Position numbers and translations under genes: made by a program. The notes under the pieces are model-generated. The model saw only the letters and a list, made by a program, of their open reading frames with translations. It did no database searches and was not told where the DNA came from. From assembly GCA_029856435.1 (NCBI GenBank), contig JAHQXB010000055.1, positions 1 to 24,000 of the forward strand: a stretch of 24,000 nucleotides of DNA. The letters run 5' to 3'. The DNA is from Candidatus Jordarchaeia archaeon. Lineage in GTDB: Archaea > Asgardarchaeota > Jordiarchaeia > Jordiarchaeales > Jordiarchaeaceae. Below, in pieces: positions 1 through 24,000 of this stretch (the stretch's first letter is position 1; every line of letters begins with the position of its first letter).

Positions 1-241
1 TAAATGATTCGTTTTTTCTTCTACTGTTTTGCAAAAGTGGTGGAAGGCGGTTTTTTAAATCATAGAATAAAAAGTCTTGTTAGATAAACAAAAATATAAT
101 GAATTTAAAATTGCCTTAGCCCTAGAAAATGGGCAATTCTCCAATGTTAGAGTGTTGATTGAAAAGGTATACGAAACTTAAATATAAAACATGCTATTTC
201 ATAAGAATATGTAGGAGGATATAGAATGGAGGTGTGTATTT

Positions 242-934
242 TTGGACGTTTTTGAAGCCATTTATACGAGACGTTCGATTAGGCAGTTTAAAGTTGGTGA
301 AAAGATACCTGAATGGAAAATTGAGAAAATATTGGATGCTGCGCGTCATGCACCATCACCCGAGAATGTACAGGCTTGGAAGTACATTGTCATAAAGGAT
401 CAGAAATCAAAAGAACTTTTGGCAGACTTAGCTCAGGAAACCTCTTCAGGGGCCTTTGGGATGTCAAGATTTGAGATGCCGGCAGACCGATTATGGTATG
501 TGCCTCCACCAGCAAGAGTAGATACCGTTGAGGGTATGTTTGACGGCTCTCTCTTCAGATATCCAGAAATATCGGACACTGTAATTCTTTGTTGCTACTC
601 GGACCACTACTACGATTTGCCCACTATACCTGGTTCAATAAAGGAAATTAACATTGCTGCGCTAAGTATGGCAATACAGAATATGTGGCTTGCAGCTACC
701 GCATTGGGTGTTGGGGCTGGTTGGGACAGTTTCCCCGTTATTGGCGATGAGAGGCGGCGTGAAATGGTTTCAGACTATTTCGGCATTCCTAAGGGTTGGA
801 CGCCTCTGACTGCATTCTGTTTGGGTGTTCCCTTGTATCCAAGAGTGCTAGGTCCCACAAGATATCCAATGGAAGGAGTTGTCTTCAGAGAAGCATGGGG
901 CATCCCATATATTAGGAGTGAGTTAAGAAGGTAA
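242..934 (+). CDS. Nitroreductase-family FMN oxidoreductase
   Basis: 230-aa ORF with a TTG start 7 nt after GGAGGTG (228-234). The N-terminal AIYTRRSIRQF and HAPSPENVQAW motifs are typical of the nitroreductase fold. Confidence 0.8.
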   Translation: MDVFEAIYTRRSIRQFKVGEKIPEWKIEKILDAARHAPSPENVQAWKYIVIKDQKSKELLADLAQETSSGAFGMSRFEMPADRLWYVPPPARVDTVEGMFDGSLFRYPEISDTVILCCYSDHYYDLPTIPGSIKEINIAALSMAIQNMWLAATALGVGAGWDSFPVIGDERRREMVSDYFGIPKGWTPLTAFCLGVPLYPRVLGPTRYPMEGVVFREAWGIPYIRSELRR

Positions 935-948
935 AGGAGGATTCTGTT

Positions 949-1248
949 ATGCCTTTAACAGTTGATTTGGATGACGATGTTCAAAAGAAGTTTAACGAAA
1001 TTGCTAAGAAGGGTGAAATGTCGCCTGAATCGCTCGCGAAGTATGTGCTCACTTTATGGACTATTAGAGGCGGTGGTGTGGTTCTCGGCAGAAAGAAGGG
1101 CGAGAGACAGCGGGTAGCCATTGATTGGCCTACGGGATTTGACCTGCTCAACAAATCAGGAGATATTTTAACACATATTCCCAAGACTAAGGGTGTATTT
1201 TCTGTTTCGGTTTTAGATAAGGACTGGACTACTTATGGAGGGAAGTGA
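949..1248 (+). CDS. Small ribbon-helix-helix (CopG/Arc-like) protein
   Basis: 99-aa ORF with an ATG preceded by AGGAGG (935-940). The N-terminus (LTVDLDDDVQKKFNEIAKKGEMSPESLAKYVL) has a beta-strand/helix/helix pattern. The function is not established. Confidence 0.45.
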   Translation: MPLTVDLDDDVQKKFNEIAKKGEMSPESLAKYVLTLWTIRGGGVVLGRKKGERQRVAIDWPTGFDLLNKSGDILTHIPKTKGVFSVSVLDKDWTTYGGK

Positions 1249-1499
1249 ATATGAGTGAGTGGCTTGGCAAAAGGGAAATTAAGAAAGAGGATCTTTCAGA
1301 GTGGCTTAAGGACATGAAGTTCTTTGGATCTGTTGCCCGCTGGTTTACGCAGATTAATTTACCGCACATTGTTGTAGTTGTGCCTGAAGAGTATATTGAT
1401 GCCTTGGTGAAAAAAGTTGAGGAAAAATACGGCACACTGTCTGCAGGTACACTTAAGAGAGCTGCTTTAGATGCTTTAATTGAATGGATTAAAAAGTGA
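1245..1499 (+). CDS. Small hypothetical protein, possible C-terminal RHH-like segment
   Basis: 84-aa ORF whose GTG start (or ATG at 1251) overlaps the upstream stop, suggesting translational coupling. The segment HIVVVVPEEYIDALVKK...LKRAALDALIEWI resembles an RHH. Confidence 0.4.
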   Translation: MNMSEWLGKREIKKEDLSEWLKDMKFFGSVARWFTQINLPHIVVVVPEEYIDALVKKVEEKYGTLSAGTLKRAALDALIEWIKK

Positions 1500-1514
1500 T
1501 TGTGGGGAGATTGT

Positions 1515-1886
1515 ATGGCGGACGTAAAAAAGATTATTGAAGGTTTTAAAAATCTGGTAGATGCCATCAACAAGAGTGATTCGGCGAAGAGTATCCTAAG
1601 AAATTGGCTTAAAGGATACGTAGGTAGAATTCACATGTTTGAAATTGATGATAGAAAGTTCCACATTATTTTTTGGCCAGATAAGGCTAAGTTTGTTGAT
1701 GGGGAGAGTCACACACCAGACTTGGTGATTCGCGCAACAGCCGACGCTTGGACCGATATGGTTACTGGTAAGAAAAAGTGGTCAGACCTTCTTGGGGAAG
1801 GTACGTTGTTTATCATCGGTGCAGCAAACGAAATCCAGCCTTTTATACAGATTGCTATGACTGCTGGAGTTATACCTTCAGGCTAG
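1515..1886 (+). CDS. SCP2 (sterol-carrier-protein-2)-like domain protein
   Basis: The ORF track starts at 1500 (TTG). I prefer the ATG at 1515, which lies 5 nt after GGGGAGA. The sequence DLVIRATADAWTDMVTGKKKWSDLLGEGTLFIIG matches the SCP2 pattern (alkyl-binding fold). Confidence 0.55.
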   Translation: MADVKKIIEGFKNLVDAINKSDSAKSILRNWLKGYVGRIHMFEIDDRKFHIIFWPDKAKFVDGESHTPDLVIRATADAWTDMVTGKKKWSDLLGEGTLFIIGAANEIQPFIQIAMTAGVIPSG

Positions 1887-2080
1887 TGGCCCCACTATTT
1901 TTTTCTTTTTTGCGTTTGTGTGTTCATTCCGATCCTAATTAGCATTGGAGAATATTATGCAATAGCTTAATTCCTTTAGAGCTGTTCAAGTGTATTCGTT
2001 TTTCAACCCTAAACCTTAAAAGTTTTGTTCAATTTATTCTATTGCGTATTATCTGGTAATAATTAATTTGGAGATGGTTT

Positions 2081-3091
2081 ATGCACGTTTTGAAGCCTGT
2101 TTATCATATTGTACGCCCTTTGCTTTCCCTTATTCCCGTCGGTAGTTTTACAATTGGGATTATTGTGTCTTTGTTTGACCCTTTTACGTGGAGCCTTTAT
2201 AGAGATAGTTCTGTTCTTATGATTTTTATTTTATCAGTTCTCTCCCTTCCTGTCTTTTTATTATCTTATTTGGCTGTATTTCTTTTAGGAATTTCTAGTT
2301 CCAGCTTGAACTCATTAGTGGATGCTAGGGATTGCGATTTAAGAGGGTTTAGAAAGGATTACCAGAATCCGGTTGTTTATTGTGGAGTGCCTCCCTTATA
2401 TATGAAAATTATTATTATTTTTTGCTCCGTCGCCAGCCTTGTAATAGGTTTTTACATTTCACTTATATTCGCAGTTATGATTTTTTTTGGGAATTTGATT
2501 TCTATATCCTACTCGTATTATCCTAGGATTAAGGTACGTCCTCCTTTTGATGTTTTATGGAACGCTATTGGTCTTTTTACTTTACCTTTTATTGCGGGTT
2601 GGGTTGTCTATCACGGTTCACCTGAGGCTTTGGCTCATTCGTATCTTACAAATGTTATCCTGTTTTATTTTTTAGGAGTAAGAAATATTGTTGGTGTACT
2701 AGTTTTTATACTATTGGTTAAAACCTTTTGGTTTCCTCTTTTTGAGCTGTTTGGCGGTACTTTAATTGGTGGCGCCTTTTACATTTTGACTGCTACTTTA
2801 GATTATGAAAGTGATAGTGAGACAGGCAACAAAACTATTAGTATTATTTTGGGTAAACGTTACTCGATTCTGCTCAGTCTTGCATTGTACCTTTTTGGAG
2901 CATTGATTATGTTTGAACATTTGATTTTTGATTTGGGAACAGTGGTTCTCTTTTTTTTAATAGCATTTTTTATGGTGTATCTAGTCATCAAACCTGAAAA
3001 ACTGTATGTGTGGAATTTTCTAAAGCTGACTTTAATGGCAACGCTAATTCTCATTTGTGCGGAAATAATTGTAAGGATTTGCATTTCTTAA
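2081..3091 (+). CDS. UbiA-superfamily prenyltransferase-like polytopic membrane protein
   Basis: 336 aa and very hydrophobic, with multiple predicted TM segments. The second Asp-rich motif DYESDSETGNKTISIILG closely resembles the MenA/UbiA D-x-E-x-D-xxx-G-xx-T-xxxx-LG motif. The first motif, NSLVDARDCD, is only a degenerate N-xxx-D-xxx-D. Confidence 0.6.
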   Translation: MHVLKPVYHIVRPLLSLIPVGSFTIGIIVSLFDPFTWSLYRDSSVLMIFILSVLSLPVFLLSYLAVFLLGISSSSLNSLVDARDCDLRGFRKDYQNPVVYCGVPPLYMKIIIIFCSVASLVIGFYISLIFAVMIFFGNLISISYSYYPRIKVRPPFDVLWNAIGLFTLPFIAGWVVYHGSPEALAHSYLTNVILFYFLGVRNIVGVLVFILLVKTFWFPLFELFGGTLIGGAFYILTATLDYESDSETGNKTISIILGKRYSILLSLALYLFGALIMFEHLIFDLGTVVLFFLIAFFMVYLVIKPEKLYVWNFLKLTLMATLILICAEIIVRICIS

Positions 3092-3509
3092 AACTGAGAA
3101 TCCCTTCTTGTTAAAATGTTAAACCTTGTTTTCGCATATTTGCCCTAATAAGGAAATCTAGCTAAAAAATGTGAGTGGTTATACCAAGCATTGACAACAT
3201 CAAATGAAGAGGTGAGAGTTAAAATTTTCTTCAATATTGCGTAAAACTCAAAGAGTGCGTAGATATAAAATGTTTTTTTAGATTATGGAGGAGGGTGTTT
3301 AAATATTGCTAATCGAAATCTACTAATGAAATTTTACAAAATCGTTGGCGAGAAAGTATCCAAGTTAAGGGTGGTATAAAAGTTGCTATAGATGATGTTA
3401 CTATAGTTGAGAGTTCATAAGTGAAATTTGGGATTTTTTCGAGATTTGAGAAATGGACACAAAATGTGAATAATTATGTAAAGAGATTAAAAATTGGTGT
3501 TTAAAGTTT

Positions 3510-6443
3510 ATGCTTGTTAGCTGGGATGTAATTATGTCTCTGACATTTTCAATGTACGAATTATTATTGGAGTTGATCCTTTTAACGATTATAATATCCT
3601 GTTTTGCTTTTTCCTTATATACTATTAGTAGAGATTCTCTCCATGTTCTTTCTCGTGGAATTTATGCGAAGGGAATCCGCTATAAGTTTATCATATGTCT
3701 TAGAGTTTCAAATATCCCTAAGGAAGATGCAAAGATGCAAAGGCAGGGCACACCGGAAAATTCAGACAATGTTGCTCAATACGTGCATCAGCACTTAACC
3801 TCGATGTGGAAAAATGTTAAGGAAGCAAGTTATGAGATACATGTAAGAGAAGAGGGTGTGGAAATTTACTTCTATGCTCACCATAGTGGATTTAAAGGCG
3901 AGAAATGTTTTAAAGAGGCTTGGAAAAAGATGCACTCTTTAAAAATCAGTCTTGAGACACGTTTTCCAAATATCGAAACAAAAATCCAAGAATTTGAGGA
4001 TCTGAAAAAAAGGTTTGACATTTTTGATTTTACATCTAAAATGAAGATCAAAAAAAACTTTGTAATTTTTAACAGTAATGGGTCAGAAACTTGGGTGAGC
4101 GTCACTCATATTAAAGGAAAAATAGAATGCACCCCCCAAGAAAAGTACTCTCAGATAGATAGCCTTGTTAGAGGTTTAACAAGGTTGGGAATGGACGCCC
4201 ACTTTATTGTACATTTCAAAGCAGTTAAACCCCCAAAAACAAAAAATATTACTTCTATAAATAAGAAGTTGAAGACCCCTAAGGGAGAAGTTCTTATACA
4301 AATAAATGAAGATAAATTGGATGAAAGGGAAAAGGAAATCGGGCATATTGCAGGTTATTGGGACGTTTCCTCGTATGTTGTCATCAAAACTAATACTGAG
4401 AAAGAAGCTGAAATTCGAGCTATTCAAGTCAAAAACATTTTAAATACAGTTTATTCAGGATCTCACTACAGTCCCCATATAAAAACAATGAGCGGAAGAG
4501 AAATAAAAAGAAAATTGAAGCAAATTGTTTTACGCAAATCTGTGGGCAAAACAGAGAAAATGGCAAGTACGCGACTAGCGGCGTTAACACATTTTCCTGA
4601 AAGGCCAGTACCGGGCATTGAGACTTTTGAATGCCCAGAGTTCGAAATACCTCCACAAACAATATTTAACTATTATAAGGGTATACCAATTTCCTACGTA
4701 CTGTACAAAGATCGCGAAATTTTTACCTGTATGCTGGATCCAGAAGATCTAAGATGTGGTCTTGCAGTTTTAGGTACAGTGGGGAGCGGGAAAACATATT
4801 TCGTAATGAACCTCATTGACAAGTTGCTTAGAGAGAAACAGCTACCGATGCTAATATTTGAAAGCAAGGGTGAATTCGCCGGGCTTGCTAAATTGTTGCC
4901 TCCAGAAATTGCGAAAAATATACTCATAATCTGTCCGGGTAGTAAATTTGCACCCTTAAAAATTAATCTATTTGATCCGGGTGATATGGATGCTGAAGAT
5001 TATGCTCAAAGGTTGTATGGTCTAATAGATGAAACACTTCGTTCACTTTTTCGTATAGACAGTGATCTCTCACTGCAGATGTCAAGGGTATTGTGTGAGG
5101 TGTTACCCCAAGTAATAAAAGAAGAGAGATACAGAAACTTTGATGCCTTAGGTAAACTACTTAGTGATTATGCTGAGAGTAAGAGGCAAACTGTGCCTTT
5201 CGTTGATAGCACTATACTTGCTTTAGACGCTCGCTTAGGAGTTTTTCGTCAAGGAATTCTGGGTAGTGTTTTTAATGTGAATAAGAGCAATATTAGCCTT
5301 GACGACCTCCTGAAGAAGGTAATTGTGATAGATTTTAGTTATTTACTATCGCAAGGAGGAACTAAGGAAGATACACAGATTATTATGAATCTCATTATGC
5401 TCCAAGTTTTTCAGGCTGGATTAAGAAGAATAAATGTAGAAGAATTAAAGCACTTAGTTGTAGTGGACGATGCCCGTTTTCTAGTTCCTGAAATATTTAG
5501 ACGCCGCAGTAGTGGAGATACTACCATAGTTGAAGATATGATTACAATTGAACGAGGAAAAGGACAAGGCTTAATTCTGATATGTCAAGATCCTGCAATA
5601 TCAAAAGTGGTCCTTGCTAATTGTAACACTCGTGTCGTTTTTCGAATAGCATTTAAGTCTCTAGAAGAGGAAGAATACATTAGATTGGGGCTAAATATTA
5701 CAGATACACAGAAGAGCCATCTGGTCGCTCAACCTAGGCGGGAAGCAATTATGAAATTAGCCGAATACCCCTATCCCTTCAGGATTAGAACACTAAACTA
5801 TCATTGCCCAAAAATTACCTTCCAAGATATAGAAGAACACAATAGGAAACATCACAAAGAATTATATGTTGATGAAGAAATAGAACAAGAAAAGATCTGT
5901 GAACTTGAGTTAAGTCGAGATGAAAAAAATATTCATGAAATTTTATCTTGGATATTAACCCACGAATATATCACAGTTGACACCGCAAAAGAACTAGTTA
6001 AACTGGACTACTTTAAGACTCGCGAATTGTTAGACGCCCTGCATAAGGGAAATGAACTTTTTAAAACAACATACTTTTCTCCTATAAGTGGAAAACAAAT
6101 ACTCTACCATACAAATGACAATGCTTTTCTAGCATTTATGGGTGATGAATTGAGGAAATTCGCATTAAATAATAAACTCGACGCCCCAGTACAAATATTA
6201 AAAAAATGTGAAAAAAGCAAAATAATTAAAGAAGTCTCCTCGCCTGAATTTAAAGAGGGGGTAATAGTAACTTTTGAAGGAAAAACAGCGACCCAAATCA
6301 AAGAATGGTTGAAGGAGAAGAGCAATTATAAAATAATTAGCTTTACTGAGAAGGGACTCCGAGAATTAAAAACATTTATCGAAAAATTAAAAAATAGAAA
6401 CAATAGGTTCCGTTTTATCGCCATAGAGCGAATAGTTAACTAA
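3510..6443 (+). CDS. Membrane-anchored FtsK/HerA-superfamily P-loop ATPase with C-terminal winged-helix-like region
   Basis: 977-aa ORF. It has an N-terminal hydrophobic helix (LLLELILLTIIISCFAFSLY) and Walker A GTVGSGKT (4773-4796). It also has Walker B HLVVVDDARF and the HerA/VirB4-like stretch RGKGQGLILICQDPAISKVVLANCNTRVVFRI. Residues ~70-400 have no motif I recognise. Confidence 0.75.
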   Translation: MLVSWDVIMSLTFSMYELLLELILLTIIISCFAFSLYTISRDSLHVLSRGIYAKGIRYKFIICLRVSNIPKEDAKMQRQGTPENSDNVAQYVHQHLTSMWKNVKEASYEIHVREEGVEIYFYAHHSGFKGEKCFKEAWKKMHSLKISLETRFPNIETKIQEFEDLKKRFDIFDFTSKMKIKKNFVIFNSNGSETWVSVTHIKGKIECTPQEKYSQIDSLVRGLTRLGMDAHFIVHFKAVKPPKTKNITSINKKLKTPKGEVLIQINEDKLDEREKEIGHIAGYWDVSSYVVIKTNTEKEAEIRAIQVKNILNTVYSGSHYSPHIKTMSGREIKRKLKQIVLRKSVGKTEKMASTRLAALTHFPERPVPGIETFECPEFEIPPQTIFNYYKGIPISYVLYKDREIFTCMLDPEDLRCGLAVLGTVGSGKTYFVMNLIDKLLREKQLPMLIFESKGEFAGLAKLLPPEIAKNILIICPGSKFAPLKINLFDPGDMDAEDYAQRLYGLIDETLRSLFRIDSDLSLQMSRVLCEVLPQVIKEERYRNFDALGKLLSDYAESKRQTVPFVDSTILALDARLGVFRQGILGSVFNVNKSNISLDDLLKKVIVIDFSYLLSQGGTKEDTQIIMNLIMLQVFQAGLRRINVEELKHLVVVDDARFLVPEIFRRRSSGDTTIVEDMITIERGKGQGLILICQDPAISKVVLANCNTRVVFRIAFKSLEEEEYIRLGLNITDTQKSHLVAQPRREAIMKLAEYPYPFRIRTLNYHCPKITFQDIEEHNRKHHKELYVDEEIEQEKICELELSRDEKNIHEILSWILTHEYITVDTAKELVKLDYFKTRELLDALHKGNELFKTTYFSPISGKQILYHTNDNAFLAFMGDELRKFALNNKLDAPVQILKKCEKSKIIKEVSSPEFKEGVIVTFEGKTATQIKEWLKEKSNYKIISFTEKGLRELKTFIEKLKNRNNRFRFIAIERIVN

Positions 6444-6525
6444 TCTTATTGACCCTCCATGCTACTAAAGTCGGGACCTTCTCACCAATGATTTTGTGAT
6501 ACTCCCGTAAATTATCGCAATTTGA

Positions 6526-6653
6526 AAAGCGCTTTGCGCAGTGTAGATTCGTTCGATTTCGCCTTCGAAAGAAGCTTTCATAGGGCTTCTTTTATGATTT
6601 AAGAGCCTCGAAATGAGGGGTAGAATCGGACTAATCTACACCACCAGCGCTTT
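6526..6653. repeat. About 128-nt long imperfect palindrome/hairpin (candidate structured ncRNA or MITE-like element)
   Basis: 6541-6558 (GTGTAGATTCGTTCGATT) pairs with 6624-6641 (AATCGGACTAATCTACAC): 17 of 18 positions pair, one of them a G-U. The outer stem is 6526-6533 AAAGCGCT with 6646-6653 AGCGCTTT. The apical stem is 6568-6575 with 6585-6592. The element lies in the convergent intergenic region between the ATPase gene and pgk. Confidence 0.4.
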
Positions 6654-6897
6654 GAAAAATTAATTTTTATGAAGGAGCAACTTTATAATACCCAAATTCA
6701 TCACCCAATGAGTCATTTACCTGAAAATATTTTTTAGTTAAATGGGAAACACGTTATAAATTAAAAATATTATGAGGGATAATCAAAAGGGGGAAATGAC
6801 AAAAAGGTCAAAAATTTTGATCTAATTAGAAAATCCGATAGAATGTTTAAGTAATCTGAAACCAAATTAGTTCTTGATTCTATGATTTGATAGAAGT

Positions 6898-8127
6898 TTA
6901 ACTGTGTTTATACGCCCTTTTTAAAGCTTCAATTCCTGGTAACTCCTCTTTGGTCAGAAAGCTTATGAATGCTTTACCTGCAGTGCTTATATAGGATACT
7001 TTGCTAGCTAAGCCAAATTTTTCTAGCGCTGCTATTGTATGCCCCCCACCAACGAGGGAGAACGCCTTTGAGTTTGCAACTGCCTCAAGAAGTTTATGTG
7101 TTCCTATTTCAAATGGAGGCTCTTCGTATACTCCCGCTGGACCATTGAAAACAATGGTATTGGCGTCCTTCAATATTTTGGTATATTCCTCTATTGTTTT
7201 GCTGCCAATATCCTTAATTGGTCTATTTAAGGGTAATTTGTCGATGGGGATCTCTAAGCGTTTTCCACCGTCATCAACGGCAACATCTTTTATCATTTCA
7301 ATTATGTTGTTGTGTTCATCTAAAAGTTTTTGAACCTCGGGGATTTTTTCTATCAGTCCTTTGGAAGAAATCATTTCTTTATTTACTTCTCCTATATCAA
7401 TGCCTTCGGCTAGAAGACATAGGTAAGAGATTATACCGATAGGTAAGATTCTGTCTGCGTTTTTGATATCCAAAACTTTTTTCATTATTTGATAACTATC
7501 CTCAGCTTTCATTCCGCCCAAGACATATACTGATGGTCTTTTAGGATTCTCTGTGGCATTGAGAATCGAGTTGACCTCTTGTTCCATGACTCTTCCAGCG
7601 GCAGAGGGTAAGACATATGTAAAACCGACAATAGAGGTATGATTTCTGTGAGCCGCTGAAAAGGCGTCATTAACGTATATGTCTGATACGCGCGAAAGTT
7701 GCTGAACCATAGGTGAATTGATTTGTTCTTTTACAGTCTTCGCACCGGTTTCCTCATCACAGAAGCGTACATTCTCCAGTAACAGTATTTCCCCACTTTT
7801 CATACTTTTTATTTGGTTTATAACTTTTTCACCATAAACTTCATTAATGTATTTCACGGGTCTATTCAAAATTTCGCTAAGCAACTTTCCGTGTTGTTCC
7901 AAGGGTAAGAAGTCATCGTCACCCCTTCGTCCTTGATGCGCCAGAACAACAATCTTTGCACCATTATTCGCCAGCTCTAGCAAGGTTTTTGCATGTGCTG
8001 TAAATCGCCTAGTATCAGTAATTTTTTTTGTCCCAAGATCTATAGGAGAGTTGATGTCAACTCGAACAAGCACCGTCTTGTCTTTAAATTCGAAATCGTC
8101 AAGTGTGTAAAATTTTTTCTCAGCCAC
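6898..8127 (-). CDS. pgk: Phosphoglycerate kinase (archaeal type)
   Basis: 409 aa with a GTG start. The sequence is PGK-like along its full length: LVRVDINSP, AHQGRRGDDDF, NVRF, and GGGHT near the C-terminus. Confidence 0.93.
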   Translation of the reverse strand: MAEKKFYTLDDFEFKDKTVLVRVDINSPIDLGTKKITDTRRFTAHAKTLLELANNGAKIVVLAHQGRRGDDDFLPLEQHGKLLSEILNRPVKYINEVYGEKVINQIKSMKSGEILLLENVRFCDEETGAKTVKEQINSPMVQQLSRVSDIYVNDAFSAAHRNHTSIVGFTYVLPSAAGRVMEQEVNSILNATENPKRPSVYVLGGMKAEDSYQIMKKVLDIKNADRILPIGIISYLCLLAEGIDIGEVNKEMISSKGLIEKIPEVQKLLDEHNNIIEMIKDVAVDDGGKRLEIPIDKLPLNRPIKDIGSKTIEEYTKILKDANTIVFNGPAGVYEEPPFEIGTHKLLEAVANSKAFSLVGGGHTIAALEKFGLASKVSYISTAGKAFISFLTKEELPGIEALKRAYKHS

Positions 8128-8288
8128 TTGAAGCTCCCCTTTTTGATTAAGACAAAATTACGTCTCGCTCATCTATTATAAAAAGTTTATTAGGCGCTCA
8201 AACAAAAACTATTATTTCAAAAATCTTCTTATAACTAAAAATACAAATAATAAATCTATTATTGCATTGCCTTTTAATTTAATACTCA

Positions 8289-8843
8289 TTAGAAGCAAGT
8301 TTTTCTGAGAACCCTCTTTTTCTTTGGTCTCCAATATTTCCACTTAGTATCCCAGGATTTCCAGCCCGTTTTAACATATTTTTCCCTGCTCCCCAAATCC
8401 TCCATGACCCAGTTTATCAAGGCATAAAATCTATCACGCCCACTCTTCAAAGTCAAGGTCTCCCTTGGTACTCCCAATTCCGCATAATAATCCAAAAGGG
8501 AGTTTTCAATTAATTCTTGTAATTTTCCTTCAATACGTGTTGGTTTCACTTTGTAGCCCTCCTCCATAAGGGTCAGGCGAATCTCGCTCAAGACTGATCC
8601 AGTACAAATCTCTATCTCCTCCTCCTTAGAAACCTTAAGCTCCTCTAAAGCTTTCTTTGCTAATTTGAGGGCCTCCTTAAGATATGTTTTCCTATCAAAA
8701 TTGGGAGGGCGGAAATGAATAACATCAATCAATTTAACAACATATTCGCCTGTTTCCTTCCTGAAAAAACCTAATAAACAGCCGCCTACGAGATCCCCCC
8801 ATCCAGCATCATCAATTTGAATAACCATGAAAACCACACTCAA
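8289..8843 (-). CDS. Hypothetical protein with N-terminal IDDAGWGD motif (RNase HII-like DEAGxG resemblance only)
   Basis: 184-aa ORF with purine-rich coding-strand composition like its neighbours and a basic, Trp-rich C-terminus. I recognise no family. Confidence 0.5.
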   Translation of the reverse strand: MSVVFMVIQIDDAGWGDLVGGCLLGFFRKETGEYVVKLIDVIHFRPPNFDRKTYLKEALKLAKKALEELKVSKEEEIEICTGSVLSEIRLTLMEEGYKVKPTRIEGKLQELIENSLLDYYAELGVPRETLTLKSGRDRFYALINWVMEDLGSREKYVKTGWKSWDTKWKYWRPKKKRVLRKTCF

Positions 8844-8940
8844 AACTTAAATAATTTAATATATAAATTAAACTGTATTGTTTGTCTCTTACCAAACTGT
8901 TTTATCCAAAAAATTTTTGGTGGTTAACTGCCAAAAATAA

Positions 8941-9996
<1,056 letters not shown>

Positions 9997-10335
9997 TCAT
10001 ACATAACTGCATTAAAAACGAACTTCCCTTTCACTTTTTCCGGCTGGTTCAAATATTGAAAGTATCCTCTTGAATCCGTCCTTTCTTGGGTTAGACTCAC
10101 AAACTAAGAAAACAACAATATATAGAAAAACTATAATAAATGAAATATTAAACAACTAAAAAATAAAACTTAAGGCTTCATTCCATACAAGTAACGAAAT
10201 ACGAAGATAAAACTTCCATAATACGATACAAAGAATAGTTGAATCCTACTCTATACAGTGGCTAAAACTAGTGACACTTTTAAGTTAGGTAAATGAAAAA
10301 TTGTATAAAGGGATATACAATTAATCCGGCAGAAG

Positions 10336-10848
10336 TTAAGCCATTAGCAGCGTACGAATCAATCTGCTACGCAAAATACCTTTCTTACTTAACTGGGATA
10401 GATCTTTGAAAAGCTTAATTTTGATGTATTCCTCGCCGCCAGGCAAGTTTGCGTATCTCTTATATTCTTGGAAAAATTCCGTAAAATCGCTTACGCTTGC
10501 CAGTTTAGATTCGATCCCGGGAGAAATTCTTATCAGTGCATCAGGATCTGAGGCTCTTCCACCAACTATCCTAAAAGACTGCACACCACTTTTAATCATA
10601 TAGAACAAGTTTCCTCCAGTATTAAATTGAAGTGTAATGTCTTCAACATTTTTACTTGCCTCAATCATTTCTGGAGAAGCCAACCTTTCTTGTAGCCACC
10701 CCATCAAGTTTGCTTTTTCAAGGCAAGAATTAATAGGCGTAACATCTTTATTAGTTTCTTTAGTTAATGGTTTGAGAATAGTGCTCTTGGTATAACTAGT
10801 TTCAACGTTATTCTCTGATTGGCCCTTAAATACTTTTAATATTCTCAA
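10336..10848 (-). CDS. Hypothetical protein, weak SCP2-like resemblance
   Basis: 170-aa ORF with a TTG start (an internal ATG at MGWLQERL is also possible). The C-terminal 110 aa loosely follow the SCP2 pattern (ITLQFNTGG...DALIRISP...). The functional call is weak. Confidence 0.4.
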   Translation of the reverse strand: MRILKVFKGQSENNVETSYTKSTILKPLTKETNKDVTPINSCLEKANLMGWLQERLASPEMIEASKNVEDITLQFNTGGNLFYMIKSGVQSFRIVGGRASDPDALIRISPGIESKLASVSDFTEFFQEYKRYANLPGGEEYIKIKLFKDLSQLSKKGILRSRLIRTLLMA

Positions 10849-11127
10849 ACTGCTTACCTCACTCGCAATTTTTCTTGGCTTATGAGTAATAATTAAATAA
10901 ACTTAGTTAAAAATGTTTCCAATTCTACCAATAAATTTTAAAAAAATTTCAAAAAATAGCTTGCTTATTTGCGAATAATTTCTTCCATATTAAAAATAGG
11001 TGTTGAGAATAATAAATGGAATAAGTTAATATACTATCTTGGGTTCTTAGAGGAAAGTGAGGAATAAAAAAAATATTTAAGGCCAAATTAATCAACTACA
11101 CATCATCAACAAAAAAAGGGGAGAAAA

Positions 11128-12295
11128 ATGGCTAAAATAACAGTCTCCTTAATAAAAGCAGACATAGGTTCTATAGCTGGTCATACAACCGTGCATCCAG
11201 ACTGCATAGAAGCTGCCAAAAGCTCGTTAGAAAAAGGACAGAAGGACGGAATAATAATCGATTTTCATGTAACTCACGCAGGCGACGACCTAGAACTAAT
11301 TATGACACACAGAAGGGGTGAAAATAACGAAAAAGTGCACAAGTTGGCATGGGACACCTTTACTAAGGCAACCGAAATTTCGAAAAAATTAAAGCTATAC
11401 GGAGCAGGACAAGATTTACTCAAAGACACATTCAGTGGAAATGTCAAAGGAATGGGCCCTGGAGTAGCAGAACTAGAATTCGATGAACGAGGAAGCGATC
11501 CACTAATAGCTTTTATGGCCGATAAAACTGAGCCGGGAGCATTCAACTTACCCCTCTTCAAAATTTTCGTAGACCCATTCAACACAGCAGGATTAATAAT
11601 TGATCCCTCACTACACCAAGGATTTATCCTCGATGTCTACGATGTTGTGGAAAATAAAAGCGTTCGCTTAAACTGTCCTGAGGAAATGTATGACGCTCTA
11701 GCGTTAATTGGGACAACGGGGAGATATATAATTAGAAAAGTATGGCGAAAAGACGGATTACCATGCGCAGCAGTTTCTACGACTAGGCTCAGCTTAATAG
11801 CAGGTAAATACGTAGGAAAAGACGACCCCTGCGCCTTGGTACGCTCTCAACATGGACTACCCGCCACCGGAGAAGTCTTAGAACCCTTCGCTTTCCCCCA
11901 CCTAGTAGCAGGTTGGATGAGGGGCAGTCACACAGGGCCTCTTATGCCGGTCGGCGTAAAGAATGCTGTTTGCACAAGGTTCGACGGCCCCCCAAGAATT
12001 GTCGCATTAGGTTTCAATGTTACTGACGGTCATCTAGTTGGACCCGTAGACTTGTTTGACGACCCAGCATTTGACTTAGCAAGACAAAAAGCTAATGAGA
12101 TAGCAGAATACATGCGCAGACATGGTCCCTTCATGCCTCACAGGCTAGGACCCGAGGAGATGGAATACACTTGCGATATTCTCTTTTCAATTATTTATAT
12201 AAATACTCTTTGTAATTGAGGTAGCCCTCTCGCAGTAGAATACCCTCCCTGGCGTCCTGAAAAAATTAGCGGATAGATTCGTTAAAGAAGATTAG
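11128..12295 (+). CDS. fbp: Fructose-1,6-bisphosphate aldolase/phosphatase (class V FBPase), interrupted: exon 1 11128..12170, exon 2 12241..12295
   Basis: The ATG lies 4 nt after AGGGGAG (11117-11123). The N-terminus MAKITVSLIKADIGSIAGHTTVHPD and the rest of the sequence match the family closely. After ...EEMEYT the ORF diverges into 15 non-family codons and a stop at 12219. The family C-terminus TLPGVLKKLADRFVKED* is encoded in the +1 frame at 12242-12295. Confidence 0.85.
12171..12240 (+). other. Putative bulge-helix-bulge (BHB) intron within the fbp mRNA, 70 nt (equivalently 12172..12241)
   Basis: - Removing the segment restores the frame and the conserved C-terminus.
- TGCGA 12172-12176 pairs with TCGCA 12230-12234.
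- The 3-nt bulges are ACT 12169-12171 and AAT 12239-12241.
- They flank a central helix, TAC 12166-12168 with GTA 12235-12237.
- The canonical cleavage positions coincide with the frame-restoring junctions. Confidence 0.55.
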
Positions 12296-12759
12296 TCTAA
12301 AACCCTTTTTTTATTTTTTTTAACTATAATTTGAAGTTTTTATTCTTCTTTAAGTGTTAATTATGAGTCGGCTTGCGCTCATTTTTTATCTAGAATTACA
12401 AAGCAAGTATCATTCTCGCTTATATCTTCTTCCTTTTGGCAAGCTACACATTTTGTAAAAGTTTCTTGTATTTACGGATTCACGGTTTCAAGTTTTGATT
12501 TTGGAAAAATATGACTTAGGTTTGTTAAAGTTCTCCAATTTTTTTTAAGCCCTTAACTCTTTTCCTAGATTATGCGGTTTCCTGTGAATTCTTCGCACTA
12601 TCTAAATATTAAGCTTCGCTTTCCCCTTTGTGGTTACAAATGTAGTGCCCAACTACTAGTGCTATTGAGGTACAAAACGAATATTTGGGAGTTACTCAGT
12701 GGCTTGAGAACTATTCTATCCCCTAGCTGCAAGTACATTTTATTTGTTAATTTAATTAC

Positions 12760-12909
12760 TTATGCGGTTATTTCGTCAGTTCTTATGTTTGCTATGGTGT
12801 GGGCTAGTGTGTATCTGTATTTTCTTACGTCTTCTCCACATTTTTCTGTTAGGTTATCGTAGAGGTCTTTTAACTGGTTGAGGATGATTTTTATGGTTGT
12901 TTTGTCCAT
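12760..12909 (-). CDS. Possible 49-aa small helical protein (MDKTTIKIILNQLKDLYDNLTEKCGEDVRKYRYTLAHTIANIRTDEITA)
   Basis: This ORF is below the ORF-track size cutoff. It has an ATG at 12909 and an A-rich coding strand. A TATA-like TATATTTAAA (reverse complement of 12954-12963) lies about 45-55 nt upstream. It is divergent from the AAA+ gene. Confidence 0.3.
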   Translation of the reverse strand: MDKTTIKIILNQLKDLYDNLTEKCGEDVRKYRYTLAHTIANIRTDEITA

Positions 12910-12935
12910 TTTCTGTCGCCTTTCTCTCTTGTTTG

Positions 12936-13022
12936 TATGTAGGCTATGTAACGTTTAAATATACAATTTTACATACATTTACATAATTTACATACTTGAC
13001 ATATATCTACACTAGTTACATT
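12936..13022. promoter_or_regulatory. Phased TACATA/TATGTA repeat cluster in a divergent promoter region (operator- or iteron-like)
   Basis: TATGTA occurs at 12936 and 12945. TTTACATA occurs at 12968, 12978 and 12987, a 9-10 nt period. Degenerate copies are TTGACATA at 12996 and GTTACATT at 13015. The two orientations flank a TTTAAATATA TATA-like box. Confidence 0.45.
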
Positions 13023-13069
13023 AATAAGGCTTTCGTATAATATATTTAAATAAAAACAGGGGAAGGATC

Positions 13070-14341
13070 TTGAGCTATGATATACTTATAAAAAAGGATA
13101 AATACAAACAGTTTAATTTGAGGGGAAATCCCTTTGTAAAGACTTCTGCGGAAGCTATGACTGAAGAGGAAATACTTAAAACACTAGTATTTACGGCAGA
13201 AGACGAATCAATAGCTACAAACATAGATATTGTCCTCAGCGGAGGCGGAGCAACTCTAAGTTTAGTTGGTGACTACGGAACAGGAAAAAGCGTTAGGGCT
13301 ATCGCTATATCTGACACATTTAAGAGACATAACGGAGTAGTTTTCTTTTGTAAGGTTCCCAGCGGAGACCCCGCCAGATATGCAAAGGCCCTTTTTGAGG
13401 CAGTTTGTCCCGAGGCTCTATCTCTAGAGCTTCCCCCCGAAGATAAAGATTTTATTTTTGAAACATATGAATATTATAAAAATTTGGTTATGAAAAATTT
13501 TGAGTTGGACTCCCACAAAGCCGGCAAAGATTTGGCAAACATTTTTTCAGTATTAAGCAAGAACAACTATATCACTTGTTTCATTATAGACGAGTTTGAA
13601 GAGTTGGCTTCTGGAGGGAACGAGAAGGAAATAAGAGAAGCATTCACACTTACCAGAGAGTATCTTTCAAGAGTTCATGGCCTAAATAAGCATATGACAG
13701 TTATTTGCAGTAGTCCCAAATCGTGGCATATGGTTAAAGAGGTTCATCCAGCGGTAATCTCTAGGATTATGGGAGAAATAGAGTTCGAAGAATTAGATAA
13801 TGATGCGGCAGTAGAGCTGGTTAGCAAAAGGCTAAAACTGTACAGAGAGGGAGACGCTCCTGATCCTCTTTTCCCCTTTACAAGGGAAATTATTGAGAGG
13901 GCCAATGAAGTAAGCTTTCATAATCCTCGCTACCTACTAGTTATTTTGAGAAGTACACTTGAGGCAGCTCTAAAAAGAGAGGGTAGCCAGAAGGTTGACC
14001 TCAATGATCTTGATACTGGTATTCGCCTAGCTAGGGGAAAGCTTAGTACAAGTATTCTCAAAAGAATGAAGGAGGAGCTTACTTCAAGAGAGCTCGAAAT
14101 TTTCTTGAAAATCTGTGAAAAGTTCAATGGGGGTCCCGTTTTTGCCAGTCAGTTGGCTGAGTCTCTCGATATTGACCAGGGAAACGTTTCAAGGTACCTT
14201 AACAAATTAGCGAAGATGGGATACCTAAAACAGACTCGGGATGGGCAAAAAGTTTTATTCGAAGCCAAAGAGCTTTACATAGTAGTTTTTGCCAAGAGAA
14301 AGGCAATTAAATCTGAGACCCAAGAAAAGAACGAAGATTAA
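13070..14341 (+). CDS. AAA+ ATPase fused to a C-terminal MarR/ArsR-like winged helix-turn-helix (ExeA/Orc1-Cdc6-like architecture, not a canonical Orc1)
   Basis: 423 aa with a TTG start after AGGGGAAGG (13058-13066). It has Walker A GDYGTGKS (13268-13291) and Walker B CFIIDEFEEL. The N-terminal FNLRGNPF resembles the ExeA-type FGLxxxPF. The C-terminal sequence LAESLDIDQGNVSRYLNKLAKMGYLKQTRDGQKV is a wHTH. Confidence 0.75.
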   Translation: MSYDILIKKDKYKQFNLRGNPFVKTSAEAMTEEEILKTLVFTAEDESIATNIDIVLSGGGATLSLVGDYGTGKSVRAIAISDTFKRHNGVVFFCKVPSGDPARYAKALFEAVCPEALSLELPPEDKDFIFETYEYYKNLVMKNFELDSHKAGKDLANIFSVLSKNNYITCFIIDEFEELASGGNEKEIREAFTLTREYLSRVHGLNKHMTVICSSPKSWHMVKEVHPAVISRIMGEIEFEELDNDAAVELVSKRLKLYREGDAPDPLFPFTREIIERANEVSFHNPRYLLVILRSTLEAALKREGSQKVDLNDLDTGIRLARGKLSTSILKRMKEELTSRELEIFLKICEKFNGGPVFASQLAESLDIDQGNVSRYLNKLAKMGYLKQTRDGQKVLFEAKELYIVVFAKRKAIKSETQEKNED

Positions 14342-14367
14342 AGCAGATTTTCCTCTTTTTTGTAGCT

Positions 14368-16167
14368 TCATTCTTTAGTTAATGGTACATAATAATATTC
14401 GCCTTGCTCCTTCTGCAATCTATCTAATCTTGAATTCTCCTTGTTAATTCTAGGTCTACCGTTTTCTGGGTCTCTACGAAAAGTTATGTTTAAACCTTTA
14501 AGGAAATTGTTCATACCGGTTCTGAGATCTGTGGGTCTTGAAGCTTCTCCTCTCACTCCGGGTATACCGCTGAAGACCATTAAGCTGTCCGAAAGACTGT
14601 CCACACCAATTATATCGTGTTCTACTATAAAGGCGGCGCTAAGCCATTTTTCTATCACGCGCCTAACCGTCCTTGCCATTATCAGCCTTTGTTCCGACGA
14701 CAGAAAGGCGCTGGGCTCATCTAAAAGATATACGTCTGCTTCTCGAGCTAAACAAGCCGCTATAGCTACACTCTGAAGTTCACCGCCACTCAAATCTTTA
14801 ACTGACCTATCCAGCAAACCTTCCAGTTCCAGAGGTTTCAGTACATCAGATCTGAATTCACTACTAGTTGCTCTATTCCCACCGGCTTCTTTAAGCAGCG
14901 TTTGTACTTCTCCATCATAGTCCGCTCTTAAATACTGAGGTTTGTAACTAATTTTTATTTTCCTCTCAACAGGCTGCCCCTCATCTGGCTGAATCTCCCC
15001 AGCAAGCAATTTGATAAAAGTTGTTTTTCCAATACCGTTTGGACCAATTATTCCTATGACCTCCCCTCTGTGGATTTCACCCCCCTTTACCTCTAATGAA
15101 AATCCGTTATAGCTTTTCTTCATATATCCGAATTTAAGGAGAATTTCTTGACTTTCCCAACCTCCAGAAGGCGTGGGACTCGTATGAAACCTGATAGGCT
15201 CCGCACGAAAACGTAGGTTTTCGTCCGGAAGAAAACCATCTAGATAAATATTTATCCCCTCTCTAACACCATGGGGATGTGAAACTACACCATAAACTCC
15301 AGGTGTTCCATAGAACATACAAACAGCATCGCTGAGGTAGTCTACCAGAGCTAAGTCGTGTTCTATGCATATCACTGTTTTTTTCTCGTCGGCAAGTTTT
15401 CTTATCGCTCGGGCTATATTTAAACGTTGATAGATGTCCTCGTAACTTGAGGGCTCGTCGAAAAGGTAGACGTTAGCATCTCTTGCTATGGTAGCCGCTA
15501 TTGCTACTCTCTGAAGTTCTCCCCCACTTAAAACTCTAAGTTCTCGATCCCACAAACTCTTCAACTCCAGTTCTTCCGCCAGTTTTTTCATAATTCCCCT
15601 CTCATCGACTCTCTCAAGTAGCTCCCCCACCACCCCCTTCACAACCTCTGGCAACCGAGTGATATTTTGGGGTTTATGAACTACGCGTAATTCTCCATTA
15701 GATATTTTTTCGAAATAAGGCTGTAACTCACTCCCACGGTAATGCCTAATAATACTATCCCAGTCCGGAGGATTCCCATACTCACCCAAATTAGGCCTAA
15801 TCTCCCCAGCCAGTATCCTCAAAGCAGTAGTCTTACCCACACCATTAGGCCCAATCAACCCAGTAACCCTCTCAAACTGAGGTATCGGCAAACGGTAAAG
15901 CTTAAACGTGTTTGGGCCGTATCTATGCGTCAAGTCCCTCTCCAACTCTTCCGGAAGATTAATAATCCTAATAGCTTTAAAAGGGCATTTTTTGACACAT
16001 ATTCCAGTTCCTTGGCATAGTTGTTCGGATATTATTGCTTGGCCTGTTTGTGGGTCGAATGTGATGGCTTCGTTTCCTATTCTTACTGGTGGGCAGTATC
16101 TGTAGCATTCTTTGTGGCAGTCTTTTGGTTTGCATCTGTTTCTGTCGACTATTCCTACTCTTACCAT
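14368..16167 (-). CDS. abce1: ABCE1 / RNase L inhibitor-type ribosome-recycling ATPase
   Basis: 599 aa. The N-terminus carries two ferredoxin-like Cys clusters (CKPKDCHKECYRYCP, CQGTGICVKKCP). Two ABC nucleotide-binding domains follow (GPNGVGKTT, GPNGIGKTT, and two LSGGELQ signatures). Confidence 0.93.
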   Translation of the reverse strand: MVRVGIVDRNRCKPKDCHKECYRYCPPVRIGNEAITFDPQTGQAIISEQLCQGTGICVKKCPFKAIRIINLPEELERDLTHRYGPNTFKLYRLPIPQFERVTGLIGPNGVGKTTALRILAGEIRPNLGEYGNPPDWDSIIRHYRGSELQPYFEKISNGELRVVHKPQNITRLPEVVKGVVGELLERVDERGIMKKLAEELELKSLWDRELRVLSGGELQRVAIAATIARDANVYLFDEPSSYEDIYQRLNIARAIRKLADEKKTVICIEHDLALVDYLSDAVCMFYGTPGVYGVVSHPHGVREGINIYLDGFLPDENLRFRAEPIRFHTSPTPSGGWESQEILLKFGYMKKSYNGFSLEVKGGEIHRGEVIGIIGPNGIGKTTFIKLLAGEIQPDEGQPVERKIKISYKPQYLRADYDGEVQTLLKEAGGNRATSSEFRSDVLKPLELEGLLDRSVKDLSGGELQSVAIAACLAREADVYLLDEPSAFLSSEQRLIMARTVRRVIEKWLSAAFIVEHDIIGVDSLSDSLMVFSGIPGVRGEASRPTDLRTGMNNFLKGLNITFRRDPENGRPRINKENSRLDRLQKEQGEYYYVPLTKE

Positions 16168-16575
16168 GTCTTGGCCCTCAAGACCTTTTTTAGTCTTGCT
16201 GAAAAATTTTTGAATTTTAATTTGTGGTATTTTCTGGTTTATTTATAATTTTCATTTTTAGGTTGGAAGTGATGTCTAATAATCTTTTTTCAATTGGGCG
16301 AGGGTGTTGTTAACTTTTTCTCTTTTGATTTGTCTGTCAAACTGTTGGTTTTTTAAAATTGAAGATTAATCTTGCTGTGCTACTTGTTTGGGAAATTAAA
16401 ATTGTGAAGTATATTTGTAGAATTTTTTAGGGTGGTGGATATGGGGAGGATTTTAGCTTGGTGTGTTTTGAATTTTTGTCTACTTTTATATTTTTTATTT
16501 ATATAATTTTTATTTTTTTGTTATTTAATTCGCTTAGTTTTTATATTAAACTCAAATCAAAATTATGGTGATATA

Positions 16576-16752
16576 ATGACTAAAATGCAATCCCTTATAG
16601 CAGTCTTACTAACTGCAGTATTATTAACAGCAATCGTAGGAACAACCATAAGCGCAGGAGTTGTCAGCTGGACGCTAATGCCCTACGGCTCCTGGTTTGG
16701 CTGGCCAATCATTTTCGGCTGGATATTCCCAATGTTGCCCTTCCCCTTCTAA
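16576..16752 (+). CDS. Possible 58-aa small membrane/secreted peptide with aromatic-rich tail
   Basis: The sequence is MTKMQSLIAVLLTAVLLTAIVGTTISAGVVSWTLMPYGSWFGWPIIFGWIFPMLPFPF*. It has a signal/TM-like N-terminus and an AT-rich TATA-like region upstream. It is below the ORF-track cutoff. I prefer it to the overlapping 16697..16927 ORF. Confidence 0.35.
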   Translation: MTKMQSLIAVLLTAVLLTAIVGTTISAGVVSWTLMPYGSWFGWPIIFGWIFPMLPFPF

Positions 16753-16983
16753 AATTCACACGCCCGCTGATAACTCCTATTCTTTTTTTGTTAACCTAAG
16801 GCAAAAATTGCGGATCACCCTCTCAATAAACATAACTAGCGTTCATCAAAACTTTTTAACTAAATCCCCTATTCTTGGCACGGATAGAATAATTAAAATT
16901 TTTGAACATATGCCCTTTAATGGTTAATCTTAAAACTGGTTTATATTGAAGTTTATTTGGATGTGGACTGTGTATTTTAGAAG

Positions 16984-17760
16984 GTGTTTGATTTGAGGGA
17001 AGTCTGGCGTTTTTTGGATTTGGGAATAATTGATCCTCCTACCAGTGGTGCAGTAGGAGAAGCGATTCTTATAGCGCGCTCAAAAAATCTTGTCCCTGAC
17101 ACGCTTTTTCTATATCAGAGGGATCCCCCGGCATGTTCAATTGGTTACTTTCAAGCAGTAGAAAACGTTGTGAATGTTGAGGAGTGTAAAAGATTGGGTG
17201 TAGCTATTTCCAGAAGAATAACCGGTGGAGGTGCAATTTACTCGGATAAAGATAATCTCACCTACAATATTGTTGTGCATGAGAATAATAAGAAAGTACC
17301 ACAAGATATTCTAAAGTCCTATGAGGTGCTTTGTCGGGGTGTGGTGGAAAGCCTGAAAATGTTGGGATTAAATGCGTTATTCAAGCCTGTTAACGATATT
17401 CTAGTTGATGGGAGAAAGATTAGTGGAAGCTCACAAACTAGGAGGAAAAAAGTGGTATTACATCATGGAACACTTCTCATAAAAACAGACGTCAAAACCA
17501 TGTCGAAAGTATTAAAAGTGTCTAAAGAAAAGATGAGCGATAAGGTCGCCAAATCCATTGAAGAAAGAGTAATCAATCTTGAAACAGCATTGAAAGAGAA
17601 GCCCGACATAGAAGTCATTAAAAATATTTTAAAGAGGGGATTTGAAAAAGCTCTGGATATAGATTTAGTATCCGGAGAACTCTCAGAATACGAAAAAAAG
17701 TTGACTCATAAACTCGCCACCGAAAAGTACTCAACAAGAGAATGGAACTTTCGACGTTAA
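16984..17760 (+). CDS. lplA: Lipoate-protein ligase A, catalytic-domain-only (archaeal LplA-N type)
   Basis: 258 aa with a GTG start. Motifs RRITGGGAIYSD and GRKISGSSQTRRKKVVLHHGTLL match the LplA/LipB/BirA catalytic fold. The stop codon overlaps the convergent gene's stop in a TTAA. Confidence 0.8.
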   Translation: MFDLREVWRFLDLGIIDPPTSGAVGEAILIARSKNLVPDTLFLYQRDPPACSIGYFQAVENVVNVEECKRLGVAISRRITGGGAIYSDKDNLTYNIVVHENNKKVPQDILKSYEVLCRGVVESLKMLGLNALFKPVNDILVDGRKISGSSQTRRKKVVLHHGTLLIKTDVKTMSKVLKVSKEKMSDKVAKSIEERVINLETALKEKPDIEVIKNILKRGFEKALDIDLVSGELSEYEKKLTHKLATEKYSTREWNFRR

Positions 17761-18803
17761 AACCGGCATCTCTTTGAAAGCTTGTTTCTTATTTTAAATT
17801 CAAATTCACTTGGCAACGCACAACAAGAAGGATATCCTTCAATTTTTAGGCCCATATTTTCGGCTTCTCTTAAGGTGCTGGGTGTAGGGACAGCCATTCT
17901 ATCAACTACATACAAAGACAAATAATCCAGCCTTCCCCTTCGGAGACCACCTGGGCGCATACATCCCAAGGATATTGATACGCCTCTAAACATTAACCGT
18001 GCAATAGCAATCACCTTTACCACTGTCTCCGCGCTGGGAGGAGAAACATTCTCCATAAGGGTACCTCTTGTGGGAATAATTGTAATAAAAATCAATAATT
18101 CTGTACCGACTCTTCTTATCATTTCCAGAGCCCTGATTTCTCCTCCTATTCTCCCAAAATTTAACCCCACACAAACATGTGGAACCACATGCTTGATCCC
18201 AGCACGCAAATGGGTGCAAAGAGCCTTCTCATAGTCCTCAACTGTTTTATTTAATCCGTAAACGTTAGTTATGGTCTCATTATCGCCAACTACATCAATT
18301 GAGGCTACGTCAATATTAGCCTTAGCTAACCCTACCGCCAAATCCCAACTCAACAACCCCGTATGAACATTCAAAACTAGATCAGTGTTTTCCTTTACGC
18401 GTCTAATTGCGTCTAAGTATTTTTCGAGTGGAACGTACCCTTGGATGGTGCTTCCCCCACTTATCAAACAACCCGCCGCCCCCTCATGGTGCAAATCGAG
18501 GCACACTTGGTAAAGTCTATCGGGAGTCGAAGCAGGTATCATATGTTGGAGATAGTGGCGATTGCAGTGCGCGCATCTCAATTCACAATTTCTTCCAGTT
18601 ACAGATATCGATGGAAACAATCGTGAAGGATAATAAACGTGTAGGATGCGTCCCTTTTCCCGATCAGTTATTATTCTCGCCACTTCCAATAATTTGTCGA
18701 AATTTTTGCCCTCAACCTCTAAGAGGCTTTGCGCTTCCTGAAAGGTGATTTTTCTATCCAATGCTTGGTCTAGAATCGCCGCAAGATTTTTTTGTGCTTT
18801 CAC
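17757..18803 (-). CDS. Radical SAM protein, LipS1/LipS2-type lipoyl synthase subunit candidate
   Basis: 348 aa with a GTG start. The CxxxCxxC motif CELRCAHC is encoded at 18564-18587. It is adjacent to lplA and divergent from a second radical SAM gene. I cannot tell which subunit it is. Confidence 0.7.
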   Translation of the reverse strand: MKAQKNLAAILDQALDRKITFQEAQSLLEVEGKNFDKLLEVARIITDREKGRILHVYYPSRLFPSISVTGRNCELRCAHCNRHYLQHMIPASTPDRLYQVCLDLHHEGAAGCLISGGSTIQGYVPLEKYLDAIRRVKENTDLVLNVHTGLLSWDLAVGLAKANIDVASIDVVGDNETITNVYGLNKTVEDYEKALCTHLRAGIKHVVPHVCVGLNFGRIGGEIRALEMIRRVGTELLIFITIIPTRGTLMENVSPPSAETVVKVIAIARLMFRGVSISLGCMRPGGLRRGRLDYLSLYVVDRMAVPTPSTLREAENMGLKIEGYPSCCALPSEFEFKIRNKLSKRCRF

Positions 18804-18873
18804 TTCTGTTCACATAGAGAACTTCTTTGGTACTAAAAACATTTTTTCAATATAAATATATGAGGGTTTCCAG

Positions 18874-19917
18874 TTGCAGGAGGAAATACCAAAAATAACT
18901 GTAATGAAAGCGGAACTCCTAGAAAAAGGAACGATCTTTGTAAAGGAGGTTAAAGAGCTTCCCTTTCACATAGATCGCTCTACCGCAGGTCCAAGCACCG
19001 GCCAAAATTCTATCTTTCTAAGGTTAGGCCAAGAGAGATTAGTGCGTCTTACTCTCACACAGAAACAGTCAGAAACACCCTACACCTACGACGCTAAACG
19101 TAAAGTCATAAAGAAGGATGAGGAAGAATGGCTTCCTGCGAGACAGGTAGAAAGCCTCCTTCACTGTCCAGAACAAGCATTCCTCAATTTAGATTCAAAC
19201 TGCAAATACCACTGCAAATTCTGTGCAACCCCTTTAATACAATCTCACATCAACCATAGAACCCTCCAGCCCCAAGTTGTGACCAGAATCGTGAAACGGG
19301 TAGCAAATAAGAGTTTAACGGCGGTTGCACTCACTACAGGAGTTTTTTCCACACCAATCGATAGTGTGAAACACATGTGCCAGGTGGTAGAGGCCCTCCG
19401 CCGAGAATTTGGGGATAGACTACCCATAGGAGTCGAACCCTATGTCGAAGAAGAAAAACACATAGATATGCTATATGACGCTGGAGCAGACGAAATAAAA
19501 ATAAACGTTGAGAGCTTTGATCCCCAAATCTACTCTAAAGTTTGTAGCGAATTCAACTATCAAAACAACCTGAAAATGGTCAGATACGCTGCAAAAGTCT
19601 TCGGAGAAAACCGCGTCTGTTCAAACATCATAATAGGACTTGGAGAAAAAGAAGAAACAATAGACCAAGGGGCAGAAACATTAGCACACTGGGGAGTAAT
19701 CGCATCCCTAAGACCCCTAAACTTAAATCCCCTAATAATGCAACAATTGCAACAGACGCTAAACAATAAGGCACAACGACCCACTGCCCAAAGACTAATC
19801 AAACATGCAACAAAACACAAACAAATCCTAAACGAAAAAGGTCTAGACGTAAACAAATTCAAAACTATGTGCCTCAAATGTACCGGCTGCGACATAGTTC
19901 CCCAAAAAGACCTCTAA
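18874..19917 (+). CDS. Radical SAM protein, LipS1/LipS2-type lipoyl synthase subunit candidate
   Basis: 347 aa with a TTG start (an alternative ATG lies 10 codons in). It has the CxxxCxxC motif CKYHCKFC at 19201-19224 and a C-terminal CLKCTGC motif. It is paired divergently with the other radical SAM gene. Confidence 0.7.
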   Translation: MQEEIPKITVMKAELLEKGTIFVKEVKELPFHIDRSTAGPSTGQNSIFLRLGQERLVRLTLTQKQSETPYTYDAKRKVIKKDEEEWLPARQVESLLHCPEQAFLNLDSNCKYHCKFCATPLIQSHINHRTLQPQVVTRIVKRVANKSLTAVALTTGVFSTPIDSVKHMCQVVEALRREFGDRLPIGVEPYVEEEKHIDMLYDAGADEIKINVESFDPQIYSKVCSEFNYQNNLKMVRYAAKVFGENRVCSNIIIGLGEKEETIDQGAETLAHWGVIASLRPLNLNPLIMQQLQQTLNNKAQRPTAQRLIKHATKHKQILNEKGLDVNKFKTMCLKCTGCDIVPQKDL

Positions 19918-19938
19918 AAATTAAATGGTGACTGAAAC

Positions 19939-20826
19939 GTGCCAAGAGTACCCCACCCTCAACAAGTAAACTTTATAAAAACTAAACACGAAAACAAGCC
20001 AATCCTAAAAGGAAGAACTGTATTCCACACCACAAAATATCTCATAATCCAGTCAACTGCAGGCCTATCGGTATACCAAATCAAAACTATGGGCAACAGA
20101 CTCATGAGAACTATAACCAGCTATATTCAACTAAGCGACGAGAACCAAACGGTAACATTGGATTTTTCCGAAATTGATCCCACAGAAAAAATCGAGATAA
20201 TTAAAAAAGCCACAAGGCACCTAAAAAAAGAAACAAGGAGCATAGTCTTCAAGTCCAAATTCGAACACATAGGTCTCGCACTATTTGAACCCCCCAACAT
20301 TAAGGTGGGAATAATTGACATCATCCCCCCACCAGCCAAACTACAAGACCAAGTCCAAAAAGCCCAAAAACAGGGGCTAATACGCAAAGAAACTAAATTC
20401 CAAATAAAAACAATAGACATTCTCAAAGAAATCCCCCCTACCACTTACCCTATAGTTTTTCCATGCAGTGCTAGCACCGGGAAAAAACTCATATTCTTAG
20501 ACGCAGATGCCCAAAAAATAACAAATCTAAACCAACCAATAACCATAATAGGCTGCCCAGTAACCTTCGAAACTATAAAAGAATTAAACCCAAAAATTCC
20601 CATGCAAAGAATAGACATATGCCCAACACACTATGCAAGAAAGGAAACCACAAAGAACGACTTCTACATAGTAAGATGCTGCCGCGCAAGCATCCAAGGC
20701 ACACAAATATACTCGCCAAAAACTAAACCAATAATAGCCCTAGAATGGGAACCTACAATGGAAAACTTCCTAGATGCCATTTATCAAGGAGCACTAATAA
20801 AAAACTATGCCAACTCCCCATTTTGA
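19939..20826 (+). CDS. Hypothetical protein (K/T/P/I/Q-rich, C-terminal Cys residues)
   Basis: 295-codon ORF with a GTG start (an internal ATG at codon 51 is possible). Codon periodicity follows the local A/C-ending bias. I recognise no family. Low G+T content lowers the stop-codon frequency here, so ORF length is weaker evidence than usual. Confidence 0.5.
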   Translation: MPRVPHPQQVNFIKTKHENKPILKGRTVFHTTKYLIIQSTAGLSVYQIKTMGNRLMRTITSYIQLSDENQTVTLDFSEIDPTEKIEIIKKATRHLKKETRSIVFKSKFEHIGLALFEPPNIKVGIIDIIPPPAKLQDQVQKAQKQGLIRKETKFQIKTIDILKEIPPTTYPIVFPCSASTGKKLIFLDADAQKITNLNQPITIIGCPVTFETIKELNPKIPMQRIDICPTHYARKETTKNDFYIVRCCRASIQGTQIYSPKTKPIIALEWEPTMENFLDAIYQGALIKNYANSPF

Positions 20827-20894
20827 AAATCACTGAAAGCCCTTACCTAAAATCCGAATTCTCTTTGAAAAGTTCTAGCATAGGGAACAAGGGA

Positions 20895-20979
20895 GGAGGG
20901 AGAGAGGGAGTAAGCATAAGATTTTTAACCCCCCCTCGTTAAGGAGGGGGGGATTTTGGAGGGAGAGAGGGAGGTAAGC
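20895..20979 (+). repeat. Two 21/22-nt polypurine direct repeats (GGAGGGAGAGAGGGAG(G)TAAGC) flanking a C7/G7 hairpin
   Basis: Copy 1 is at 20895-20915 and copy 2 at 20958-20979 (one extra G). They are 63 nt apart. Confidence 0.5.
20929..20957 (+). terminator. GC hairpin plus T-run, terminator-like, downstream of the 19939..20826 ORF
   Basis: CCCCCCCTC (20929-20937) pairs perfectly with GAGGGGGGG (20944-20952) around the loop GTTAAG. ATTTT follows. Confidence 0.45.
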
Positions 20980-21366
20980 TTGAATCCAGTCTTTCTACGA
21001 ACTGTAGATATTTCACGATTTATTTATAAATTTTTCCTAAAAATCATATAGAATATCGTAATTTTATAATATTTTTTAAACAATATATATTATTTATATT
21101 TTAGGCGCTGTCCTTCGGGATGCCTAGGGAAGTGGAAAAATTAGGGTAATGAACGTAGTTTCAGTATTCTTTGTGAATATTTTTATTTTCATATTCTAAA
21201 TCATTATAAACGATATATTTCCGGAATTTATAGGCTCTGCCAGATTTTGTTTGATGAAGGTCAGTACCTACTCCTACCGTTTGCAAATTTTATAAAAATA
21301 TGTAATAACTAAAGGTTTGGGAAATGGAAATAAATATTTTCTGGAATTATTTTTTGGGTATGGATC

Positions 21367-23628
21367 CTACACTTTTATTTCTTTGCTTTTAGATAGAGCC
21401 ATGGGTATGATTTGTTCTTGTGTGAATTTTATGTATCCGTCTTGCTCTGATACTATTGCGTATGCTTCCTCTTTGGTGGTTACTGGCGCGAAAATGGTTT
21501 CATCTCTGTCTCTTACCACACACCATAGGTCTTTATTGGGGTAGTGTAGGAATTTTACATTTCCTTGTCTTTGGAAGTGTTTTATTACTGACTCGAAAAC
21601 TTTGAGATCGATGTTTGAGATGATTGTGGCTTTGAAGTTTCTAATGTTTAGTAGTTCTTCAAGGATTTCGGGGATGAGTTCTGGGGAAATTATGGTTATG
21701 TTTTTCTTGGTTTTTCTAATTATAGATTTGGTGTGGGCTATGATTGCCTTTTCGCCTATTAGGGGCCAAGTCTTTATGTCCTTGTCGAATATGCTGTATG
21801 ATGTTTCCCAAATTTTTTTTAGGATTTCTTCCTTCTTTTCTATATGAGTAGTGATGCTTGAGAATTTTTCGATTAGATCATGGAAGTTTTTATCGAGAAC
21901 ATCTCTGGAGTCGGTATAGTTTTTGGATATGGCGTAGGCAATTTTTTCTTCAAAGGGACCCAGCTCTTGTATGTGTGCTCCTACTTTTTGGTTTATGGTT
22001 CTGTCTAGGTTGTTGTAAAGTTCTTCAGTCATTTTATCATATTCGAAGGCGTTGGTTTGTAGCGTTTGAGCTATCTTTCTCTGGAGGTGAATTACGCTGT
22101 ACTCTAGGAGTTTTATCCTGTTTTTGATGTTATTTTTGTACGTTGAGAATAGTTCGCTTGATCCGTTTATGAATGTGGTTAGGGCTTCGCTAAAATTTTT
22201 AAAAGCGTTTTCTATGTAGTTCCCAATATCCTTTCCAAGTTGGGTACATAAGTTTTCACAGTCCTCATCGTTGTTTTTAATGACTTCTGTAACAGCGTTG
22301 GAAATTTTGGATTCTATGAGGGAGCTTATAGGTGTTATCTTCTCCCTGAATTTGTTCTGCACCTTTTTAACCTCCTCCCTCAACAGGGTGGCTTTTTCAT
22401 CCACAAAGGTGGATAGACTCTTGGTTATCTGGTCTGTAATCCCCTGCGCGGTAACTATCTGTTCTGAAACCACGCTTTGATAATCGGCGCTCAAACCCTT
22501 AGCAGTCTCGTAAATTTTCTGTGTTTTCTCATTCAAATCTTCTAGAAATGCGTCGCCTTTCAAAACTACGTTGGTGAAAGCCTTTCTACGCGATGATAGA
22601 ATAGAAGTGGAACCAGCTAAATCTTGAGAAATACTCTCCAATCCACTAATAATGCTCTTCACCCGAGGCTCAAACGAGTTTAAAGTATCTAGGTAATGGT
22701 TGAGCAAGCCAGTCATAGCCTCTAAATACTTTGCCTTAAAGGACTCCACCTTCTCCCCCACTATCTCCAAAATAATTTTAAGTATCTCAAACACATCGGA
22801 TTCCAAATGCTCAATGAAACGCTTCAAAACGTTCAAATTCTCATCCACAGTAGTCCTAATCTTACTATCCAATTCCACACTATTCTTCTCATGTTTCGAC
22901 CGGTGTTCACCCAAAGTGGTAATGAAATGTAGCTTAATTATGTCTAGACGCTCACGAATCTCCTTGGTATATGCAGAAAAGGTTTTGCTGACCAGACTCT
23001 CTAAAGACACCATATCCTGCTCTATGCCTGAAACAAACTCCGAGGTAAGATCTGAAAGACTGAAGCTCTTCTTTTCCTCAAAATGCTCTACATCACTAAA
23101 GTCAACAAAACTCGTGGAAAGCAAAGAGCGTATTGCTTCCTCCACAGAAACACTCAAATCCCTAAAAGCATCTGCACTTCTCTCAAAGTTAGAACTCATA
23201 AGTTTAGTAAATTCCTCCACAAAAGACCGAAAAGTTTCCACACGGCTGCTAGTCAAACGGGAAAGCTCCTCCACCGATAAAAGCTTACTATCTTCCAACT
23301 TTTTGCTAAGCTCTTCAAACCTAGCTCTTGCAACCTTCTGTAACTCCTCTAATAAGTGACTCAAATCCTCATAAACACTCAAAAACCCGGCCAAAAAAGG
23401 ATTCAAAGGCACAAAGCCATCCACTTCTCCCGGCACTCGGCGCACAAAACGTGATTCCACTAAACGATCCAAGATATCTTTACATACATCTACAGGTAGT
23501 CCGGTCAGAGTAGAAACATCACCCAAAGCCAAACGCCCCGCACCCAAAACAGCTAGGTAAGCTTTAATCTCGTCATCTGTCAAGTCAAAATTTTTCATAA
23601 AATGCAAAATAGCCTCATTGACACCCAT
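21367..23628 (-). CDS. TrmB-family protein with a giant (~500 aa) all-helical insertion between the wHTH and the TrmB C-terminal domain
   Basis: 753 aa. The N-terminal TrmB-type wHTH reads LTDDEIKAYLAVLGAGRLALGDVSTLTGLPVDVCKDILDRLVESRFVRRV. The C-terminal 150 aa (TWPLIGEKAIIAHTKSIIRKTKKNITIISPE...VVRDRDETIFAP) follow the TrmB effector-domain pattern. The middle is low in Pro and Gly and rich in E, K, L and S. Confidence 0.75.
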   Translation of the reverse strand: MGVNEAILHFMKNFDLTDDEIKAYLAVLGAGRLALGDVSTLTGLPVDVCKDILDRLVESRFVRRVPGEVDGFVPLNPFLAGFLSVYEDLSHLLEELQKVARARFEELSKKLEDSKLLSVEELSRLTSSRVETFRSFVEEFTKLMSSNFERSADAFRDLSVSVEEAIRSLLSTSFVDFSDVEHFEEKKSFSLSDLTSEFVSGIEQDMVSLESLVSKTFSAYTKEIRERLDIIKLHFITTLGEHRSKHEKNSVELDSKIRTTVDENLNVLKRFIEHLESDVFEILKIILEIVGEKVESFKAKYLEAMTGLLNHYLDTLNSFEPRVKSIISGLESISQDLAGSTSILSSRRKAFTNVVLKGDAFLEDLNEKTQKIYETAKGLSADYQSVVSEQIVTAQGITDQITKSLSTFVDEKATLLREEVKKVQNKFREKITPISSLIESKISNAVTEVIKNNDEDCENLCTQLGKDIGNYIENAFKNFSEALTTFINGSSELFSTYKNNIKNRIKLLEYSVIHLQRKIAQTLQTNAFEYDKMTEELYNNLDRTINQKVGAHIQELGPFEEKIAYAISKNYTDSRDVLDKNFHDLIEKFSSITTHIEKKEEILKKIWETSYSIFDKDIKTWPLIGEKAIIAHTKSIIRKTKKNITIISPELIPEILEELLNIRNFKATIISNIDLKVFESVIKHFQRQGNVKFLHYPNKDLWCVVRDRDETIFAPVTTKEEAYAIVSEQDGYIKFTQEQIIPMALSKSKEIKV

Positions 23629-23769
23629 AAAGAGACCCCAGCGAGGTATTCAAATCAAAAAAAACAGTCAAATTATATAATTCTTTTGAAAAACAACAGA
23701 ACCAAACAATTGTCAAAAATATCCAGAAGTTCAAAAAGACTCAAGGAAATGCTCTAGCCAGGTTAAAAA

Positions 23770-23990
23770 TCGCTTTCCCCCACCACAAGCAACAGGAGGG
23801 GGAAAACAGTCACCGGTAATAACCCTGAAAACTAGGGGAGGCTTCATCGCCAACATAACAAAAATGCTGGGAGAGGGGAGATAAAACATAGGGGAGTCCC
23901 TGGCTCGAACATGAGTTCGAGCCCGGAGGGCGTGAAATTGGGAGGAGGGGAAGTCATGCACATTTCCGTTGGCTCCGCCTTTTTTTACCA
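23770..23990 (+). ncRNA. Candidate structured ncRNA (GC- and purine-rich island ending in a T7 run); identity unknown
   Basis: - Local GC is clearly above the AT-rich background.
- There is a perfect 9-bp hairpin at 23902-23923 (GGCTCGAAC/GTTCGAGCC).
- A second hairpin is TTTCCCCC 23774-23781 with GGGGGAAA 23798-23805.
- Five GGGGA(G/A) motifs are present.
- The T-run at 23980-23986 fits an archaeal oligo-T terminator.
- A TATA-like AAAAATAT lies at about 23717-23724. Confidence 0.3.
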
Positions 23991-24000
23991 TTCAATCTCT

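Follow-up and report, generated by a model that had tools for sequence, protein, structure and literature searches.

Introduction

Archaeal introns of the bulge-helix-bulge (BHB) type are defined by two 3-nt bulges on opposite strands with a 4-bp helix between them, located at the exon-intron boundaries (PMC6379350). The endonuclease EndA cuts between the second and third nucleotides of each bulge, and these positions are the exon borders (PMC2738675). For mRNAs, a 2023 review counts two archaeal genes spliced by EndA and RtcB, cbf5 and Haloferax volcanii HVO_1309, and expects more; according to this review, the spliced form of HVO_1309 is the major product by RNA-seq (PMC10485636). EndA of Asgard archaea is an (alpha-beta)2 enzyme whose L1 loop confers cleavage of relaxed BHB motifs (PMC5829648). 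In three complete genomes, two from Atabeyarchaeia and one from Freyarchaeia, 92-95% of the tRNA genes contain introns, often at non-canonical positions (PMC11291895). Two K01170 genes and RtcB are described for Atabeyarchaeia in the literature.

Here we analyzed a 24,000-nt stretch of a Candidatus Jordarchaeia contig (JAHQXB010000055.1, positions 1 to 24,000), referred to as the window, whose host genome belongs to the Freyarchaeia/Jordarchaeia (Asgard). The fbp gene for FBP aldolase/phosphatase is interrupted in it near the 3' end. A previous sequence-only reading proposed an mRNA intron at this site and considered BHB introns of mRNAs to be known essentially only from cbf5. The latter statement is too narrow, because EndA also acts on the mRNA of HVO_1309 (PMC10485636). 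Our literature search found no report of an fbp intron. We conclude that the interruption is very probably a pre-mRNA intron that is cut by EndA and rejoined by RtcB, where cutting, joining, and the enzymes responsible are inferred without RNA evidence.

The split fbp gene

The FBPase_3 reading frame starting at 11128 follows the family sequence up to ...EMEYT and is then interrupted. Without splicing, ORF 11128-12219 encodes 363 aa. Deletion of 12171-12240 yields a 365-aa protein ending with ...EMEYTTLPGVLKKLADRFVKED, in which positions 12242-12295 are translated as TLPGVLKKLADRFVKED followed by the stop codon. The C-terminal peptide is therefore ...EMEYTCDILFSIIYINTLCN in the read-through form and ...EMEYTTLPGVLK in the spliced form. 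The spliced product covers positions 1-360 of the 361 in the Pfam FBPase_3 profile (E=6.5e-183) and aligns over residues 1-364 with the S. tokodaii FBP aldolase/phosphatase ST0318 (3r1m, solved structure), including ...EMEYTTLPLILEKLKDRFKKE. Every coordinate of the sequence-only reading was correct when the ORF list and translations were re-derived, and the Pfam and 3r1m alignments agree with its claim that the deletion restores the family C-terminus in a 365-aa protein.

The features of the locus are listed in Table 1. The oligo-T tract downstream of exon 2 is likely a transcription terminator, a role that we infer, and equivalent T-runs are located 3' of exon 2 in six further loci (L005, L082, and L162-L165). 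The intron sequence is single-copy within the window. No other split gene was seen among the 16 further window ORFs as judged by Pfam coverage, because coverage was complete wherever a family matched.

Table 1. Features of the split fbp locus in window coordinates.
Feature	Position	Strand	Basis or remark
fbp exon 1	11128..12170	+	Codons 1-347 and first 2 nt (AC) of Thr348; ORF list, Pfam FBPase_3, 3r1m alignment
Outer helix h, 5' strand (exon 1)	12146..12163	+	Pairs with 12243-12259; RNAalifold on 12 sequences, 15 pairs
Central helix H, exon-1 strand AUAC	12165..12168	+	Against GUAG 12235-12238: 3 Watson-Crick pairs and A.G; invariant in 12 loci
5' splice-site bulge ACU	12169..12171	+	Predicted cut 12170/12171
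BHB-type intron (putative), 70 nt	12171..12240	+	Junctions set by protein alignment and 12 homologous loci
Intron-proximal helix h', 5' strand UGCGA	12172..12176	+	Pairs with UCGCA 12230-12234
TGA closing the unspliced frame	12217..12219	+	Sequence read directly, ORF list
3' strands of h' (12230-12234) and H (12235-12238)	12230..12238	+	Sequence, conservation
3' splice-site bulge AAU	12239..12241	+	Predicted cut 12240/12241; flanked by A12165.G12238 and A12164xA12242 mismatches
fbp exon 2	12241..12295	+	Third nt of Thr348, then TLPGVLKKLADRFVKED, TAG stop 12293-12295; translation, codon-position variation, family consensus
Outer helix h, 3' strand (exon 2)	12243..12259	+	Pairs with 12146-12163
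Oligo-T tract T7 A T8	12306..12321	+	Begins 11 nt past the exon-2 stop codon

Recurrence of the interruption

The insertion is found at the identical site in 12 independent assemblies from about seven diverged lineages, obtained in different studies and from different samples. Its length is 70, 73 (L005, L162-L167), or 81 nt (L082), and the identity of the intron-bearing genes goes down to about 80% at the nucleotide level and 87% at the amino-acid level. L002-L004, L082, and L162-L167 derive from Guaymas Basin and hot-spring samples. One of the 12 assemblies is the Freyarchaeia chromosome record CP147778.1 (locus L005) from SRVP wetland samples, a complete genome that was validated with long reads by its authors (PMC11291895); the predicted splice junction there would join L005 positions 3043 and 3117. 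The recurrence of the same site in independent assemblies excludes an assembly artefact. A recently inserted mobile element, such as a small non-autonomous transposon, might be suspected from the short terminal inverted repeats (TGCGA/TCGCA) and from the GAATAC direct repeat at 12163-68 and 12238-43. However, removing the segment between the GAATAC repeats fails to restore the protein, the element has no second copy in the window, and the intron has diverged together with its host gene. As far as sequence comparison can decide, an artefact or a mobile element is refuted for practical purposes, and we assign only a negligible chance to it.

Some relatives have no intron, among them Freyarchaeota proteins with 75-77% identity. 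The matches of L159 and L006/L083 ended before the C-terminus, yet their genes are uninterrupted and were rejected as intron-bearing. Among 129 intronless homologues, the family C-terminus EYTTLPxVLxKLKxRF is near-invariant, and its TT pair is 100% conserved. The sequence-only reading had named an orthologue alignment of the C-terminus, a search for uninterrupted relatives, and exclusion of misassembly as checks, and it passed all three.

Coding selection on exon 2

The variable columns of exon 2 are distributed over the codon positions as 4/3/15, with 15 of 18 columns variable at the third position and 7 of 34 at the first two (Fisher p=1.9e-5). This excess of third-position variation indicates that exon 2 is translated in the spliced frame. 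The read-through tail has no clear periodicity (10/5/13 variable columns of 16/16/17) and is very different between lineages. These patterns bear on the possibility that no splicing occurs, in which case the 363-aa read-through protein would be a functional truncated enzyme or the product of a decaying gene, and exon 2 would be a relic. The frame-0 TGA is indeed conserved across all lineages, the public annotations of the clade that we examined are all 363-364 aa long, and the spliced sequence was not found on record. A relic, however, would hardly explain why exon 2 is so strongly periodic and retains the family motif across about seven lineages while the tail diverges widely. In addition, the lost C-terminal motif is near-invariant in the family, the complete Freyarchaeia genome has only one copy of fbp (K01622), and the oligo-T tract follows exon 2 and not the read-through stop. 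We therefore consider the absence of splicing very improbable.

The search for the spliced product itself was negative within its scope. The exact spliced proteins (10 looked up) are absent from a collection of 15 billion sequences. When the last 71 residues of the spliced form were used for a profile search, no match exceeded about 82% identity, where a spliced product from the intron-bearing clade is expected to be about 83-100% identical. For the complete Freyarchaeia genome, the transcript table appears to list zero fbp transcripts (PMC11291895). The literature searched gave nothing on what Tyr348 or the C-terminal segment does in the enzyme.

BHB motif at the junctions

All pairings and bulges that the sequence-only reading had drawn at the two junctions are found in the sequence. 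In the core, UAC 12166-68 pairs with GUA 12235-37 next to the A12165.G12238 mismatch, and GG 12162-63 pairs with CC 12243-44. The latter two pairs, given previously as the outer pairs, are part of a longer helix of 15 bp by RNAalifold. The flanking-helix criterion is met by helix h (15 bp) and helix h' (UGCG/CGCA, 4-8 bp). The BHB definition is met in a relaxed form and not in the strict canonical form. The 3' splice side is relaxed because the A12165.G12238 and A12164xA12242 mismatches adjoin the bulge, which refines the sequence-only reading of short and relaxed helices with one A-G mismatch. The argument of that reading from the cleavage rule holds: the cuts predicted by the EndA rule are exactly the frame-restoring junctions, giving ...EYTTLPGV..., and this register is the only one common to all 10 loci scored. 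In each of these 10 loci, the motif has 3 of 4 pairs in H, at least 4 contiguous pairs in h', and 2 of 3 in h (1 of 3 in L163).

The motif alone has no predictive value, since the window contains about 1,700 relaxed BHB-like motifs per strand. The improbable part is the coincidence of the motif with the frame-restoring junction; an equally good motif occurs at one fixed junction pair with a frequency of 5.4e-4 by chance in the window. Folding of the region, proposed earlier as a check, recovered the 15-bp outer helix. The whole-region folding energy is no better than that of shuffled sequence (z = -0.88, -1.68, and +0.34), the minimum-energy folding favors a register for the BHB core that differs slightly, and RNAalifold on 12 sequences leaves this core as an 8x8 internal loop.

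Conservation around the proposed splice sites

The BHB core nucleotides are invariant, and the intron interior is divergent. The third bulge nucleotides vary freely among lineages (U/A at the 5' site, U/C at the 3' site). In helix h', UGCG/CGCA is invariant, and the fifth pair is AU in four sequences, UA in two, and unpaired in six. The seven 73-nt introns have 3 variable columns in the last 23 nt against 28 in the first 50. On the exon side, codons 340-348, which directly precede the proposed splice site, have the least synonymous variation (binomial p=0.003), and comparable constraint is seen only in the start-codon region.

Helix h is kept at 14-15 of 15 pairs in the intron-bearing loci, compared with a median of 9 in the 129 intronless homologues, and 97.8% of the cells pair in the fixed register. 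The pair G12159-C12247 covaries at synonymous sites (GC in six, GU in three, and AU in three sequences), and three more pairs alternate GC/GU (or GU/AU). The wobble changes in exon 2 either are such GC/GU alternations, with AU too for the covarying pair, or affect unpaired columns, and a pair is lost only in L163. Of 500 shuffles, all but 4 fell below the observed covariation score and percentage of paired cells, but relatedness of the sequences alone can produce such values in the absence of structure, and the counts of compensatory pairs and pair types are not above the shuffles. Genuine covariation is limited to one or two pairs from about seven related lineages, and the statistics are weak because most pairs never vary.

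Alternative mechanisms

Programmed ribosomal frameshifting is impossible. The frame-0 stop TGA 12217-12219 is upstream of TAG 12236-12238, the last stop in the exon-2 frame, leaving no overlap window in which a ribosome could change frames. Moreover, the lengths of 70 and 73 nt leave a remainder of 1 on division by three, whereas 81 nt is a multiple of three, so that no single offset would serve all lineages.

A ribosome could also skip the 70-81 nt on an unspliced mRNA, as in the translational bypassing of T4 gene 60, with take-off at Thr 12169-71 and landing at ACC 12242-44. Bypassing would account for the coding selection on exon 2 equally well as splicing. Thr codons (ACN) are present on both sides of the gap, and the exon-exon helix could bring the take-off and landing sites close. 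However, the bypass product ...EYT-LPGV would have one Thr in place of the TT pair that is invariant in 129 homologues. Neither criterion of gene 60-type bypassing is met: the take-off and landing codons are ACU/ACC or ACA/ACC in most loci and thus differ at the wobble base (ACA and ACC in L005), and the codon right after take-off is UGC instead of a stop. The invariant nucleotides are an exact fit to both the geometry of a BHB and the cleavage rule of EndA. Archaea are not known to use such bypassing, and we regard it as very improbable here.

EndA may cleave the fbp transcript mainly for regulation, either to cause mRNA decay or to splice it conditionally with a role for both isoforms. There are precedents in yeast TSEN, which cuts mRNAs to trigger decay, and in the cleavage of the Haloferax HVO_1309 mRNA by EndA (PMC10485636). 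Conservation of the in-frame TGA and of the 3' portion of the intron could mean extra functions. Against this, no condition-sensing element is apparent in the sequence and no Rfam family matches. The coding selection on exon 2 also requires that the ligated product is made at least part of the time. A mainly regulatory role is very improbable.

Other RNA elements were rejected. A self-splicing group I/II intron or a curated RNA family has no Rfam match, and the element is 70-81 nt long and not hundreds. Rfam gave nothing at the gathering threshold in the window and nothing at E<=1 in the intron region; across the whole window, the only match at E<=1 was a miRNA at chance level. By eye, a C/D-box small RNA in the intron was considered for a CUGA-like box in some lineages, and the C box is absent. 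ARAGORN found no tRNA in the window, so that no in-window tRNA intron is available for comparison.

Proposed splicing mechanism

Our analysis establishes that the interruption exists and is conserved across lineages, that exon 2 is under coding selection, that frameshifting is impossible, that a conserved BHB-compatible structure is present, and that the cleavage rule fits. The steps of splicing are proposed on this basis. An 18-nt segment at the end of exon 1 (12146-12163) would pair with exon 2 (12243-12259) in the pre-mRNA, and the intron ends would pair through UGCGA and UCGCA. The short central helix AUAC/GUAG would lie between the outer and inner helices, flanked by the two 3-nt bulges. 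EndA, which in Asgard archaea is of the broad-specificity (alpha-beta)2 type, would then cut at 12170/12171 and 12240/12241. An RtcB-type ligase would join the exons and would probably circularize the excised intron. The spliced mRNA would encode the complete 365-aa enzyme. Neither an EndA gene nor an RtcB gene lies within the window.

Implications for annotation

If fbp is spliced as proposed, it would be the first case of protein-catalyzed mRNA splicing in Asgard archaea, the closest known relatives of eukaryotes, and the first EndA/RtcB-spliced mRNA for an enzyme of central metabolism. The host lineage is already notable for its extreme tRNA-intron load (PMC11291895). The public FBP aldolase/phosphatase records of the clade belong to a cluster of 27 sequences, and WXG40146.1 from the complete Ca. 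Freyarchaeum deiterrae genome is among the 15 listed. All 14 cluster sequences that were read end with a read-through tail of 15-16 residues and lack the near-invariant 17-residue motif. With the same high confidence that we place in splicing, on which this inference rests, the C-terminal tails of these 14 records are wrong. Split genes of the fbp type are worth seeking by gene callers and in metabolic reconstructions of intron-rich archaea. The fbp transcript would also be a clean substrate for defining the substrate range of Asgard EndA, because its exon-exon helix is long and conserved.

In the Freyarchaeia/Jordarchaeia, where nearly every tRNA gene has BHB introns, introns of the endonuclease type might have spread into several protein-coding genes, with splicing gating enzymes such as FBP aldolase/phosphatase. 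This extension is speculative and we think it is doubtful. If true, the clade would be a natural model for protein-catalyzed mRNA splicing in close relatives of eukaryotes.

Comparison with known systems

In T4 gene 60, too, the full protein is made only if the ribosome passes over some tens of nucleotides within the coding sequence. It differs in its matched codons and post-take-off stop, which fbp lacks, and a bypass product of fbp would be without the invariant Thr. The eukaryotic HAC1/XBP1 mRNAs are similar in the non-spliceosomal, protein-catalyzed excision of a short intron that alters the C-terminal frame, with ligation by RtcB in metazoans (PMC8718801). Their endonuclease is Ire1 instead of EndA and their substrate is a stem-loop pair instead of a BHB, so the likeness is an analogy only. 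The tRNA introns of Freyarchaeia/Atabeyarchaeia, 228 in the complete genomes, are of the BHB type, belong to the same host lineage, and are presumably processed by the same enzymes, whereas no mRNA intron was reported with them (PMC11291895). HVO_1309 provides another archaeal mRNA with a BHB cleaved by EndA (PMC10485636), although it is an unrelated gene of a euryarchaeon with an alpha'2 enzyme.

The cbf5 pre-mRNA intron of Crenarchaeota (Aeropyrum, Sulfolobales, and Desulfurococcales) is compared in the same way. Membership in the cbf5 intron family was rejected, since the host gene is FBPase_3 and only the mode of working is cbf5-like. The fbp intron is in a central gluconeogenic enzyme of an Asgard phylum and lies near the C-terminus in a Thr codon, whereas the cbf5 intron is in an RNA-modification enzyme of Thermoproteota and lies in a catalytic Asp codon. 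The fbp intron also has a long exon-exon closing helix of 15 bp, and unlike that of cbf5 its splicing is without experimental demonstration. In both cases, a short relaxed BHB-type intron interrupts a protein-coding gene, the exon borders fall between bulge nucleotides 2 and 3, and the host EndA is a hetero-oligomeric (alpha-beta)2 enzyme, for fbp as inferred from Asgard archaea in general (PMC2738675, PMC10485636). Both introns also have a patchy distribution limited to one clade, both have intronless relatives, and both are routinely mis-annotated by gene callers (PMC2738675, PMC10485636).

Split fbp gene and its predicted restored product

The ORF at 11128-12219 (363 aa) is family-like for the FBP aldolase/phosphatase (fbp) through ...GPEEMEYT and then runs into the non-family segment CDILFSIIYINTLCN, ending with TGA at 12217-12219. 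The sequence TLPGVLKKLADRFVKED* is encoded by 12242-12295, in a frame other than that of the exon 1 ORF. With 12170 joined directly to 12241, the reading frame yields a 365-aa protein that covers profile positions 1-360 of 361 of Pfam FBPase_3 (E=6.5e-183), and its residues 1-364 align with the solved S. tokodaii enzyme, ...EMEYTTLPLILEKLKDRFKKE included. The sequence-only reading had proposed, as a hypothesis, a 70-nt bulge-helix-bulge (BHB) intron in the mRNA, and all the base pairs that it listed were found in the window sequence at the coordinates given. It is highly probable that the insert is a spliced BHB intron; the comparative support is good, with no proof at the RNA level. The oligo-T tract 3' of exon 2 is consistent with a single transcript covering both exons, its terminator role being inferred.

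Coordinates of the features in the window
Feature	Position	Strand	Details
HerA/DUF87 ORF	3510-6443	+	977 aa, large, poorly characterised; sole match is a HerA/DUF87 central domain
Phosphoglycerate kinase	6898-8127	-	Pfam
GAPDH	8992-9996	+	Pfam
Split fbp	11128-12295	+	Pfam; insert 12171-12240
BHB central helix	12165-68 with 12238-35		A.G, U-A, A-U, C-G
BHB bulges	12169-71 and 12239-41		ACN and AAY
BHB core mismatch	A12164xA12242
Oligo-T tract	12306-12321
Small ORF	12760-12909	-	49 aa, in a 770-nt gap that follows fbp; no Pfam match
MIR394 (Rfam)	18813-18905	-	24 bits vs gathering score 60, E=0.67
TrmB-type ORF	21367-23628	-	753 aa, large, poorly characterised; N-terminal TrmB-type helix-turn-helix

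Distribution among relatives

By genome and metagenome scans, the window belongs with Asgard archaea that carry the label Candidatus Jordarchaeia or Freyarchaeota. Among the homologous loci, L002-L004 are 98-99% identical to the window and L005 (chromosome record CP147778.1, Freyarchaeota SRVP19) is 87% identical, while L082 shows 84% identity for the best tblastn segment and about 90% across the full spliced protein. L162-L167 were added via look-ups in a 90%-identity protein cluster. All 12 intron-bearing loci are interrupted at the identical site, by an insert of 70 nt in the window type, 73 nt in L005 and L162-L167, and 81 nt in L082, and its removal restores ...EMEYTTLPGVLKKL.DRF.KE(D/E)* in 12/12. 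An assembly artefact is excluded, since numerous independent assemblies share the insert, the Freyarchaeia chromosome record among them; the complete Freyarchaeia genome was validated by long reads according to its authors (PMC11291895). The remaining ~150 retrieved archaeal homologues are uninterrupted, among them an Odinarchaeia protein and the Freyarchaeota proteins P0002 and P0003 (75-77% identity). The genes with the intron fall into a single tight cluster, for which one intron gain is the simplest explanation.

Metagenome Ga0190363 contains both an intron-bearing fbp (L082) and an intronless one (L083), on separate contigs and roughly 75% identical to each other. The C-terminus of L083 is that of L006, labelled Thermoproteota, and also the end of P0003, whose cluster is labelled Freyarchaeota by NCBI, so the taxonomic labels are in conflict.

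Predicted BHB structure at the junctions

In the alignment of the 12 intron-bearing sequences, the intron interior is diverged whereas the junction regions are essentially fixed; in the seven introns of 73 nt, variable columns number 28 in the first 50 and 3 in the last 23. RNAalifold on this alignment predicted a 15-bp outer helix pairing 12146-12163 of exon 1 with 12243-12259 of exon 2 and separated by a symmetric 8x8 internal loop from a 4-bp intron helix, UGCG/CGCA. The loop coincides exactly with the BHB core. The BHB is defined by a 4-bp helix separating two 3-nt bulges (PMC6379350), and cleavage occurs between bulge nucleotides 2 and 3 (PMC2738675). This rule puts the cuts between 12170 and 12171 and between 12240 and 12241, which are the frame-restoring junctions. 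No other register is common to all lineages; two weaker alternatives, available where 12241 is U, give the wrong frame or lose one Thr. Within the core, only the third-bulge nucleotides vary (U/A and U/C), as unpaired bases would be expected to do. The 5' splice site is a clean bulge and the 3' splice site is relaxed.

The hexamer GAATAC is found at the end of exon 1 (12163-12168) and across the 3' splice site (12238-12243), and reads GAACAC in L005, L166, and L167. The protein is not restored when the segment separating the copies is deleted, and the repeat may be a coincidence or a trace of the intron origin. A local hairpin, GAG(G)...CCUC, is conserved in the 3' third of the intron (window 12214-12240; L005 3093-3116), which also has a frame-0 AAY-TGA stop kept in all lineages. 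The conservation of the last 23 nt of the 73-nt introns seems to exceed the apparent need of the BHB strands alone.

Selection on coding and on RNA pairing

In exon 2, variable codon positions are concentrated at third positions (15/18, against 4/17 first and 3/17 second; 11 sequences, Fisher p=1.9e-5), and the encoded motif, TTLPxVLxKLKxRF, is almost unchanged across 129 intronless homologues. The read-through tails are very different from lineage to lineage and have no clear codon periodicity. Exon 2 is, on this codon-level evidence, inferred to be translated. Programmed +1/-1 frameshifting could reach exon 2 only through an open overlap of the two frames. None is present; the frame-0 stop at 12217-19 lies upstream of TAG 12236-38, the last stop in the exon-2 frame, and the insert lengths fall into two classes modulo three (70 and 73 vs 81), which together rule this possibility out. 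A ribosome hop (bypass) from ACU/ACA to ACC would also cross the insert, but its product would carry one Thr where the family always has two, and the take-off and landing codons are mismatched in most loci.

Splicing is the most likely mechanism, albeit without RNA evidence: the tRNA-splicing endonuclease EndA would cut the pre-mRNA at both bulges, the RNA ligase RtcB would then ligate the exons, and the 70-nt intron would be circularised. Two EndA-type genes and RtcB are encoded in the sister lineage. Intron-bearing tRNA genes make up 92-95% of the total in three complete Freyarchaeia/Atabeyarchaeia genomes, often with introns at non-canonical positions; mRNA introns are not mentioned in that paper (PMC11291895).

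The pair G12159-C12247 links the third base of a Glu codon with that of a Leu codon and is GC in 6, GU in 3, and AU in 3 sequences, and three more outer-helix pairs switch GC/GU (or GU/AU). The remaining exon-2 wobble changes are in unpaired columns, with the sole exception of L163, where ACC to ACA breaks one pair. At the fifth base pair of the intron helix, the window type has AU, and L082 and L164 have UA. Codons 340-348 are the least variable 8-codon stretch of fbp (11 sequences), and synonymous changes occur in 2 of 7 degenerate, amino-acid-conserved codons of 340-347 compared with 81% gene-wide (p=0.003). Comparable synonymous constraint is found only in the start-codon region. In a three-lineage comparison, the longest invariant run in the 1,098-nt coding sequence (25 nt) stops precisely at the 5' splice site.

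Of the 15 outer-helix pairs, 14-15 are present in every intron-bearing gene, and the complementarity is complete in the intron-bearing lineages. The 129 intronless homologues (L007-L161) have a median of 9/15 (range 6-14; ~5.6 expected at random), indicating that the family coding sequence was already partly self-complementary. Such prior self-complementarity may have predisposed the site to intron gain.

Limits of the evidence

By chance, a BHB motif of such quality would be expected at a fixed junction with a frequency of 5.4e-4. Relaxed motifs of this quality number ~1,700 per window strand, so only the match with the junction carries information. The folding energy is no better than that of shuffled sequence, and formal measures of covariation give weak support, most pairs being invariant and the lineages related. 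Exact spliced proteins were absent from a 15-billion-sequence collection, and no hit of a profile search for the spliced C-terminus exceeded about 82% identity to the query. The supplementary table of the Freyarchaeia paper gives fbp (K01622) as single-copy, with apparently zero fbp transcripts for that genome.

Other features of the window

Phosphoglycerate kinase, GAPDH, and the split fbp lie close together and form a small gluconeogenesis/glycolysis neighbourhood; L163, L164, and L166 likewise have GAPDH upstream of fbp. The small ORF downstream of fbp may encode a conserved small protein, as L001, L162, L163, L164, and L166 have a called gene of 49-54 aa at the matching position and strand. 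The long region after the helix-turn-helix of the 753-aa protein has only a weak, sub-threshold Apolipoprotein match and is possibly a coiled-coil. The match to MIR394, a plant microRNA, is the only Rfam match at E<=1 in the window and almost certainly due to chance.

Annotation and comparison with known systems

In public databases, the products of this clade that were examined are entered as normal enzymes of 363-364 aa, read-through tail included. In cluster P0001 (27 members, e.g. WXG40146.1, MBS7251885.1, MEX2707094.1), all 14 sequences read carry the translated intron as their C-terminus, without the conserved TLPGVLKKL.DRF motif. The fbp intron is of immediate value for annotation, and the lineage and gene in which it occurs make it notable. 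A 2023 review names EndA-dependent mRNA processing in two archaeal genes, cbf5 and HVO_1309, and expects more (PMC10485636); in the literature searched, BHB introns are not reported for fbp or for any Asgard protein-coding gene. In its working the element resembles the cbf5 pre-mRNA intron of Crenarchaeota, which also has a relaxed BHB, is confined to one clade, is often mis-annotated, and occurs in hosts with (alpha-beta)2 EndA (PMC2738675), the EndA type inferred for the present host from other Asgard archaea. The fbp intron differs in both gene and phylum and therefore lies outside the cbf5 intron family.
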